Below the pieces are notes generated by a model. The model ran no database searches. It was given only the letters and a program-made list of their open reading frames with translations, and was not told the origin of the DNA. 64,000 bases of DNA from an uncultured Alphaproteobacteria bacterium (lineage in GTDB: Bacteria > Pseudomonadota > Alphaproteobacteria > Rs-D84 > CACZYB01). A program made the position numbers and the translations under genes. Below, in pieces: positions 1-64,000 of the stretch (positions are counted from its first letter, which is position 1; the number at the start of each line of letters is the position of its first letter). The stretch covers positions 32,042-96,041 of the forward strand of contig CALXYK010000014.1 in NCBI GenBank assembly GCA_944392955.1, read 5' to 3'.

Positions 1-96
1 ATTGTAAAACAGGCTATGACTCAGAATTTTTCTTGGGAAAAATCAGCCTCTGAGTATATTGATTTATACAATACCCAATTAAACTTAATAAAATAA
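1..96 (+). CDS. 3' end of a glycosyltransferase gene (glycogen/starch synthase GlgA-like C-terminus), cut by the window edge
   Basis: Frame 1 reads IVKQAMTQNFSWEKSASEYIDLYNTQLNLIK-stop. The DFSW-x-KSA-x-EY-x-x-LY pattern is typical of glycogen synthase C-termini. Only 31 codons are visible. Confidence 0.4.
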   Translation: MVKQAMTQNFSWEKSASEYIDLYNTQLNLIK

Positions 97-167
97 AACT
101 TCCTTGACTATATAAGTATTTACATTTATTATACTCCCTATGGTTTTAAGTTTTAAAGGATTGTAAA

Positions 168-1772
168 ATGTTTGAAAAAAATGATGCTCAGAAAAATGTT
201 TTTCATTGGGCTGATCAAATTGCAGAAAAAATTATAAGAGAAAAAGGCGATAAGGATACTTATACAGTTGCTAGTGGAATTACTCCTTCGGGTGTTGTGC
301 ATTTTGGAAATTTTCGTGAAGTAATAACGGTTGACCTTGTAGCCAGAGCCTTAATACAAAAGGGGAAGAAAGTTCGTTTTATATACTCTTGGGACGATTA
401 TGATACTTTTAGAAAAGTGCCTATGAATATGCCTAAACAAGAAGAGTTAAAAGAAAAACTTTTCCAACCAATTGTTGATGTGTTTGATCCTTTTGGTGAA
501 TATGCATCCTATGCCGAACATAATGAAAAAGTTTTTGAAAAAGATTTGCCTAGGGTTGGTATAGATTATGTTGAATTTATATATCAAAACAAAAAATACA
601 GAAACAGGGATTATAACAATAACATTATTACTATCATGGATAGAAAAGATGATATTGCTAGAATACTTCAACAATTTAAAACATCTGAATTAGAAAAAAA
701 TTGGGCACCACTACTTACCTATTGTCAGAAATGCAATAGGGACAGAATCTCTATTACCAATTATGATAAAGAAACAAAAACTATAACATATAAATGTGAA
801 CTTTGTGGATTTGAAGGAACAGAAAACCTAAACGAATCTAATAGATTAAAATTGCCTTGGCGAATAGATTGGCCTATGAGATGGGCTTATGAAAATGTAG
901 ACTTTGAACCAGGTGGTAGAGATCATTCTTCGGCTGGTGGAAGTAGAGATACTGCCTCAATTATAGTAAAAGAAATATTTAATAAGGAGCCTCCGGTTTA
1001 TGTGGCCTATGATAATATAGGAATAAAGGGATTTAATGGTAAAATTTCCTCATCAAAGGGAAATGTTATTACTTTGAAGGAAATTTTAGACGTTTATGAA
1101 CCAGAAATGGTAAGATGGATTTTTGCATCTTATAAACCTAATGCTGCTTTTGATTTAGCATTTGACCTAGATGTCCTTAAAAATTATGAAGATTTTGATA
1201 GGTTGGAAAGAACTGCATACGGACTTGAAAATGTAAAGGAAGAAAAAAGGTTAAATGCCAAAAGAATCTATGAACTATCTCAGTTAGATATTATGGGAAA
1301 AATGCCTGAAACAATGCCATTCCAACCAAGTTTTAGACATCTTTGCAATATCTTACAGATAAACGATTTTGATATTGAAAAAGCAAAAAAATACTATGAA
1401 AACGATATTAAAAACAGCAGAGATGAACGCAGATTTTATGAACGTGCAGAACGAGCAGTTTTTTGGATTAAAAACCATGCCCCTGAGGATTTTAAATTTA
1501 TTATAAATAAAGAAAAAAGATCTGATATAACTTTATCCGATAATGAACAAAAATTTATTGAAACTTTGAAATCCGAATTAGATAAAAATTGGGAAAATTA
1601 TAAAACAGATAAGGATTTGCAAAACAAAATTTCAGAGTTGATTACTTCGTTTAATCTTACCCCTGATGTATATAAAAAACTTTATCAAATGTTAATAAAC
1701 AGGGATTTGGGTCCAAAACTTGCTGGATTCATACGAAGCATTGGAAAAGAAAAGATTTTAAAGTTATTGTAA
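168..1772 (+). CDS. lysS: Lysine--tRNA ligase, class I type
   Basis: 534-aa ORF with a HIGH-like 'GVVHFGNFREV' and a KMSKS-like 'KISSSKGN'. Length and architecture fit class I LysRS. AAGGA Shine-Dalgarno upstream. Confidence 0.9.
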   Translation: MFEKNDAQKNVFHWADQIAEKIIREKGDKDTYTVASGITPSGVVHFGNFREVITVDLVARALIQKGKKVRFIYSWDDYDTFRKVPMNMPKQEELKEKLFQPIVDVFDPFGEYASYAEHNEKVFEKDLPRVGIDYVEFIYQNKKYRNRDYNNNIITIMDRKDDIARILQQFKTSELEKNWAPLLTYCQKCNRDRISITNYDKETKTITYKCELCGFEGTENLNESNRLKLPWRIDWPMRWAYENVDFEPGGRDHSSAGGSRDTASIIVKEIFNKEPPVYVAYDNIGIKGFNGKISSSKGNVITLKEILDVYEPEMVRWIFASYKPNAAFDLAFDLDVLKNYEDFDRLERTAYGLENVKEEKRLNAKRIYELSQLDIMGKMPETMPFQPSFRHLCNILQINDFDIEKAKKYYENDIKNSRDERRFYERAERAVFWIKNHAPEDFKFIINKEKRSDITLSDNEQKFIETLKSELDKNWENYKTDKDLQNKISELITSFNLTPDVYKKLYQMLINRDLGPKLAGFIRSIGKEKILKLL

Positions 1773-1775
1773 ACC

Positions 1776-2318
1776 CTATCTTCCAAGGTTTCGTATATCC
1801 TTTATAAAATCAACCATTTTATATATTGTTTTTTCGGGTTTGTATCCGTTTTTATTGGCTACATTTATAGATTCATCATTGTCTATATTTATTTCTAATA
1901 CTATTTTATTAAAGCCGATTTTGGACATTTCTACCTCTGCAATCTTTAAGGCTTTGGAAATAAAACCATATCCCCTATATGCTTTATCAAGGTAATAAAT
2001 TCCCGCTAAGGACTTATCACCTCTGTTTACAAAATTTAATCCGCCTATTGTTTTACCTGAAAATAAATGGATTCCATAGTCTACCACCCAACCTTTGTTT
2101 GACATATTATTACGTTGGATTATGTATTCTTTGGCTGAAACTTCGTCTGGAAAATGTCGCAAAAGATAAGATTCAAAATCATTCCAATTTCTATCTTCTA
2201 ACTGAACCATTTCATATATATGTTCATCAGAAGTATCATGTTTTGATAAGTAAAAATCGCTTCCTGCTATTATATTTGGAAAAGGAAACTTTGGAACCCA
2301 ATTCATATTGCTTTTCAT
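1776..2318 (-). CDS. GNAT family N-acetyltransferase (RimJ/RimL-like)
   Basis: 180 aa. 'YRGYGFISKALKIAE' fits the R/Q-x-x-G-x-G/A acetyl-CoA binding motif, followed by 'NVANKNGY'. Confidence 0.7.
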   Translation of the reverse strand: MKSNMNWVPKFPFPNIIAGSDFYLSKHDTSDEHIYEMVQLEDRNWNDFESYLLRHFPDEVSAKEYIIQRNNMSNKGWVVDYGIHLFSGKTIGGLNFVNRGDKSLAGIYYLDKAYRGYGFISKALKIAEVEMSKIGFNKIVLEINIDNDESINVANKNGYKPEKTIYKMVDFIKDIRNLGR

Positions 2319-2435
2319 TTTGTAATATACCCTTATTATTATAAAAACACTGGTATATTAGACAAAAATATTTAAAAGTCAATATATTTATTAAAAAATA
2401 GATAAAATACATTATATCTTATTGATATTTCTGTA

Positions 2436-4826
2436 TTATTTATCTCGTAATTTTCCACCAAGTTTAACTACTTTATCAATAGCCGACTTAAATATTACAT
2501 TTATTTCATCATCAGTTAAGGTCTTATCTTTTTGTTCTATTGTAATTCTAATTGCCACTGATTTAGTTCCTTTTGGTAAATTATCCCCCTTATAAATATC
2601 AAAGATAATAGCATCACTTATATACTCTTTGTTTGCATTTTTTACTTCGGAAAGGATAGTTCCACCTAAAACATTTTCATCTATGATTACCGAAAAATCC
2701 CTATAAACAGGAAGTAAATCCGATATTATAAGCCTTTTTTTAGATGTTCCTTTTGATTTTAAATCTGGCATAAAATCCAAGTTAACTTCAAAAGCAACAA
2801 CATTTGTATTTTTGATACCAAATTTTTTAAGTGTAAGTGGGTGAATTTCACCGAAATATCCTATTGTCTTATTCGCAAATATAATAGATGCACTTTTGTA
2901 TGGATTTAGCCAATTTGGAAGATTAGTAGTTTCCAATTTTATACTATTTAAGCTTACACCAAAAACCTTTAAAATAGAAATTACATCATCTTTCACATCG
3001 TATACATCAGCGGTTCTTGGAGCACCTTGCCAATTTTTTAACTGAATTTCACCTTGTCTTACACCTGCAACACTGATATTTTGTTCCATAGGTTTTGCAC
3101 CATAAAATGTTGGACCTATTTCAAATAAATTTGATGTTGTTATGCAGCGTGATAAATTTGATTTTATTCCATCTAAAAGATTTGGAATTATACTTTTCCT
3201 CATGACATCTAAATCTGATGCAATAGGATTTGTTATTTTGATACTAGGTGTTGTTGTATCCAATTCCTTTTTAGAACTCATAAATGACCAGGTATAAACT
3301 TCGGTTAATCCTTTATAAGCAAGAATCCTTGGTAAAATAGTTTTGTGTATAATCTTTGTATCAACAACAAGATTAAAACTATCTGGCCTTACCGAAACAG
3401 ATGGAAGTTTATCAAAACCATAAACTCTGACTAATTCTTCTGTTATATCATCTTTGCCCTCTATATCTTCTCTATAAGATGGTGGAGTTATGAAAAGTTT
3501 ATCTTTATCTTCGGAAACTTCACAACCAAGATTTGTTAAAATTTTTACCATTTCTTGTTTAGGAATATCAAAACCAATTCTTTTTTCAAAATAGGAAACT
3601 GGGAATTCAATAGTGTGAGGTTGATACTGACATTTCCCTGTTTTACAAATTCTTGATGGACTTCCACCACAAATATCTAAGATTAAATTAGTTGCATATT
3701 CCATTCCCCAGATAGTGCAACATTGATCTATACCTCGTTCAAAACGGAATTTAGAATCAGATTCAATCTTTAAACGTTTCGCTGTTTTCCTTATTTTTAC
3801 TGGATTAAAATATGCACTTTCTAAAAGAACATTTTTTGTTTTTTTAGAACAAGAAGAATTTAATCCTCCCATAACACCAGCAAGACTTTGGATACCATTA
3901 TCATCTTTGATAACTATATCACCTTCGTTTAGGATATAGGTATTACCATCCAATGCCGTAAAGTTTTCCCCACCTTTTGCATAATCTATAACCAACTTAC
4001 CTTTTATTTTATCGGCATCAAATACATGCAATGGACGATTTATATTATGCAAACAGAAATTTGTTATATCAACTAATGCTGAAATACTATTCATATTAGA
4101 AGATTTCAAATATTCAACAAGCCAGCGAGGAGAATCTTTGTTCTCTACACCTTTGATATATCTTGTATTAAATTCCTTTGCATCTTCTGTTGCTTTGTTT
4201 TCAACAATAATAGGGCTATCATAATCTGATTTAATTTCTTGAATTTGTGGTGGAATAAATTCACCAAAACCACCAGCGGATAAATCCCTTGCAATACCTA
4301 TAACTCCAAGATAATCAGGGCGATTTGGAAGAACATTTCCTTCGTAAATAACATCTAGGTTATATACTTTCTCTAAGGCTGAAATTGCATCAGTTCCGGC
4401 TGTTATCTCATTTGGTAATTCTATTATCCCATCATGATCTTCACCTATATTTAATTCGTATGCAGAACACATCATACCATTGGATTCATAACCTCTGACC
4501 ATTGTTTTTTTCAATTTCATGCCATTAACAGGAATAATATTACCATTCCTTGCCAATATACCTTTTAATCCCTTTTTAACATTAGGTGCGCCACAAACTA
4601 CATCTAAAATTTCTGTACCGGTATTAACTTTTAATAAATGTAAGTGATCGCTGTCAGGATGGTCTTTACACTCTATTACCTCCCCAACTATAAAATCGGA
4701 TAAAGGAGAACAAATATCTTCTACATCTTCTATTTCAAGTCCAAGCATTGTCAAAGCATTGGCTATCTCATTAGCATTTAAATTTGTTTTTAAGTATTTT
4801 TTTAACTGATTATATGTGAAACGCAT
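2436..4826 (-). CDS. pheT: Phenylalanine--tRNA ligase beta subunit
   Basis: 796 aa. N-terminal OB tRNA-binding domain ('VGEVIECKDHPDSDHLHLLKV'). Lies immediately downstream of pheS. Confidence 0.95.
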   Translation of the reverse strand: MRFTYNQLKKYLKTNLNANEIANALTMLGLEIEDVEDICSPLSDFIVGEVIECKDHPDSDHLHLLKVNTGTEILDVVCGAPNVKKGLKGILARNGNIIPVNGMKLKKTMVRGYESNGMMCSAYELNIGEDHDGIIELPNEITAGTDAISALEKVYNLDVIYEGNVLPNRPDYLGVIGIARDLSAGGFGEFIPPQIQEIKSDYDSPIIVENKATEDAKEFNTRYIKGVENKDSPRWLVEYLKSSNMNSISALVDITNFCLHNINRPLHVFDADKIKGKLVIDYAKGGENFTALDGNTYILNEGDIVIKDDNGIQSLAGVMGGLNSSCSKKTKNVLLESAYFNPVKIRKTAKRLKIESDSKFRFERGIDQCCTIWGMEYATNLILDICGGSPSRICKTGKCQYQPHTIEFPVSYFEKRIGFDIPKQEMVKILTNLGCEVSEDKDKLFITPPSYREDIEGKDDITEELVRVYGFDKLPSVSVRPDSFNLVVDTKIIHKTILPRILAYKGLTEVYTWSFMSSKKELDTTTPSIKITNPIASDLDVMRKSIIPNLLDGIKSNLSRCITTSNLFEIGPTFYGAKPMEQNISVAGVRQGEIQLKNWQGAPRTADVYDVKDDVISILKVFGVSLNSIKLETTNLPNWLNPYKSASIIFANKTIGYFGEIHPLTLKKFGIKNTNVVAFEVNLDFMPDLKSKGTSKKRLIISDLLPVYRDFSVIIDENVLGGTILSEVKNANKEYISDAIIFDIYKGDNLPKGTKSVAIRITIEQKDKTLTDDEINVIFKSAIDKVVKLGGKLRDK

Positions 4827-4840
4827 TTTATTCTCCTTAA

Positions 4841-5902
4841 CTATTTCCTACTTAATCCTGTAATCATATTTGGAACATCAGAGGCATCAAAACCATAGTG
4901 TGATAACCAACGGGTATCTGTTTCAAAACATTTCCTCATATCTGGAATACCATATTTTAACATTGTTAATCTTTCTATTCCCATACCAAAAGCAAATCCT
5001 TGATATTCGTCTGGGTTAATACCGACTGATTTTAATACATTTGGATGAACCATACCACAACCTAAGATTTCAAGCCAGCGGTTGCCATCTTTACCTATTT
5101 TTAATTCGCCATTTTGAATAGTGCAACGAATATCCATTTCCGCAGATGGTTCTGTGAATGGGAAATAACTTGGTCTAAATTGTATTGGAACTTCATCAAC
5201 TTCAAAAAATGATTTAAGAAAATCTACCAAACAACCCTTTAAATGTGCCATAGTAACATTTTTATCAACATATAATCCCTCTATCTGATGAAACATAGGT
5301 GTGTGTGTAGCGTCCCAATCACTTCTGTAAACACGTCCCATTGTAATAACTTTGACTGGAACACCGCTTCGTTCCATTTCTCTTATCTGAACAGAGGAAG
5401 TCTGTGTTCTTAATAAATTACCACCTTCTACAAAGAATGTATCCTGCATGGAACGGGCAGGATGGTATTCAGGAACATTTAGAGCTGTAAAATTATGGAA
5501 ATCATCTTCTATATCTGGATCATTAGCAGAAACAAGTCTAAAACCCTGGGTTGCGAAAATTTGCAACAACTCCTCCTTTACTTGTGTAAGTGGGTGTATG
5601 TATCCTTTGAAAGGTTTTTCTTTATTAAGAGTTATATCTATTTTATCAGATTCAAGTTTTTTATTTATCTCTTCTAATTCAAGGATTGATTTTTTTTCCT
5701 CAATAAGAGAAACAATTTCTGTTTTTATTTTATTTAATTCGGCACCTTTGGTCTTTCTTTCTTCCTCTGATAATTTACCAACTTCCCTAAGTGCCAAAGT
5801 AAGTTGTCCGTTTTTACCAAGAACTGAGATAGTAATATTTTCAATTTCCGAGGTAGTTGTTGCCTTTTTTATATTTTCAATTATTTCTTTTTTATCTATC
5901 AT
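4841..5902 (-). CDS. pheS: Phenylalanine--tRNA ligase alpha subunit
   Basis: 353 aa with class II aaRS motifs 'FPFTEPSAEMDI' and 'GFAFGMGIERL'. Confidence 0.95.
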   Translation of the reverse strand: MIDKKEIIENIKKATTTSEIENITISVLGKNGQLTLALREVGKLSEEERKTKGAELNKIKTEIVSLIEEKKSILELEEINKKLESDKIDITLNKEKPFKGYIHPLTQVKEELLQIFATQGFRLVSANDPDIEDDFHNFTALNVPEYHPARSMQDTFFVEGGNLLRTQTSSVQIREMERSGVPVKVITMGRVYRSDWDATHTPMFHQIEGLYVDKNVTMAHLKGCLVDFLKSFFEVDEVPIQFRPSYFPFTEPSAEMDIRCTIQNGELKIGKDGNRWLEILGCGMVHPNVLKSVGINPDEYQGFAFGMGIERLTMLKYGIPDMRKCFETDTRWLSHYGFDASDVPNMITGLSRK

Positions 5903-5934
5903 TTATTTGTTCCATTTTATTATTTTTATAAATT

Positions 5935-5959
5935 AAAAAGGCTTTCTTTTGAAAGCCCC
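5935..5959 (-). terminator. Intrinsic terminator after rplT, about 30 nt upstream of the pheS start (possible pheST attenuator position)
   Basis: Minus strand reads GGGGCTTTC-AAAA-GAAAGCC followed by TTTTT. Stem GGCTTTC/GAAAGCC at 5940-5946 and 5951-5957. Confidence 0.6.
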
Positions 5960-6007
5960 TTTATTATAACACTTTTTTATAAATATACAAAGCATTTAAG
6001 CAGAGGC

Positions 6008-6373
6008 TTATTTTGCTTCGCTTATAAATCGTTTTGCATTTTCTACAACAGCTTTGAATGCATCAGCATCCCTTACTGCCATATCTGCAAGAACTTTTCT
6101 ATCAAGTGCAATTTTACCCTTGTTTAATGCATTGATAAATTCAGAATATGTTATGCCGTATGTACGAACTGCTGCATTTATACGAGATATCCACAAAGAT
6201 CTGAAATTAGATTTTGTCTTTCTTCTATCCCTGTATGCATATTGTAATCCCTTTTCAACACGTTCATGTGCTATACGATAACAGGAAGAACTACGGCCTC
6301 TATATCCCTTAGCCATTGATAATATTTTTTTATGTTTTTGTCTTTTTGTTAGACCTCTTTTTACACGTGCCAT
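6008..6373 (-). CDS. rplT: 50S ribosomal protein L20
   Basis: 121 aa starting '[16 protein letters not shown]'. Downstream of rpmI. Confidence 0.95.
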
Positions 6374-6384
6374 TTTAAACTCCT

Positions 6385-6588
6385 TTATTTCATACCATAA
6401 GGCATTGATCTTGCAACTATTTTTTTATCGCTACCTTCAAGATATTGTCCATGAACTGCTTCAGTTAATGAACGTGAAGATTTTCTTCTCATAAAATGAT
6501 TATGATGAGCGCGACTTGTTTTTACTTTTCCACTTGCTGTTAAGCGAAAACGAAGTTTAAAAGCACTTCTAGTTTTTAATTTTGGCAT
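6385..6588 (-). CDS. rpmI: 50S ribosomal protein L35
   Basis: 67 aa starting '[23 protein letters not shown]'. Confidence 0.95.
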
Positions 6589-6667
6589 TTTTACTCCTTA
6601 TATTTTAAGTTAAACAAAAGTAGGCAGGCAGCCAATATATAAGCCCGTTCTACCAAAGATTTTTAGT

Positions 6668-6696
6668 TTTATACTACTTTTACATCCATTTGTCAA
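6668..6696 (-). promoter_or_regulatory. Sigma70-type promoter for rpmI-rplT
   Basis: Minus strand: TTGACA (6691-6696), 17-nt spacer, TATAAA (6668-6673). About 75-nt leader before the rpmI ATG. Confidence 0.5.
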
Positions 6697-6710
6697 GCAT
6701 TTATATTTTA

Positions 6711-9179
6711 TTATAAAGTTGCTTTGACTTCCTCTGTTTCAAAGCATTCAAGCCTGTCACCAGGAACTATATCATTGAAGTTTTCAAAGGAAATTCCACA
6801 TTCCATTCCTTGTCTTACTTCTTTTACATCATCTTTCATTCGTTTTAGTTGGGCAAGTTTACCTTCAAAAATAACAACATTGTCCCTTAACATACGGACA
6901 CCACAACCTTTTTTAACTATTCCTTCGGTTACCTTACAGCCCGCAGCCTTTGCCTTACCTGCATTAAATACCTGTAGAACATCAGCATAACCTATAAATG
7001 TTTCCTTTATAACTGGGGCTAGTAAACCAGACATTAAAACTTTTACATCATCAATCATATTATAGATAACAGAATAATATCTTATATCTACATCATCGTG
7101 TTTTGCCTGTTCCTTTGCATTAGTATTAGCCCTAACGTTGAAGGCAAGAACAACTGCCCCGGTTGTATGTGCCAATGTAATATCAGATTCATTTATAGCA
7201 CCAACACCTGAATGCATTACCTGAACATGGACTTTGTCTGATTTTATTTTTAACAGAGAATCGGCTATCGCTTCTGCGGAACCTTGAGTATCGGCTTTTA
7301 TTATAACAGGTAAAGTTTCAGCCTTTCCTTCTTTTATATTTTGGAATAATTCTTGCCAGTTTGATTTTTTTGCAACCATTTGGCGTTCTTTTTCTTTACG
7401 TTTTCTATATTCTGCGACTTCACGAGCCTTTGCATCTGTTTCTACTACTACAAAGTCATCACCTGCGACAGGAGTTCCTTCAAAACCTAAAACAACAACA
7501 GGTTGTGATGGAACTGCCTCGGTTACCTTTTTACCAAATTCATCAAGTAATTCCCTAACCCTTCCAACAGAAGATCCTGAAACAAAAATATCACCTTTTC
7601 TTAGTATTCCCTTTTGAACTAAAACTGTGGCAGTAGAACCGCGACCTTGTTCCATTTTAGCTTCTATTACTGCGCCTGTGGCATTACCTGATATATTACC
7701 TTTTAACTCTAAAATATCAGCCTGTAAAAGAAGTAATTCCTCTAATTTATCAAGGTTAATTTTTTGTTTTGCGGAAATTTCAACATCTAATACATCACCG
7801 CCTAGTTTTTCAACTATTAACCCCTGCTGTAATAGATCCATACGAACCTTTTCTGGATTTGCCTCTGGTAAATCTATTTTATTTATTGCAACTATTATTG
7901 GAACTTTGGCTGCCTTTGCATGATTTATTGCTTCTATAGTTTGAGGCATTATTCCATCATTTGCTGCAACAACCAAAATAACTATATCTGTGATATTAAC
8001 ACCTCTGGCACGCATTGCAGAAAAGGCTTCGTGCCCTGGTGTATCTATGAATGTTATTTTCCTACCACTTTTTGTAGTTATTTGATATGCACCTATATGC
8101 TGTGTGATACCACCAGCTTCTCCACTTACGACATCAGTTTGTCTGAAAGCATCAAGTAAAGATGTTTTTCCATGGTCAACATGACCCATAACCGTAACAA
8201 CAGGTGGACGAGGTTCCCATTTCTCCTCTTTTGATGAAGATTCCAATATAGATGTTATAGCATCCGCATCAGAAACTCTTTTCACAGAATGACCAAATTC
8301 CATCACTATTAATTCCGCGGTATCAGCATCTATTACTTGGTTAATTGTTGCCATTATTCCCAATTTCATCATTGTTTTTATAACATCACTGCTTTTTTCC
8401 GCCATACGAAGGGATAATTCCTTTACCGTGATTGTTTCTGGAAGTATTACCTCATGATAAGTTTTTTGAATTTCCTTTGGTTCCTGATGCTCCATAAACT
8501 TTCTGTAATTTTTTTCCTTTTGACGTTTTATAGAAGCAAATGAACGACGATGTTGACGTGTAGCAACAAAATTCATAGCAGATTCCAAAGATGCGGAACG
8601 CTCTTCGCCATCTTCTTCATCATCAAAATCTTCGTAGTCTAAATCACTATTGGAAACTACTACATTTGAAAAGTTCATTTTTCTGTTATCTGAAAACTTT
8701 TTTTTGTTTTTATCAGAAGATTTACCTTTTTTATTTTGAGAATCGTCATCACCTTCTTCTTCATCATCTTCGTAAACATCTTTATTCTTTTTATATTTTT
8801 TATTTGAATCGTTTTTATCAGGAGATGCAGAAGAAACATTGTTTTCTGTAATAGATAAATGTTCCTTTGCTAAACGTTCAATTTCTTCTTGCTCTTTTTT
8901 TTCTTTTTCTATAAGAGCCTGACGTTCACGTTCAGCATCTGCCTGGATTTGAGCTTTTATCTTTGCCTCTTCCTCCATTTTTTTAGCATTTTCTAAAATG
9001 CTTTTTAATTTATCTGTTTTTGATGTGTTGAGATTAGGCTTTTTTTCTTCGCCTGTATTTACAGAAGAGGTATTTTCAGCAGAAAATACTCGTCTTTTTT
9101 TTATAACTTCAACTTCAATACCACCCTTTGGCGATGTATTAAGTTTTGTACCTAATTTCAATGTTAATTTTTCAGCCAT
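6711..9179 (-). CDS. infB: Translation initiation factor IF-2
   Basis: 822 aa. GTPase motifs '[12 protein letters not shown]', 'DTPGHEAF', 'NKID'. Low-complexity K/E/D-rich N-terminus. Confidence 0.95.
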
Positions 9180-9202
9180 AAAATACCTCTTTTTTATTTA
9201 TA

Positions 9203-10744
9203 TTATTTGTTTTCAAACCAATGAGATCTTGCGGACATAATAATTTTTTCAGATTTATCTTTACTTATTACATCTTCACCCAAAATATCAACCAATTCAT
9301 CAGATGAAAGATCCGCCAAATCATCAAGGGTTTTTACACCATTTTGTCCCAATTTTAAAATCATTTCCGATGTTAAACCTTCAAATGAGGCAAGAGTTTT
9401 ATCTATGCCTATTTCCTTTGATGCAGATTCAAATTTAGCCTTTTCCTTTGCAACAAATTCTTTTGCTCTGGATTGAAGTTCGGTTGCTAAATCTTCATCA
9501 AAACCTTCAATTGAAGTTAATTCTTCCATTGGAACGTATGCAATTTCTTCAACAGATGTGAAACCTTCTACCACCAAAAGATGTGCAATAACATCATCTA
9601 TATCCAATGCATTTATAAACTTTTCAGTTCTTTCCTTTATATCCTTTTGACGTTTTTCAGATGATTGATCTTCGCTCATAACATCAATTCCCCAACCTAA
9701 AAGTTGTGATGCCAAACGAACATTTTGACCATGACGACCTATTGCCAAAGATAGTTGATCATCTTCTACTATTGCATCTATTTTCTTTGCTTCTTCATCA
9801 ACAATAACTTTGACAACCTTTGCAGGTGAAAGAGCATCTACTGCCAAATTTGCAATATTGTCTGTCCATTCTATTACATCTATTTTTTCACCACCTAGTT
9901 CGTTAACTATGTTTTGAATACGACTTCCCTTCATTCCAACACATGCACCAACTGGATCTATTGAAGCATCCTGTGCAAAAACAGCAACTTTCGCACGGGA
10001 ACCAGGATCTCTTGATACTGATTTTACTTCTATCACACCTTCGTAAACTTCTGGAATTTCTGCTTCAAAAAGTTTTGCTAAAAACAATGGGTGTGAACGT
10101 GTCAAAAATATTTGGGGTCCATTATTATCTCTTTTTACCTCTAAGATAAGAGCCCTTATCCTGTCACCAGTATGTAAATTTTCACGAGGAATAGTTTCAG
10201 TTCTTTTGATTATTCCTTCGGCTTTTCCATTTATATCAACATAAACTGTTCCATATTCGGAACGTTTTACAACTCCGTTTACTATTGTCAAAGCCTTATC
10301 AGAAAATTCTGCATATTCTTTTTCTTTTTCTGCTGATTTTATTTTTTGAAGAACTATTTGACGAACAGATTGGAAATTTGAACGACCAAAATCTACTGGT
10401 AATAATTCTTCATCAATAAATGAACCTATTTCCGCAGATGAATCTATTTTTTTTGCATCTTCTAACTTTATCATAGTATTAGAATCAAAATCCATTTCTT
10501 CACCATTTTCATCAAGGATTTTATCTCCTACTACTGCTAATCTTTTTAGTATGGTAATTGTTCCGTCCTTTCTATTGATATTAGCAATTATATTATAATC
10601 ATAACCATATTTGTTGCGTGCAACCTTTTCTACGGCAGCCTCTAATGCCTTAAACACTATTTCTGAATCTATATTTTTTTCTAGACTGACACTATTTGCA
10701 ATTGCTACAAGTTCTGGTCTTGGTAAAGATAAAGATTTATACAT
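9203..10744 (-). CDS. nusA: Transcription termination/antitermination factor NusA
   Basis: 513 aa with S1 and KH domains and C-terminal acidic HhH repeats. The start overlaps the rimP stop by 8 nt. Confidence 0.95.
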   Translation of the reverse strand: MYKSLSLPRPELVAIANSVSLEKNIDSEIVFKALEAAVEKVARNKYGYDYNIIANINRKDGTITILKRLAVVGDKILDENGEEMDFDSNTMIKLEDAKKIDSSAEIGSFIDEELLPVDFGRSNFQSVRQIVLQKIKSAEKEKEYAEFSDKALTIVNGVVKRSEYGTVYVDINGKAEGIIKRTETIPRENLHTGDRIRALILEVKRDNNGPQIFLTRSHPLFLAKLFEAEIPEVYEGVIEVKSVSRDPGSRAKVAVFAQDASIDPVGACVGMKGSRIQNIVNELGGEKIDVIEWTDNIANLAVDALSPAKVVKVIVDEEAKKIDAIVEDDQLSLAIGRHGQNVRLASQLLGWGIDVMSEDQSSEKRQKDIKERTEKFINALDIDDVIAHLLVVEGFTSVEEIAYVPMEELTSIEGFDEDLATELQSRAKEFVAKEKAKFESASKEIGIDKTLASFEGLTSEMILKLGQNGVKTLDDLADLSSDELVDILGEDVISKDKSEKIIMSARSHWFENK

Positions 10745-11261
10745 TTTTCTTTTTCCTTTCGTTTTTATCTTCTTTTAAAAGTTGTTTAATATATTCATCT
10801 GTAACTAATAATTTACATTTTAACACATTATCAAAACTAAAATTTATAGTTTGTAATTTTTTATCAAGTAATGTTTCTATAAAAATTTCGTTATCTGAAA
10901 CTTTTAATATTTTACCTTTGAAACGCTTCCTTTCGTCATCAGAGTTTCGCGGAAATTTAAGTTCAACCTTAATATCACGACCTGTAAATCGAATATAATC
11001 TTCAAGTTTAACAAGAGGTCTGTCCATACCAGCGGAACTTACCTCTAACATATATTTGTCTTTTATAACATCTTCCACATCTAAAATAACAGAGAAAGCC
11101 TTGCTTAAATTTTCACACTCGTCAATTGTAAGTGGAGAATAATCACCCTTTTCAACCAATATTTGAAGAATATTATGCATATAGGATACTTGTATAATAT
11201 CTACATCATATTCTTTTGCTGTTGATTCAAGTATGTTTTTTATCTCATCTGTTAATAACAT
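10737..11261 (-). CDS. rimP: Ribosome maturation factor RimP
   Basis: 174 aa with 'LEVSSAGMDRPL'. First gene of the conserved rimP-nusA-infB order. Confidence 0.9.
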   Translation of the reverse strand: MLLTDEIKNILESTAKEYDVDIIQVSYMHNILQILVEKGDYSPLTIDECENLSKAFSVILDVEDVIKDKYMLEVSSAGMDRPLVKLEDYIRFTGRDIKVELKFPRNSDDERKRFKGKILKVSDNEIFIETLLDKKLQTINFSFDNVLKCKLLVTDEYIKQLLKEDKNERKKKNV

Positions 11262-11281
11262 AAAAATTCCTTTTTTATATT

Positions 11282-11305
11282 AAAAAAAGCGGGGCTTTCG
11301 CTCCC
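11282..11305 (-). terminator. Terminator-like hairpin inside the rimP-nusA-infB 5' leader (candidate attenuator)
   Basis: Minus strand reads GGGAGC-GAAA-GCCCC, then GC and TTTTTTT. It lies between the predicted promoter and the rimP ATG. Confidence 0.45.
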
Positions 11306-11335
11306 ACTCTTTATTTTTTCAAGAATGTATTTAAG

Positions 11336-11364
11336 ATTTTAAACATTTTTCTTTTAAATTGCAA
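11336..11364 (-). promoter_or_regulatory. Sigma70-type promoter for rimP-nusA-infB
   Basis: Minus strand: TTGCAA (11359-11364), 17-nt spacer, TAAAAT (11336-11341). Confidence 0.45.
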
Positions 11365-11409
11365 GAAAAAAATGTATAATACTTACATAATAAAAAAAGG
11401 AGTATAAAT

Positions 11410-12024
11410 ATGAATGAAATGATGGATTTGGTCCCTATGGTCGTAGAACAAACAGGACGTGGAGAAAGAAGTTATGATATCTTTTCCCGACTTTTGAAGG
11501 AACGTATCATATTTTTAAATGGCGAGGTAAACGATGTTTCATCCAGTTTGGTTGTGGCTCAACTTTTGTTTTTAGAATCAGAAAATCCTGATAAGGATAT
11601 ATATATGTATATAAATTCACCAGGCGGGGTAATTACTTCGGGTATGGCGATTTATGATACTATGCAATATATTAAACCTGATGTTGCCACCTTGTGTATT
11701 GGACAGGCTTGTTCCATGGGTTCTTTCTTACTTGCCGGAGGGGCAAAGGGAAAACGATTTTCCCTACCTAATTCAAGGATTATGATACATCAACCATTAG
11801 GTGGTTTCCAGGGACAGGCAACAGATATAGAAATTCATGCCAGAGAAATATTAAATATAAGAAGAAGAATGAACAAATTATATAGCGAACATTGTTCAAG
11901 ATCTTTGCAAGAAATAGAACAGGCTGTAGAAAGAGATAATTTTATGAGTGCGGAGGAGGCTAAAAACTTTGGCCTTATTGATAAAGTTATTGTAAATCGT
12001 GATGAGATAAAAACAGAACTTTAA
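11410..12024 (+). CDS. clpP: ATP-dependent Clp protease proteolytic subunit
   Basis: 204 aa with '[21 protein letters not shown]', catalytic Ser context '[11 protein letters not shown]' and 'IMIHQPLGG'. No clpX follows. Confidence 0.95.
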
Positions 12025-12036
12025 TGAAACATTTAT

Positions 12037-12081
12037 AAAAAAACAAGAACTCAAATAAACCGAGTTCTTGTTTTATTTTTT
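12037..12081. terminator. Bidirectional intrinsic terminator between clpP and the convergent lipoprotein gene
   Basis: 9-bp stem CAAGAACTC/GAGTTCTTG (12044-12052 and 12062-12070), flanked by an A-run and a T-run. Confidence 0.65.
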
Positions 12082-12092
12082 GTAGTGTTTTT

Positions 12093-12782
12093 TTATTTTG
12101 TTATTTGCCCATCTTTTAGTTCAAAAGTTTCCTGTAATTCATCAAAACAATCATAAACCTTTATTGTGGCATTTTGTAATTGTTCCTTATACTTATCCGC
12201 AATAACAACCGAATTATCCTTTGTATTCAATGTAATAATTGGGGATGTATTTTCAGTCAAAGTATTATCATCAACTTTAATCATAAAATATCTGTTTAAT
12301 CCGTTTTGATTTTTTATACTATGTAAATTTTTATTACATACCTTAATATCTTCTACTATATTTTTATCATCTGTTGTTGTGCCGTTAAATGATGCAAAAG
12401 ATGAACTTTTGAAACTATATTGGAAATCAGTATCATTATTTTCAATAGAATCTATGCTTTTGTTTTCCTGTTCCAAAACTGATTTTATTTCACCATTTTT
12501 TAAGTATAATAAAATTGTCTCAGTGCTTTTGCTTACATCATTTCTTTGCTTATCCGAAGTGTTATTTATAGTTGAACTTTCTACCCTAATCCAACCATTA
12601 TATAGATTTCCATCCATATCATAATAAACTTCTTTGTTTTCTTCCTTTGGTTCTGATTCTGATGTAATAGTGTTAATTTCATTTACAACAACCTGGTTTT
12701 CATTTTGAGCAGTGTTTGTTGTAGTTTCTGGGTTTACACATCCAACTAATAATGACAAACATAATAAATTTACATATTTCAT
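12093..12782 (-). CDS. Hypothetical lipoprotein, last gene of the prfB operon
   Basis: The track ORF extends to 12857 and overlaps prfB. The internal start 'MKYVNLLCLSLLVGC' has a lipobox (LVGC) and AAGGAG 7 nt upstream. 'YYDMDGNLYNGW' is faintly MORN/YwqK-like. Confidence 0.6.
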   Translation of the reverse strand: MKYVNLLCLSLLVGCVNPETTTNTAQNENQVVVNEINTITSESEPKEENKEVYYDMDGNLYNGWIRVESSTINNTSDKQRNDVSKSTETILLYLKNGEIKSVLEQENKSIDSIENNDTDFQYSFKSSSFASFNGTTTDDKNIVEDIKVCNKNLHSIKNQNGLNRYFMIKVDDNTLTENTSPIITLNTKDNSVVIADKYKEQLQNATIKVYDCFDELQETFELKDGQITK

Positions 12783-12798
12783 TTTAGGCTCCTTTCGT

Positions 12799-13903
12799 TT
12801 ATTGTTTAATACTATTCCACAAAAGCGTACTGGAAAGAAAATCGTCAATATCTCCATCTAATACATTATTGATATTAGATGTTTCAAAACCAGTACGCAA
12901 GTCTTTTATCATTTGATATGGTTGAAATACATAAGAACGAATCTGTGATCCCCAACCTATTTCCGATTTAGAAGCATTTATTTTGGCTTCTTGCTCTGCT
13001 CTTTTTTCTAGTTCTAAATTATAAAGGCGGGATTTAAGCATACTGAATGCAACCTCTTTATTTTTAAATTGAGAACGTTCATTTTGGCATTGAACAACTA
13101 TTCCAGTTGGAATATGAGTTATACGAACTGCACTATCAGTTTTGTTAACATGTTGTCCACCAGCACCACTGGCCCTGTATGTATCTATTCTTAAATCTTT
13201 TTCTTCTATATGAATTTCTATTGTATCATCTATAACAGGATAAACCCAAACAGATGCAAAACTTGTATGACGACGAGCATTAGAGTCAAATGGTGAAATT
13301 CTAACTAATCTATGAATTCCGCTTTCTCCTTTTAGCCAACCATATACATTTTTTCCTGTAATCTCTATTGTTGCTGATTTGATACCCGCTTCGTCACCTG
13401 CATGAGATTCTATTATATTTATTTTATGTTTATGTTTTTCACCCCAACGAATATACATTCTCAACAACATTTCGGCCCAATCGCATGCCTCTGTCCCACC
13501 TGCCCCTGCATGAATTTCAAGATAGGCTGAGTTCTTATCGGCTTCGCCTGTTAGCATAAATTCAACCTTATCCTTTTCTAGATTATTTTTTAATTTTTGT
13601 AAATCGTCTTCAATATCAGAAATAAGATTGTCTTTATCTTCGCTTTCTGTTTCTAATAATTTAATAAGATCTTTTAGATTTTGAAACTCTTTTTTTCTAT
13701 CATAATAATGTTGTAATTTTTGTTCTGTATCGGATTTTTCGCTCATGACCTTTTGGGCATAAACTTTATCGTCCCAAAAATCTTCCTTTGAGGCAATAGT
13801 GTTTAATTCCTTTAATCTTGATTCAAGAAAAGGAATGTCAAAGACACCCCCTTATCTCTGAAAGTAAATTTTCAACTTCTGTACATAAAACTTCTAATAT
13901 CAT
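12799..13903 (-). CDS. prfB: Peptide chain release factor 2, requiring a programmed +1 frameshift
   Basis: The track shows only 12799..13746. An upstream ORF from ATG 13903 reads MILEVLCTEVENLLSEIRGCL-TGA. Skipping T13840 joins it in frame to DIPFLESRLKELN...MSEKSD... for about 367 aa in total. 'SGAGGQHVNKTDSAVRITH' (GGQ) is present. Confidence 0.9.
13838..13852 (-). promoter_or_regulatory. RF2 autoregulatory +1 frameshift site
   Basis: Minus strand reads AGG GGG TGT CTT TGA C. This is an internal SD-like AGGGGG, a 3-nt spacer, then slippery CTT followed by TGA-C, nearly identical to the E. coli prfB site. Confidence 0.9.
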
Positions 13904-15318
13904 TCTATCACCGCTTTACAATCTTTTACATAGTTAGATAAAGATTTATTACCATAAATTTGAGGTTTTGATAATTTTGATAATTCCCCATCAGAATTAA
14001 CAACTAATATCTGACAGGTTTTATCTGTTTGTTTTATTATAAATGTATCACCTTCTTGTAAATTACTGATAACATTATATAGTCCTGTATCTGTTGTTCC
14101 TACTCTTCCACCAAGGCCTGTTATAATTGCAACGTCTATACTATCTTGTGTTTCTGAGGTTCCGACATCGCCTGTTGCGATTATATTTAATAACCTTGCC
14201 CTTGCGGAATTTATACTGCTTACCCCTTCTATTGCATATATGTTATTTGTTGCATAAGAACCATTTAATTGTGGTGTGGTATCCCCATATTTATTATAGT
14301 CAAATTTCCTATCACGTTTGTATTTTGGATCGTTAATATCAACAAAGCCAATACCTTCGTAATATCTTAGTTCCATTCCATCATATTTTCCCTTTGGATC
14401 TTTTTGTATAGTAGGACTACCAGATATAGTGAAGTTTGATGCCCTGCGACCCAAATTATCACCAAAAGCATTTGCAAAACTATCTGCGGTTTCTGTTAGA
14501 AGATTTTCACGTTTATCCTCTGTAAACTGGTTAAGCGTTATTATGTCATAATTTTCTTCACCACAAGCCTGTCTTGCATCATATATGTATCCAGCAAGGA
14601 CTGCCTCTACCGCGGTTCTCCAATTTTCTGATTTATTTGTGAATTGAAGTGTTGAATAATTTTCTAATATCTGTGGAATATTTGATAAACTCATATCACC
14701 AGCAGACGCAAATTTAGAAGCCACATCTGGCATTTCACCACAGGTTTGTGTCATTAACTCTGAAAATTCAAAGAAATTTCCGTCATGTGCGATTGCTGCC
14801 GCATAACACTTTTTTGCAGCAGTTAACTTCTTATTAGCCAATATACATTTGCTGGATCCTTTTAATGCTGAATTTTCAACTATACTTTTTGATGAAAGCC
14901 ATTTTTCAAGAGCATAACTTTTATATGCATCGCAATTTTCCTTAAACTCACTAAATTTACTTATTCCAACGATTTTTGCCAACTGCATATCCATAGCATC
15001 ATAATATTCCGCCATAGTATAATCTTTACAATCGGCATAAACACCACCATTATCAACATTGTTTTCATTATAACATTCACTATCCAAACCCAATATATAT
15101 TTAGAAGTACAATCTTCCTGTGTATATTCTTGGCTATTGTTGGAAGAAGATGATGATGATGAAATATTTGAAGTAGTTCTTGAAGAAGATGATGTAGTTC
15201 GTCTTGAAATAGTAGATGAAGAACCTGTCCTTACATCAGCAGCAAACGAACTTGCAACAGGAAATACAGAAAAAATCATTAAATTCCAAAAAATAAAACT
15301 ACATGATGGCTTTTTCAT
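13900..15318 (-). CDS. Hypothetical secreted protein with a Ser/Thr-rich linker and about 10 Cys
   Basis: 472 aa. Signal peptide 'MKKPSCSFIFWNLMIFSVFPVASSFAADV', then the low-complexity stretch 'SSSTISRRTTSSSSRTTSNISSSSSSS'. I recognise no domain. Its TGA stop overlaps the prfB ATG (ATGA). Confidence 0.6.
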   Translation of the reverse strand: MKKPSCSFIFWNLMIFSVFPVASSFAADVRTGSSSTISRRTTSSSSRTTSNISSSSSSSNNSQEYTQEDCTSKYILGLDSECYNENNVDNGGVYADCKDYTMAEYYDAMDMQLAKIVGISKFSEFKENCDAYKSYALEKWLSSKSIVENSALKGSSKCILANKKLTAAKKCYAAAIAHDGNFFEFSELMTQTCGEMPDVASKFASAGDMSLSNIPQILENYSTLQFTNKSENWRTAVEAVLAGYIYDARQACGEENYDIITLNQFTEDKRENLLTETADSFANAFGDNLGRRASNFTISGSPTIQKDPKGKYDGMELRYYEGIGFVDINDPKYKRDRKFDYNKYGDTTPQLNGSYATNNIYAIEGVSSINSARARLLNIIATGDVGTSETQDSIDVAIITGLGGRVGTTDTGLYNVISNLQEGDTFIIKQTDKTCQILVVNSDGELSKLSKPQIYGNKSLSNYVKDCKAVIE

Positions 15319-15498
15319 ACAAACTCTCCTTAACCCTTTTATTATTGTTTATTTTACCTTTTTTTTAGACTTTTTTCAAGATGTAATTTATATTTTTATT
15401 TTTTTTGTAATTTCTATTGAAAAAAGTCTTATAATGTTGCAATATCTCTGTAATAATTAAGATTAAAATTTTACTATGAGTAAAAGAAAGGAATAAAA

Positions 15499-18132
15499 AT
15501 GAAACTTAATGATATTAGGAAGTTGTATACAGGTTTTTTTGTAAGCAAAGGCCATAAATTGGTAAAATCAAGTTCTTTGATACCTGATAACGACCCTACT
15601 TTGCTTTTTACAAATGCAGGAATGGTTCAATTTAAAGATGTCTTCACAGGTAAAGAAAAAAGAGATTATACAAGGGCTACTACTGCCCAAAAATGTCTTC
15701 GTGCAGGTGGAAAGCATAATGACTTAGATAATGTTGGTTATACAAACAGACATCATACTTTCTTTGAAATGTTGGGGAATTTCTCTTTTGGAGATTATTT
15801 TAAGGAACAGGCAATATCTTATGCATGGGAATTTATTTCAAAAGAACTAAAACTTCCAAAGGACAAACTTTATTTCACCGTATATCCAGAAGATACGGAG
15901 GCAAGAGAACTTTGGAAAAAAATTGCAAATGTAGATGATAATAGAGTTATAGGTATTACTGATAATCTATGGTCTATGGGTGATGTGGGACCTTGTGGAT
16001 TTGATACTGAAATATTCTATGATAAGGGCGAACATGTAAAGGGGGGCTTGCCTGGCTCTCCTGATGAAGACGGGGACAGATATATTGAAATATGGAATAA
16101 TGTATTTATGCAATATGAAACCTTACCTGATGGAAGGAAAATTGAACTTAAAAATAAAAACATAGATACAGGTATGGGATTGGAAAGAATAGCTTCTGTT
16201 ATGCAGGGAGTAGATGATAATTTTGATATAGATTTATTTAAAAACCTTATCAATTATATAGAAGATACACTTGCGATTAAAAAAACAGACTCAAACGTTG
16301 TTTCTTTTAAGGTAATTGCAGATCATATAAGGGCATGCTCTTTCTTGATTGCTGAGGGACTTTTGCCTTCTAATGAAGGTAGAGGTTATGTCCTTCGTCG
16401 TATAATGAGGCGTGCTTTGCGCCATATAAATATGTTGGGTATTAAACAACCTGTTTTCTATAAAATCTTTGATAATGTAAAAGATCAGATGGGTGATGTT
16501 TATCCTGAACTTATTGAAGCAGAAAAACTTATTAAAGATACTATCAAAACCGAAGAAGAAAATTTCGGACAAACATTAGATGCCGGACTTAAAATCCTTG
16601 AAGATGAAGTGTCTAAAATAAGTGGAAATGTATTAAGTGGCGAAAGTGCTTTCAAATTATATGACACTTATGGTTTTCCATTGGATTTGACTGCTGATAT
16701 TTTAAGAAGCAGAAATATCTCGGTTGATGTAGATGGTTTTAATAAAGCAATGCAAAAACAAAGGTTAAAATCCAAACAACATTCTAATTTCAAAGGTGAA
16801 GCAGGACAACAAAAAATATGGTATGATGTAAAGGAAAAAGTTGGCTATACAAACTTCGTAGGATATGGTGAATTAACCTCTTCTTCTGTTATAAAATCTA
16901 TTGTTAAAAACGGGGAAATGGTTAACGAAGCAACCCCCGAGACAGAGCAAGATAACATCTTTATAATAGTTGATAAAACTCCTTTTTATGCAGAATGTGG
17001 TGGACAGATATCAGATATAGGAACAGCAGAAATAAATAAAAAATCATACAAAATTTCTGATGTAAAGAAAAATGTCGGCGATGTTTATTTCCACAAAATT
17101 CATTTATCTGTTGGGGATAAAATTTCTGTTGGGGATAGTGTTGTTTTAAAGGTAGATACTGATTATAGACATAAGGTTATGGCTAATCACTCTGCTACAC
17201 ACTTACTACAAAAAGCATTGCAAGAAGTTATTGGAAAATCTGTTATGCAAAAGGGGTCGTGGGTTGGAAGTGATGCCTTGCGTTTTGACTTTTCTAACCC
17301 AAAAGCATTAACTCAGGAACAAATATTTCAAGTAGAAAAATTAGTTAATAAATATATATCTGAACATTTAGATATAACTAAAAAAGAAATGCCTATTGAT
17401 GAAGCAAAAGCAAGTGGGGCTATGGCTTTGTTTGGTGAAAAATATGGTGATATTGTAAGAGTTGTAAATATGGGCGGTGTTTCAATAGAACTTTGTGGTG
17501 GAACTCATTGTAATAATACCTCTGAAATTGGTTTCTTTAAAATATTAAAAGAAGAATCTATTGCATCTGGTATAAGAAGGATTGAAGCAATTACTTCTGA
17601 TAAGGCTTTTGATTTAGCAAAACAATATGGTTTAGATATTAACAAAAGTCCTGATGTTTTAATAGGGGAACTACAAAACAAAATTTCCGAAGAAAAATTA
17701 AAGGAACAAGACAAATTAGCACAAGAATTTGAAGAAAAAAGAAAATTAGAAATAGAAAATCAAAATAAACAAATTGATTACGTTGTAAAATCTGTGAAAA
17801 AAGAAAAAATCAAAGATATAGATTTTGTTTATGGTGTATTTGATAATGTATCACCTAAAAACCTTAAACCTTCGGTTGATAAGTTAAAATCTAAAAGCAA
17901 TATGTTATTAACTTTGATTTCAACAGAAAATAAAAAAGTCTCTGTTATAATCGCAGTAAGTGAGGATTTGACTGATACAATATCTGCTGTGGATATAGTT
18001 AAAAAGGCTTCTGTCTTATTAGGTGGAAACGGCGGTGGTGGAAGACCTGATTTAGCACAAGCCGGCGGTGTAGATATGTCAAAAACAGATGATGTAATAA
18101 AAATGTGTAAGGATATTTTACAAAATATTTAG
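15499..18132 (+). CDS. alaS: Alanine--tRNA ligase
   Basis: 877 aa with 'FTNAGMVQFK', 'HHTFFEMLGNFSFGDYFK', editing-domain 'HSATHLL' and 'CGGTHC'. Confidence 0.95.
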   Translation: MKLNDIRKLYTGFFVSKGHKLVKSSSLIPDNDPTLLFTNAGMVQFKDVFTGKEKRDYTRATTAQKCLRAGGKHNDLDNVGYTNRHHTFFEMLGNFSFGDYFKEQAISYAWEFISKELKLPKDKLYFTVYPEDTEARELWKKIANVDDNRVIGITDNLWSMGDVGPCGFDTEIFYDKGEHVKGGLPGSPDEDGDRYIEIWNNVFMQYETLPDGRKIELKNKNIDTGMGLERIASVMQGVDDNFDIDLFKNLINYIEDTLAIKKTDSNVVSFKVIADHIRACSFLIAEGLLPSNEGRGYVLRRIMRRALRHINMLGIKQPVFYKIFDNVKDQMGDVYPELIEAEKLIKDTIKTEEENFGQTLDAGLKILEDEVSKISGNVLSGESAFKLYDTYGFPLDLTADILRSRNISVDVDGFNKAMQKQRLKSKQHSNFKGEAGQQKIWYDVKEKVGYTNFVGYGELTSSSVIKSIVKNGEMVNEATPETEQDNIFIIVDKTPFYAECGGQISDIGTAEINKKSYKISDVKKNVGDVYFHKIHLSVGDKISVGDSVVLKVDTDYRHKVMANHSATHLLQKALQEVIGKSVMQKGSWVGSDALRFDFSNPKALTQEQIFQVEKLVNKYISEHLDITKKEMPIDEAKASGAMALFGEKYGDIVRVVNMGGVSIELCGGTHCNNTSEIGFFKILKEESIASGIRRIEAITSDKAFDLAKQYGLDINKSPDVLIGELQNKISEEKLKEQDKLAQEFEEKRKLEIENQNKQIDYVVKSVKKEKIKDIDFVYGVFDNVSPKNLKPSVDKLKSKSNMLLTLISTENKKVSVIIAVSEDLTDTISAVDIVKKASVLLGGNGGGGRPDLAQAGGVDMSKTDDVIKMCKDILQNI

Positions 18133-18141
18133 GAGTCTAAA

Positions 18142-19350
18142 ATGAATAAAAAAGTTGTGGCAGTTTTTTTTGGAGGAAAGTCCTTTGAACATGATGTAAG
18201 TATTTTAACTGGATTACAAGCAATACAGGTAATGGATATAACAAAATATCAGCCTATGCCTGTTTATGTGGATATTGATGGGAAATGGTGGACAGGAAAG
18301 CAATTATTAAATATGAAAAATTACCCTATAAATGGTGAATTAAAAAAACAACTAACTCAGATAACAATATCAGTTGGAAATCCTACAACATCTCCTAAAT
18401 TTGAAGTAGTAAATAAAAAATTATTTCAAAATAAATATATTGACTTTGATATTGCATTTTTTGCATTTCATGGAAATGTTGGTGAAAATGGCCCTATGCA
18501 AGGTGTTATGGAAGTAGCAAACATTCCATATACTGGCGCTGATGTATTATCTTCTGCTGTGTATATGAGTAAAACAGAAACAAAGTCTATTTGCAGAGCC
18601 TTAGGCATAAATGTATTAAATGAAGTGATTGTAAAAAAGCCTGCAATCTTTGAAAACTTTGATATACAAAAATTAACAAGTAATATAGATATCAAATTTC
18701 CTGTATTTGTAAAACCTGCAAATTTAGGCAGTTCTATTGGCGTATCAAAGGCTAGTAATACAGAAGAATTACAGGCAGCAATTCTGTCTGTATTCAGGTT
18801 AGATGATGAAGTAATTATAGAGCCTTTTGTAGAAAATCTTAAAGAATACAATGTCGCTGTTATGAAAAATCTTGATGGAGAAATTATAACCTCTGTTATT
18901 GAAACACCTGTAAATAAAAATGATTTTCTTGATTTCAAAGATAAATATCTAGCAGATGGCGGTGCAAAAAAAACAGGGCCTGTAAAATTGGCTGTGCCAT
19001 CAGAAGGTTTGCTTTCCATGGGACGAGAATTTGCACCAGATATACCTAATGATATGCAAAATTTTATAAAGGAATCAGCAAAAAAATTGTTTTCTTATAT
19101 GGGGGCAACTGGAAACCCAAGGATAGATTTCCTTTGTAATTCCAAAACGGGTGAACTTTGGTTAAACGAGGTTAACCCTATTCCTGGTTCATTTGCATTT
19201 TACCTTTGGGAAAAATCAAAGCAAAGGATAAACTATTCAAAGTTAGTAGATATTATCATACAAAATGGTTTTAAAAATTTTGAAAGGAAAAATAAACAGG
19301 TTGATTTAAAATCTTCGGCATCAGTGATATTTAAAAACCTAAACAAATAA
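18142..19350 (+). CDS. ddl: D-alanine--D-alanine ligase (long form)
   Basis: 402 aa ATP-grasp protein with 'VAVFFGGKSFEHDVSILTG', 'VFVKPANLGSSIGVSKA' and 'RIDFLCNSKTGELWLNEVNPIPG'. It carries about 20 extra residues after 'FKDKYL' compared with E. coli DdlB. Confidence 0.85.
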   Translation: MNKKVVAVFFGGKSFEHDVSILTGLQAIQVMDITKYQPMPVYVDIDGKWWTGKQLLNMKNYPINGELKKQLTQITISVGNPTTSPKFEVVNKKLFQNKYIDFDIAFFAFHGNVGENGPMQGVMEVANIPYTGADVLSSAVYMSKTETKSICRALGINVLNEVIVKKPAIFENFDIQKLTSNIDIKFPVFVKPANLGSSIGVSKASNTEELQAAILSVFRLDDEVIIEPFVENLKEYNVAVMKNLDGEIITSVIETPVNKNDFLDFKDKYLADGGAKKTGPVKLAVPSEGLLSMGREFAPDIPNDMQNFIKESAKKLFSYMGATGNPRIDFLCNSKTGELWLNEVNPIPGSFAFYLWEKSKQRINYSKLVDIIIQNGFKNFERKNKQVDLKSSASVIFKNLNK

Positions 19351-19377
19351 AAAAACTCCGTAGCAGGAGTTTTTTTA
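19351..19377. terminator. Bidirectional terminator between ddl and the convergent murF-like gene
   Basis: AAAAACTCC-GTAGCA-GGAGTTTTT. Confidence 0.65.
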
Positions 19378-20967
19378 TATATTTATTTTGTTTTCAAACA
19401 CATCTGGCAAGTCGTTTTCGTATAAAATCACATCATTGCTATTTGCATTTAGGCGTAGCCATTCTTGCCCTTCTTTTAGACTATTAACCAATATGATTTC
19501 TTGCTTATCACTTTTATTAGATTTGAAAGTATCTACAAAACTTTTTATACGATCTGGCACAACTGCAATAACAATATCACATGTTTTAACTGCCTTTAAT
19601 GCAACTTTTTCATGTTGGGAATCATGTTGAGGACCAAGTTCAACCATTCCTGGGGTTATTAAAATTGCCCTTCCATTGCTTTGGTGTGCCAAAAGGTTTA
19701 ATGTATCTAATCCAGACTCAAAACCATTTAGATTAGAGTTAAATGCATCATCAATTATAGTTGGACCATTTAGTTGTTTTTTGACTTCTAATCTATGTTC
19801 TATTTGCGGGAGGGTTTTTAACCCTGCTAAAATTGTTTCTGGTAAAACACCTAATTTCAATGCCATTATAAAGGCAATGGAAATATTATAGGCCTGATGT
19901 TCTCCGAAAATAGGAGCCTGAATATCATATTTGTTTTTGCAATAATCCAATGTAAATGATATTCCATTAAATGTTGTTTTAAGGTTTTCTATTTTAAAAT
20001 CGGTTGCAGATGCATGATATTTTTTTATATATTTATCTTCAACTGAATAAGGATTTATTATGTATGTTCCATCATTATTTTGAACAGATTTAATTAAATC
20101 AAATTTTTCCTTTGCAATAGCATCTTTGGTTTTAAAATTTTCTACATGTGCAAATCCTATTGCGGTTAAAATTCCGTATTTAGGTTTTACCAAATTACAT
20201 ATTTTTTTGATTTTACCTTTGCTAGAAGTGCCTATCTCTACTATAAAATACTTATATGGTTGATTAAATTCTTCCCTTATAAATTTTGTAACTCCCATAA
20301 GTGTATTTACACTTCTGCTGGTGGCTATGGATGAAGAAACACTTGATAAAATATGTTGTAATATATTTTTGGTGCTGGTTTTACCGAACGATCCTGTAAT
20401 GCCTATTATTACAGGATTAAAGTCTTTTAATATTTTTTTTGCTTCTGATAAATATTTATGCCTTATAAAAATTTCAAGTGGGCTTATTACTATCTTTCCA
20501 ATCATAAGGGTAAATGGTAAACTTTGGATAAGTAAAATTAAATATCCCATAATCTCACAAAAACAATAAATATTTTTTGTATTTAATGTGTAGGTATAAT
20601 AAAACAATTTCGCGGATAAAATAAATGTTGTTAGTAATGAAACAAAAAGTATTTTTTTCATCTTTGAGGTTAATGATAATTTTACTTTTGTAGACTTACT
20701 TTTCGGATTAGGAGTCATAACTCCAAACAAAATAAATAAGACTGATAAAATTACAATATCTAAATTATAGATTTTTGTACCTGTTGCAAAGATAGTATAT
20801 AAAAATAAAATCAATGATAATTTTTTATCTATTAACTGAAATTTATTAAAGATAAATTTAGTAAATTTTTTGTTGTTATACCTTTCCTGTTGAAAGAAAA
20901 GGGAATAAAACAAAGTTCGTTTATATGCAAAAAATAAAAATGAAATAAATGCAATTACTATATACAT
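19375..20967 (-). CDS. murF: MurF-like Mur ligase with a polytopic N-terminal membrane domain
   Basis: 530 aa. Residues 1 to about 165 form about 5 hydrophobic helices. Then come Mur-ligase motifs 'IGITGSFGKTSTKNIL', 'GFAHVENF', 'DDAFNSN' and 'ITPGMVELG' (compare MurF GDMLELG). Confidence 0.7.
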   Translation of the reverse strand: MYIVIAFISFLFFAYKRTLFYSLFFQQERYNNKKFTKFIFNKFQLIDKKLSLILFLYTIFATGTKIYNLDIVILSVLFILFGVMTPNPKSKSTKVKLSLTSKMKKILFVSLLTTFILSAKLFYYTYTLNTKNIYCFCEIMGYLILLIQSLPFTLMIGKIVISPLEIFIRHKYLSEAKKILKDFNPVIIGITGSFGKTSTKNILQHILSSVSSSIATSRSVNTLMGVTKFIREEFNQPYKYFIVEIGTSSKGKIKKICNLVKPKYGILTAIGFAHVENFKTKDAIAKEKFDLIKSVQNNDGTYIINPYSVEDKYIKKYHASATDFKIENLKTTFNGISFTLDYCKNKYDIQAPIFGEHQAYNISIAFIMALKLGVLPETILAGLKTLPQIEHRLEVKKQLNGPTIIDDAFNSNLNGFESGLDTLNLLAHQSNGRAILITPGMVELGPQHDSQHEKVALKAVKTCDIVIAVVPDRIKSFVDTFKSNKSDKQEIILVNSLKEGQEWLRLNANSNDVILYENDLPDVFENKINI

Positions 20968-20971
20968 ATTA

Positions 20972-21772
20972 CTAATCCTTTATATGATTTAAAATAATAG
21001 AAGAAACTTGGTATTTGCCGTCTGTTAATATATTAGTGTGGTTATATGTTGGCAGTATATAAAGTTTTGAATCCTTTATAAACTTATTATATTTTTTTCC
21101 AAAATAAACAGGTGTAGTAATATCATTTTCACCATAAATTAGTATTGTAGGAACTGATATTTTTTTTGCAATTGAGGATAAATTTTCCTTTACCACTGCC
21201 TTTAATACTTTCTTCATCATAGGAGAAGCATTTTTATAATCTGAACTAGCAAATTTGTTATAGTATGCCTTATATAACCTTGATTTCATAATATCAAGTC
21301 CTAAAAGCTTATAAAATGATTTTAATAATTTTGCACTTTTTATTATTATTTGATCTTTGAGTTTTTTATGCTTTTTCAAACCTGCCCCAGATACAATGAA
21401 AATTCCATCTATAATATCAGGATATAAAGAGGCAAGATACAATGCTATTCGCCCACCCAAAGAATGACCTATTATATAAACTTTATTATCAGAACTTAGT
21501 TTATTTAAAATGAAATTCTTTATAATATTTGCATAATCAGAAACACTCAAAACTTTGTCAGGTGTTGGACTATCACCAAAGCCTGGTAAATCAATAAGAT
21601 AACAATCGTATTCTGATAATTCGTTTGCAATAGGTTTTAAATTATTTAATGTATGCCCCCATCCGTGCAATAAAATAAATTTAACATTAGATGCTAATCT
21701 TCCTTTCGTATATTCGTAATGTAAATTGTTATAATCCATAATAAAACCTTTCGCTTTGAAATTATATATCAA
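20972..21772 (-). CDS. Alpha/beta hydrolase fold protein
   Basis: 266 aa with 'LLHGWGH' and nucleophile elbow 'GHSLGG'. Its stop lies 4 nt before the murF-like ATG. The start may instead be the internal Met (MDYNN). Confidence 0.75.
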   Translation of the reverse strand: MIYNFKAKGFIMDYNNLHYEYTKGRLASNVKFILLHGWGHTLNNLKPIANELSEYDCYLIDLPGFGDSPTPDKVLSVSDYANIIKNFILNKLSSDNKVYIIGHSLGGRIALYLASLYPDIIDGIFIVSGAGLKKHKKLKDQIIIKSAKLLKSFYKLLGLDIMKSRLYKAYYNKFASSDYKNASPMMKKVLKAVVKENLSSIAKKISVPTILIYGENDITTPVYFGKKYNKFIKDSKLYILPTYNHTNILTDGKYQVSSIILNHIKD

Positions 21773-21839
21773 TTAGGGATAAAATACAAAAGAAATCTTT
21801 GACTTGATTTTTTATATGTTTTTTATTATTATTTGTTCT

Positions 21840-21925
21840 GAGGTTTGGCGGACGATTATATTATTTTAACAGGTCAGGTCCGGAAGGAAGCAGCCAGAAA
21901 TAATAGGTCGGGTCGTCAAAACCTC
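21840..21925 (+). ncRNA. ffs: Signal recognition particle RNA (small 4.5S type)
   Basis: Contains CAGGTCAGGTCCGGAAGGAAGCAGCC, identical to the conserved domain IV of E. coli 4.5S RNA. Closing helix GAGGTTTG/CAAAACCTC. A TTGACT -35-like element lies upstream. Confidence 0.9.
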
Positions 21926-21926
21926 G

Positions 21927-22136
21927 TTATTTTAAATCTATATCAATTATTGACATATTAAAATCGTATGAAATTTCGCCTTCATCTTCGTCCTTGTATA
22001 AGGTTCCTATGAACTCTGAACCTATATATACTTCGGCCATATCTTCATCCGATTTGCTTAACTTTAAATTTATACTGTCGTTTTTAAATTTGTTTTTTAA
22101 GTAGTTAGTTACTTTTTCTATTTCTTGCAAAGTCAT
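21927..22136 (-). CDS. DUF3126-like small protein
   Basis: 'MTLQEIEKVTNYLKNKF...AEVYIGSEFIGTLYKDEDEGEISYDFNMSIIDIDL' matches my memory of the alphaproteobacterial DUF3126 pattern. GGGAG lies 8 nt upstream of this Met. The longer track start (22163) sits at or upstream of a TATAAT -10. Confidence 0.65.
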   Translation of the reverse strand: MTLQEIEKVTNYLKNKFKNDSINLKLSKSDEDMAEVYIGSEFIGTLYKDEDEGEISYDFNMSIIDIDLK

Positions 22137-22187
22137 AAAATATCTCCCGTTATACATTCTCATTATAATGCAAAAATAGAAAAAAGC

Positions 22188-22231
22188 AAAACAAATAAAA
22201 ATACATCTTAATTTAAATAACTAAGATGTAT
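22188..22231 (-). terminator. Intrinsic terminator after the 22257..22742 lipoprotein gene
   Basis: 10-bp stem ATACATCTTA/TAAGATGTAT (22201-22210 and 22222-22231), followed on the minus strand by TTTTTATTTGTTTTG. Confidence 0.6.
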
Positions 22232-22256
22232 TTCGTGTTAGTAAATATTTTGAAAT

Positions 22257-22742
22257 CTATTGTAAAGAAATAAGCATATTGATTTGTTCTATGTCTTCGT
22301 ATTTATTAAATTTTTCTCCTTTTTTGTATGTTTTTTTGGTTTGACCTGTTTTTTTATCATCTACTTCTTTTGATAAGATACTTCCATCTTCGTAATATTT
22401 TATAACGGTGAATTTATTGCCATCTTTGCTCTTTTTAAAATAGGTGTCGACTCGTTTCTTATCAGGAGATAAAATTATTCCGTTTATTTGTTCTCCATCT
22501 TCATAATATGCAATATAGTTATCCTTTGATTTCATGAAACCTGTAATTTCTTGACCTTCTACATCACAATAGGTAAAATTTCCCTTTGTAGATTTTGAAC
22601 ATAGAAATGCATCTACCTCTCTTTGATATATTGTATAAACAGGTGCTGTTGACGAAGTGTTATTCATATTATTAGATGTTGGTTGTGTATCATTACTTGC
22701 ACATGCAGCAAGAATACATAAAATCGGTAGTATTTTTTTCAT
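22257..22742 (-). CDS. Hypothetical lipoprotein (MORN/YwqK-like repeats?)
   Basis: 161 aa. 'MKKILPILCILAACAS' has a lipobox (LAAC). Repeated 'YYEDG...' segments. Confidence 0.6.
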   Translation of the reverse strand: MKKILPILCILAACASNDTQPTSNNMNNTSSTAPVYTIYQREVDAFLCSKSTKGNFTYCDVEGQEITGFMKSKDNYIAYYEDGEQINGIILSPDKKRVDTYFKKSKDGNKFTVIKYYEDGSILSKEVDDKKTGQTKKTYKKGEKFNKYEDIEQINMLISLQ

Positions 22743-22819
22743 TAGTTTTCTCCTTTGCTAAATTTATTTAAAACCTTTTAGTAATATAAATGAAAAAAAC
22801 TACTTATTGCAAATAGAAT

Positions 22820-22849
22820 AAATCCCTAAGTTTTTATGCTTAGGGATTT
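22820..22849. terminator. Hairpin terminator between two minus-strand genes
   Basis: 11-bp stem AAATCCCTAAG/CTTAGGGATTT. There is a T6 run on the plus side and ATTCTATTT on the minus side. Confidence 0.5.
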
Positions 22850-22872
22850 ATTTTTTGGATTGCCCCCAAAAT

Positions 22873-23220
22873 TTAAGCCATTTTTCTTTTTTCTTCGGAA
22901 ATATTGAGTTCCTTTTCCAAAAGAAGCATTTGTTCACGAGTATCTTCAAAAATAAATAATTTTATTTTGTCTGCTATCTCTTTATTGCTCATATCTCTTG
23001 TATTTTCAGCAAAAGATTGTCTTTTTATTTGAAAAGATGTATATGCACCCAAAAGATCACTTCTATCCAATGAATCAATGTTTCCTACATTACCCATCTT
23101 TATATTTTTTGCCAATGCATCCTTTAATGAAATAGTTTCACCTGTTTTATTAACCCAAACCGTTTCTTCAAGAATAGTATCAATAATTGTCATTAAAACT
23201 GTTTTATTTTTACTCTCCAT
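22873..23220 (-). CDS. Hypothetical protein (115 aa), divergent from mraZ
   Basis: The internal start 'MESKNKTVLMTIID' is preceded by AAGGAG, so the longer track start (23268) is less likely. No recognisable domain. Confidence 0.5.
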   Translation of the reverse strand: MESKNKTVLMTIIDTILEETVWVNKTGETISLKDALAKNIKMGNVGNIDSLDRSDLLGAYTSFQIKRQSFAENTRDMSNKEIADKIKLFIFEDTREQMLLLEKELNISEEKRKMA

Positions 23221-23370
23221 ATTAGTTCTCCTTGCAATTTTTGTTTTTATTTTGATTTCGCTCCACAATCATATTTATGAATCATTCCGATTCTGTTGTC
23301 AAGTAAAAAATGAAAAAAATTTATTTTTTATTTAAAAATATATATTTTTTATTCTATTTTTTTACAAATT

Positions 23371-23427
23371 ACCATATAAGACCATATAAAAATATATTTT
23401 TGTCATTGACAACCATAAAATACCATA
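23371..23427 (+). promoter_or_regulatory. Four ACCATA direct repeats in two pairs with 10-bp spacing; candidate MraZ operator
   Basis: ACCATA occurs at 23371, 23381, 23412 and 23422. The second pair lies inside the spacer of the predicted mraZ promoter. Confidence 0.45.
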
Positions 23428-23434
23428 ATATTAT
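23406..23434 (+). promoter_or_regulatory. Sigma70-type promoter of the dcw (mraZ) operon
   Basis: TTGACA (23406-23411), 17-nt spacer, TATTAT (23429-23434). AAGGAG SD at 23446-23451. Confidence 0.55.
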
Positions 23435-23458
23435 TGGACTCAATTAAGGAGTGTTTTA

Positions 23459-23908
23459 ATGTTATTTTTAGGAACTATTGAAAATAAATTAGATCAAAAA
23501 GGACGTATCAGTGTACCTGCTGATTTTCGTATGGTTGTTAAAAATAGCACATTCCAAGGAGTTATTCTTTTTCATTCCTTTACAAACAAATGCATTGAAG
23601 GTTGTTCTATGGAAAGGATGGAAATGCTTTCGGATGCAACTGATAATTTGGATTTGTTTAGTGAGGAAAATGATAATCTTAATTCTTTGATTTTTTCTGA
23701 TGCTAGACAATTGTCCTTTGACGTGACAGGCAGGATTGTAATCCCCTCTGATTTATTAGAGTTTGCCGGAATTAAAAACTCTGCATTGTTCGTAGGAAAG
23801 GGAAAAACTTTTCAAATTTGGAATCCTGATGAATTTAATAAATTCCAAAATAATGTGAGGAAAAAGGCTTTTGATGCTAGACCTTCTTTATCTTTTAAAA
23901 AGGAGTAG
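23459..23908 (+). CDS. mraZ: Transcriptional regulator MraZ
   Basis: 149 aa. 'FLGTIENKLDQKGRISVPADFR' plus a second SpoVT/AbrB-like repeat 'GRIVIPSDLLEF'. Confidence 0.9.
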   Translation: MLFLGTIENKLDQKGRISVPADFRMVVKNSTFQGVILFHSFTNKCIEGCSMERMEMLSDATDNLDLFSEENDNLNSLIFSDARQLSFDVTGRIVIPSDLLEFAGIKNSALFVGKGKTFQIWNPDEFNKFQNNVRKKAFDARPSLSFKKE

Positions 23909-23910
23909 CG

Positions 23911-24846
23911 ATGTCCGTTGAAAATCAACTTCATATCCCGGTTATGTTAAATGAAGTTATAGAAAATCTTTCTCTTAAAGATGGGGGTGTTTATGTTGAT
24001 GGAACCTTTGGTAATGGTGGATATTCAAGGGCAATTTTAGAAAAATGCGACACAAAAGTAATTGCATTTGACAGGGATGAAAATGTAAAAAAAACTGCTG
24101 ATGTATTTAAAGAAAAATACAAAGATAGATTTTCGTTTTTTCAGGATAAATTTTCAAATATTTACCCTGTATTATCTAAAAATAATATAAAATCCGTTGA
24201 TGGTTTGGTTTTGGATATAGGAGTTTCATCTATGCAAATAGATACTCCGGAACGGGGATTTTCTTTTAGGTTTGATGCACCTTTATCAATGGCTATGGGG
24301 AAAAATGATATAGATGCCAATGTCGTTGTTAATACATTTTCTGAAAAGCAACTGGCCGATATATTTTATATATATGGTGAAGAAAAAAAATCCCGAATTA
24401 TTGCTAAAAATATTGTTGAAGAAAGAAAACATAAGAAAATAGAAACTACTTTTCAATTAGTAGACATTATAAATAAATCTGTTGGTAAATTTGCATCTGT
24501 TAAAACTATACCAAGAATATTTCAAGCCTTACGAATTTTTGTAAATAATGAACTAGGCGAATTACAAAGTGTATTAAATGATGCAAAAAACATACTTTCG
24601 TCCGGTGGAAGATTGGTTATTGTAGATTTTCATTCCTTAGAGGATAGAATAGTGAAAAATTTTATTAAAAATAATACTGAACCTAAAAAACACTACTCAA
24701 AATATGCTATTTCTTCAAAAGATAATAATCTTTTAAATTTACCCTTTAAAATAGTTCAAAAAAATGCTATAATTCCTACTAGAAATGAAATAGATAATAA
24801 TCCCAGAGCAAGATCTGCAAAATTGCGATCTGTGGAAAGGGTGTAA
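23911..24846 (+). CDS. rsmH: 16S rRNA (cytosine1402-N4)-methyltransferase
   Basis: 311 aa with 'HIPVMLNEV', 'DGTFGNGGYS', 'DIGVSSMQID' and 'FHSLEDRIVK'. Confidence 0.95.
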   Translation: MSVENQLHIPVMLNEVIENLSLKDGGVYVDGTFGNGGYSRAILEKCDTKVIAFDRDENVKKTADVFKEKYKDRFSFFQDKFSNIYPVLSKNNIKSVDGLVLDIGVSSMQIDTPERGFSFRFDAPLSMAMGKNDIDANVVVNTFSEKQLADIFYIYGEEKKSRIIAKNIVEERKHKKIETTFQLVDIINKSVGKFASVKTIPRIFQALRIFVNNELGELQSVLNDAKNILSSGGRLVIVDFHSLEDRIVKNFIKNNTEPKKHYSKYAISSKDNNLLNLPFKIVQKNAIIPTRNEIDNNPRARSAKLRSVERV

Positions 24847-24865
24847 TTTTTATTAGGGTGATAAA

Positions 24866-25165
24866 GTGGGAAAATATAAAAATTTGTTTTTACCTGTTTT
24901 GATTATACTATCTTTCTTTATAGCGATATTTTCTTATACTTTGCAATTCAGAATCAATAAATTTGATAAAGATATAAAAAATTTAAATAAGGAAATATCT
25001 GATATAGATGAGGAAATTAAAGTTTTAAAAACTGAACTTTCTCATCTTACATCTATTACTAGGATAAAAAAAATTTCTAATAGGTATTTATCTGATTATA
25101 AGTTGATTACCTTTGATGATTTTATTAAGGTTATGGACATTCCTATCAATCCAAAACTTGAGTAA
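24866..25165 (+). CDS. ftsL: Cell division protein FtsL (GTG start)
   Basis: 99 aa with one N-terminal TM helix followed by a coiled coil. Conserved position between rsmH and ftsI. Confidence 0.7.
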   Translation: MGKYKNLFLPVLIILSFFIAIFSYTLQFRINKFDKDIKNLNKEISDIDEEIKVLKTELSHLTSITRIKKISNRYLSDYKLITFDDFIKVMDIPINPKLE

Positions 25166-25168
25166 TAT

Positions 25169-26839
25169 ATGATTAAAATATTAAAAAAAACTTTGCAAAA
25201 AAAAGAAAAAATACCAAAAAATTATTTTTTTGGTGATGATATTCCTTTGGATTGGTTGAATATAAAAAAGAGGAATATGTCTGATAAACGATTGGTTTTT
25301 ATAGAGGCTGTATTATATATAATATTTGTAATAATTATATTAAAACTTTTTTCAATAAATATTGATTTTGATTTTTTCAAAAAAAATTTAATAGATAATA
25401 CATCTACTAATTCATCTTATAGGCCGGATATTTTAGATAGAAATGGGAAATTGTTAGCAACGAATCTTCCAACTTTTGATTTATATGTGGAACCTCATAA
25501 TGTAGTTGATGCAGAACAATCCTCTAAAAAACTTGCACAAATACTACCTGATTTAAAATATGATGACCTAGTAAAAAAATTAAAATCATCAAAAAAGTTT
25601 ATTTACATTGCTAGAAAAATTTCTCCTCTAGAAAAGGAAAAAATAACACTGATAGGAGAGCCTGGTTTAAACTTTATAAAAAATGAAGGTAGAGTTTACC
25701 CTCATACAAACCTTTTTTCTCATATAATAGGAAGTGTTGATGTTGATAATAATGCAATTAGTGGTATTGAAAAGTATATTGATAATAATGAATTAAAAAA
25801 CTCTGAAAAACCTGTCATACTATCTATTGATATGTATATCCAAGATGCAATCAGACAACATCTATTAAAAGCTATGACTGATTTTAATGCAAAATCCGCT
25901 GCTGGGATTGTGATGGATGTTGCAACTGGTGAAATTTTGGGAATGGTTTCTTTGCCTGATTTTTCAAATAATGAATATGCAAAAGTTGTTACGAATCCTT
26001 TGTTTAATAATCATGTCACCTTGGATGTATATGAGTTTGGATCTGTTATGAAAATATTTAATACTGCCTTGGCAATAGAAAATAACTATCCTTTGAATAA
26101 GATTTTTGATGTATCAAAACCTTTCATGATAGGTAATCATGCTATAAAAGATTCCCACCCTAAAAAATGGTTAATAAATGTCGTAGAGGGATTTATTCAT
26201 TCTTCTAATATTGTAATGGCAAATATTGCAAAAGATTTGGGAATATCAAAGCAAAAAGATTTCCTTAAAAAACTTAACCTATTAGAAAAAATTGATTTTG
26301 AATTACCAGAAAGAGGAACTACTATATATCCAAAAGATTGGAATGAATTCTATTCTGCAAGTATTGGATTTGGTTATTCCATATCCCCTACTATGTTGGC
26401 TGTGGTTTCTGCTATTAACGGAATAGTCAATGATGGATTATATGTAAATCCAACTATATTAAAAAGAGATAAAAATGAAACTTTGAAATCTTATCAAGTA
26501 GTAGATCAAAAAACTTCTGATGCTATAAAAAAATTTATGCGACTTGTTATAACAAATGGAACCGGATATATGGCTAATTTAAAAAATATTAAAGTTGGCG
26601 GGAAAACAGGAACTTCCTATAAAATAGTAGATGGCAAATATGACAATACTAAAATAAGGACTTTTTTTGCTTCTATTTTCCCAGCGGATAGACCTAAATA
26701 TACTATGTTAATAATGCTTGATGAAGCAAAAAATAAAAATTGTAATACTGCTGCATGCACTGCGGTGCCAATATCTGCTGATATAATTAAAGATGTAAGT
26801 ACTATTTTGAATCTTGATATAAAAAATAATATTGATTAA
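25169..26839 (+). CDS. ftsI: Peptidoglycan D,D-transpeptidase FtsI (PBP3)
   Basis: 556 aa. N-terminal TM helix, then SxxK 'GSVMK', SxN 'HSSN' and 'KTGT'. Confidence 0.9.
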   Translation: MIKILKKTLQKKEKIPKNYFFGDDIPLDWLNIKKRNMSDKRLVFIEAVLYIIFVIIILKLFSINIDFDFFKKNLIDNTSTNSSYRPDILDRNGKLLATNLPTFDLYVEPHNVVDAEQSSKKLAQILPDLKYDDLVKKLKSSKKFIYIARKISPLEKEKITLIGEPGLNFIKNEGRVYPHTNLFSHIIGSVDVDNNAISGIEKYIDNNELKNSEKPVILSIDMYIQDAIRQHLLKAMTDFNAKSAAGIVMDVATGEILGMVSLPDFSNNEYAKVVTNPLFNNHVTLDVYEFGSVMKIFNTALAIENNYPLNKIFDVSKPFMIGNHAIKDSHPKKWLINVVEGFIHSSNIVMANIAKDLGISKQKDFLKKLNLLEKIDFELPERGTTIYPKDWNEFYSASIGFGYSISPTMLAVVSAINGIVNDGLYVNPTILKRDKNETLKSYQVVDQKTSDAIKKFMRLVITNGTGYMANLKNIKVGGKTGTSYKIVDGKYDNTKIRTFFASIFPADRPKYTMLIMLDEAKNKNCNTAACTAVPISADIIKDVSTILNLDIKNNID

Positions 26840-26875
26840 AAATATAAAAAAATACTTAATAATTTATTATATTTG

Positions 26876-26884
26876 TGTTATAAT
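26876..26884 (+). promoter_or_regulatory. Extended -10 promoter element in the ftsI-mraY gap
   Basis: TGTTATAAT (TGn + TATAAT), 31 nt upstream of the mraY ATG. Confidence 0.35.
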
Positions 26885-26914
26885 AAACAAAAATAAATAA
26901 TAAAAGAGGTTAAA

Positions 26915-27988
26915 ATGTTTTATAATTTAAGTGCAAATTGGGATGGAATATTTAATTTGTTCAGGTATATAACTTTCAGAACTGGTGGGGCTTTGTTAAC
27001 TTCTCTGTTCATATATCTTATATTTGGAAACAGATTTATAAATTTTATAAAAACTAAGTTTGCTCAACCAATAAGGAAAGAAGGTCCTCAATCACATTTG
27101 AAAAAACAAGGAACTCCTACTATGGGTGGAATTTTAATGTTGATTTCTATAATGGTATCTTCGTTACTTTGGTGTAATTTAAATAATGGATATGTTTGGA
27201 TAGTTTTATTTACGATGCTTTCCTTTGGTATAATTGGTTTTATTGATGATTACTTTAAGGTAGTACATGGTAATGCATACAAGGGATTGTCTGCAAAAGT
27301 AAGATTATTTTTCCAATTTATAATTTGTGCTTTTGTTTGTGTTGGTATTTATAAGTTAATGCCTAATGAATTTAAAACAACTATTACAATACCTTTCTTT
27401 AAAAATATTTTATGGGATTTAGGTATATTGTATTTCATATTTGTATCTTTGGTTATTGTAGGAAGTGGTAATGCTGTAAACTTAACTGATGGAATTGATG
27501 GATTGGCAAGTATGACTACTATCAGTTCATTTGCTGTATTTTTATTGGTGTCATATTTAATTGGTAGAGCGGATTATTCTTTGTATTTATTCCTTCCTTA
27601 TGTACCAGGGGTTGGCGAAATCACCGTTTTGATAGGTGCTATCATAGGGGCTATACTTGGATTTTTATGGTTTAATGCATATCCTGCAAAAATATTTATG
27701 GGGGACGTTGGCTCTCTTGCTATTGGAGCAGGACTTGGTGTAATAAGTGTTATAACAAAAAATGAATTCCTTTTACTTATTTGTGGAGCAATATTTGTAG
27801 CAGAAGCTATATCCGTTATGTTGCAAATTTATTCTATAAGAGTAAGGGGTAAAAAGATATTTAAGATGGCTCCGTTGCATCATCATTTTGAGTTAAAAGG
27901 ATGGAGCGAACAAACCGTTGTAATAAGATTTTGGATTATTTCTATTATTTTGGCTTTGATTGCTTTGTCTTCTTTGAAAATAAGATAG
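26915..27988 (+). CDS. mraY: Phospho-N-acetylmuramoyl-pentapeptide transferase
   Basis: 357 aa polytopic protein with 'NAVNLTDGIDGLA', 'GDVGSLAIGAGLG' and 'MAPLHHHFEL'. Confidence 0.95.
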   Translation: MFYNLSANWDGIFNLFRYITFRTGGALLTSLFIYLIFGNRFINFIKTKFAQPIRKEGPQSHLKKQGTPTMGGILMLISIMVSSLLWCNLNNGYVWIVLFTMLSFGIIGFIDDYFKVVHGNAYKGLSAKVRLFFQFIICAFVCVGIYKLMPNEFKTTITIPFFKNILWDLGILYFIFVSLVIVGSGNAVNLTDGIDGLASMTTISSFAVFLLVSYLIGRADYSLYLFLPYVPGVGEITVLIGAIIGAILGFLWFNAYPAKIFMGDVGSLAIGAGLGVISVITKNEFLLLICGAIFVAEAISVMLQIYSIRVRGKKIFKMAPLHHHFELKGWSEQTVVIRFWIISIILALIALSSLKIR

Positions 27989-28003
27989 TTATAAAGGTGT
28001 AAT

Positions 28004-29422
28004 ATGATAAATAACTTACTTAATAAAACCGTAGCCATATTAGGTCTTGGAAAAACGGGAATGGCAGTTGCCAGAGAGTTAAAATTACGTGGGGTTCATG
28101 TAATTGCTTGGGATGATAAAGAGGTTTTGAGAAAGGAAGCAGAAGGTCTTCATGTAACAATTAAAGATTTAAGAAATGTTGATTTTTCAGATGTGGAGTT
28201 ATTGGTAATAAGCCCTGGAATACCTCATACTTATCCGGAACCTCATCCTGTTGCGAAATTAGCAAAGGAAAATGGTGTAAAAATTGTATCTGATGTTGAG
28301 TTGTTCGTTTCTACTTATAAAAAGGCAAAGTATATAGGGATAACTGGAACAAATGGAAAATCTACAACTACGGCTTTGGTATATCATGTCCTTAAAGAGA
28401 ATGGAATACCTTGTGCAATAGGGGGAAATTTTGGAATTCCTGTTTTTGATTTGCCTATATTAGATAACAATGGTTATTATGTTTTTGAAATGTCAAGTTA
28501 TCAGATAGAACTATCTCCTTCTATTGATTTTGATGTGGCTGTTTTGTTGAATATTACTCCGGATCATTTATCAAGACATAATGGAATGGAAGGTTATGTT
28601 AATGTAAAAAAATCAATATTTAATAGGAAATCCAAAAAAAATTGTATCAATGTTGTAGCCGTTGATGATACTTACACAAAAAAGATATTTAATGAATTAC
28701 AAAAAACACAGGCTACTTCGTTAAATATTCCGGTTTCTTATTCTAAAAAAATTGAAAATGGATATTTTGTTTCTTCACAGGGAATGTTGATAGACAATAC
28801 AAAAAATGCTAAGTCTGAGATATTTGATTTATCATCATTGGATAACTTATGCGGAAAACATAACTGGCAAAATATATCTGCTGCTTTCGCTGTTGCGAAA
28901 TCTGTTGGACTTTCAAATACAAAAATCATAAATGCAATAAAAACATTTAAGACTTTGGAACATAGAATAGAATATGTTGGAACATTTGCTGGTATAAAAT
29001 TTATTGATGATTCAAAGGCAACAAATGCCGAATCTGTTAAGTATGCTATTGACTCTATGAATGATATTTACTGGATTATTGGAGGAAGACAGAAAGAAGG
29101 TGGAATTTCTTTGTTAGAACCTCAATTATCTGATGGTAATATAAAAAGGACTTTTGTTATAGGTGAATGCGAAAAGGATTTTTATAATCTAACAAAAAAA
29201 TATATGCCATCGTATAGATGTCATAAATTGGAAAAGGCTGTATACAAAGCATTTAAGTTAGCATTAAAAGATTTGAAAAAAGGAAAAGTTAAAAATCCCG
29301 TAATACTATTATCACCGGCAACTGCATCATTTGATCAATATAAATCTTTTGAAGAAAGAGGAGATCATTTTAAATCTTTGTTTAGGGAAATAGTCGGAAA
29401 ATATTCAAAAAAATTGGGATAA
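28004..29422 (+). CDS. murD: UDP-N-acetylmuramoylalanine--D-glutamate ligase
   Basis: 472 aa with 'GLGKTGMA', 'GITGTNGKSTT' and 'DDSKATN'. Confidence 0.9.
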   Translation: MINNLLNKTVAILGLGKTGMAVARELKLRGVHVIAWDDKEVLRKEAEGLHVTIKDLRNVDFSDVELLVISPGIPHTYPEPHPVAKLAKENGVKIVSDVELFVSTYKKAKYIGITGTNGKSTTTALVYHVLKENGIPCAIGGNFGIPVFDLPILDNNGYYVFEMSSYQIELSPSIDFDVAVLLNITPDHLSRHNGMEGYVNVKKSIFNRKSKKNCINVVAVDDTYTKKIFNELQKTQATSLNIPVSYSKKIENGYFVSSQGMLIDNTKNAKSEIFDLSSLDNLCGKHNWQNISAAFAVAKSVGLSNTKIINAIKTFKTLEHRIEYVGTFAGIKFIDDSKATNAESVKYAIDSMNDIYWIIGGRQKEGGISLLEPQLSDGNIKRTFVIGECEKDFYNLTKKYMPSYRCHKLEKAVYKAFKLALKDLKKGKVKNPVILLSPATASFDQYKSFEERGDHFKSLFREIVGKYSKKLG

Positions 29423-29425
29423 ATT

Positions 29426-30580
29426 ATGTTTGTAAAAAGAACAGAAAATAATTTATTTACAAGATGGTTAACAAATGTTGATAAGTCAATATTGATTTCT
29501 GTTTTATCCTTAATAGTAGTTGGTATTTTAATGATGTTCGCAACTACTCCGTATGCTGCTAGGAATATAGGGGCTCCGGAATATTCCTTTATAAAAAAGG
29601 CAATTATATATGTAATAATTGGCATTTGTGTTCTGATTACAACATCTTTTTTAACTACACGGGAAATACGATATATATCTGTAATAGGATTTGCTGTTTT
29701 CTTTGTTTTATTAGTTGCAACTTTGTTTTTCCCAGAGGTAAAAGGTGGAAGAAGGTGGATTTCAATTGCGGGGTTTAGATTACAACCTTCGGAATTTTTG
29801 AAACCTTTGTTTGCCGTTGTTATTTCTATGATATTAGTAAGAATAAAGGATTTACATATATCTATTAAATCTCATAATCCAGTTAAAATTTTAAAGGGAA
29901 TTTGGGGAAATAAAAAAGAGAAAAATTACATTATATCCTTGTTGATAATATTTACACTTATATGCTTTATTCTTGTAAGACAACCTGATATAGGTATGAC
30001 TTCAACATTTTTCATAATTTTTGCAGCAGAAATATTTGTAGCGGGCATTTCATGGTGGATTATCGCGGGGTTGGGTGGATTGTCCATTTGTGGATTATTT
30101 TTAGCGTATAAATTTTTGCCTCATGTAACTGCTAGAATCGAATCTTTTTTTAATTTTAACTATCAATTACAAATGGGGTTAAATGCGATAAAAGAATCAG
30201 GACTATTTTTCGGAGGGCATACAAATAATTTAAAAATAAAAGTTCCTGATATACATACTGATTTTATATTTGCTGCTGTTGTAGAGGAAGTTGGTCCATT
30301 TATTTCTTCGTTATTATTATTGGTATTTTTCTTTTTAATAATTCACATAATAACTACATTAAAAAATAAAATTAATAATTTTGTGGTTTTTGCATCTGTT
30401 GGAATTGTTGCATATCTATCTTTTCAAATTTGTGTAAATATTTCTTCTACTTTGGGAATTATACCAACAAAGGGTATGACCTTGCCTTTTATATCCTATG
30501 GAGGTTCATCTTTTATTTCTTCTTGCTTTGCAATAGGGGTTATCTTATCATTATTACAAGATCAAAATTTACGGAGATAG
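29426..30580 (+). CDS. ftsW: Peptidoglycan glycosyltransferase FtsW (SEDS family)
   Basis: 384 aa polytopic protein with 'QPSEFLKP', 'TDFIFAAVVEE' and 'TKGMTLPFISYGGSS'. Confidence 0.9.
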   Translation: MFVKRTENNLFTRWLTNVDKSILISVLSLIVVGILMMFATTPYAARNIGAPEYSFIKKAIIYVIIGICVLITTSFLTTREIRYISVIGFAVFFVLLVATLFFPEVKGGRRWISIAGFRLQPSEFLKPLFAVVISMILVRIKDLHISIKSHNPVKILKGIWGNKKEKNYIISLLIIFTLICFILVRQPDIGMTSTFFIIFAAEIFVAGISWWIIAGLGGLSICGLFLAYKFLPHVTARIESFFNFNYQLQMGLNAIKESGLFFGGHTNNLKIKVPDIHTDFIFAAVVEEVGPFISSLLLLVFFFLIIHIITTLKNKINNFVVFASVGIVAYLSFQICVNISSTLGIIPTKGMTLPFISYGGSSFISSCFAIGVILSLLQDQNLRR

Positions 30581-30583
30581 TTT

Positions 30584-31675
30584 ATGAAAAAAAATAATAG
30601 AATTGTTATAGGGGCTGGCGGAACTGGCGGACATTTGTTTCCTGCTTCGGCTATAAAATACTCTCTTGAAAAACTAGGTTATAAAGTTTTCCTTATTACA
30701 GATAAAAGAGGTAAAAGATTTGCTGATAAATTTGAAAATATATCTGTTATAATAGGTGGTGGCATGAGTGGTGAGAGTTTTTTTTATCGCCTTAGAAGCC
30801 TTATGAAACTATCTATTGGATTTATGCAAACTTTTTTTTATATGCTTAAAATTCGTCCTGTCGCAGTAATAGGTATGGGAGGATATATTTCTGTGCCTGT
30901 TGTGTTATGGGGAAAACTATTTGCAAAAAAAACTTTTATTCATAATGCAGATTCAATATTGGGAAATGCAAATATGTTATTGGCAAAGTTTGCTGATGTA
31001 ACCATGGTTTCTTTTGAAAATACAAAAAAAATACCTGCAAAAGCAAATGTCGTATTTACAGGCTTACCACTTAGAGAAGATGTAAAAAAAATTGCTGATA
31101 CCCCTTATCCATCAATAAAAAAAACGAATCAGATTGTTATTACTATTATGGGGGGCTCACAGGGGGCAGAAATCTTTGGAAATGTTATTTCAAAGGCAAT
31201 TGCAATGTTTGAACCAAATCAAAGACAACATTTTTTCATATATCAACAAGTAGTAGAAAAAGATATGACTAATATAAAAAAGTTTTATGATGAAATTGGT
31301 GTGAAATCTGAAATAAAGCCTTTTTTCAAAAATCCTGCAGAATTACTTGCAAAATGTAATATATTTATTGGTAGATCCGGGGCATCTACCGTACTTGAAG
31401 TAGGAAGTGTTGGAAGACCCGCTATATTTATTCCTATAATGCATAAGGATAGGCAACAATTTATAAATGCTGAACAAATTACATCTGTTGGTGGTGGAGA
31501 AATTTTGCCTCAGCCTCAGTTTTCCGCAAAAAATTTGTATAAAATCTTAAAAAAGTTTGTATCTGATGCGAATTTACTTGAAAATATGGCAAAAAAAGCT
31601 AAAATTTTCTCCGTTAAAAATGATGCTAGCGAAAAAATAGCAATTTTGATTGATAATATACTTAATAAAAAATAA
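30584..31675 (+). CDS. murG: UDP-GlcNAc--lipid I N-acetylglucosamine transferase
   Basis: 363 aa with 'GAGGTGGHLFPA' and 'GRSGASTVLE'. Confidence 0.9.
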   Translation: MKKNNRIVIGAGGTGGHLFPASAIKYSLEKLGYKVFLITDKRGKRFADKFENISVIIGGGMSGESFFYRLRSLMKLSIGFMQTFFYMLKIRPVAVIGMGGYISVPVVLWGKLFAKKTFIHNADSILGNANMLLAKFADVTMVSFENTKKIPAKANVVFTGLPLREDVKKIADTPYPSIKKTNQIVITIMGGSQGAEIFGNVISKAIAMFEPNQRQHFFIYQQVVEKDMTNIKKFYDEIGVKSEIKPFFKNPAELLAKCNIFIGRSGASTVLEVGSVGRPAIFIPIMHKDRQQFINAEQITSVGGGEILPQPQFSAKNLYKILKKFVSDANLLENMAKKAKIFSVKNDASEKIAILIDNILNKK

Positions 31676-31686
31676 GGATTGTTGAA

Positions 31687-33093
31687 TTGCAAGCTGTTGA
31701 TTTAAAAAATTTAAAAAAAGATACTGTATTTCATTTCATTGGTGCAGATGGAATAGGAATGAGTTCTATTGCTGAGGTTTTATTTAAACTAGGTTATGTT
31801 GTGCAAGGATCAAATGATGTAGTCGGTGAAAATATGTTGGAATTACAAAAACTTGGTGCAAAGGTTTTTGTGGGACATAATCCTCAGAATATTCAAAATG
31901 CCGATTATATAGTTTTTTCATCTGCAATTCCTGAGGATAATGTTGAAATTGTAGAAGCAAAAAAAAGAAATATCCCTATTATAGAAAGGGCTAGTATGCT
32001 TCAATCAATACTTGCTCTTAAAAAATCTATTGCTATTACTGGAACTCATGGAAAAACTACTACGACTGCTTTTGTTGGAACTATGCTTGATGTTGCAGGA
32101 TTTGATCCAACTATAATAGATGGTGGAATTATGAATAGATATGGTTCCAATAACAAAGTTGGAAAAGGCGATTATGTAGTGGCAGAAGCATGCGAAGCAT
32201 TTGGAAATATAAAATATTATTCTACTGATATTGCTGTTATTACAAATATTGATCCAGAACACATGGAATTTTATCATTCATTTGAAAACCTTAAAAATTA
32301 TTTTCGTGAATTTATTGACAGGGTTCCATCTGATGGTTTGGTCGTTGCTTGTGCGGAACATCCTGTTGCCGTTGAACTGGCAATGGAGGCAAAAAACTCT
32401 AAAAAAGTATTAACTTATGGTTTTTCGGAAAAGGCTGATATATATGCTTTTGATATAGCGTTTGACACTGATGGTTCCTCTTTCTCTGTTAAATTAAAGG
32501 ACGGGAATGTCATTGAAAACCTTAGGATTCCTTTGTTTGGGAAACATAATGTTTTGAATTCCCTGGTCGCGGTTTCAATCGCCTTTTACCTTGGAATAAA
32601 TGAAAAAGTTATAAGGGAAGCCCTACTTCAATTCACAGGAACAAAACATCGTTTTTCAAAAGTTGGACAGGTAGATGGTATAACGATTTTTGATGATTAT
32701 GCTCATCATCCAAAAGAAATTGCTACTACCTTGGCAATGGCTAGAAATATTGCAAAGGATAAAAAAATATTTGCTATATTTCAACCTCATAGATTTTCAA
32801 GACTTGATGATTTATTTGATGACTTTTTAAAATGTTTTAATGATGCTGATTATGTAATTTGTATGCCTGTATATTCTGCGGGGGAAAAGGCTGGAACCTT
32901 TAAAAATCACAACGATTTTTATGAACAATTACAAAAAGATGGCTTTAAAAATTCCTTTAAAGTCAATGACTTTAACGAAATACCTGAGATTATATTGTCA
33001 AATGCAAAATCGGGTGATATAACTGTTTCACTTGGGGCTGGAAGTATTAAAAATTTAATTTATACTCTTCCTAAACTACTTTTGAAAAAATAA
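31687..33093 (+). CDS. murC: UDP-N-acetylmuramate--L-alanine ligase (TTG start)
   Basis: 468 aa with 'HFIGADGIGMS', 'ITGTHGKTTTT' and 'DDYAHHP'. Confidence 0.9.
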   Translation: MQAVDLKNLKKDTVFHFIGADGIGMSSIAEVLFKLGYVVQGSNDVVGENMLELQKLGAKVFVGHNPQNIQNADYIVFSSAIPEDNVEIVEAKKRNIPIIERASMLQSILALKKSIAITGTHGKTTTTAFVGTMLDVAGFDPTIIDGGIMNRYGSNNKVGKGDYVVAEACEAFGNIKYYSTDIAVITNIDPEHMEFYHSFENLKNYFREFIDRVPSDGLVVACAEHPVAVELAMEAKNSKKVLTYGFSEKADIYAFDIAFDTDGSSFSVKLKDGNVIENLRIPLFGKHNVLNSLVAVSIAFYLGINEKVIREALLQFTGTKHRFSKVGQVDGITIFDDYAHHPKEIATTLAMARNIAKDKKIFAIFQPHRFSRLDDLFDDFLKCFNDADYVICMPVYSAGEKAGTFKNHNDFYEQLQKDGFKNSFKVNDFNEIPEIILSNAKSGDITVSLGAGSIKNLIYTLPKLLLKK

Positions 33094-33108
33094 TATAGAA
33101 AGAAAATT

Positions 33109-34020
33109 ATGAAAAATTTACCAAAGGTAAAAGGGGAATTGTTTGAAAATTACGAACTTGCCACTATGACAAGATTTAAAACTGGTGGAATGGCAGAAGT
33201 TTATTTTTCCCCTTATGATATTGATGATTTATCTCATTTCCTTAAAAAAGCACCAAAGGATATGCCTATACATCTTATTGGTTTTGGTTCTAATATTTTA
33301 ATTCGTGATGGGATTTTAAATGGAATCACAATACGACTTCAAAATAGTAATTTTTCTTTCATAGAAAAAATGGAAAATAATATTCTTAAATGCGGAGCAT
33401 TTACCTCTAATATTGCGATTGCAAAGTTTGCGGCGGAAAATTCTATTCAAGGAATGGAATTTTTATTTGGTATTCCTGGAACTATTGGCGGAGCAATTCA
33501 AACAAATGCTGGATGTTTTGGTCGTGAAATAAAAGATGTTTTTGTTTCCTTGCAAGCAGTTAATATTAAAACAGGGGAAATTAAAAACTTTGACTTGAAA
33601 GAATGTGGCTTTTCTTATAGAAAATCTGAAATTGGAAATGAATGGGTTTTTGTATCTGTTGAAATAAAGGGCGAGCCTGGAAAAAAGGAATCTATCTTGC
33701 AAACTATGCAAAACATTAAAGAAAAAAAAGATAGTGCTCAACCGACCTATACAAAAACTTCGGGATCTACCTTTAAAAATCCTAGTCCTGAAAAACCTGC
33801 TTGGAAATTGATTAAAGAGGCAGGATGTCAAGGTTTAAAATTGGGTGGAGCGATTGTTTCCCCGGTTCATGCAAACTTTATTGTTAACGAAGATAATGCA
33901 ACATCTGCTGATATTGAAGATTTGGCTGAAAAGGTAAGATTAAAGGTTTATGAAAAATTCGGAATTATGTTAGAATATGAAATTAAAATAATAGGAACTA
34001 GAAGAATAGAAAATATATAA
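33109..34020 (+). CDS. murB: UDP-N-acetylenolpyruvoylglucosamine reductase
   Basis: 303 aa with 'TRFKTGGMAEV', 'GFGSNILIRD' and 'SGSTFKNP'. Confidence 0.9.
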   Translation: MKNLPKVKGELFENYELATMTRFKTGGMAEVYFSPYDIDDLSHFLKKAPKDMPIHLIGFGSNILIRDGILNGITIRLQNSNFSFIEKMENNILKCGAFTSNIAIAKFAAENSIQGMEFLFGIPGTIGGAIQTNAGCFGREIKDVFVSLQAVNIKTGEIKNFDLKECGFSYRKSEIGNEWVFVSVEIKGEPGKKESILQTMQNIKEKKDSAQPTYTKTSGSTFKNPSPEKPAWKLIKEAGCQGLKLGGAIVSPVHANFIVNEDNATSADIEDLAEKVRLKVYEKFGIMLEYEIKIIGTRRIENI

Positions 34021-34021
34021 T

Positions 34022-35575
34022 CTATTCTCTTTTTAACATTCCTTTTATTTCTTTGATATCCAAAACACCTATAATAAATAATGTGCCAAAATAAAATAAC
34101 CCACCTGTTGATATTAGCAATATCAAAGATAAAAGTTTAAGATAGAAAGGATAAACACTTATATCTGCCATCAGTCCCATAACACCAAAATAAACTATTA
34201 ACGACATTAATATACTGACTATTGTTATTTTTAAAATATCCTTTAATACTTCTTTATACATAACCATAAACCCTCTTATATAACTGATTAAATATAATAA
34301 GACACAATTTATCCAATTAGATATTGTTATGGAAATGACAACCCCAGTATAGCCTAAAAGTTTATTCAAATATATTGTAAATGCAAGATTCAATAACATA
34401 GAAATACCTGCTATTATCATAGGTGTTTTTGTATCGTTGCGGGCATAAAAAATATTGGAAAATAATTTTATATAAACAAGGGCAGGAAGAGATATACATA
34501 ATATTTGCAGAAGTTGGGAAGTTGCAAAAGTATCACTTGCCTTAAAGGCTCCTCTTTCAAAAAATACTTGGATAATAGGATAACTCATCGCAATTAATCC
34601 AAAAGATGATGGGATTACCAGAAGGCTGGCTAACTTCATTGAATTATTAAATAATAGTTTCGTTTTATTAAAGTTATGTTTTTTTACCTCCTTTGATAAA
34701 CTTGGCAACAAAACGGTAGCAAGGGCAACACCTATTACACCTAATGGAAGTTGATTTAATCTATCCGCATAGTAAATCCAAGAGACTGCACCATTTGTGT
34801 TAGATGCAAATATACTTCCTATCATAACATTTAAATGATATATGCCTGCACCTAAAATTCCAGGGGCAATTTTTTTCAAAAATAAACTAATCTTCGGAGT
34901 AAATTTTAATTTAAAACTTATTATCCCAAAACCATAATTTTTTGCAATCCACCAAAGCCAAACCAATTGTATTATACCTGAAACAAATACACCCCATGCA
35001 ATAGCGTGTGCAGATGTAGGGAAAGCATTACTGAATAAAACAAGTCCAAGTATCATACATAAATTTAAAATTATTGGTGTAAATGCATAAGGTTTAAAAT
35101 TACCCAATGTATTTAATATACTTCCAAAAAACGAAGTAAGTGCAATAAATAATAAAAACGGGAATGTTATTCTGGCAAGAGTAATTGCAAGAGTATATTT
35201 TTCAGCATTTTCTGAAAAACCAGGTGCAAAAATGTCAATCACAAAAGGCATAAATATCTCTGCTATCAATGTAAAAATTAACAAACTATAAAATAGAAAA
35301 GATAATAAATTTTTGCAAAATTGTTGAGCCTTGCTTTTGGAATCTTCGTATAATATTTCTGAAAATATTGGAATAAATGCAGAATTAAAAGCCCCTTCTG
35401 CAAAAATACTTCTAAACAAATTGGGAACCTTAAATGCAACTAAAAAACAATCTGATAATTTGCCAGCACCTAAATAATTGGCTACAAATAAATCCCTGAA
35501 TAAACCACTAATCCTACTTAGGAAAGTTATAATTCCTACTATTATAGTATTTTTAAGCAAACTTTTATTACTCAT
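34022..35575 (-). CDS. murJ: Lipid II flippase MurJ (MviN)
   Basis: 517 aa polytopic protein with 'SRISGLFRD', 'FKVPNLFRSIFAEGAFNSAFIP'. Its stop lies 1 nt from the murB stop (convergent). Confidence 0.9.
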   Translation of the reverse strand: MSNKSLLKNTIIVGIITFLSRISGLFRDLFVANYLGAGKLSDCFLVAFKVPNLFRSIFAEGAFNSAFIPIFSEILYEDSKSKAQQFCKNLLSFLFYSLLIFTLIAEIFMPFVIDIFAPGFSENAEKYTLAITLARITFPFLLFIALTSFFGSILNTLGNFKPYAFTPIILNLCMILGLVLFSNAFPTSAHAIAWGVFVSGIIQLVWLWWIAKNYGFGIISFKLKFTPKISLFLKKIAPGILGAGIYHLNVMIGSIFASNTNGAVSWIYYADRLNQLPLGVIGVALATVLLPSLSKEVKKHNFNKTKLLFNNSMKLASLLVIPSSFGLIAMSYPIIQVFFERGAFKASDTFATSQLLQILCISLPALVYIKLFSNIFYARNDTKTPMIIAGISMLLNLAFTIYLNKLLGYTGVVISITISNWINCVLLYLISYIRGFMVMYKEVLKDILKITIVSILMSLIVYFGVMGLMADISVYPFYLKLLSLILLISTGGLFYFGTLFIIGVLDIKEIKGMLKRE

Positions 35576-35648
35576 AAAAAAAACCTTTATTTATTGCAAT
35601 TTATATTATATCATATCTAAATTATAGGCAATAAAAAAGAAGGGAAAT

Positions 35649-36386
35649 ATGAAAAAACTTTTTATACTTTCAATTTTGGTGTTTTTATCGGCTTGTACCA
35701 CTGAAAATGTGATTGATTATTCCAAAAAACAGGATACTGAAATCTTTGAATTGGCGATGAAACAACTAAATGATGGTAATAATATCTCTGCGGCTAACTC
35801 TTTTATGCAAATAGAATATAATTACCCCTATTCTCCCTTAGTCGCAAAATCATGGTATTTGATGGGGTATGCTTATTACCTTGAAGGAAAGTATGCTGAT
35901 GCAATTGAACAATTTGAACGATTACTTAAATTCCAACCTAATCATCCTCAGGCTCCTTATGCCGCATATATGATTGCAATTTCTTATTATGATCAAATAT
36001 CCCCTATTACAAGAGATCAAAAGATGACAGAAATGGCTTTGATAAAAATGAGTGATGTGGTACAAAAATATCCAGATACTAAATTTGCCGAAGATTTAAA
36101 ACCTAAAATCATAATTGCAAAAAACGATTTGGCAGCAAAGGAAATGTATATTGCTAAAACTCTTATGACAAAACAAAATATTATAGGTGCATTGAACAGA
36201 TATCAAACTGTTATAAGAAAATTTGAAACAACTTTGTTCGTTCCAGAAGCATTATTCAGAACAGTTGAAATTTATAATATTATGGGAGAAAAAGAAGAAG
36301 CTATGAATATGACACGCCTTTTGGAAGTTAACTATCCAGAATCCGAATGGTATAAGTTAGCAAAAGAGGCGTGTTCTTCTGATTAA
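35649..36386 (+). CDS. bamD: Outer membrane protein assembly factor BamD
   Basis: 245 aa. Lipobox 'FLSAC', TPR-like repeats and a YfiO-like pattern. Confidence 0.8.
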   Translation: MKKLFILSILVFLSACTTENVIDYSKKQDTEIFELAMKQLNDGNNISAANSFMQIEYNYPYSPLVAKSWYLMGYAYYLEGKYADAIEQFERLLKFQPNHPQAPYAAYMIAISYYDQISPITRDQKMTEMALIKMSDVVQKYPDTKFAEDLKPKIIIAKNDLAAKEMYIAKTLMTKQNIIGALNRYQTVIRKFETTLFVPEALFRTVEIYNIMGEKEEAMNMTRLLEVNYPESEWYKLAKEACSSD

Positions 36387-36392
36387 AAAGTC

Positions 36393-37166
36393 TTATATAT
36401 TTAAATCAAATAACTGTTTAAAATTATTGCTTGTGATATTTGCAATTTCGGAGAAGTCCATTTCTTTGATTTCTGATAATTGCTTTGCAACCTGAACAAC
36501 AAATGCAGGTTGATTTTCCCTGCCCCTATATGGAACTGGGGCAAGATATGGGCTGTCTGTTTCTACTAATAATCTGTCATTAGGAATAGTTTTAAAAGTT
36601 TCCCGTAAGTCAAAGGCATTTTTAAAAGTAATAATACCAGATGCGGAAATGTAAAATCCCAATTCCAACATTTCACCAGCCATTTTAGAATCACCTGTAA
36701 AACAATGTATAATTGCTTTAAACTTATGTCTTTTCATTTCTGATTTTAATATATCGCACATATCACTATTGGAATCGCGATTGTGAATAATTATAGGAAG
36801 ATCTGTTTTAACCGAAACATTTATATGATTTAAAAAGTTTTCTATTTGTATATCTTTGTTATAACCTTCCTTTGAATAATCAAGCCCTGTTTCACCTATG
36901 GCTATTATTTTTTTATTCTTAGAAATGTATTGTAATAAATCCTCCTGTGAAATAATACCGTTAGTTTCCGCTTCGTCTGGATGTTGACCTATTGCACCAA
37001 AAACATTTTCATATTTGGCAACTATTCCCAAAATATTATCAAATGATGAACGGGAAGAACCTGCATTAAGCATATAATTAACACCTTCGGATTTCGCATT
37101 TTGTATGATTTCTAATTGTTTGTCCGGAGTATAAAAATCAATATGACAATGACTATCTATAAGCAT
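36393..37166 (-). CDS. tatD: TatD family metal-dependent DNase/hydrolase
   Basis: 257 aa with 'IDSHCHIDF', 'GETGLDY' and 'LVETDSPYLAP'. Overlaps the holB stop by 14 nt. Confidence 0.9.
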   Translation of the reverse strand: MLIDSHCHIDFYTPDKQLEIIQNAKSEGVNYMLNAGSSRSSFDNILGIVAKYENVFGAIGQHPDEAETNGIISQEDLLQYISKNKKIIAIGETGLDYSKEGYNKDIQIENFLNHINVSVKTDLPIIIHNRDSNSDMCDILKSEMKRHKFKAIIHCFTGDSKMAGEMLELGFYISASGIITFKNAFDLRETFKTIPNDRLLVETDSPYLAPVPYRGRENQPAFVVQVAKQLSEIKEMDFSEIANITSNNFKQLFDLNI

Positions 37167-38424
37167 TTTTTAGCCTTTCAAATACACTAAATATAACAGC
37201 AGTATAATCTAAGTTTAAAACAGAAACTAATTCAAAAAGGGATAATGCATCTTCTCGGATTTTGAAAATTTTATCTGTATTCAAAATAGCATTGGAACAT
37301 AATTTTATAACATTTTCCTCTTTTGATGAAGTAAAACTTATTTTAATATTAGATTTTTCTTTAATAATATTATCTAAAAACTTTATGTATATTTGCTTGA
37401 ATATATTAAATCGAATATCTGAATTTCCTATTAACGAGATTAAATCTGTTAATTTTTTATTATCTTTTGATAAAACACCTGGAACAATATCATAAAAACT
37501 TTTTAAAATATTGATGCCGTCATTATGATAAAATTCAAGTGCATTTCCTATACTGCCATCGGAAAGGTAGGTTAAGGTTTTGACATCTTCATCTTGTATT
37601 CCGTTGATATAATCCTTTAATAAAATATTCATATTTTCATCATTTAAAGGTTTTAGTTTTAATAAGCGACAACGGGATTTTATCGTATCTATCACATTTT
37701 CATAATTATTACAGATAAGTAAAAGTAATGATTTTGCAGGAGCTTCCTCTAATATTTTCAAAAGAGCATTTGCACTATTTGTATTCAAATCATCAACACT
37801 ATCTATCAATGCGATTCTGTATCCACCTTCTGATGATGTTTTAGAAAAAAATTCCTTTAACTCCCTTATTTGTTTTACTAAAATTTCTGTTCTTAATTTT
37901 GTTTTATTAGTATCAGAATATTCCCGCTCTATAATTTTTAGGTCTGCTATACCACCATAGATAAGCCTTTCACAAATAGGATTAGATGGTGATATTTTCA
38001 AAGGCGAATCGTCAATCGAATCTATTATATCTTTGTTCTGTATACCTAGATTTATACTTTTTGATGATACAGATTGATAATCAAAAGTATCATCAATATC
38101 AAGTTCTTCGGTATCAGATGAATAGTCATCTGAAAAATCTATTTCCTCTTCTTTGACATTAGATGCATCAAGGTTTAAATCTATATTTAAATCCTTTATC
38201 AACGAAGAATTGGAAAGAGAAAATATATAACGAATCACTCTGTATGCAAATGTTGCTTTTCCTATACCTTTTGGTCCTGAAATCAACCAAGCATGATGCA
38301 AATGTCCACTATTAAAATTGTGTAAAAACTCTTCTTCCGCCTCTTTATGCCCAAGCAAGCAAAAAGTATTTTTAGGACTTCTTTCATCCGAAACTTTATC
38401 AAAGGTTGAAGAAAGCGAAACCAT
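37153..38424 (-). CDS. holB: DNA polymerase III delta' subunit (with an acidic insertion)
   Basis: 423 aa with 'HAWLISGPKGIGKATFA', 'IDSVDDLNTNSANALLKILEEAP' and 'TIKSRC'. An acidic insert of about 65 aa follows the P-loop. Confidence 0.85.
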   Translation of the reverse strand: MVSLSSTFDKVSDERSPKNTFCLLGHKEAEEEFLHNFNSGHLHHAWLISGPKGIGKATFAYRVIRYIFSLSNSSLIKDLNIDLNLDASNVKEEEIDFSDDYSSDTEELDIDDTFDYQSVSSKSINLGIQNKDIIDSIDDSPLKISPSNPICERLIYGGIADLKIIEREYSDTNKTKLRTEILVKQIRELKEFFSKTSSEGGYRIALIDSVDDLNTNSANALLKILEEAPAKSLLLLICNNYENVIDTIKSRCRLLKLKPLNDENMNILLKDYINGIQDEDVKTLTYLSDGSIGNALEFYHNDGINILKSFYDIVPGVLSKDNKKLTDLISLIGNSDIRFNIFKQIYIKFLDNIIKEKSNIKISFTSSKEENVIKLCSNAILNTDKIFKIREDALSLFELVSVLNLDYTAVIFSVFERLKNAYR

Positions 38425-39042
38425 TTATATTCCTAATTTTTCATTCAAAATGTTCATTATCCTGTTTGTTATTGTAGGAACGGTGCCAACAGAATTCATT
38501 AACACACATCTTTCTGGAAAAAGTTTTGCTACCTCTCTGAATCCTTGAACTCCTTTTGATAGCCAATCATTACCCATGCTTTCGAATCTATTTATTTCTG
38601 TTAAAATACCATGAGATTTATCCGCTTCTATATCAAAGATTATAGTAAGATTTGGTTCAAAATCACCTATGGCAAATTTGTATAATTTTATCATATTATC
38701 TATCCCAAGGCCATGTGCAAAACCTTGGTATGCATTTGTAGTATCTGCATATCTATCGCATAAAACTATTTTACCTGCCTCTAATGCTGGTTTTATAACT
38801 GAGGATACATGATTTACACGAATCGCAGTAAATAATAATGCCTCGGTCATAGGTTCCATTTTATCAACAGATCCCTTTAAAAGAATATCTCTTACCTTTT
38901 CACCTAAAATTGTGCCACCAGGTTCACGGGTTGCAACGACATCATATCCTTTTTTTCTTAACTCTTCAGCTACTAATTTTAGTTGTGTTGTTTTACCGAC
39001 ACCTTCTCCACCTTCAAAAGTGATAAAATATCCTGGCATCAC
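38425..39042 (-). CDS. tmk: Thymidylate kinase
   Basis: 205 aa with 'ITFEGGEGVGKTTQ' and 'DRYADT'. Confidence 0.95.
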   Translation of the reverse strand: MMPGYFITFEGGEGVGKTTQLKLVAEELRKKGYDVVATREPGGTILGEKVRDILLKGSVDKMEPMTEALLFTAIRVNHVSSVIKPALEAGKIVLCDRYADTTNAYQGFAHGLGIDNMIKLYKFAIGDFEPNLTIIFDIEADKSHGILTEINRFESMGNDWLSKGVQGFREVAKLFPERCVLMNSVGTVPTITNRIMNILNEKLGI

Positions 39043-39053
39043 ATTCTCCTTTC

Positions 39054-40229
39054 TTAACTTACTATGTTTAATATTATCTGTTGTATATTTTTAAATATTC
39101 TTCCGATAAAGTTTGAAGATTTTACATCTTCTAGTGTAATTAACTTAAAATCCTTTTCCTTATTACCATCAACATATAATGTCAAAGTTCCAACCTCGGT
39201 GCCTTTGCTTACCGGTGCAGGAATAGGAGAATTATATGTAGCACGAAGTTCAACATTTGGTGTTTGCCCATTTTTGTTTGTAACTAAGATAGTTTCTGAA
39301 ATACCAACAGGCACCTTTGATTCCTTTCCAAACCATACTGGAATATCTAATACCTTATCCCCTGGTTTATAATATATTAAGTTTGAAAATTCACGGAATC
39401 CCCATTCCAAAAGATATTTAGAATCTGTAAACCTTGTATAACTGGCATTATTTCCCTTTAATCCATTTATAACAGCGATAAGTCTTCGTCCATTCTTTTT
39501 TGCAGAGGAGGCAAGTCCATATCCTCCTTTTGTTGTATGACCAGTTTTAAGTCCATCAGCAGAAGGCATTATCCAAAGTAATTTATTTCTGTTGTCTTTG
39601 TTTCCTGTTAAATCTTTTTTATAAAGAAACTCCTTTTCACCAAAGTAATGATAATACTCTGGAAAATCCTTTATTATATGTCTGGTAAGGGTAGCTAAAT
39701 CCTCTAATGACATAAGATGGTTTCTATCATACCAACCAGAAGCATTTTGAATAGTTGTTTGTTTTAAGCCTAAACGAGAAGCAAGGTCGTTTAACTCCTC
39801 TACGAATCTGTCTTCACTTCCGCTTATGTTTTCTGCAATAACAATTGTTGCATCATTACCACTATTTACTATTACACCTCTGATTAAATCTTCTAATCTT
39901 ACCTTTTCCCCATATTCCAAAAACATTGTGGAGCCTGAATTGGCATTCATTGCCTTTGCCTTTTTCCATGCTTCTGGACCTACTATGAATTCAGAATCTA
40001 ATGTATAAGTACCATCCTTTAATTTTTCAAAGACACGATAAATTGTCATAAGTTTACTCATAGAAGAAGGCGGAACTGCAATATCGGCCTTTTTTTCATA
40101 TAGTATTTTTCCACTATCAAAATCCATAAGTATTGCGTATGGAGACTTTAAGTCCGGAGTTGTTGCAGAAAAAGCACCTAAATTAGTAAAAAATGAAATA
40201 ATAAATACAAAAAATACAAATGTTCTCAA
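39054..40229 (-). CDS. dacA: D-alanyl-D-alanine carboxypeptidase (PBP5/6 family)
   Basis: SxxK 'PSSMSKLMT', SxN 'NSGND' and 'KTGHT'. The track start is ATG 40289, but an in-frame TTG at 40229 is preceded by AAGGAG (7-nt spacing) and begins directly with the signal peptide RTFVFFVFIISFF. Confidence 0.85.
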   Translation of the reverse strand: MRTFVFFVFIISFFTNLGAFSATTPDLKSPYAILMDFDSGKILYEKKADIAVPPSSMSKLMTIYRVFEKLKDGTYTLDSEFIVGPEAWKKAKAMNANSGSTMFLEYGEKVRLEDLIRGVIVNSGNDATIVIAENISGSEDRFVEELNDLASRLGLKQTTIQNASGWYDRNHLMSLEDLATLTRHIIKDFPEYYHYFGEKEFLYKKDLTGNKDNRNKLLWIMPSADGLKTGHTTKGGYGLASSAKKNGRRLIAVINGLKGNNASYTRFTDSKYLLEWGFREFSNLIYYKPGDKVLDIPVWFGKESKVPVGISETILVTNKNGQTPNVELRATYNSPIPAPVSKGTEVGTLTLYVDGNKEKDFKLITLEDVKSSNFIGRIFKNIQQIILNIVS

Positions 40230-40311
40230 TTTTTTCTCCTTTATTTCTTTACAGACTCTATTATTACTAACTTTTTTAAATAATAGCAATCATAAATTTT
40301 AAAATTTAATC

Positions 40312-40339
40312 TTGCTTATGTTTTTTTTTTTGCTAGAAT
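40312..40339 (+). promoter_or_regulatory. Sigma70-type promoter for dnaX with a T11 tract in the spacer
   Basis: TTGCTT (40312-40317), 16-nt spacer containing T11 (40321-40331), TAGAAT (40334-40339). Confidence 0.45.
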
Positions 40340-40369
40340 AAGTCAAAGTAATTATGAAAGTTTTGTTTT

Positions 40370-41566
40370 ATGACTGATAATCAAAAGACATATAAGGTTT
40401 TAGCAAGAAAATATAGACCTAATACTTTGGAAGAGTTGGTGGGGCAGGATGTCCTTGTCAATACTATTGCAAATGCCATTAAAACTAATAGGCTGGCTCA
40501 TGCCTATGTGTTTACTGGTATCAGAGGTGTGGGAAAAACATCAACTGCGCGAATTTTTGCAAAATCTTTAAATTGTATTGGTCCTGATGGGAAGGCAACT
40601 GAACCTCAGATTAAACCTTGTGGTGTTTGTGAACATTGCCGTGCAATTGCAGAAGATAGGGATATTGATGTTATAGAAATGGATGCGGCAAGCAGGACTG
40701 GTGTTGATGATATTCGTGAAATAATTGATTCCGTTCAATATAAACCTGCTTCGGCTAGATATAAAGTATATATAATAGACGAAGTTCACATGTTATCAAA
40801 AAGTGCCTTCAATGCCCTTTTGAAAACATTAGAAGAACCTCCTGCTTATGTAAAATTTATATTTGCAACTACTGAAATACGAAAGGTTCCTGCGACTGTT
40901 TTATCTAGATGTCAACGTTTTGATTTACCTCGTGTGGATATGGATGTGCTTTGTAATCATTTTAAACATATTTGCGAAATGGAAAATGTGAATATAGACG
41001 AAGCCTCTATACAACTTATTGCGAAAATGGCTGATGGATCGGTCCGTGATGGTTTAAGTTTTTTGGATCAAGTAATATCTAATTGTGAAGGGGATATTTC
41101 TGTTGAGAAAGTATCAAAAATTTTGGGACTTGCTTCAAAAAATGTTATTTTTGATTTGTATGATTATATAATGGGTGCAAAAATTTCTGATGCAATAAAT
41201 TTAGTAAATGAACAATATAATATGGGGGTAGATCCTGTTTTAATATTAACTGATTTATTGGAAATTACTCATTTTATTACTAGGGTTAAGATTTCACCTA
41301 ATTCTTTGACTACTTTGCCTTTAATACCAAAGGAACAAGAAAGAATTAAAGATTTAGCCAATAAACTTTCTATTTCTGTATTGGCAAGAGTGTGGCAAAT
41401 GCTTTTGAAAGGACTTGATGAAATAAAGAAGGTGCCTAACCTACTTTCTGCAATAGAAATGATTTTAATAAGAATCTCTTATATAGGAATGATGCCTGGG
41501 CCTGCCGAAATACTTGAAAAAATAGAAAATCAGAATTCTTCTGAACTTCAAAAAAAAAATAGCTAA
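40370..41566 (+). CDS. dnaX: DNA polymerase III gamma-like subunit (DnaX domains I-III), 0-frame product
   Basis: 398 aa with 'GIRGVGKTSTARIFAKSLNC', Zn module 'CGVCEHCRAI', 'IDEVHMLS' and 'LSRCQRF'. Ends 2 codons after an A10 run. Confidence 0.9.
   Translation: MTDNQKTYKVLARKYRPNTLEELVGQDVLVNTIANAIKTNRLAHAYVFTGIRGVGKTSTARIFAKSLNCIGPDGKATEPQIKPCGVCEHCRAIAEDRDIDVIEMDAASRTGVDDIREIIDSVQYKPASARYKVYIIDEVHMLSKSAFNALLKTLEEPPAYVKFIFATTEIRKVPATVLSRCQRFDLPRVDMDVLCNHFKHICEMENVNIDEASIQLIAKMADGSVRDGLSFLDQVISNCEGDISVEKVSKILGLASKNVIFDLYDYIMGAKISDAINLVNEQYNMGVDPVLILTDLLEITHFITRVKISPNSLTTLPLIPKEQERIKDLANKLSISVLARVWQMLLKGLDEIKKVPNLLSAIEMILIRISYIGMMPGPAEILEKIENQNSSELQKKNS
41550..41559 (+). promoter_or_regulatory. 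A10 homopolymer: candidate slippage/recoding site, or a homopolymer sequencing error
   Basis: The 0 frame stops at 41564. The -1 frame stops at 41560 (TAG). The +1 frame is open from 41526 into ORF 41586..41975. Confidence 0.5.
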
Positions 41567-41585
41567 TCATTTTGAAACTGAATCT

Positions 41586-41975
41586 ATGTTTGAAGAACTT
41601 GCAAAAGTTGCAGATAGTGTTTCTACTATGACAATAGAATCTTTGGTAGACACATTAAAAGAAAAAAAGTCTTTTTTACTATCTCGTGATGTGGAAAGGT
41701 ATGTTCGTTTTGTAGGTTTTGATAAAGGGGTTTTATCCATCAATTTAGAGGAACTTCATCCCAAAGAATTGATTAAAAACCTTAATGATTTTTTTATTCA
41801 AAGCAAATTCAATATAAAGGTCATTCGTTCTTCGGAAAAAGGTGATGATACTTTGGAACAAAAGAAAAAAGCTTTATTCCAACAACAACTGATGGAAGTG
41901 TCCCAGAATCCTATATTAAAGGAAATTTTGGAATGTTTCAGAAACTCTGTTGTTGAAAATATTGAAGATTTATAG
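41586..41975 (+). CDS. dnaX: DnaX C-terminal (tau-specific) domain ORF in the +1 frame relative to dnaX; probably expressed as a fusion
   Basis: 129 aa. The pattern 'FEELAKV...VRFVGFDKGVLSINL...IKVIRS...NPILKEILECFRNSVVENIEDL' resembles the conserved C-terminus of alphaproteobacterial DnaX (from memory). Sits between dnaX and ybaB. Confidence 0.55.
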   Translation: MFEELAKVADSVSTMTIESLVDTLKEKKSFLLSRDVERYVRFVGFDKGVLSINLEELHPKELIKNLNDFFIQSKFNIKVIRSSEKGDDTLEQKKKALFQQQLMEVSQNPILKEILECFRNSVVENIEDL

Positions 41976-42012
41976 TATAATTTCAAAATCAATAACTTAA
42001 AAAGGAGATATT

Positions 42013-42336
42013 ATGGTAAATATAAATGAATTGGTTGCTCAGGCTCAGGCTATGCAAAATAAAGTTAAAATTGCTCAGGCAGAACTTGCAAAACAAGAAG
42101 TTGTAGGTGAAGCAGGAAATGGTTTAGTTAAAATGACTATAACTTGCACAAAAGAAACAAGAAAATGTGAAATAGATCCTTCTTTGTTAAAGGCAGAAGA
42201 AAAGGAAAATTTAGAAGATTTAATAGTGGCAGCAATGAATAATGCAAAGGAAATGGCTGATGAAATAGCAACTGCTACTATGGAAGAAGCAACTTCTGGA
42301 CTTCAACTTCCAGAAGGGGTTAATTTACCTATGTAA
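42013..42336 (+). CDS. ybaB: Nucleoid-associated protein YbaB/EbfC
   Basis: 107 aa with 'AQAMQNKVKIAQAELAKQEVVGEAGNGLVKMTI'. Conserved position after dnaX. No recR follows. Confidence 0.9.
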   Translation: MVNINELVAQAQAMQNKVKIAQAELAKQEVVGEAGNGLVKMTITCTKETRKCEIDPSLLKAEEKENLEDLIVAAMNNAKEMADEIATATMEEATSGLQLPEGVNLPM

Positions 42337-42463
42337 ATAATTGTAAACTTCTTACTAAACTTTGTTTTATTTTACGAGAAGTGTATTTTTGTTAAAATAC
42401 CTTTTGCTTGATTTTCATTAAGTTTGTTCGTAAAATTTTCATTATTAAGCATAGGATGAAAAA

Positions 42464-43699
42464 ATGTATAAAGTGAAATCAGATTTTTTAAATATAATTC
42501 AGGAACGTGGTCTTTTAAATCAGGCAAGTGATTTAGAAGGTTTAGATAAAAAATTATCTTCAAAGGAACCTGTAATTGGTTATTTGGGTTGCGATCCTAC
42601 TGCTGATAGTTTGCATATTGGGAATTTGGTTTCTTTGACTATGCTTCATTGGTTTCAAAAAACAGGAAATAAACCTATCGCTCTTATAGGTGGTGCGACA
42701 GGAAGAATCGGCGATCCTTCTGGTCGTTCAAGCGAACGCCCTATGATGACAGAGGAGGTTTTTAATAAAAATTTAGCCGGAATAAAAAAATCTATGGAAA
42801 AGTTTTTTTCTTTTGGAACTGGCGCAACTGATGCAATTATAGTAAATAATTATGATTGGTTTAAGGATATAAAATATATAGATTTTTTAACTGAATATGG
42901 TCGTTATTTTTCTGTTAACGAAATGCTTAAAAGAGAAAGTGTCAAACTCCGCTTAGATAGGGAGCAACCTTTGTCGTTCTTAGAATTTAATTATTCCATC
43001 TTCCAGGCATACGATTTTGTGCAAATACACAAACAATATGGCGCTGTATTACAATTTGGCGGTGCAGATCAATGGGGGAATATAGTTTCTGGTGTTGATT
43101 TGGGTAGAAGATTGGGATTTGAACTTTTTGCATTAACTGCACCTTTGTTAACAGATGCAAATGGTGTAAAGTTTGGAAAATCTATGGGTAATGCGGTTTG
43201 GTTAAACGAAGATAAACTTCCTTCTTACGACTATTATCAATTTTGGAGAAATGTTGACGATAGGGATGTTGGAAAATTGCTTAGAATCTTTACAGAACTC
43301 CCTATGGCAGAAATTGAAAAACTTGAACAATTACAAGGGGCCGAAATTAACGAGGCTAAAAAAATCCTTGCATTTGAAGCAACAAAAATTTGTCGTGGTG
43401 AAACGGAGGCAATTTCATCTCAGAAAACGGCAACTGAAACTTTTGAAAATAAAGGTATTGGTTCGGACTTACCAACCTTTGAATTAACTGAAAATATGAA
43501 TATTATAGATGCATTAGTTTTAACCAATCTTTGCAAATCTAAAAGTGATGCAAGAAGGATGATTCAATCTAATGCTATTTCTGTAAATGATACAAAGATA
43601 ACAGATGATAAATTTATCATTGCCAGCCAGCTTGCAAACAATGGTAAGATACTTCTTTCAAGTGGAAAGAAAAATAAGGCTGTGTTAGTAGTAAGGTAA
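42464..43699 (+). CDS. tyrS: Tyrosine--tRNA ligase
   Basis: 411 aa with HIGH 'ADSLHIGNLV', KMSKS 'KFGKSMGN' and a C-terminal S4-like domain. Confidence 0.95.
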   Translation: MYKVKSDFLNIIQERGLLNQASDLEGLDKKLSSKEPVIGYLGCDPTADSLHIGNLVSLTMLHWFQKTGNKPIALIGGATGRIGDPSGRSSERPMMTEEVFNKNLAGIKKSMEKFFSFGTGATDAIIVNNYDWFKDIKYIDFLTEYGRYFSVNEMLKRESVKLRLDREQPLSFLEFNYSIFQAYDFVQIHKQYGAVLQFGGADQWGNIVSGVDLGRRLGFELFALTAPLLTDANGVKFGKSMGNAVWLNEDKLPSYDYYQFWRNVDDRDVGKLLRIFTELPMAEIEKLEQLQGAEINEAKKILAFEATKICRGETEAISSQKTATETFENKGIGSDLPTFELTENMNIIDALVLTNLCKSKSDARRMIQSNAISVNDTKITDDKFIIASQLANNGKILLSSGKKNKAVLVVR

Positions 43700-43708
43700 A
43701 ATTCTGTT

Positions 43709-44050
43709 ATGGTAAATTATATTAACAATCAAAAAAATACTAATGCTGATATATTGGCACCCTATTCTTCGTTTGATATATTTCAAGAAAATTGCCCTTA
43801 TAAAAATGTTTCGTGTAATGGAAAACGAGTCAATGGATGCAAAAAATGCTTTGGAGTAAACGAATATAATCAAAATAATGGACAGCCCTTCCTTGATCCA
43901 GAATATTTTAAACGACTTAGCATTGATGTAGAAGATCACAATAGAAAATTAGCAAAGGAATGTCGTTTATATAATATAACTAGAACTTGTTCTTTCAAAA
44001 ACCAATTTACTCAATGTATGTATTGTTTTAGGGATTATGGAAGAAAATAA
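43709..44050 (+). CDS. Hypothetical Cys-rich small protein
   Basis: 113 aa. Two similar clusters: C-x7-C-x7-C-x2-C and C-x9-C-x8-C-x2-C. Starts 9 nt after the tyrS stop and shares its terminator. The SD is weak. Confidence 0.45.
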   Translation: MVNYINNQKNTNADILAPYSSFDIFQENCPYKNVSCNGKRVNGCKKCFGVNEYNQNNGQPFLDPEYFKRLSIDVEDHNRKLAKECRLYNITRTCSFKNQFTQCMYCFRDYGRK

Positions 44051-44055
44051 AAAAT

Positions 44056-44086
44056 AAAAAAAACTCCCATATTTGGGAGTTTTTTG
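44056..44086. terminator. Bidirectional terminator (tyrS operon and the convergent lipoprotein gene)
   Basis: AAAACTCCCA-TATT-TGGGAGTTTT, flanked by A- and T-runs. Confidence 0.65.
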
Positions 44087-44101
44087 TTCGTTTAGAAGTT
44101 G

Positions 44102-45250
44102 TTATTTTTCATACACTCTTACTTCATCACAATTTACATTATCTGTTTGCATTGTAATTGCTACACGAGATGCAGGAAGTCCCATATCTGTCAATGCATT
44201 CATAACAGATTTTACATTCTTTTTGATTGATGAAGGTTTTGTTTGTGATGCAACTCCTGATACTTCAAATGTTGCAGAAGGATTTCTTTCCAATGCACGA
44301 CTTAATGCTTGGTAAAGAGGTTCTTCAAATTCAACATTTTCCTTATCAAATTTTATAACAACAAGAGGACGAGAAGCAACCGGTGCAGGAACTCTTTCTA
44401 CTGATGTAGAAGGAGATGTCATAGGTTTATTAAAACCTCTGTTATCTATACTTCTTGTAGGAAGTTGTCTTTGACTTCTTGCCCTTGGAGTATAGCCGTA
44501 ATCTTGTTCTGTTTCTGAAAGGAATGCATTGTATGATTCATCACTTGAAAACATTGAACCACCATCAGCAAAGAAATCTGTTGATGAGCCTGCACCATAA
44601 AGTCTTCCGTTTTTGATGTTTAAAGCAACATCATTAAGGTTAAATTTTTCGTTATCAACATATGCTTGTTGTCTATCTGCTTCGGCATTAAGTTGACGAG
44701 CAAAAATTGAAATATTTGAACCTATTTGTTTTGCTTCTTCTTCAAGAGCCTTTAATTGTTTATGATCTTCTTCTGTTGCACCGCGAATCTTGTATGATGC
44801 TTGTATAGAACCAACCATATAATCAACCATTGACTGATCAGATTCAACATCTGCAACTAATCTTTTTATATCAAATGCAATGTTGTTAATTTTTTCAAGT
44901 TTAGCCCTTGCATCTTTCCATTCATCCATCAATTCTGGATTTCCAGGAGTTGTGCCTAATTGAAGTTTTGAATTGATTTGTGCAACTGCACTTCTGTAAT
45001 CTGAAACTGCGGTATTTGTTTCATTTCTCATTGATTGCAAAGTTGTCTTTCTGCTATCAACAAGACTTTTCAATTGAGCCTGTTCAGAACCAAAGTTCTT
45101 TATTTTATTTTTTATGAAAGTTCCATCAAAACCACCTTCTGCCTTTTTCACATTAGCAGGTTTCGTTTCACCACTCGCAAATAATGTTTCAGATGTTGAT
45201 GAACAAGCACCCAAAACAACCATTGTTAATAATGCTATTAGTTTTCTCAT
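44102..45250 (-). CDS. Hypothetical lipoprotein with a coiled-coil centre and a possibly degenerate OmpA-like C-terminus
   Basis: 382 aa. Lipobox 'VLGAC'. Long helical, heptad-like middle. The C-terminus '...FEVSGVASQ...MNALTDMGLPASRVAI' only loosely resembles an OmpA-like peptidoglycan-binding fold. Confidence 0.55.
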   Translation of the reverse strand: MRKLIALLTMVVLGACSSTSETLFASGETKPANVKKAEGGFDGTFIKNKIKNFGSEQAQLKSLVDSRKTTLQSMRNETNTAVSDYRSAVAQINSKLQLGTTPGNPELMDEWKDARAKLEKINNIAFDIKRLVADVESDQSMVDYMVGSIQASYKIRGATEEDHKQLKALEEEAKQIGSNISIFARQLNAEADRQQAYVDNEKFNLNDVALNIKNGRLYGAGSSTDFFADGGSMFSSDESYNAFLSETEQDYGYTPRARSQRQLPTRSIDNRGFNKPMTSPSTSVERVPAPVASRPLVVIKFDKENVEFEEPLYQALSRALERNPSATFEVSGVASQTKPSSIKKNVKSVMNALTDMGLPASRVAITMQTDNVNCDEVRVYEK

Positions 45251-45343
45251 TTATAACCCCTTATGTTAAAGTTAAACACCTGTCTTTGTTATACAGATAA
45301 GTAAATAATAAAACCTTTCTTTTGAAAAAGCAATACTTTCTTA

Positions 45344-45955
45344 TTATTTTTTTATATGTTTTTTTATATAAGAAATTGCTTCGTCGGGTGTATTCACTAT
45401 CTTAAAATATTTTTTATTACTTGCTTCTATAAACCCTGTTTTCATCATAGAATCTATTAAACTCTCAAAAGGTTTAAAAAAATTGTTAATGTTTACCAGT
45501 ATAATTGCTTTATTTACAAACGTTTTATTATCTTTTTTAAGTTTACTATGTTTGTCATGAATTTCTTTATCTACTAATATATCAAATAATTCATCAAAAG
45601 TTCCAAAACCCCCAGGAAGAATAATGAAAGCATCAGAATTTTCTATAAATTTTCTTTTCCTTATTTGAATATTTTTTACTATTTTAAAGTGAGTTCCTGG
45701 AATCGGCTCTTCAAAATCTGCAATAAGTTTTGTTGTAATTCCGTAAATATATCCCTTTAATGCCAATACCCCGTATGCAACCTTGCCCATTAAACCTTTA
45801 CCACCTGCACCATAGACAAGTCGCATATTGTTTTGTGCGATAAGATTTCCTAACTTTGTTGCGGTATCTGAATATATGTTTTTATTACCAAGTTTTGCAC
45901 CACAAAAAACACTTACTGAAATTTTTTTATTATTGTTTCTTCTAAATATTCCCAT
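45344..45955 (-). CDS. LOG family protein (TIGR00730 / cytokinin riboside 5'-monophosphate phosphoribohydrolase-like)
   Basis: 203 aa with 'LVYGAGGKGLMG' and 'PGGFGTFDELFD' (PGGxGTxxE). Confidence 0.85.
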   Translation of the reverse strand: MGIFRRNNNKKISVSVFCGAKLGNKNIYSDTATKLGNLIAQNNMRLVYGAGGKGLMGKVAYGVLALKGYIYGITTKLIADFEEPIPGTHFKIVKNIQIRKRKFIENSDAFIILPGGFGTFDELFDILVDKEIHDKHSKLKKDNKTFVNKAIILVNINNFFKPFESLIDSMMKTGFIEASNKKYFKIVNTPDEAISYIKKHIKK

Positions 45956-46032
45956 TTTTACTTATTAACCTTTCAAAAAATTTTACCTGGTAATTTTAAC
46001 AAATTTTATCCTTTATTTCAATAAAATACTTA

Positions 46033-46061
46033 TTGCTTTTTGAGATTTTCTTGTTTATAAT
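46033..46061 (+). promoter_or_regulatory. Sigma70-type promoter for tRNA-Cys (and probably infC)
   Basis: TTGCTT (46033-46038), 17-nt spacer, TATAAT (46056-46061). The tRNA 5' end lies 12 nt downstream. Confidence 0.55.
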
Positions 46062-46072
46062 TTTGTAATCGT

Positions 46073-46146
46073 GGTCGGTTGGCAGAGAGGCTATGCAGAG
46101 GACTGCAAATCCTTGGACACTGGTTCGAATCCGGTACCGACCTCCA
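46073..46146 (+). tRNA. tRNA-Cys (anticodon GCA)
   Basis: 74 nt. Acceptor stem GGTCGGT/ACCGACC, anticodon loop CTGCAAA, T-loop TTCGAAT, discriminator U73 (the Cys identity element) and an encoded CCA. Confidence 0.92.
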
Positions 46147-46173
46147 ATATTAACTTTAAAGGGAGTCTTTTTT

Positions 46174-46698
46174 TTGGTTGATAAAAATAATAGCTTATCG
46201 CTAAATGTAAATGAAAAAATTCGCGCTCGCGAAGTTCGTCTTATAAATCAAAATGGTGAAAATCTTGGAATAGTATCTTCTCGTGAAGCCTTGGATATGG
46301 CAAGAGAGGTAGGTTTGGATCTTCTTGAAATTTCACCTTTGGCTAATCCACCTGTTTGTAAAATTATGGATTATGGAAAGTGGAAATACGAAGAGCAAAA
46401 AAAATTATCTGAAGCAAAAAAGGCTCAGAAGGTTGTAGAAATTAAAGAATTAAAAATCAGACCTAATATTGATGTGCATGATTTTCAAGTAAAAGTTAAG
46501 GCTGCAAGACGTTTTATAGAAGACGGAAACAAAGTTAAATTTACTGTTCGTTTTAAGGGAAGGGAAATTTCTAATCAAGATGCTGGACTTTCACTTCTTA
46601 ACAGAATAAAGGAAGAATTAGGCGATATTATAAAAATTGATAAAGAACCTTCTATGGAAGGAAGACAAATGGTAATGTTTGTTGTGCCTAATAAATAA
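46174..46698 (+). CDS. infC: Translation initiation factor IF-3 (probable TTG start)
   Basis: The track ORF starts inside the tRNA (46093) and was rejected. TTG at 46174 has GGGAG 8 nt upstream. 'INEKIRAREVRLINQNGENLGIV' and 'PPVCKIMDYGKWKYE' are present. There is no in-frame ATG near the N-terminus. Confidence 0.85.
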   Translation: MVDKNNSLSLNVNEKIRAREVRLINQNGENLGIVSSREALDMAREVGLDLLEISPLANPPVCKIMDYGKWKYEEQKKLSEAKKAQKVVEIKELKIRPNIDVHDFQVKVKAARRFIEDGNKVKFTVRFKGREISNQDAGLSLLNRIKEELGDIIKIDKEPSMEGRQMVMFVVPNK

Positions 46699-46714
46699 AT
46701 TACTAAAATTGAAG

Positions 46715-46750
46715 AAAAATAAATCCCTCGTAAATGAGGGATTTTTATTT
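46715..46750. terminator. Bidirectional terminator after infC
   Basis: AAATCCCTC-GTAAAT-GAGGGATTT, then TTATTTT. Confidence 0.65.
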
Positions 46751-47286
46751 TATCGTTCAATAGATTTTTGATGTGTGTTAATAATCTCTGACAAGGTGTT
46801 ATTATCAAATTCCTTTTGTACACCTTTTAAAATTTCGTTCATATGATGTTGAGAAAAAATCCAATCAGCATAGATTTTTAAATCACGATCACCTGGACGT
46901 GCGGTTTCCCCATATCTTATCATCTTATATACAGAGTCAATAAATGGCTTGTTTTTCATAGAATTCTTTATAAGCTCAACAGAAAAAGATAATTTTTTAT
47001 CCTTTTGCTTAAAACTTAATGTATCTGTTGCAGGGTCTTCATCCCAATCAATTTGAAAATCTTCGTATTCCTTTAATAAAGAATATGGTATATAAAAACT
47101 ATCATTTTTTGAACGATTCAACATTGAAGAAATTGCAATAATTGAATCTCTTGCACTATCGCTTATACCCATAAGTCCAGCACCTAAATTGAAATAATCA
47201 TCTGAACTGACTACATCACCTTTTTTATTTAAACGTTCAAAAGTTTCCTTTGCCCTTTTTTGAGAATTTGTAATAACATCAGACAT
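46750..47286 (-). CDS. Hypothetical cytoplasmic protein (178 aa)
   Basis: ORF with AT-rich but coding-like composition and GGAGG upstream. No signal peptide and no recognisable motif. Downstream of the M23 peptidase gene. Confidence 0.5.
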   Translation of the reverse strand: MSDVITNSQKRAKETFERLNKKGDVVSSDDYFNLGAGLMGISDSARDSIIAISSMLNRSKNDSFYIPYSLLKEYEDFQIDWDEDPATDTLSFKQKDKKLSFSVELIKNSMKNKPFIDSVYKMIRYGETARPGDRDLKIYADWIFSQHHMNEILKGVQKEFDNNTLSEIINTHQKSIER

Positions 47287-47316
47287 ATTTAACCTCCTTT
47301 TTTAGTTATTTTAAAA

Positions 47317-48756
47317 CTATTTTATTATACTGCTTGCATCTATTTTATTTATATCTATCAAATGAGCGAATTGACTGAAATTTTTATCTAGAACTGCAAA
47401 TTGAATATTTATCTTATCCCTTGCAGTTTCAAATTTTGCAATTTCGGACTTAGTTAAATTCTGTATAGATGGTAATTTTATTGTTAATGGATTAACATGA
47501 ACACCATTTTTTATAATTTCGTAATGTAAATGTGGGCCTGTCGAAAGACCAGTATTTCCAACATATCCAACGGTTTGCCCCTGTTTAACCTGAGTTCCAA
47601 CCTTTACATCTGATTTAAACTTACTTAGATGAGCATAAGCAGTAGAATATGTTCCGTTATGACGAATCTTTATATAGTTGCCATAGCCGTTTTTCCAACC
47701 TCTAAAAACAACCTTTCCATCACCAGCAGCAGGTATAGGAGTTCCACTAGGTGCAGCGAAATCAACCCCCTTATGAGCCCTTGAATACCCAAGAATTGGG
47801 TGTTTTCTATTATTACTGAATTTTGAAGAAATCCTTGCCCCATTTATAGGTGTTTTCTTTAAGGTTTTAGAAGCCCCCTTACCATTTTCATCATAGTAGC
47901 CAACAACTCCCTTTTCGTTTTCATATCTGAAAAGGCGAAGTTCTTCATGTCTAGAATTTAGGTAAAGTGAAGCAAATATAACTTCGCCGTTTCCTAAATA
48001 TTCACCATTATCAGAATATAATTGCTCATACATTATTTGGAATCTATCGCCTGGATAAATATCCCTTTCAAAATCAACATCAAAAGAGAATACCTCATAA
48101 AATTTATCAATAACATTATAAGGAATATTATTTGCTGTTGCTACCTGAGTTAAGCTGGTTCCTTTATCTATAACACCTTCACCACGAACTAACTCAACAT
48201 TAACATTAGATTTTTTTTCTATTGTTTTAAAACCATCTTTTGTTTTTAATGAAACAACCTTATATATAGGACTTTTGATTATTTCAAGTTCCTTTAATTC
48301 TGCCTTTACCTTTGAGTCAGAATTTTCTATTGGTTTTAATCTGACAACCAATTTATCACTACCTGGACGAAGATCTGATAACTCACATAATGGAGCTATA
48401 GATTTACTAACCTCTAATATTTCACTATAACAAATACCCAAGTCAGAAAGGAGTGATGCAACGGAATCCCCGTTTTTTATTTCTATTGTATGTTCTTTTG
48501 TATTAGAAAACATATTTTCCAACAGATTATTTATACTATTGGGTTTGCCATTCAAATTTTTTGAAACGTCGTTTTCCATAGAAATTATTGGATCAAATGC
48601 CGCCTGTATACGAGGTGGAATATTACTTCCTGATTGTTTTGATATTATAAAGAAAAACAACAGGCACATGGAAAAACTTACCATAAATACCTGGAAATGA
48701 GGTTTTGAAATATACTTTTTAATTTTTTGATGCACTTTATTCATTTTTCGTTCCAT
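47317..48756 (-). CDS. M23 family murein endopeptidase (MepM/YebA-like)
   Basis: 479 aa. N-terminal TM helix, OapA/LysM-like segment 'IEIKNGDSVASLLSDLGI', and M23 motifs 'HKGVDFAAPSGTPI' and 'GLSTGPHLHYEI'. Confidence 0.85.
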   Translation of the reverse strand: MERKMNKVHQKIKKYISKPHFQVFMVSFSMCLLFFFIISKQSGSNIPPRIQAAFDPIISMENDVSKNLNGKPNSINNLLENMFSNTKEHTIEIKNGDSVASLLSDLGICYSEILEVSKSIAPLCELSDLRPGSDKLVVRLKPIENSDSKVKAELKELEIIKSPIYKVVSLKTKDGFKTIEKKSNVNVELVRGEGVIDKGTSLTQVATANNIPYNVIDKFYEVFSFDVDFERDIYPGDRFQIMYEQLYSDNGEYLGNGEVIFASLYLNSRHEELRLFRYENEKGVVGYYDENGKGASKTLKKTPINGARISSKFSNNRKHPILGYSRAHKGVDFAAPSGTPIPAAGDGKVVFRGWKNGYGNYIKIRHNGTYSTAYAHLSKFKSDVKVGTQVKQGQTVGYVGNTGLSTGPHLHYEIIKNGVHVNPLTIKLPSIQNLTKSEIAKFETARDKINIQFAVLDKNFSQFAHLIDINKIDASSIIK

Positions 48757-48809
48757 TTCTTCATTTTAACATAGTATTTATAAAAAATCAAATTTTAAAG
48801 TATTTTTTC

Positions 48810-49199
48810 TTAATTCAAGTTTTCTATTTGTGAGATTATAGCCGAAAGTCCAACCTGTCTTTGATTAGAAAGAAGTGGTTTTAAGCCAATTTCTTCAAAT
48901 AATTTACCTAATGAAAGGGAGCGTATTTCACTTAGAGTTTTACCATTTACAAGTGTATAAATTATAAATAATAATCCCTTTACTATCAAAGCATCACTAT
49001 CAAAGTAAAACTGATACTTATCATTTATTTTTTCTGTGTAAATCCAAACATTAGAGGAACATCCGTATATCTTATATTCTGATGTTTTTTTATCTGTCGG
49101 GTAAGGGGGTAGGTTTTTACCCAACTCTAATAAATAGGCGATTTTATCATCGTCATCTTCAAACATTTCAAAATTTTTCTGTAATTCTGTACTATTCAT
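48810..49199 (-). CDS. sufE: SufE-like cysteine desulfuration protein
   Basis: 129 aa. 'YKIYGCSSNVWI' carries the conserved Cys context. 'LLELGKNLP' is also present. Confidence 0.8.
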   Translation of the reverse strand: MNSTELQKNFEMFEDDDDKIAYLLELGKNLPPYPTDKKTSEYKIYGCSSNVWIYTEKINDKYQFYFDSDALIVKGLLFIIYTLVNGKTLSEIRSLSLGKLFEEIGLKPLLSNQRQVGLSAIISQIENLN

Positions 49200-49277
49200 T
49201 TATCTTTTTATAATTTTGCTGGTAATAATTTGGGTTTTATTATATAATTTCTTTTGTATTAAGCAAGGATAAAAAGC

Positions 49278-50276
49278 ATGAATTCTAATATATTAAATTA
49301 TTTTGATAAAAAAATCTCTTTGGGAATTTTATTATTCCCTTTTGCCATAATTTATTGGATATTATCTAAATTAAATAAATTTTTTTCTTTCCCTTATAAA
49401 TCTAAGGCATTCGTTGTATGTGTTGGAAATATAACCTTAGGTGGTGTTGGAAAAACTCCGCTTGTAATAAAAATTGTTGAATTACTTAGAAAAAATAAAA
49501 TAAAGGTAGGGGTATTATCAAGAGGATATAAGGGGAAATTATCTTCATTAAATCCAATCATAATTGATATTAAACAACATTCTCCGATTGATGTAGGAGA
49601 TGAAGCGTTTATGATAAATGCAAAATTTAATGGAAAAGTTCCCGTATGTATATGTAAGAACAGAGGGAACGGGGCAAAAGTATTAGAAAAATTAGTAGAT
49701 GTAATCATTATGGATGACGGCCTACAAAATTATTCATTAAAAAAGGATAAAGCAATAATAGTAATTGACGGGAAAAAAACTATTGGTAATGGATTTATAT
49801 TCCCTATGGGACCATTAAGGGAAAGTATAAAATCAGGAGTGAAAAAAGCAGATGCCTTTGTAATAACAAATACTAAAAATCTAAAATTTGAAAAAAGACT
49901 ACATAATTTTAATTTACCTATATTTTCAACTAAGGTTAAACCTTCTTGTTTAGATAAATTTAAAAACAAAAAGGTTATTGCATTTGCAGGTATTGGAAAT
50001 CCCTTTAAATTTTATGATATGTTAAGGGATAATGGTATAAAAGTTCTTAAAACCCAAAATTTCCAGGATCATCATAAATATACAGATGCTGATTTTGTAA
50101 AACTTATTAAACTTTCAAATGGATTGCCTATACTTACGACTCAAAAAGATTTTGTGAAAATACCCATGGAATACAGGAAATATATTTCTATGATAGATAT
50201 AGATTTGGAAATATCTGATGAAAAGAAATTTTTTGATTTGTTGTTTGGAAAATTATTAAAAACTATACATTCTTAG
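49278..50276 (+). CDS. lpxK: Tetraacyldisaccharide 4'-kinase
   Basis: 332 aa. N-terminal TM helix, P-loop 'VGNITLGGVGKTP', 'SRGYKG' and 'DDGLQN'. Confidence 0.9.
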   Translation: MNSNILNYFDKKISLGILLFPFAIIYWILSKLNKFFSFPYKSKAFVVCVGNITLGGVGKTPLVIKIVELLRKNKIKVGVLSRGYKGKLSSLNPIIIDIKQHSPIDVGDEAFMINAKFNGKVPVCICKNRGNGAKVLEKLVDVIIMDDGLQNYSLKKDKAIIVIDGKKTIGNGFIFPMGPLRESIKSGVKKADAFVITNTKNLKFEKRLHNFNLPIFSTKVKPSCLDKFKNKKVIAFAGIGNPFKFYDMLRDNGIKVLKTQNFQDHHKYTDADFVKLIKLSNGLPILTTQKDFVKIPMEYRKYISMIDIDLEISDEKKFFDLLFGKLLKTIHS

Positions 50277-50847
50277 ATTTTGGTTTTGCATAGTGTGGTT
50301 TTATGTATATAGGTGTTATGGGTTCTTGTTTAAAAGTTTCTTTTGAAAAAGAAACCTCAACCATTTCTAATACCTTTTCTGGAATTATTTGAGTATTTGT
50401 CAGTTGAGGTTGGAAATTAGTTAAATCATCTGATTTTATTAGTGTTTGTGGACCTATTTCTTTACCATTTTTATCAAATTTTGATACAAAAATATCATTG
50501 CCTGTTGAAAAAATAGGAACGTAAAAATCTTCTGTATATACAGAATTTGCCGAATAAACAAGACCTTGAAAAGCACTTATTACAATTACAGGGACATTAG
50601 TTGCTATTGCAAAACCTTTTACAATAGAAAGCCCCAAACGAATACCTGTAAAAGAGCCAGGGCCACCAATTATCACCATAAAATCCAGTTCTGAAATTTT
50701 TGTGTTTCCAAGAATTTTTTCAATAGCAGTAAAAATTTCTTCGTTTTGGGATTTTGTGCCATCACTTTCATATTTTTTTATGTCTTTGTTATTTTTGAAA
50801 CAAACAACTAAATTTTTTTCCGTGCTATTTATAAACAAACTTTTCAT
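50263..50847 (-). CDS. tsaB: tRNA t6A37 biosynthesis protein TsaB (short form)
   Basis: 194 aa with 'GGPGSFTGIRLGLSIVKG'. Its 3' end overlaps the lpxK 3' end by 14 nt (convergent). Confidence 0.8.
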   Translation of the reverse strand: MKSLFINSTEKNLVVCFKNNKDIKKYESDGTKSQNEEIFTAIEKILGNTKISELDFMVIIGGPGSFTGIRLGLSIVKGFAIATNVPVIVISAFQGLVYSANSVYTEDFYVPIFSTGNDIFVSKFDKNGKEIGPQTLIKSDDLTNFQPQLTNTQIIPEKVLEMVEVSFSKETFKQEPITPIYIKPHYAKPKSKNV

Positions 50848-50914
50848 ATTTTAATTGACCCTGTATTTTTTCCTTATATAATAACAAAAGGGAATAAAAA
50901 TACAAGAGGGAAAA

Positions 50915-51865
50915 ATGATTAGAAAAAAAGTTGAAAATGAAATTTATAATTTACCTGTTACATTAAAGGAATTGGGATCTTTTGCATCAACTTTGTTTGA
51001 ATTTTCAACTGATGCTATGTTAGTTTTAGATGCAGTTGGAAAAATTTCTTCTGTAAACCCTGCTCTTTGTAATTTATTATCCGAAGAAAAAGAAAGTTTG
51101 ATAGGAAAAATTCCTGATTTTTTGTTCGCAGGACAGGCTGATGTCTCCTCTTATAAAAATTTCATCCGAGATTTAATAAATAATGGATATTGGTCAGGAC
51201 AAGTCTTTGGTAGAAATAAGTCAGGTGCTGTGATACCTTTGGAACTACATTTTTCCGCAATTTATAATGAATTAGGTGAAGCGAATCATTATGTGGGAAT
51301 TTGTTCATCTATTTATTCCTATGTTTCAAAAATGAACGAACTTCCATTTAACCCTAATATAGATCCATTAACAAAAATATTTAATGCTAGTGCTTTCTTA
51401 CATAGGCTTGAACACAACATTCATAAAATAGAAAAAGATATGTCTGTGCTTTCACTGCTTTATATAGATATAGATCATTTTAGTGAGTTAGCAAAAAAAG
51501 ATAATTATCAGGCAGGTGATATTATCCTTAAAAACCTTGGTTCTACATTAAAAGAAATTTTAGAAGAAAGTGATACTGTTGCAAGGTTAAAGGCAGATAT
51601 ATTTTGTGTCATAATTCAAGATATTTATACACAAGAAAGTATTGATGAAATGGTAAATAAGATTTTTCAAAAAATTACAAAACCTTATTTATTACATCCT
51701 GAAATTGAAAAAATTTCTATTAGTATTGGTGTAGCAACCTTCCCTATATCAGGTGAAACACCTCAGGATTTATTAGAGTCTGCGGCTGCGGCTGCCAAAA
51801 AGGCAAAAACACAAGGTGGAAATCAAATTTGTTATCACAAAATGCTTAATGAAATAAACTTATAA
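50915..51865 (+). CDS. PAS domain protein with a degenerate GGDEF domain
   Basis: 316 aa. PAS-like N-terminus. GGDEF fold markers 'DPLTKIFNASAF' and 'YIDIDHFSEL', but the signature reads 'ARLKADIFCVI' (GGDEF replaced by KADIF). Confidence 0.8.
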   Translation: MIRKKVENEIYNLPVTLKELGSFASTLFEFSTDAMLVLDAVGKISSVNPALCNLLSEEKESLIGKIPDFLFAGQADVSSYKNFIRDLINNGYWSGQVFGRNKSGAVIPLELHFSAIYNELGEANHYVGICSSIYSYVSKMNELPFNPNIDPLTKIFNASAFLHRLEHNIHKIEKDMSVLSLLYIDIDHFSELAKKDNYQAGDIILKNLGSTLKEILEESDTVARLKADIFCVIIQDIYTQESIDEMVNKIFQKITKPYLLHPEIEKISISIGVATFPISGETPQDLLESAAAAAKKAKTQGGNQICYHKMLNEINL

Positions 51866-51883
51866 ATTTTCAATATATATTTT

Positions 51884-51915
51884 AAAAGCCCCATATAATA
51901 TGAGGCTTTTTTATT
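51884..51915. terminator. Bidirectional terminator between the GGDEF gene and fabG
   Basis: AAAAGCCCCA-TATAATA-TGAGGCTTTT (one mismatch) plus a T-run. Confidence 0.6.
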
Positions 51916-51930
51916 TTAAAGATTTGCAAT

Positions 51931-52668
51931 TTAAACTCTTAACATACCACCATTTACGTGGATTGTCTGTCCTGTGATGTATGAAGATTCATCACTTGCT
52001 AAAAATACTGCTGTATTTGCGATATCTTTTACCGTTCCGAATCTTTTAACAGGTATTTGTTCCATCATTTTTGATTTAATATCTTCTGATAAAACATCTG
52101 TCATAGCAGTAGAAATAAATCCAGGAGCGATACAATTAACTGTGATACCTCTGCTTGCTACTTCTACTGATAAAGCCTTACTCATACCTGTAAGTCCCGC
52201 TTTTGTAGCACAATAGTTTGCCTGTCCTGCATTTCCCATCCAGCCAACAACTGAGGTTATATTTATTATTCTTCCGAAACGATTTTTCATCATAGGTGTT
52301 AATACTTCACGAGTAAGTTTAAATGATGCAGTTAAATTGACATCTATTACGGATTGCCAATCTTCGTCCTTCATCCTCATCATCAAAGTATCTTTTGTCA
52401 TGCCTGCATTGTTTACCAAGATATCTATTTTACCATTTACCTTTAATGCTTCTTCTACGAGTTGTTTTATTGCACCATCTTTTGATAAATCTGTTGCGAT
52501 TATAAATGCCCTATCCCCAAGTTTGGATTTAAGGGACTCTAAAACCTCTTGTTTTCTTCCGGTTAAAATAACATTTGCACCCTGGTTATAAAATGTTGTT
52601 GCGATTTCTTCGCCTATGCCACCTGTTGCACCAGTAATAAGAGCTGTTTTACCTGTTAAATCAAACAT
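51931..52668 (-). CDS. fabG: 3-oxoacyl-ACP reductase
   Basis: 245 aa SDR with 'TGATGGIG', 'NNAG', 'YCATKAG' and a C-terminal 'HVNGGM'. Confidence 0.92.
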   Translation of the reverse strand: MFDLTGKTALITGATGGIGEEIATTFYNQGANVILTGRKQEVLESLKSKLGDRAFIIATDLSKDGAIKQLVEEALKVNGKIDILVNNAGMTKDTLMMRMKDEDWQSVIDVNLTASFKLTREVLTPMMKNRFGRIINITSVVGWMGNAGQANYCATKAGLTGMSKALSVEVASRGITVNCIAPGFISTAMTDVLSEDIKSKMMEQIPVKRFGTVKDIANTAVFLASDESSYITGQTIHVNGGMLRV

Positions 52669-52669
52669 A

Positions 52670-52831
52670 TTATTTCTCCTTGTTTTTAATAGTATTGTTA
52701 ATTAGTTCAAGTTTGGCTAAATAAGCATCTTTTATAGAAGTTATTAAGTCATTTGTATAGTCATAGGATTGTGTATCCTTTATACTTTTATTTTCACATT
52801 CGTTTATATTTTTTTTGCCAGTTGTATCCAT
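52670..52831 (-). CDS. Possible small ORF (53 aa) filling the fabD-fabG gap
   Basis: MDTTGKKNINECENKSIKDTQSYDYTNDLITSIKDAYLAKLELINNTIKNKEK. Its ATG overlaps the fabD TAA (TAATG) and its stop lies 1 nt before the fabG ATG. Too short for the ORF track. No homology recognised. Confidence 0.3.
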   Translation of the reverse strand: MDTTGKKNINECENKSIKDTQSYDYTNDLITSIKDAYLAKLELINNTIKNKEK

Positions 52832-53772
52832 TATAAACCTTTCAAAAATTCGGTAATACTTTCAATAGAAGAAAGTGGTGTAGATGTCGCCTTGTCAGTT
52901 GTCCTTTTTACAAGACCTGATAGAACATTTCCACTTCCTATTTCTATGAATTCAGAAACTCCCTTTGAAACCATAAAGTCAACTGACTCTCTGAAACGAA
53001 CTCCGTTTACCATTTGTGCAGTTAAATTTTCTTTTATTTCCTTTGTATCTGTTGTAAATTTTGCAGTTCTGTTTGATACGAATGGAACAATTGGATCCTG
53101 TATAGTAATTTCTGATAATGCAGATTCTACTATATCCTTTGCAGGTGCCATCAACGGACAATGTGCAGGAACAGAAACTGGAAGTATTACACATTTTTTT
53201 GCACCCATTTCCTTTGCTATATTTTGTGCATTTTCTATTGCCTCTTTATACCCACTTATTACTATTTGACCAGGACAATTATCGTTGGCAACACTACATA
53301 CTATCTCACCATTGGAAGCCTTCTCGCAAACTTTTGCAACATCATCTATATTCAATCCTATTATTGCCATCATAGCACCTATTCCCGCAGGAACTGCTTC
53401 GGCCATTGCCTTTGCTCTTGTTTTAAGTAATCTAGCACCTGTGGAAATTGGCATAGTTTCTACTGCTGTTAATGCTGAATATTCACCCAATGAATGCCCT
53501 GCAACCATATCACAAAGTTCGTTTATATTTTTACCACTTTGAGTTTCTATTACCTTTAATACAGCCATACTCATTGCAAATAATGCAGGCTGAGTATTTT
53601 CAGTTTTATTCAATAAATCTGCATCATCGCCAAAAATAATTGATGATAAATTTTGGGAAAGTGCAGAATCAACCTCTTCAAATACATCTTTTGCTTCTTG
53701 ATAATTTTGATAAAGGTCATAACCCATTTTTAATTTTTGTGATCCCTGCCCTGGGAATAAAAAAGCACGCAT
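52831..53772 (-). CDS. fabD: Malonyl CoA-ACP transacylase
   Basis: 313 aa with 'FLFPGQGSQ' and 'GHSLGEYSAL'. Confidence 0.92.
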   Translation of the reverse strand: MRAFLFPGQGSQKLKMGYDLYQNYQEAKDVFEEVDSALSQNLSSIIFGDDADLLNKTENTQPALFAMSMAVLKVIETQSGKNINELCDMVAGHSLGEYSALTAVETMPISTGARLLKTRAKAMAEAVPAGIGAMMAIIGLNIDDVAKVCEKASNGEIVCSVANDNCPGQIVISGYKEAIENAQNIAKEMGAKKCVILPVSVPAHCPLMAPAKDIVESALSEITIQDPIVPFVSNRTAKFTTDTKEIKENLTAQMVNGVRFRESVDFMVSKGVSEFIEIGSGNVLSGLVKRTTDKATSTPLSSIESITEFLKGL

Positions 53773-53861
53773 TTTAATTTTTTCCTTTCTTTTTAATTCA
53801 TATTGTAAAATATCATAGGAAAGTTTTATCTGTCCTACATACTTTTATATTTGAAATCTTA

Positions 53862-55127
53862 CTATAAAAATTCCTTACCATTCATATATGGACGAAGTTT
53901 TTCCGGTATCCTTACCTTTCCATCCTTGGTTTGATGATTTTCCAAAAATGGTGCCAAGATACGAGGAGTTGCTATACCTGTATTATTTAATGTATAACAA
54001 TACTTTACTTTATTTGTTCCATTTTCACGATAGCGAAGGTTTGCCCTTCGTGCTTGCCAATCGGTTAAATTTGAACAACTATGAGTTTCGCGGTATTTAT
54101 TTTGAGATGGGGTCCATGCCTCTAAATCATACATTTTGTATTTTCCTGCACCCATATCACCTGTGCAACACGCAATAACTTGATAAGGTAATTCCAAATC
54201 TTTTAGTAATTCTTCGGCTGTTTCTAATAAAGTATTATACCATTTTTCACTTTCTGCAATATCAGCCTTACAGATAACATATTGTTCAACCTTCATAAAT
54301 TGATGAACTCTGATTAGTCCCCTTACATCCTTACCAGCGGATCCAGCTTCACTTCGGAAACAAGGAGAGTATCCAGCATAAAGTATTGGTAATTGTGATT
54401 CATCTAAAATTTCATCGCTGTGAAGTGAGGTTAGAACTATTTCTGCGGTTCCTGATAAATATAGATTTTCCTTTGGTAAGTAATAAACATCATCTTTACC
54501 TGTTGGGAAATGTCCTGTTCCATATAGGGCTTCTTCCTTTACCATAGATGGAACGGTTATCATTGTGAAACCTTTTGCTGTTAGTTTATCCATAATAAAC
54601 ATATGTAATGCAATTTCTAACCTTGAAGCAGCACCTTTTAATGTATAAGAACGAGAGCCACATACCTTTGCAACCCTTTTGAAATCAGCCCAATCGTTCA
54701 TTTCCAAAATGTCGTAATGATCCCTTGGCTCAAAATCAAACTTTCGTGGAGTTCCCTCACGACGAAGTATTACATTTTCGCTATCATCTTTGCCAATAGG
54801 CGTATCCTTTGCAGGAATGTTTGGAACCAATAACATCATTTCATTAAATTCAGGTTGTTTAGTAGACAATTCTGTTTCGTATATTTTTATCTTGTCCGAA
54901 ATTTCCTTTGATTTTGCGATTGTTTCCTGTTTTAAATCTTCTGATAATGTTGGGATTTTAGAGGTTAATGCGTTTTTTTCCTCCCTTAAATCCTGTAATT
55001 TTTGGTTTAGGGCAAAAACTTCCTTATCAAGAGAAAGCATTGCATCCAAATCCAAATCTATATTTTTATCCTGTATTGTTTTTTTAACGAGATCTACATT
55101 ATCTCTTATAAATTTTATATCTAACAT
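53862..55127 (-). CDS. serS: Serine--tRNA ligase
   Basis: 421 aa. N-terminal coiled-coil arm, then class II motifs 'CFRSEAGSAGKDVRGLIRVHQF' and 'NNTGIATPRIL'. Confidence 0.95.
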   Translation of the reverse strand: MLDIKFIRDNVDLVKKTIQDKNIDLDLDAMLSLDKEVFALNQKLQDLREEKNALTSKIPTLSEDLKQETIAKSKEISDKIKIYETELSTKQPEFNEMMLLVPNIPAKDTPIGKDDSENVILRREGTPRKFDFEPRDHYDILEMNDWADFKRVAKVCGSRSYTLKGAASRLEIALHMFIMDKLTAKGFTMITVPSMVKEEALYGTGHFPTGKDDVYYLPKENLYLSGTAEIVLTSLHSDEILDESQLPILYAGYSPCFRSEAGSAGKDVRGLIRVHQFMKVEQYVICKADIAESEKWYNTLLETAEELLKDLELPYQVIACCTGDMGAGKYKMYDLEAWTPSQNKYRETHSCSNLTDWQARRANLRYRENGTNKVKYCYTLNNTGIATPRILAPFLENHQTKDGKVRIPEKLRPYMNGKEFL

Positions 55128-55304
55128 TTTTTTTCCCTGTATTCTTAATATGCTTATATATTATATAAAATCAATTAAAAATAATCAAGGTTGAAATAAT
55201 TAAAGCATTATTATATATGTAATATATAAAAATTTAGTCCTTGACTTTTGTTATGAAAATGAAGTCTTATATATGAGTATAATTTAAATTTCAAAAGGGA
55301 AAAA

Positions 55305-57866
55305 ATGAAACTTTTAGTAGTAGAGTCTCCTGCAAAATCTAAAACTATTTCTAAATATTTAGGAAATGACTTTGTGGTTGTTCCTTCGGTAGGTCATGTC
55401 AGAGATTTGGATCCACATGATGGGGCTGTTGATGTTGATAATGGCTTTAAAATGAAATGGCTTATCATGAAAGATAAGGAAAAGCAGATAAAAGAAATTG
55501 AAAAATATATGAAAAAGTCCGAAGCTGTTTATTTGGCAACCGACCCTGATCGTGAAGGAGAGGCTATTTCGTGGCATATAGTTGATATATTAAAAGAAAG
55601 GGGAGAACTTAATAAACCTATACATCGTGTTGCCTTTCATGAAATTACAAAGACTGCTGTTAATAATGCATTGAAAGAACCAAGGGAAATTGATGATAAG
55701 TTAGTAAATGCTTATTTGGCAAGACGTGCCTTGGACTTTTTAGTTGGATTTAAACTTTCCCCTGTTTTATGGAGAAAGTTACCAGGATGTAAATCTGCTG
55801 GTAGAGTTCAATCTGTTGCATTAAGATTGGTTTGTGAACGTGAAAATGAAATAGAAAATTTTGTAAAGAAAGAGTATTGGTCCATTGAAGGAAAATTCAA
55901 AACAAATGAAGATAAGATATTTTCTGCTAAGCTTTTTAGCTTTAATAATGCTAAGTTAGATAAGTTTGATATTCCTTCACAGGAAAAGGCTGATGAAATA
56001 CTCTCTTCTCTAATAAATGAAACTTATCATGTAGGTAATATTGAAAGGAAAAAGCAACAAAGAAAACCTGTTGCCCCATTTACTACATCTACTTTACAAC
56101 AAGAAGCATCTAGAAAGTTAGGATTTTCAGCAAAACAAACTATGCAAATTGCTCAAAAACTTTACGAAGGTGTTGATGTCGGTGGGGAAACAGTTGGACT
56201 TATTACATATATGAGAACTGACTCTGTGAACTTGTCAAAGGAAGCAGTACAATCTATTCGTGAATTGATTGAAAGTGATTTTGGTTCCGAGTATCTGCCT
56301 AAATCTCCTGTTAGTTATGATAACAAAAGTAAAAATGCTCAGGAAGCACATGAGGCTATACGACCAACTTATGCTCAAAAAACCCCTCAATCTATAAAGG
56401 GGTATTTGGATGCAAATCAATTTAAACTTTACGAACTTATATGGAAAAGGACTATTGCTTGTCAGATGGTGCCTGCAGAACTTAATTTAGTAGCAACTGA
56501 TATATTTACCTCTGATAATAAGTCAATGTTCAGAGCAAATGGTTCTATGATTGCTTTTGATGGGTTTATGAAACTTTATAAGGAAGATATTGATGATGCG
56601 ACTTCTGATGATGATGAAAATAAAATGCTTCCTACTATGCAGGAAGGTGATTTATTAACATCAGAAGAAATAAAACCTGAACAACATTTTACTCAACCTC
56701 CTCCTAGATATTCCGAGGCTTCTTTGGTAAAAAAGATGGAAGAATTAGGTATAGGTAGACCTTCTACTTATGCTTCTATTCTTTCTGTGATTCAGGAACG
56801 TCATTATGTGGACTTGGTAAAAAAGAAATTTATTCCTCAGGAAAGAGGAAGGATTGTATCTGCCTTTTTGGAAAAATATTTTTCAAAATATGTAGAATAT
56901 GACTTTACTGCATATATGGAAAATGAACTTGATGATATATCCAATGGATTAAAGGATTATAAGGATGTGTTAACCGAATTTTGGACAGGGTTTAGTAAAG
57001 CTGTTGAAGCATCTAATGATTTAACTATGTCCGAGATTACGGATACTATTGATAAAGAGTTAGGTGCACATTTCTTTCCTGAAAAAAATGATGGAACAGA
57101 TCCAAGAAAGTGTCCGGATTGCGAAAATGGAAGGCTTGGCATTAAACTGGGAAAATTCGGAGGATTTATTGGTTGTTCAAACTATCCAACTTGTAAATAC
57201 ACCAAACCTTTGATCTTAAATGATGATGAGGTTTCTGATAATTCTGAAACTAATGCAGTTAAAACAAGTGATGGACAAGTGTTAGGTCAAGATGAAAAAG
57301 GGAATAATGTTTACCTTAAAAAAGGTCCTTATGGAAATTATTTACAACTAGGTGAAGTTGAAAAAGGTGATGTAAGAGGACCTGTAAGAACCTCTATTCC
57401 TAAAAATGTTTCTGTGGATACATTAACTTTGGAACAGGCTTTATTCTTATTATCTTTGCCAAAATCTATTGGCTTTGATGGTGATGAAGAGGTATTTGTT
57501 GCTACTGGAAAATTTGGACCTTATGTTAAAAAAGGTGATTTATTTAAAAATATACCAGCATCTACTTCTATATTTGATGTGGATATTAAGATGGCTCATG
57601 ACTTGCTTTTGGGTGCTACACCGAAACAAAAAGCCAAGGAATTAGGTCTACATCCTGTTGATAATAAACCTGTATTATATTTTAAAACTGGAAAGTTTGG
57701 ACCTTATGTTCAACATAATCGTGTTTTTGCTTCTGTTCCTTCTAGTATAGCGACAGAAGATACTATTACTTTGGAATTGGCTATTGAAAAACTTAATCCA
57801 AAGGAACCTAAAACTTTGAATCCTAAAAAAACCGAGGTAAAAGAAAAGCCTAACCCCAAAAAGTAA
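55305..57866 (+). CDS. topA: DNA topoisomerase I
   Basis: 853 aa. TOPRIM 'LLVVESPAKSKTI', 'DPDREGEAISWH', active-site Tyr context 'ITYMRTDS' and Zn ribbon 'CPDCENGRL...GCSNYPTCKY'. Confidence 0.95.
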   Translation: MKLLVVESPAKSKTISKYLGNDFVVVPSVGHVRDLDPHDGAVDVDNGFKMKWLIMKDKEKQIKEIEKYMKKSEAVYLATDPDREGEAISWHIVDILKERGELNKPIHRVAFHEITKTAVNNALKEPREIDDKLVNAYLARRALDFLVGFKLSPVLWRKLPGCKSAGRVQSVALRLVCERENEIENFVKKEYWSIEGKFKTNEDKIFSAKLFSFNNAKLDKFDIPSQEKADEILSSLINETYHVGNIERKKQQRKPVAPFTTSTLQQEASRKLGFSAKQTMQIAQKLYEGVDVGGETVGLITYMRTDSVNLSKEAVQSIRELIESDFGSEYLPKSPVSYDNKSKNAQEAHEAIRPTYAQKTPQSIKGYLDANQFKLYELIWKRTIACQMVPAELNLVATDIFTSDNKSMFRANGSMIAFDGFMKLYKEDIDDATSDDDENKMLPTMQEGDLLTSEEIKPEQHFTQPPPRYSEASLVKKMEELGIGRPSTYASILSVIQERHYVDLVKKKFIPQERGRIVSAFLEKYFSKYVEYDFTAYMENELDDISNGLKDYKDVLTEFWTGFSKAVEASNDLTMSEITDTIDKELGAHFFPEKNDGTDPRKCPDCENGRLGIKLGKFGGFIGCSNYPTCKYTKPLILNDDEVSDNSETNAVKTSDGQVLGQDEKGNNVYLKKGPYGNYLQLGEVEKGDVRGPVRTSIPKNVSVDTLTLEQALFLLSLPKSIGFDGDEEVFVATGKFGPYVKKGDLFKNIPASTSIFDVDIKMAHDLLLGATPKQKAKELGLHPVDNKPVLYFKTGKFGPYVQHNRVFASVPSSIATEDTITLELAIEKLNPKEPKTLNPKKTEVKEKPNPKK

Positions 57867-57935
57867 TTTACAATAAATATTTACTAATATATCATACAAA
57901 CATAAAATTTAACCAATATAAAAAGGATTTTTAAA

Positions 57936-58655
57936 ATGTCAGGACATTCAAAATGGGCAAATATACAACACAGAAAAGGATTACAAGATAGAAAACGAGG
58001 AAACCTTTTCACTAAACTAGCAAAAGAAATCACAGTGGCTGCAAAATTAGGGGATCCAAACCCTGATATGAACCCACGACTTCGTCTTGCTGTGCTTGCC
58101 GCAAGAAAAGAATCTATGCCAAATGATAATATTAAACGTGCTATACAAAAAGCTTTGCCAGGAAGTGGTGAGGGTGATTACTCTGAAATAAGATATGAAG
58201 GTTATGCACCTGGTGGTATTTCTGTAATAGTAGAATGTTTAACAGATAATAAAAACAGAACCGCATCTGATATCAGATCTATTTTTTCAAAAAATGGTGG
58301 GAACCTTGGAGAAACTGGTTCTGTTTCTTTTAACTTCGAACATATAGGTTTATTTGTGTATAAAAAATCTGTTGGTGATTTTGATTCCGTCTTTGAAACT
58401 GCATTAGAAGGTGGTGCAAAAGATGTAGAAGAAGATGATGATAATTATATGATTACATGTGAAATTTCTGAATTTGCGAATCTTTCAAAAGCATTAGAAA
58501 AATTCGGAGAACCAGAAAAGGCTGAAATTATTTGGCAACCTACTTTGTTTGTAAATGTTAACGGAGAATCTGCTGAACGTATTGAAAGATTTGTGGAAGC
58601 ATTAGAAGATAATGATGATGTTCAAAAAGTATATACCAATGCTGAATTTGAATAA
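57936..58655 (+). CDS. yebC: YebC/PmpR family DNA-binding regulator
   Basis: 239 aa starting 'MSGHSKWANIQHRKG'. Confidence 0.9.
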   Translation: MSGHSKWANIQHRKGLQDRKRGNLFTKLAKEITVAAKLGDPNPDMNPRLRLAVLAARKESMPNDNIKRAIQKALPGSGEGDYSEIRYEGYAPGGISVIVECLTDNKNRTASDIRSIFSKNGGNLGETGSVSFNFEHIGLFVYKKSVGDFDSVFETALEGGAKDVEEDDDNYMITCEISEFANLSKALEKFGEPEKAEIIWQPTLFVNVNGESAERIERFVEALEDNDDVQKVYTNAEFE

Positions 58656-58673
58656 ATCTTTTTAATTTATATT

Positions 58674-58704
58674 AAAAATCCCCTTTTTAAAAGGGGATTT
58701 TTTG
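58674..58704. terminator. Bidirectional terminator between yebC and recA
   Basis: AAAATCCCCTTTT-T-AAAAGGGGATTTT. Confidence 0.65.
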
Positions 58705-58753
58705 CTTCTTTGTTATTATAAAACAATAGAAGTCAGAAGAGGATAAATTAAAA

Positions 58754-59815
58754 TTAAGAATCGGAATCTACAACCGGAACTGCATCATCATCTGCACTAC
58801 TTGGGCTCATATCCAACATTTTTTCATTTATAATGCCAGATTTTTCCTTTATTTTCTTTATAAGTTCTTCTGCAACTTTTGGATTATCCTTTAACCATTG
58901 ACGAGCGTTTTCCTTACCTTGTCCTATGCGTTCAGAATTGTATGAGAACCAAGAGCCTGATTTTTCAATTATGCCAGCTTGAACACCCAATTCTAAAATT
59001 TCACCTTCGCGAGAAATTCCATGGTTATACATAATATCAAAGTCAACTGTTTTAAATGGTGGAGCAACCTTATTTTTAACAATTTTTACACGAGTTTCGT
59101 TTCCTATTACATTCTCCTTGTCCTTGATAGAGCCAGTTCTTCTGATATCCATACGAACAGAAGAATAGAACTTTAATGCATTTCCACCAGTTGTTGTTTC
59201 TGGATTTCCAAACATTATTCCTATCTTCATACGAATCTGGTTAATAAATATGACAAGAGCATTTGATTTTGATACAGATGCGGTTAACTTCCTTAATGCC
59301 TGAGACATAAGGCGAGCTTGTAAACCAACATGTTGATCCCCCATATCACCTTCTAATTCAACCTTTGGAACAAGAGCGGCAACAGAATCGACTACCAAAA
59401 CATCTATGGCACCGGAACGAACCAAAGTGTCAGCTATTTCCAAAGCCTGTTCACCAGAATCAGGTTGTGAAATTATAAGATTATCTATATCAACACCTAT
59501 TCTTTTTGCATATGCAGGATCAAGAGCATGCTCTGCATCAACAAAAGCACAAGTTCCACCTACCTTTTGAGCTTCGGCTATTACATGTAATGTCAATGTA
59601 GTTTTTCCTGAACTTTCTGGACCATAAATTTCAACTATACGACCACGAGGAAGTCCACCTATACCTAATGCAATATCAAGACCCAAAGAACCTGTTGAAA
59701 TAGAAGGGATTTCAATTCCTTCCTGTTCACCCAATTTCATTATAGATCCCTTTCCAAATGATTTTTCAATTTGTGAAAGTGCCGCTTCTAATGCTTTTTG
59801 TTTGTTGTCTGACAT
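58754..59815 (-). CDS. recA: Recombinase RecA
   Basis: 353 aa with '[10 protein letters not shown]', 'FVDAEHALD' and '[10 protein letters not shown]'. Confidence 0.97.
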
Positions 59816-59834
59816 ACTAATCTCCTTTTCTTTT

Positions 59835-59849
59835 GTTCTTATTATGTTC
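59835..59849 (-). promoter_or_regulatory. Alphaproteobacterial-type SOS (LexA) box upstream of recA
   Basis: Plus strand GTTC-TTATTAT-GTTC, which is GAAC-N7-GAAC on the recA strand. It overlaps a putative -10 TAGAAC (59846-59851) that lies 17 nt from TTGCAA (59869-59874). Confidence 0.6.
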
Positions 59850-59897
59850 TAACATATATTTTTTATTTTTGCAACTTTTTTTTTAAATAATATCATT

Positions 59898-60542
59898 TTA
59901 ATACGATCTTATCAACATTGCGATTTTACCTTGAATTTTTACACGTTCTGGTGCAAAAATCCTTGTTTCATAATTAGGATTGGCTGGCTTTAATGCGATG
60001 GATCCATCCTTTTTATATAAATATTTTAAGGTAACTTCTTCGTTATCTATTAATGCAACTACTATTGTGCCATTAGGGGCATCAGATGCCTCTTGTATTA
60101 TAACCCTATCGCCACTATTTATACCTGCATTTATCATAGAATCACCTTCGACCCTTAATGCATAATATTTACCATTGCCTAACATATCAGATGGTATATC
60201 CATGTGTTCCGAAGTATCGGCAATCGCAGTAATAGGTGTTCCAGCGGCAATTTTTCCATACAAAGGAATGCTAACCATTTTTATATTATCATTAACAGGA
60301 ATTGGATTTTTAACATTATCCCCATAATTTTCGGGATACTTTGTTATTTCAAGGGCACGAGCCCTGTTAGGAATTTGCCTAATAAATCCCCTTTCTTCAA
60401 GGCTTTTTATCAAACGATGTATTCCAGATTTGGATTTAAGACCTATTAGTTCCTTCATTTCTTCATAAGAAGGGCAAACACCATCTTTTTTAAGGCTTTC
60501 ATCAATTATCATAAATAATTTTAATTGTTGTTTTGTTAGCAT
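59898..60542 (-). CDS. lexA: SOS repressor LexA
   Basis: 214 aa. Winged-helix N-terminus, cleavage site 'KIAAGTP', and S24 peptidase residues Ser in 'GDSM' and Lys in 'TLKYL'. Confidence 0.95.
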   Translation of the reverse strand: MLTKQQLKLFMIIDESLKKDGVCPSYEEMKELIGLKSKSGIHRLIKSLEERGFIRQIPNRARALEITKYPENYGDNVKNPIPVNDNIKMVSIPLYGKIAAGTPITAIADTSEHMDIPSDMLGNGKYYALRVEGDSMINAGINSGDRVIIQEASDAPNGTIVVALIDNEEVTLKYLYKKDGSIALKPANPNYETRIFAPERVKIQGKIAMLIRSY

Positions 60543-60577
60543 TTTAAGCCTCCATTTTTATATTTCTTACACTAAAT

Positions 60578-60606
60578 ATTCTACATTTGTTCTCGTTCTT
60601 TGTCAA
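60578..60606 (-). promoter_or_regulatory. lexA promoter with embedded GAAC repeats (autoregulatory SOS box)
   Basis: Minus strand: TTGACA (60601-60606), 17-nt spacer AAGAACGAGAACAAATG, TAGAAT (60578-60583). GAAC-N7-GAAT spans the spacer and -10, and an extra GAAC lies 2 nt upstream. Confidence 0.55.
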
Positions 60607-60642
60607 GTATAAATATCATAGATTGTATTTTGTGCGAAAAAT

Positions 60643-61011
60643 TTACTGATTTTTTTTAGTTGGGAAAGAATCAAATATATTTTTTAAACATTGTTTTTGT
60701 TGAAAGGATAAATTGCTTAATAACTTATATGCCTCTATATATTTTTCAAGTTCGTTGAATGCATCCTGTATTCGTTCATTAGTTATTCCTATTACAAAAT
60801 AAGTGATATCTACCTTTAAAATTTCAGACACTTTAATAAGTAGATCCATTCCAATTTTACTTTGCCCTTCTTCAATCTTTTCTAGTAAATTTAGAGGGAT
60901 TGATAATTTTTTGGAAAAAGATTTCCTTGAAATTTTTTTTAACATACGTTGTTTATAAATTCTTTTCCCTATTTCTTCGTATGGATTTACAAGTTTTATA
61001 TCTGTATACAT
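60643..61011 (-). CDS. XRE family helix-turn-helix regulator
   Basis: 122 aa. 'IGKRIYKQRMLKKISRKSFSKKLSIPLNLLEKIEEGQ' fits the HTH_XRE pattern. Confidence 0.75.
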   Translation of the reverse strand: MYTDIKLVNPYEEIGKRIYKQRMLKKISRKSFSKKLSIPLNLLEKIEEGQSKIGMDLLIKVSEILKVDITYFVIGITNERIQDAFNELEKYIEAYKLLSNLSFQQKQCLKNIFDSFPTKKNQ

Positions 61012-61070
61012 ATTAACCTCCTATAAAAAAGTTGATGACTATTAAAAAAAATAGTGTTATATAAATACCT

Positions 61071-61148
61071 AAGTATTGTTACTATACTTATTATATACAT
61101 ATATTTTTATGTTTGTAAAGTATAAAAACATATTTTTATATGTAAAAG
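61071..61148. promoter_or_regulatory. Operator-like repeats in the divergent XRE intergenic region
   Basis: Inverted repeat TAAGTAT-N5-ATACTTA (61070-61090), a third AAGTAT at 61118, and an imperfect ~20-bp direct repeat CATAT(AT)TTTTAT(G/A)T..GTAAA(A)G at 61098-61120 and 61129-61148. The AT-rich background lowers the significance. Confidence 0.25.
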
Positions 61149-61157
61149 GAGAGAAAA

Positions 61158-61613
61158 TTGGAAGAAAGACTTAAAAAAATTAGGGAAAACCTAGGAAAAA
61201 CACAAAAAGAAATGTCTTCTTTGTTAGGTTTGGGTGAAATTACCTGGCAAAATTATGAAAGAGGTATTTCAAAACCTAAACTTGCTGTATTGGAAAAACT
61301 TTCTTCTATGGGATATGATATTTCATGGATAACAACTGGTGTTGGAAATATGATGTCAGCACAAGTTTTTGAAAACTCTCAACCTATATTTTCAAATAAT
61401 GCTAATAATATTGATAAATCTAAAATATTTAATCTAATACTTAATGAACTAGAAAATATATATTCTGAACAAGATTTGTTATCAAAACCTAAAAACTTTT
61501 TATCTATTAGGGCATTTGAAATGACTATGAATATTTCTAATCTTGCCGATGATAATACTACTGCATTAAATATGGCAAAATTAATGCTTATTGATGAAAA
61601 TAATAAAAAGTAA
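61158..61613 (+). CDS. XRE/CI-like helix-turn-helix regulator (TTG start)
   Basis: 151 aa. 'LKKIRENLGKTQKEMSSLLGLGEITWQNYERG' is the HTH. The C-terminal ~80 aa has no S24 peptidase motif. GGAGAG SD upstream. Confidence 0.7.
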   Translation: MEERLKKIRENLGKTQKEMSSLLGLGEITWQNYERGISKPKLAVLEKLSSMGYDISWITTGVGNMMSAQVFENSQPIFSNNANNIDKSKIFNLILNELENIYSEQDLLSKPKNFLSIRAFEMTMNISNLADDNTTALNMAKLMLIDENNKK

Positions 61614-61697
61614 TAAATCCTAGGAAATCCTTCGTATTGCTTTTGTATTTTTATATTCTATTATGAATTTCGTTATTTATTATTACGAGGTTTATAA

Positions 61698-62153
61698 ATG
61701 GCTACTTATTACATAGTTTCTGGTGGATTTGATCCCTTACACGAAGGACATGTGGATAATATAAAAGAAAGTCTTTTGGAATCAAATGGTGTGATTGCTC
61801 TTGTTAACAGCGATGAATGGTTATGCCGAAAAAAAGGGCAAAATTTTATGAATTTCAAAACAAGAAGCACAGTCGTAGGAGCATTAAAAGGTGTTATTGA
61901 TATAATTGCTTTTGATGATACTGATAATAGTGCATGTGATGGTTTGAAAAAAGCAAGACTTAAATATCCTAATGACAATCTTGTATTTGCAAAAGGTGGG
62001 GATAGAAATGCTGATAATATACCTGAGATAGATTGCTGTAATAAACTGGGTATCACAATAAAATATAATGTAGGTTCAAAAATTTCTGGATCTCAAAAAC
62101 CTAACTCTTCGTCCTGGATATTAAAAAATTGGGATGATAGAAAGCGAAAATAA
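61698..62153 (+). CDS. Cytidylyltransferase-fold nucleotidyltransferase (HldE domain II / glycerol-3-phosphate cytidylyltransferase-like)
   Basis: 151 aa. 'SGGFDPLHEGHV' is the (H/T)xGH motif. 'KGGD' is also present. Confidence 0.7.
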   Translation: MATYYIVSGGFDPLHEGHVDNIKESLLESNGVIALVNSDEWLCRKKGQNFMNFKTRSTVVGALKGVIDIIAFDDTDNSACDGLKKARLKYPNDNLVFAKGGDRNADNIPEIDCCNKLGITIKYNVGSKISGSQKPNSSSWILKNWDDRKRK

Positions 62154-62326
62154 GTAAGTTCATAAAAAATTTTCTACTATATATATCTTTGATATATATT
62201 AGATTTTTATTTTGTATAAACAAATAGTTAGGAATTTGTTCTTGTTGCTTATTTTATTCCAAAATGTATATAATTTGCCTTGATAAATTGAGTTATATGT
62301 CTAACTATTTTTAAGGATTAAGATAA

Positions 62327-63298
62327 ATGAAACAACCTTTTGTATCAATAATTGTTCCTGTTTATAATGTGGAAAATTATATAAGTGATTGTCTTAATTC
62401 TTTAATCAATCAAACTTTAAAAAATATAGAAATAATACTGGTAGATGATGGTTCATCTGATAGCAGTGGAAAAATATGCGATAATTATGCCAAAAAAGAT
62501 AAAAGAATAGTTGTAATTCATCAAAAAAACAAAAAACAAGGTGGGGCAAGAAATACCGGCATTGAAATTGCAAGGGGGAAATATATAACCTTTGTTGATA
62601 GTGATGATTGGGTAAAAAATGATTTTGCTGAAAAACTTTATAACAAAGCAATACAAACAAATGCCGACATAGTGATATGTGATTATCAAAGGACAAAAGG
62701 TAAAAATGTTAAAATTGGAAAATCTAAAATAGAAGCAGAATTATTACTAGATGAGCCTTTTGATTTAAAAAAGTTAGTTAATCAACCTTCCAGACGTATG
62801 TCATTCTTTTTTGTTGTTTGTTGGAATAAGTTATTCAAAAAAAATATTGCTAAAAAATATTTATATTTTCCTGAAAATCTTTCTTTTGAAGATTCCGCAC
62901 CTGTATTAAGAACCTTAGTAATGGCAAAAAAAATTGCTGTTGTAGATGAAAAATTATATTTTTACAGAATATCAAACTCTTTTAGCACAACTCATTCAAA
63001 AGATATCCGAAAATTTGATTTGTTTAAGGTGCAAGATATTATAATAAATGATTTAAAAAATTTTGATTTTGGAAATTTTAAATCTTTATCTATTACATTT
63101 ATGATAAAAGATTTATTTAAGAATTTTAGAACTATTGAACCTTCTTTGCGTCTTAATTTCTATCATGAAATGAAAAATACTTTTAAACGTTTACAACAAT
63201 ACAACTATCTTAAATTTGCTGACAGAAAATATAGGTTAAAAAGTTGGTTTGTTATAAATACCAATTATCCAATATCGTGTTTAATTTCCAAAATATGA
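62327..63298 (+). CDS. Family 2 glycosyltransferase
   Basis: 323 aa with 'VSIIVPVYNVENYI', 'ILVDDGSSD' and DxD 'FVDSDD'. Confidence 0.85.
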   Translation: MKQPFVSIIVPVYNVENYISDCLNSLINQTLKNIEIILVDDGSSDSSGKICDNYAKKDKRIVVIHQKNKKQGGARNTGIEIARGKYITFVDSDDWVKNDFAEKLYNKAIQTNADIVICDYQRTKGKNVKIGKSKIEAELLLDEPFDLKKLVNQPSRRMSFFFVVCWNKLFKKNIAKKYLYFPENLSFEDSAPVLRTLVMAKKIAVVDEKLYFYRISNSFSTTHSKDIRKFDLFKVQDIIINDLKNFDFGNFKSLSITFMIKDLFKNFRTIEPSLRLNFYHEMKNTFKRLQQYNYLKFADRKYRLKSWFVINTNYPISCLISKI

Positions 63299-63305
63299 GA
63301 AAAAA

Positions 63306-64000
63306 ATGAAACTAAGTGTTATTACTATTTGTTATAATGAAAAAAATATAAGAAGGACTTGTGAAAGTATAAAAAATCAAACCTTCAAAGATTTTCAATG
63401 GATTGTAATTGATGGCAAGTCCAATAAAAAAATCTTAAATATTATAAATGAGTATCGCCAATATATAGATATATTTGTTTCCGAAAAGGATAAAGGTGTA
63501 TATGATGCAATGAATAAGGGAATTTCATATGCAAAAGGTAAATATATATCATTTATGAATGCGGGTGATACCTTTTACAATTATACTATATTAGAAGAAA
63601 TATTTAAAAATAAATCTTATAATTATGATATAATATATGGAAATGCAAACATAATAAATGGACAAGGTAAACAGCATATAGAATATCCACCAAAGTATAT
63701 AACTAAATCTTTTTTTATATATGGAGGACTTAATCATCAGGCAACATTTATTAAAAAATCCTTGTTCACAAAATATGGAAATTATGACCTTAAATATAAA
63801 ATTGCATCAGATTATGAAAAGTTTTTAAAGCTTATTTCTTTTGGTGCATCGTTTCAATATATAAATAAGGTTATTGTAAATTATTATACTGATGGACTTT
63901 CGGCAAACCTTGTAAATACAGATAAGGAACGGGAAATCATTAAAACAAAATATTTTTCCAAACAAGAAATTAACGAATTTTATAATACTAAAAATAAGAT
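63306..64000 (+). CDS. Family 2 glycosyltransferase, 3' end beyond the window
   Basis: Not in the track because there is no stop in the window. ATG at 63306 reads 'MKLSVITICYNEKN...WIVIDGKS...DKGVYDAMNKG...FMNAGD'. Confidence 0.8.
   Translation, partial: MKLSVITICYNEKNIRRTCESIKNQTFKDFQWIVIDGKSNKKILNIINEYRQYIDIFVSEKDKGVYDAMNKGISYAKGKYISFMNAGDTFYNYTILEEIFKNKSYNYDIIYGNANIINGQGKQHIEYPPKYITKSFFIYGGLNHQATFIKKSLFTKYGNYDLKYKIASDYEKFLKLISFGASFQYINKVIVNYYTDGLSANLVNTDKEREIIKTKYFSKQEINEFYNTKNK

Follow-up and report, generated by a model that had tools for sequence, protein, structure and literature searches.

[quoted passage not shown] At the DNA level the gene is split, its zero frame encoding a gamma-like protein and its +1 frame a tau-like C-terminal domain. 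Such an A10/+1 dnaX is new in Alphaproteobacteria, and the two-ORF layout is already known from other phyla.

Results

dnaX ends at an A10 run

The elements of the locus are collected in Table 1. As the original prediction had it, the dnaX ORF ends at an A10 run adjoined by a TAG in the -1 frame (the 3' end of the gene reads CAA AAA AAA AAT AGC TAA), and the +1 frame is open from 41526, across A10, to a stop at 41973..41975, taking in a 129-aa ORF whose ATG at 41586 lies 20 nt past the dnaX stop. The AAA+ module, the lid and the collar (domains I-III) are complete in the 398-aa product, which bears out its description as gamma-like: in Pfam, DNA_pol3_delta2 scores 141 bits, DNAX_ATPase_lid 53.5 bits and DNA_pol3_gamma3, matched over profile positions 1-142 of 143, 142 bits. 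One A fewer or two more had been expected to yield a tau of about 530 aa. Indeed, replacing A10 by A9 or A12 in silico creates a single ORF of 534 or 535 aa, and substitution of A8, A11 or A13 gives products of only 396-399 aa. Public records list a short 'DNA polymerase III subunit gamma/tau' here and a separate 'hypothetical protein' for the C-terminal ORF.

Table 1. Features of the dnaX locus (positions in the window)
Feature	Position	Strand	Remarks
Probable dnaX promoter	40312..40339	+	TTGCTT 40312..40317, 16-nt spacer, TAGAAT 40334..40339
dnaX zero-frame ORF	40370..41566	+	398-aa gamma-like product, domains I-III only, tail ...SSELQKKNS
Weak potential nascent-RNA hairpin	41520..41549	+	ends directly at A10
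Outer stem of the hairpin	GAA 41525..41527 with TTC 41547..41549	+	window hairpin
Inner stem of the hairpin	TCAGAA 41530..41535 with TTCTGA 41539..41544	+	window hairpin
Slippery run A10 (T10 on the template strand)	41550..41559	+	proposed RNA polymerase realignment site
+1-frame continuation	41559..41975	+	short linker (IANHFETESMFEELAKVADSVS), then DnaX C-terminal domain
-1 frame TAG	41560..41562	+	adjoins the run; would terminate the A11 or A8 product (...QKKK*)
Zero-frame stop TAA	41564..41566	+	two codons past A10
PF12362 (DUF3646) domain	41631..41960	+	Pfam 53.5 bits, cut-off 30.2

The promoter in Table 1 is probable, as predicted from conservation: both hexamers and the 16-nt spacing are kept in relatives, including GC-rich ones, and the spacer itself varies (T9, A10 or mixed). 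A simple consensus promoter scan left 40312..40339 unflagged, because the -35 hexamer matches at just 3 of 6 positions. In the window the spacer contains T11 (40321..40331). We dismissed the idea that this makes the promoter phase-variable, since the hexamers stay 16 nt apart throughout and homopolymers within the spacer are not kept. The dnaX start has no obvious Shine-Dalgarno sequence.

Long A/T runs are depleted in the window

Counts of A/T runs in the window fall to 0.40-0.47 of the preceding value with each added base between lengths 4 and 8 (1177, 465, 216, 87 and 39 runs), and lengths 9, 10 and 11 are represented by one run each. About 30 runs of at least 9 would be expected, and 3 are seen. 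Depletion of long runs is a signature that has been tied to slippage-prone polymerases (Baranov et al., 2005; PMC1088944). The dnaX A10 is the sole A/T run of at least 9 within coding sequence in the window, and it is more than a chance occurrence; none of the other long runs in the window breaks a gene.

Identity of the downstream ORF

The original prediction saw in the 129-aa ORF a resemblance to the C-terminus of alphaproteobacterial DnaX and proposed a profile search. This search matched PF12362, 'DNA polymerase III gamma and tau subunits C terminal', over profile positions 3-113 of 114 and above the cut-off (Table 1). From KKK on, the +1 continuation aligns collinearly with the last third of the full-length relatives P0029, P0038 and P0039, at 36-47% identity. 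Judged by this homology to the ends of full-length DnaX, the ORF is the tau-specific DnaX C-terminal domain. An AlphaFold2 model of the domain has a mean pLDDT of 92.3, and its top fold match among 350,542 PDB chains is 2AYA, the C-terminal domain of E. coli tau, a weak match (E 0.05, probability 0.87, TM 0.43-0.46); a sequence-profile search of the PDB with the domain returned nothing relevant. The fold match suggests that the PF12362 domain is probably the counterpart of tau domain V and would bind the polymerase alpha subunit.

The domain is under purifying selection, with dN/dS of 0.10-0.34. Its ORF has no conserved or independent start codon: in L092 there is no ATG, GTG or TTG within 60 codons of the run, and in L094, L103 and L097 the first start codon comes 37-42 codons in, within the conserved domain. 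Starts chosen by gene callers give C-terminal ORFs of 112-157 aa, and some of these starts precede the run, in the +1 frame, as in ...FKKKIASH.... The linker aligns with full-length relatives from KKK on, and the +1 frame is open through linkers of varying length in every lineage; in these alignments the linker behaves as coding sequence. Among 45 stand-alone C-terminal ORFs, with 62-100% identity, none is fused to dnaX.

These observations bear on the possibility of a true gene fission, in which a gamma-only DnaX would be accompanied by a small C-terminal protein made from its own start and acting in trans or in a new role. The ATG shortly after the dnaX stop in the window would suit such an arrangement, as would the public annotation of a separate hypothetical protein. 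The absence of a Shine-Dalgarno sequence before the second ORF says little here, since dnaX itself has no obvious one. On the other side stand the missing or domain-internal start codons of the relatives and a C-terminal frame that in every lineage can be traced back through the run without a stop. Fission would also leave unexplained why A9-A11 is conserved at 53-64% GC (see below) and why close stops lie in exactly the two other frames. In the E. coli holoenzyme, moreover, tau works only when its polymerase-binding domain is physically joined to the clamp loader. We consider fission very improbable.

The run is conserved and its frame relation is not

An identical A10 was found at the DNA level in 7 independent assemblies, obtained with different assemblers from different samples; 8 contigs encode the identical DnaX protein, and hence A10, and 7 of these 8 were examined at the DNA level. 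The comparison of related genomes, also proposed by the original prediction, covered a clade of 14 loci (the window, L088, L091-L097 and L099-L103), and a run of A9-A11 was present at the homologous junction in 13/13 of the other loci, at 29-64% GC and with DnaX identity down to about 52%. The run persists while synonymous sites are near saturation (pS 0.47-0.71). In GC-rich relatives (53-64% GC), AAG accounts for 57-76% of the other dnaX Lys codons, yet the all-A run is kept, and no second A run longer than 7 occurs in their loci. By this comparison the run is conserved at the nucleotide level beyond the expectation from codon usage. Among 49 short-form DnaX proteins of 387-400 aa (cluster representatives and a few cluster members), the tail is KKN... 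in 45, KKK in 3 and KKKSDRQE in 1.

One long frame follows the run in each lineage (124-141 codons in split forms, 133-138 in in-frame forms), and both non-tau frames close within 4-10 codons in 13 of the 14 clade loci; a TAG or TAA immediately 3' of the run is kept in all phase-2 A10 lineages. The exception is L102, where one non-tau frame is open, and this locus counts against the slippage reading. An assignment of L102 to the -1 class was rejected: the open frame is spurious, in GC-rich DNA, and the real protein, P0039, is in frame.

The frame of the C-terminal domain differs between lineages. It is +1 on A10 in the window, L088, L091, L092, L093, L094, L103 and L097; -1 on A11 in L099 and L100 and on A9 in L101; and in frame on A10 or A11 in L095, L096 and L102. 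L061, a separate split lineage, has A12 with the domain at -1. The -1 relation is thus absent from the window and the 7 related +1 loci and is confined to L099, L100, L101 and L061. The codon phase of the run also differs between lineages, being phase 2 or 3. As far as these loci go, what is conserved is the slippery run and not the frame relation, so that the +1 relation emphasised by the original prediction is present in the window without being the conserved feature of the clade. That the domain can stand at +1, at -1 or in frame on A9-A11 argues for slippage by RNA polymerase rather than for a dedicated +1 ribosomal shift. Opposite shift directions among orthologues are a criterion for transcriptional realignment (Antonov et al., 2013; PMC3711429), and the clade orthologues show all three relations, +1, -1 and 0, on the same run.

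The genome scan with the 398-aa protein gave, among the matches listed, only distant full-length relatives at 59% identity or less, which served as a background set that included L061 and L066; a metagenome scan with the C-terminal alignment gave 2 loci only. Two further A9 runs were considered as slip sites and rejected. That of Bartonella tamiae (L064) leaves one alternative frame open for 124 codons, and that of Pelagibacteraceae (L067) lies about 560 nt past the dnaX match, within a 206-codon ORF in another frame. This ORF looks like a separate gene.

The original prediction held a sequencing or assembly error, or a recent inactivating homopolymer indel, to be equally plausible; the gene would then be uninterrupted or a fresh pseudogene. 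Homopolymers are error-prone on some platforms. The comparative data nevertheless favour recoding, because A10 recurs across the seven assemblies, the run and the frames around it are conserved from 29 to 64% GC, and what follows is a DnaX C-terminal domain under purifying selection. The split is, in addition, conserved across lineages at about 52-84% DnaX identity, and the other long runs of the window leave genes unbroken. On these comparisons sequencing error is refuted as the cause of the split, and the probability of an error or a fresh indel is negligible.

A related alternative is variation at the DNA level, with replication slippage toggling the run between A9 and A12 and either in-frame cells supplying tau or the population switching. 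Both A10 and A11 do occur in close relatives: L100 carries A11 amid A10 relatives, and P0122 (397 aa, ending ...ELQKKK) belongs to the 90% cluster of the window protein. However, both of these alleles are out of frame, and the best DnaX matches and the 45 C-terminal ORF matches include no fused, in-frame allele at 60% identity or more, although a single step would take the observed alleles to A9 or A12. The uniform A10 of the contigs with the identical protein also argues against toggling, and a minority genotype cannot supply an essential replisome subunit. We regard phase variation as extremely unlikely.

Predicted products and level of recoding

In the proposed mechanism, RNA polymerase on the T10 template would realign its all-rA:dT hybrid and thereby produce mRNAs with varying A counts. 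The templated A10 mRNA would encode the 398-aa gamma-like protein, and an A13 mRNA one of 399 aa, both with domains I-III only. From A11 or A8 mRNA we would expect a gamma-like protein of 397 or 396 aa that ends at the TAG beside the run; the predicted gamma C-termini are ...ELQKKNS and ...ELQKKK. In A9 or A12 mRNA the +1 frame would come into register, giving a tau of 534 or 535 aa that carries the C-terminal domain, with the predicted junction peptides ...NSSELQKKIANHFETESMFEELAK and ...QKKKIANHFETES.... Since only A9 and A12 mRNAs would yield tau, it is expected as the minority product. With A10/+1, tau calls for the loss of 1 nt or the gain of 2 nt, and slippage in Thermus, as summarised in PMC5009743, consists of insertions in diminishing proportion; tau could therefore be a small fraction. 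A small fraction of tau, an essential protein, counts against the slippage model.

Faithful A10 mRNA could also give rise to tau if ribosomes with tRNA-Lys shifted by +1 or -2, or slid, into the tau frame, and in the A11 and A9 split lineages this would be a -1 shift. A runs are classic tRNA-Lys shifty sequences, as in the A_AAA_AAG of E. coli dnaX, and the transcriptional and ribosomal levels may share one site (PMC5009743); a +1 shift would yield a tau identical in sequence to the product of A9 mRNA. Runs of AAA codons are prone to ribosomal frameshifting or sliding as well, and in the sequence itself the transcriptional and ribosomal levels are indistinguishable. The needed direction differs, however, between relatives as close as L091 (+1 on A10) and L100 (-1 on A11), and the codon phase of the run varies, whereas a ribosomal site is phase-specific. 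The run contains no G and, with its variable phase, offers no in-phase A_AAA_AAG heptamer; what is conserved is a length of at least 9, the threshold for polymerase slippage, and not a heptamer. There is no slow or stop codon in the zero-frame A site, unlike in prfB, and the 22 nt that precede the window run contain no GGAG, GAGG or AGGA. Nor is a 3' structure conserved: in L093 a strong hairpin of 8 bp lies 5 nt past the run, which would favour a ribosomal shift, and this is the only such hairpin in 16 loci, with none scored in the near-identical L094. All in all, we find ribosomal recoding unlikely.

An upstream hairpin in the relatives

Transcriptional slippage, the reading that we prefer, may be assisted from the 5' side. 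In 7 of the 14 loci a perfect 5-7 bp stem stops 1-2 nt short of the run, as compared with 1.4-4.3% of control positions. Four stem sequences are represented (AACTTC/GAAGTT, TTCCTC/GAGGAA, CCTCGTC/GACGAGG and CTCGGG/CCCGAG), and the stems differ in length and register; the hairpins of L095 and L096 are the strongest. In 3 of the 4 loci with AACTTC/GAAGTT, the stem may reflect common descent and not independent selection. The hairpin of the window (Table 1) is imperfect and falls outside the strict positional class of these 7 loci; RNAfold gives it -4.9 kcal/mol, and 9.3% of control windows from the same gene fold at least as well. The folding energy of the 30 nt 5' of the run, compared with windows of the same gene, was not significant for most loci, because GC-rich coding sequence folds well throughout. 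Under relaxed criteria the upstream hairpin was likewise not significant, and only the strict positional test discriminates. By analogy, the short hairpin just 5' of the run may stimulate slippage in many relatives; its role in the window is uncertain.

A more speculative extension is that the run and the upstream terminator-like hairpin form an evolvable dial, in which changes among A9, A10 and A11 would reset the tau:gamma ratio and A10/+1, the commonest state, would deliberately hold tau to a small minority. Since slippage would feed all three frames, single-base changes in the run would reset the ratio with neither product lost, and this would explain the three frame states in one clade. 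We offer the idea tentatively and think it doubtful. If true, slippage programmed by a nascent-RNA hairpin, and frame polarity as itself a tuned variable, would both have their first example in a cellular housekeeping gene.

Discussion

If dnaX is one recoded gene here, its two annotated parts, the truncated DnaX and the hypothetical protein, should be merged, and split dnaX genes of this kind should not count as pseudogenes or assembly errors in the quality control of MAGs. Close lineages with tau at 0, +1 and -1 on the same run would moreover provide a natural experiment on how much tau the replisome needs and on the tuning of slippage, also by a hairpin upstream.

A two-ORF dnaX has been described before. 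Antonov et al. (2013, NAR 41:6514; PMC3711429) reported 17 such genes from Chlorobi, Bacteroidetes and Verrucomicrobia, all -1 at the DNA level, for which they predicted transcriptional realignment and which are not annotated as recoded in public records. The inverted polarity singled out by the original prediction is thus unusual but not new, two-ORF dnaX genes with A10 being part of that set. Like them, the window has an A10 junction after domain III, a zero frame that is gamma-like and a tau that would need recoding. It differs in being alphaproteobacterial, in its PF12362-type C-terminal domain and in the +1 relation at the DNA level; its clade also holds -1 and in-frame states on the same run, whereas the published genes are all -1. 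That relation is an observed property of the 17 genes and not a mechanistic requirement.

In Thermus thermophilus, dnaX slips on A9 and each product accounts for about 50% (Larsen et al., 2000, as cited in PMC5009743), and tau is the templated zero-frame product while gamma needs slippage (as outlined in PMC1088944 and PMC5009743). Both systems have an A run near the end of the gamma-coding part and close stops in the non-tau frames, and in both mixed mRNA would lead to both subunits. The in-frame relatives L095, L096 and L102 share the Thermus arrangement; in the window it is reversed, gamma being templated and tau the product that would need slippage. Slippage was shown experimentally in Thermus, whereas for the clade we infer it.

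The AT-rich genome of Blochmannia likewise has a dnaX frameshift in a poly-A tract, with full-length tau thought to be restored by slippage (PMC3017870), and for genes of an endosymbiont frameshifted at poly(A), about 30% of transcripts were full length (Tamas et al., 2008, as cited in PMC3017870). The Blochmannia tract lies in the tau-specific region of a gene that erodes along with many others, and it is interpreted as tolerated decay. The window run, in contrast, sits at the gamma/tau boundary, is the sole long coding run and is conserved into GC-rich genomes of a free-living type; owing to this position, uniqueness and conservation, it looks selected rather than tolerated. A precedent for the upstream hairpin is the Roseiflexus IS630 element, where slippage is stimulated by a hairpin (6-bp stem, 4-nt loop) immediately 5' of the slip motif (Penno et al., 2015, as cited in PMC5009743); the hairpin is proposed there to open the RNA:DNA hybrid at its upstream end in the manner of an intrinsic terminator, and the motif, U5C4/5, gives a specific 1-nt deletion (both as summarised in PMC5009743). 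The same hairpin geometry, 1-2 nt before the run, is found in the seven clade loci with a perfect stem. The clade motif differs in being a long A run, and the window hairpin is imperfect.

Escherichia coli dnaX recodes by a -1 ribosomal frameshift, with a Shine-Dalgarno-like element upstream, a 3' stem-loop and tau as the zero-frame product. The window resembles it in that the same gene would give a tau and a gamma that ends just after domain III, with Lys codons in an A-rich tract. The heptamer A_AAA_AAG, the Shine-Dalgarno-like element and the 3' stem-loop are all absent or unconserved here.

In Caulobacter crescentus, also an alphaproteobacterium that obtains tau and gamma from one dnaX, gamma reportedly arises by partial ClpXP proteolysis of full-length tau, without recoding (Vass and Chien, 2013). 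To our knowledge, this proteolysis is the only route to both forms known so far in Alphaproteobacteria, and the present clade would add a poly-A route. Processing of Caulobacter DnaX by ClpXP has also been described in bioRxiv 10.1101/2022.11.10.516041. The Caulobacter case supports a general need for both subunits, and since at least three unrelated routes lead from dnaX to both forms in bacteria, the ratio between them appears to matter.

A second ORF downstream of dnaX

Re-examination of the window sequence confirmed the arrangement described in the original prediction, in which dnaX closes just after a run of ten A and the +1 frame runs on into a second ORF. When A9 or A12 was put in place of A10 in silico, the two frames merged into one ORF of 534 or 535 aa, and all other run lengths tested, from A8 to A13, gave 396–399 aa. 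Domains I–III of DnaX are all complete in the 398-aa product (Pfam). The expected likeness of the 129-aa ORF to the DnaX C-terminus was borne out by a match to PF12362 ('DNA polymerase III gamma and tau subunits C terminal') at 53.5 bits, the curated cut-off being 30.2 bits. AlphaFold2 modelled the domain core with high confidence (mean pLDDT 92.3), and the best match to this model among 350,542 PDB chains, albeit a weak one (E 0.05, probability 0.87, TM 0.43–0.46), is 2AYA, the C-terminal domain through which E. coli tau binds polymerase alpha. Taken together, the Pfam match and the weak fold match support a putative tau-type function.

Features of the window discussed in the text
Feature	Position	Strand	Remark
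Small SRP RNA, bacterial	21837..21931		58.5 bits
murG-like gene	30581..31675		glycosyltransferase family 28, both domains
Probable dnaX promoter	40312..40339		TTGCTT-16-TAGAAT, conserved
T11	40321..40331		within promoter spacer
dnaX	40370..41566	+	398 aa, ends CAA AAA AAA AAT AGC TAA
+1 frame, open	41526 to stop at 41973..41975	+	
A10 run	41550..41559	+	in dnaX 3' end
TAG stop, -1 frame	41560..41562	+	
129-aa ORF	41586..41975	+	matches PF12362
Sigma-70-like site	41953..41981		TTGAAA-17-TATAAT, 11/12
ybaB	42013..42336		downstream of C-terminal ORF, as is tyrS
tRNA	46073..46143		
T9 run	59876..59884		outside any long ORF

As judged from its sequence and that of its relatives, the second ORF would not be an independent gene. 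From the run on, its own reading frame is collinear with the C-terminal third of full-length relatives, beginning at KKK; the linker varies in length between lineages and the frame is unbroken in all. No conserved start codon for this ORF was found across the clade loci: ATG, GTG and TTG are all absent from the 60 codons after the run in locus L092, and in L094, L103 and L097 the first start codon lies 37–42 codons past the run, within the conserved domain. Database matches to the 129-aa ORF comprised 45 stand-alone ORFs of 112–157 aa (62–100% identity) and no fused gene. The longer of these calls are +1-frame ORFs that begin 5' of the run (...FKKKIASH...), and the shorter ones begin at assorted internal methionines. 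Public annotation misses the probable recoding; in the NCBI MAG records of P0139 and P0158 the upstream ORFs are entered as 'DNA polymerase III subunit gamma/tau' and the C-terminal ones as 'hypothetical protein'.

In the surroundings of the gene, the promoter spacer of the relatives contains T9, A10 or mixed sequence and is 16 nt in all, so the T11 of the window looks like filler; for the same reason, T11 as a phase-variable tract is disfavoured. The sigma-70-like site covers the last bases of the C-terminal ORF, shortly before ybaB, and may mean nothing, since promoter-like sites in the region are at shuffled expectation. At gathering score, Rfam identified the small SRP RNA and one tRNA and nothing else in the window; no rRNA is present.

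The A run in assemblies and across the clade

The original prediction had also considered a sequencing error or a recent indel. The identical 398-aa protein is encoded on eight contigs from ENA and NCBI (GCA_949293495.1), representing different samples and different assemblers, and the junction is exactly A10 in all seven of these for which DNA was retrieved. A/T runs of 4, 5, 6, 7 and 8 nt occur 1177, 465, 216, 87 and 39 times in the window, a factor of 0.40–0.47 per extra base, and lengths 9, 10 and 11 occur once each in the whole 64 kb, where about 30 runs of at least nine are expected. This collapse, together with the seven identical A10 junctions, indicates that assembly handles homopolymers well. 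With the split also shared across clade lineages, error or recent indel is refuted.

Two of the three runs of at least nine are intergenic, and the dnaX A10 is the sole run above 8 in window coding sequence; slippery runs are avoided in the genes of this organism and that of dnaX is kept. A drop-off at nine is regarded as a mark of selection against slippage-prone runs (Baranov et al., 2005; PMC1088944), and the window counts suggest that such selection may act genome-wide in this 31% GC organism. The limit of 8 is well seen in the murG-like gene, which contains seven runs of A8 or T8 and no longer ones.

The predicted fusion protein, used as query, gave about 40 clusters of 387–400-aa DnaX (62–100% identity); the closest full-length DnaX proteins (502–527 aa) are just 52–56% identical to the query. 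We retrieved the DNA of 13 further clade loci and tabulated the three frames for each. As the comparison of this locus in related genomes reveals, the A run is kept at all clade loci examined and the split at most of them, and the recoding interpretation of dnaX is supported by this comparative evidence.

A run, frame of the C-terminal domain relative to dnaX (DNA level) and hairpins passing the strict criterion in the clade
Run	Domain frame	Loci	GC	Hairpin (stem, loop, stem)
A10	+1	window, L088, L091, L092	0.29–0.31	L091: ACTTC, TATT, GAAGT
A10	+1	L093, L094, L103	0.57–0.59	L093, L094: AACTTC, CGGC, GAAGTT
A10, different codon phase	+1	L097	0.59	
A11	-1	L100, L099	0.34, 0.60	L100: AACTTC, TACA, GAAGTT
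A9	-1	L101	0.57	
A10 or A11	0 (full-length gene)	L095, L096, L102	0.53–0.58	L095: CCTCGTC, CTCG, GACGAGG; L096: TTCCTC, GGCT, GAGGAA; L102: CTCGGG, CACCGACT, CCCGAG

At every locus the C-terminal domain lies in one post-run frame, and the other two stop within 4–10 codons, one frame of L102 excepted. In this locus (run 1131..1140; full-length protein P0039) the -1 frame is open for 184 codons past the run, unlike all other loci, so A11 or A8 transcripts would carry a long out-of-frame tail and give no clean gamma; this may be chance in GC-rich DNA. In the 730-aa DnaX P0034 (NCBI contig), a stretch of about 130 residues (VPVTVLSRCQRFDL...AAHAVTR) occurs twice without any change, probably through misassembly or recent tandem duplication.

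In the GC-rich members AAG makes up 57–76% of the other dnaX lysine codons, and no second A run above 7 occurs anywhere in their loci, which argues that the all-A tract is under nucleotide-level selection. Synonymous sites are near saturation between clade lineages (pS 0.47–0.71), and dN/dS is similar in the C-terminal domain (0.10–0.34) and the N-terminal part (0.08–0.31). The short-form proteins end in KKN... in 45 of 49 cases, in KKK (A11 type) in three and in KKKSDRQE in one. P0122 (27.9-kb ENA contig; 397 aa, ending ...ELQKKK) is of the A11 type and shares a 90% cluster with the window DnaX, which implies that the same population, or one very close to it, probably has an A11 allele.

Transcriptional slippage as the likely mechanism

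The comparative pattern points to programmed transcriptional slippage as the most likely mechanism. Bacterial RNA polymerase is reported to slip efficiently on runs of nine A or T, and Thermus dnaX, as summarised in the same source, slips on A9, adding at least one A to the mRNA, and the two products come to about 50% each (PMC5009743). Where endosymbiont genes carry frameshifts at poly(A) tracts, full-length transcripts account for about 30%, according to work cited in PMC3017870. On the T10 template, RNA polymerase would hold an rA:dT-only hybrid that can realign. Templated A10 mRNA would then give the 398-aa gamma-like protein (…QKKNS), A8, A11 and A13 mRNAs gamma-like proteins of 396 (…QKK), 397 (…QKKK) and 399 aa (…QKKKNS), and A9 and A12 mRNAs tau of 534 and 535 aa. 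Tau would be the minority product if slippage is insertion-biased as in Thermus.

Ribosomes could instead slip or slide on the AAA codons. Such an event may contribute, but we consider it unlikely as the explanation, because close relatives would need shifts in different directions, the run is not fixed in codon phase, and it is a run of at least nine, not a phased heptamer, that is conserved. Orthologues shifting in opposite directions are the criterion for transcriptional realignment of Antonov et al. (2013; PMC3711429). Moreover, no conserved structure was found downstream of the run in the loci examined and no Shine-Dalgarno-like element upstream of it in the window; the stimulators of the E. 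coli dnaX frameshift are therefore absent.

Transcriptional slippage might be stimulated by a short hairpin before the run, although this is suggestive only. Under a strict criterion (perfect stem of at least 5 bp, loop of 3–8 nt, 3' end 0–2 nt before the run), 7 of 14 loci pass, with four different stems; elsewhere in these loci, just 1.4–4.3% of positions pass. The signal is diluted under relaxed criteria and not significant by folding energy alone; the window hairpin is imperfect (-4.9 kcal/mol), and 9.3% of control windows fold as well or better. The geometry matches that of Roseiflexus IS630, where a 6-bp, 4-nt-loop nascent-RNA hairpin lies directly 5' of the motif, according to PMC5009743 the only characterised bacterial slippage stimulator.

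Comparison with known systems

Outside the clade, the background set of distant relatives contained two further alphaproteobacterial cases. L061 (4316..4327; Paracoccaceae MAG LRMED-264, JBJLFU010000015.1, 37% GC) is a second, unrelated split-dnaX lineage with A12; its zero frame ends ...ELEKKKS*, the stop lying five codons from the run start, and a 130-aa C-terminal ORF (…NPSVIEIMRVFPGAKI…) is in the -1 frame. In L066 (4164..4172; Marinicaulis sp. MAG, JAJFGE010000134.1, 56% GC), an in-frame A9 coincides exactly with the end of domain III and is preceded by a 7-bp hairpin with one G-T pair (GAGGCCT-TGA-AGGCCTT). One alternative frame stops one codon past this run and the stop of the other overlaps its first base, and the site looks like one of the Thermus type.

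To specialists in recoding, the clade is of use as a clean comparison whose predictions can be tested directly, and to genome annotators as a recurrent mis-annotation. Full texts searched for slippage at dnaX in Alphaproteobacteria yielded just the work on proteolysis in Caulobacter and two papers on prfB. Two-ORF dnaX genes have been published, so the kind is already known: a poly-A tract frameshift was reported in Blochmannia dnaX in 2010 (PMC3017870), and Antonov et al. (2013; PMC3711429) described 17 genes in 12 genera, all -1 at the DNA level and nine with A10, listing Chlorobium, Pelodictyon, Prosthecochloris, Flavobacterium, Cytophaga, Capnocytophaga and Coraliomargarita. In contrast to these, the window dnaX is +1, a layout that requires the loss of 1 nt or the gain of 2 nt. 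Apparently new are the phylum and domain type, the +1 layout, the three frame states together on one conserved run in a single clade, and the candidate hairpin. By its sequence, the window dnaX would thus belong to the known class of recoded dnaX genes, with variant features.
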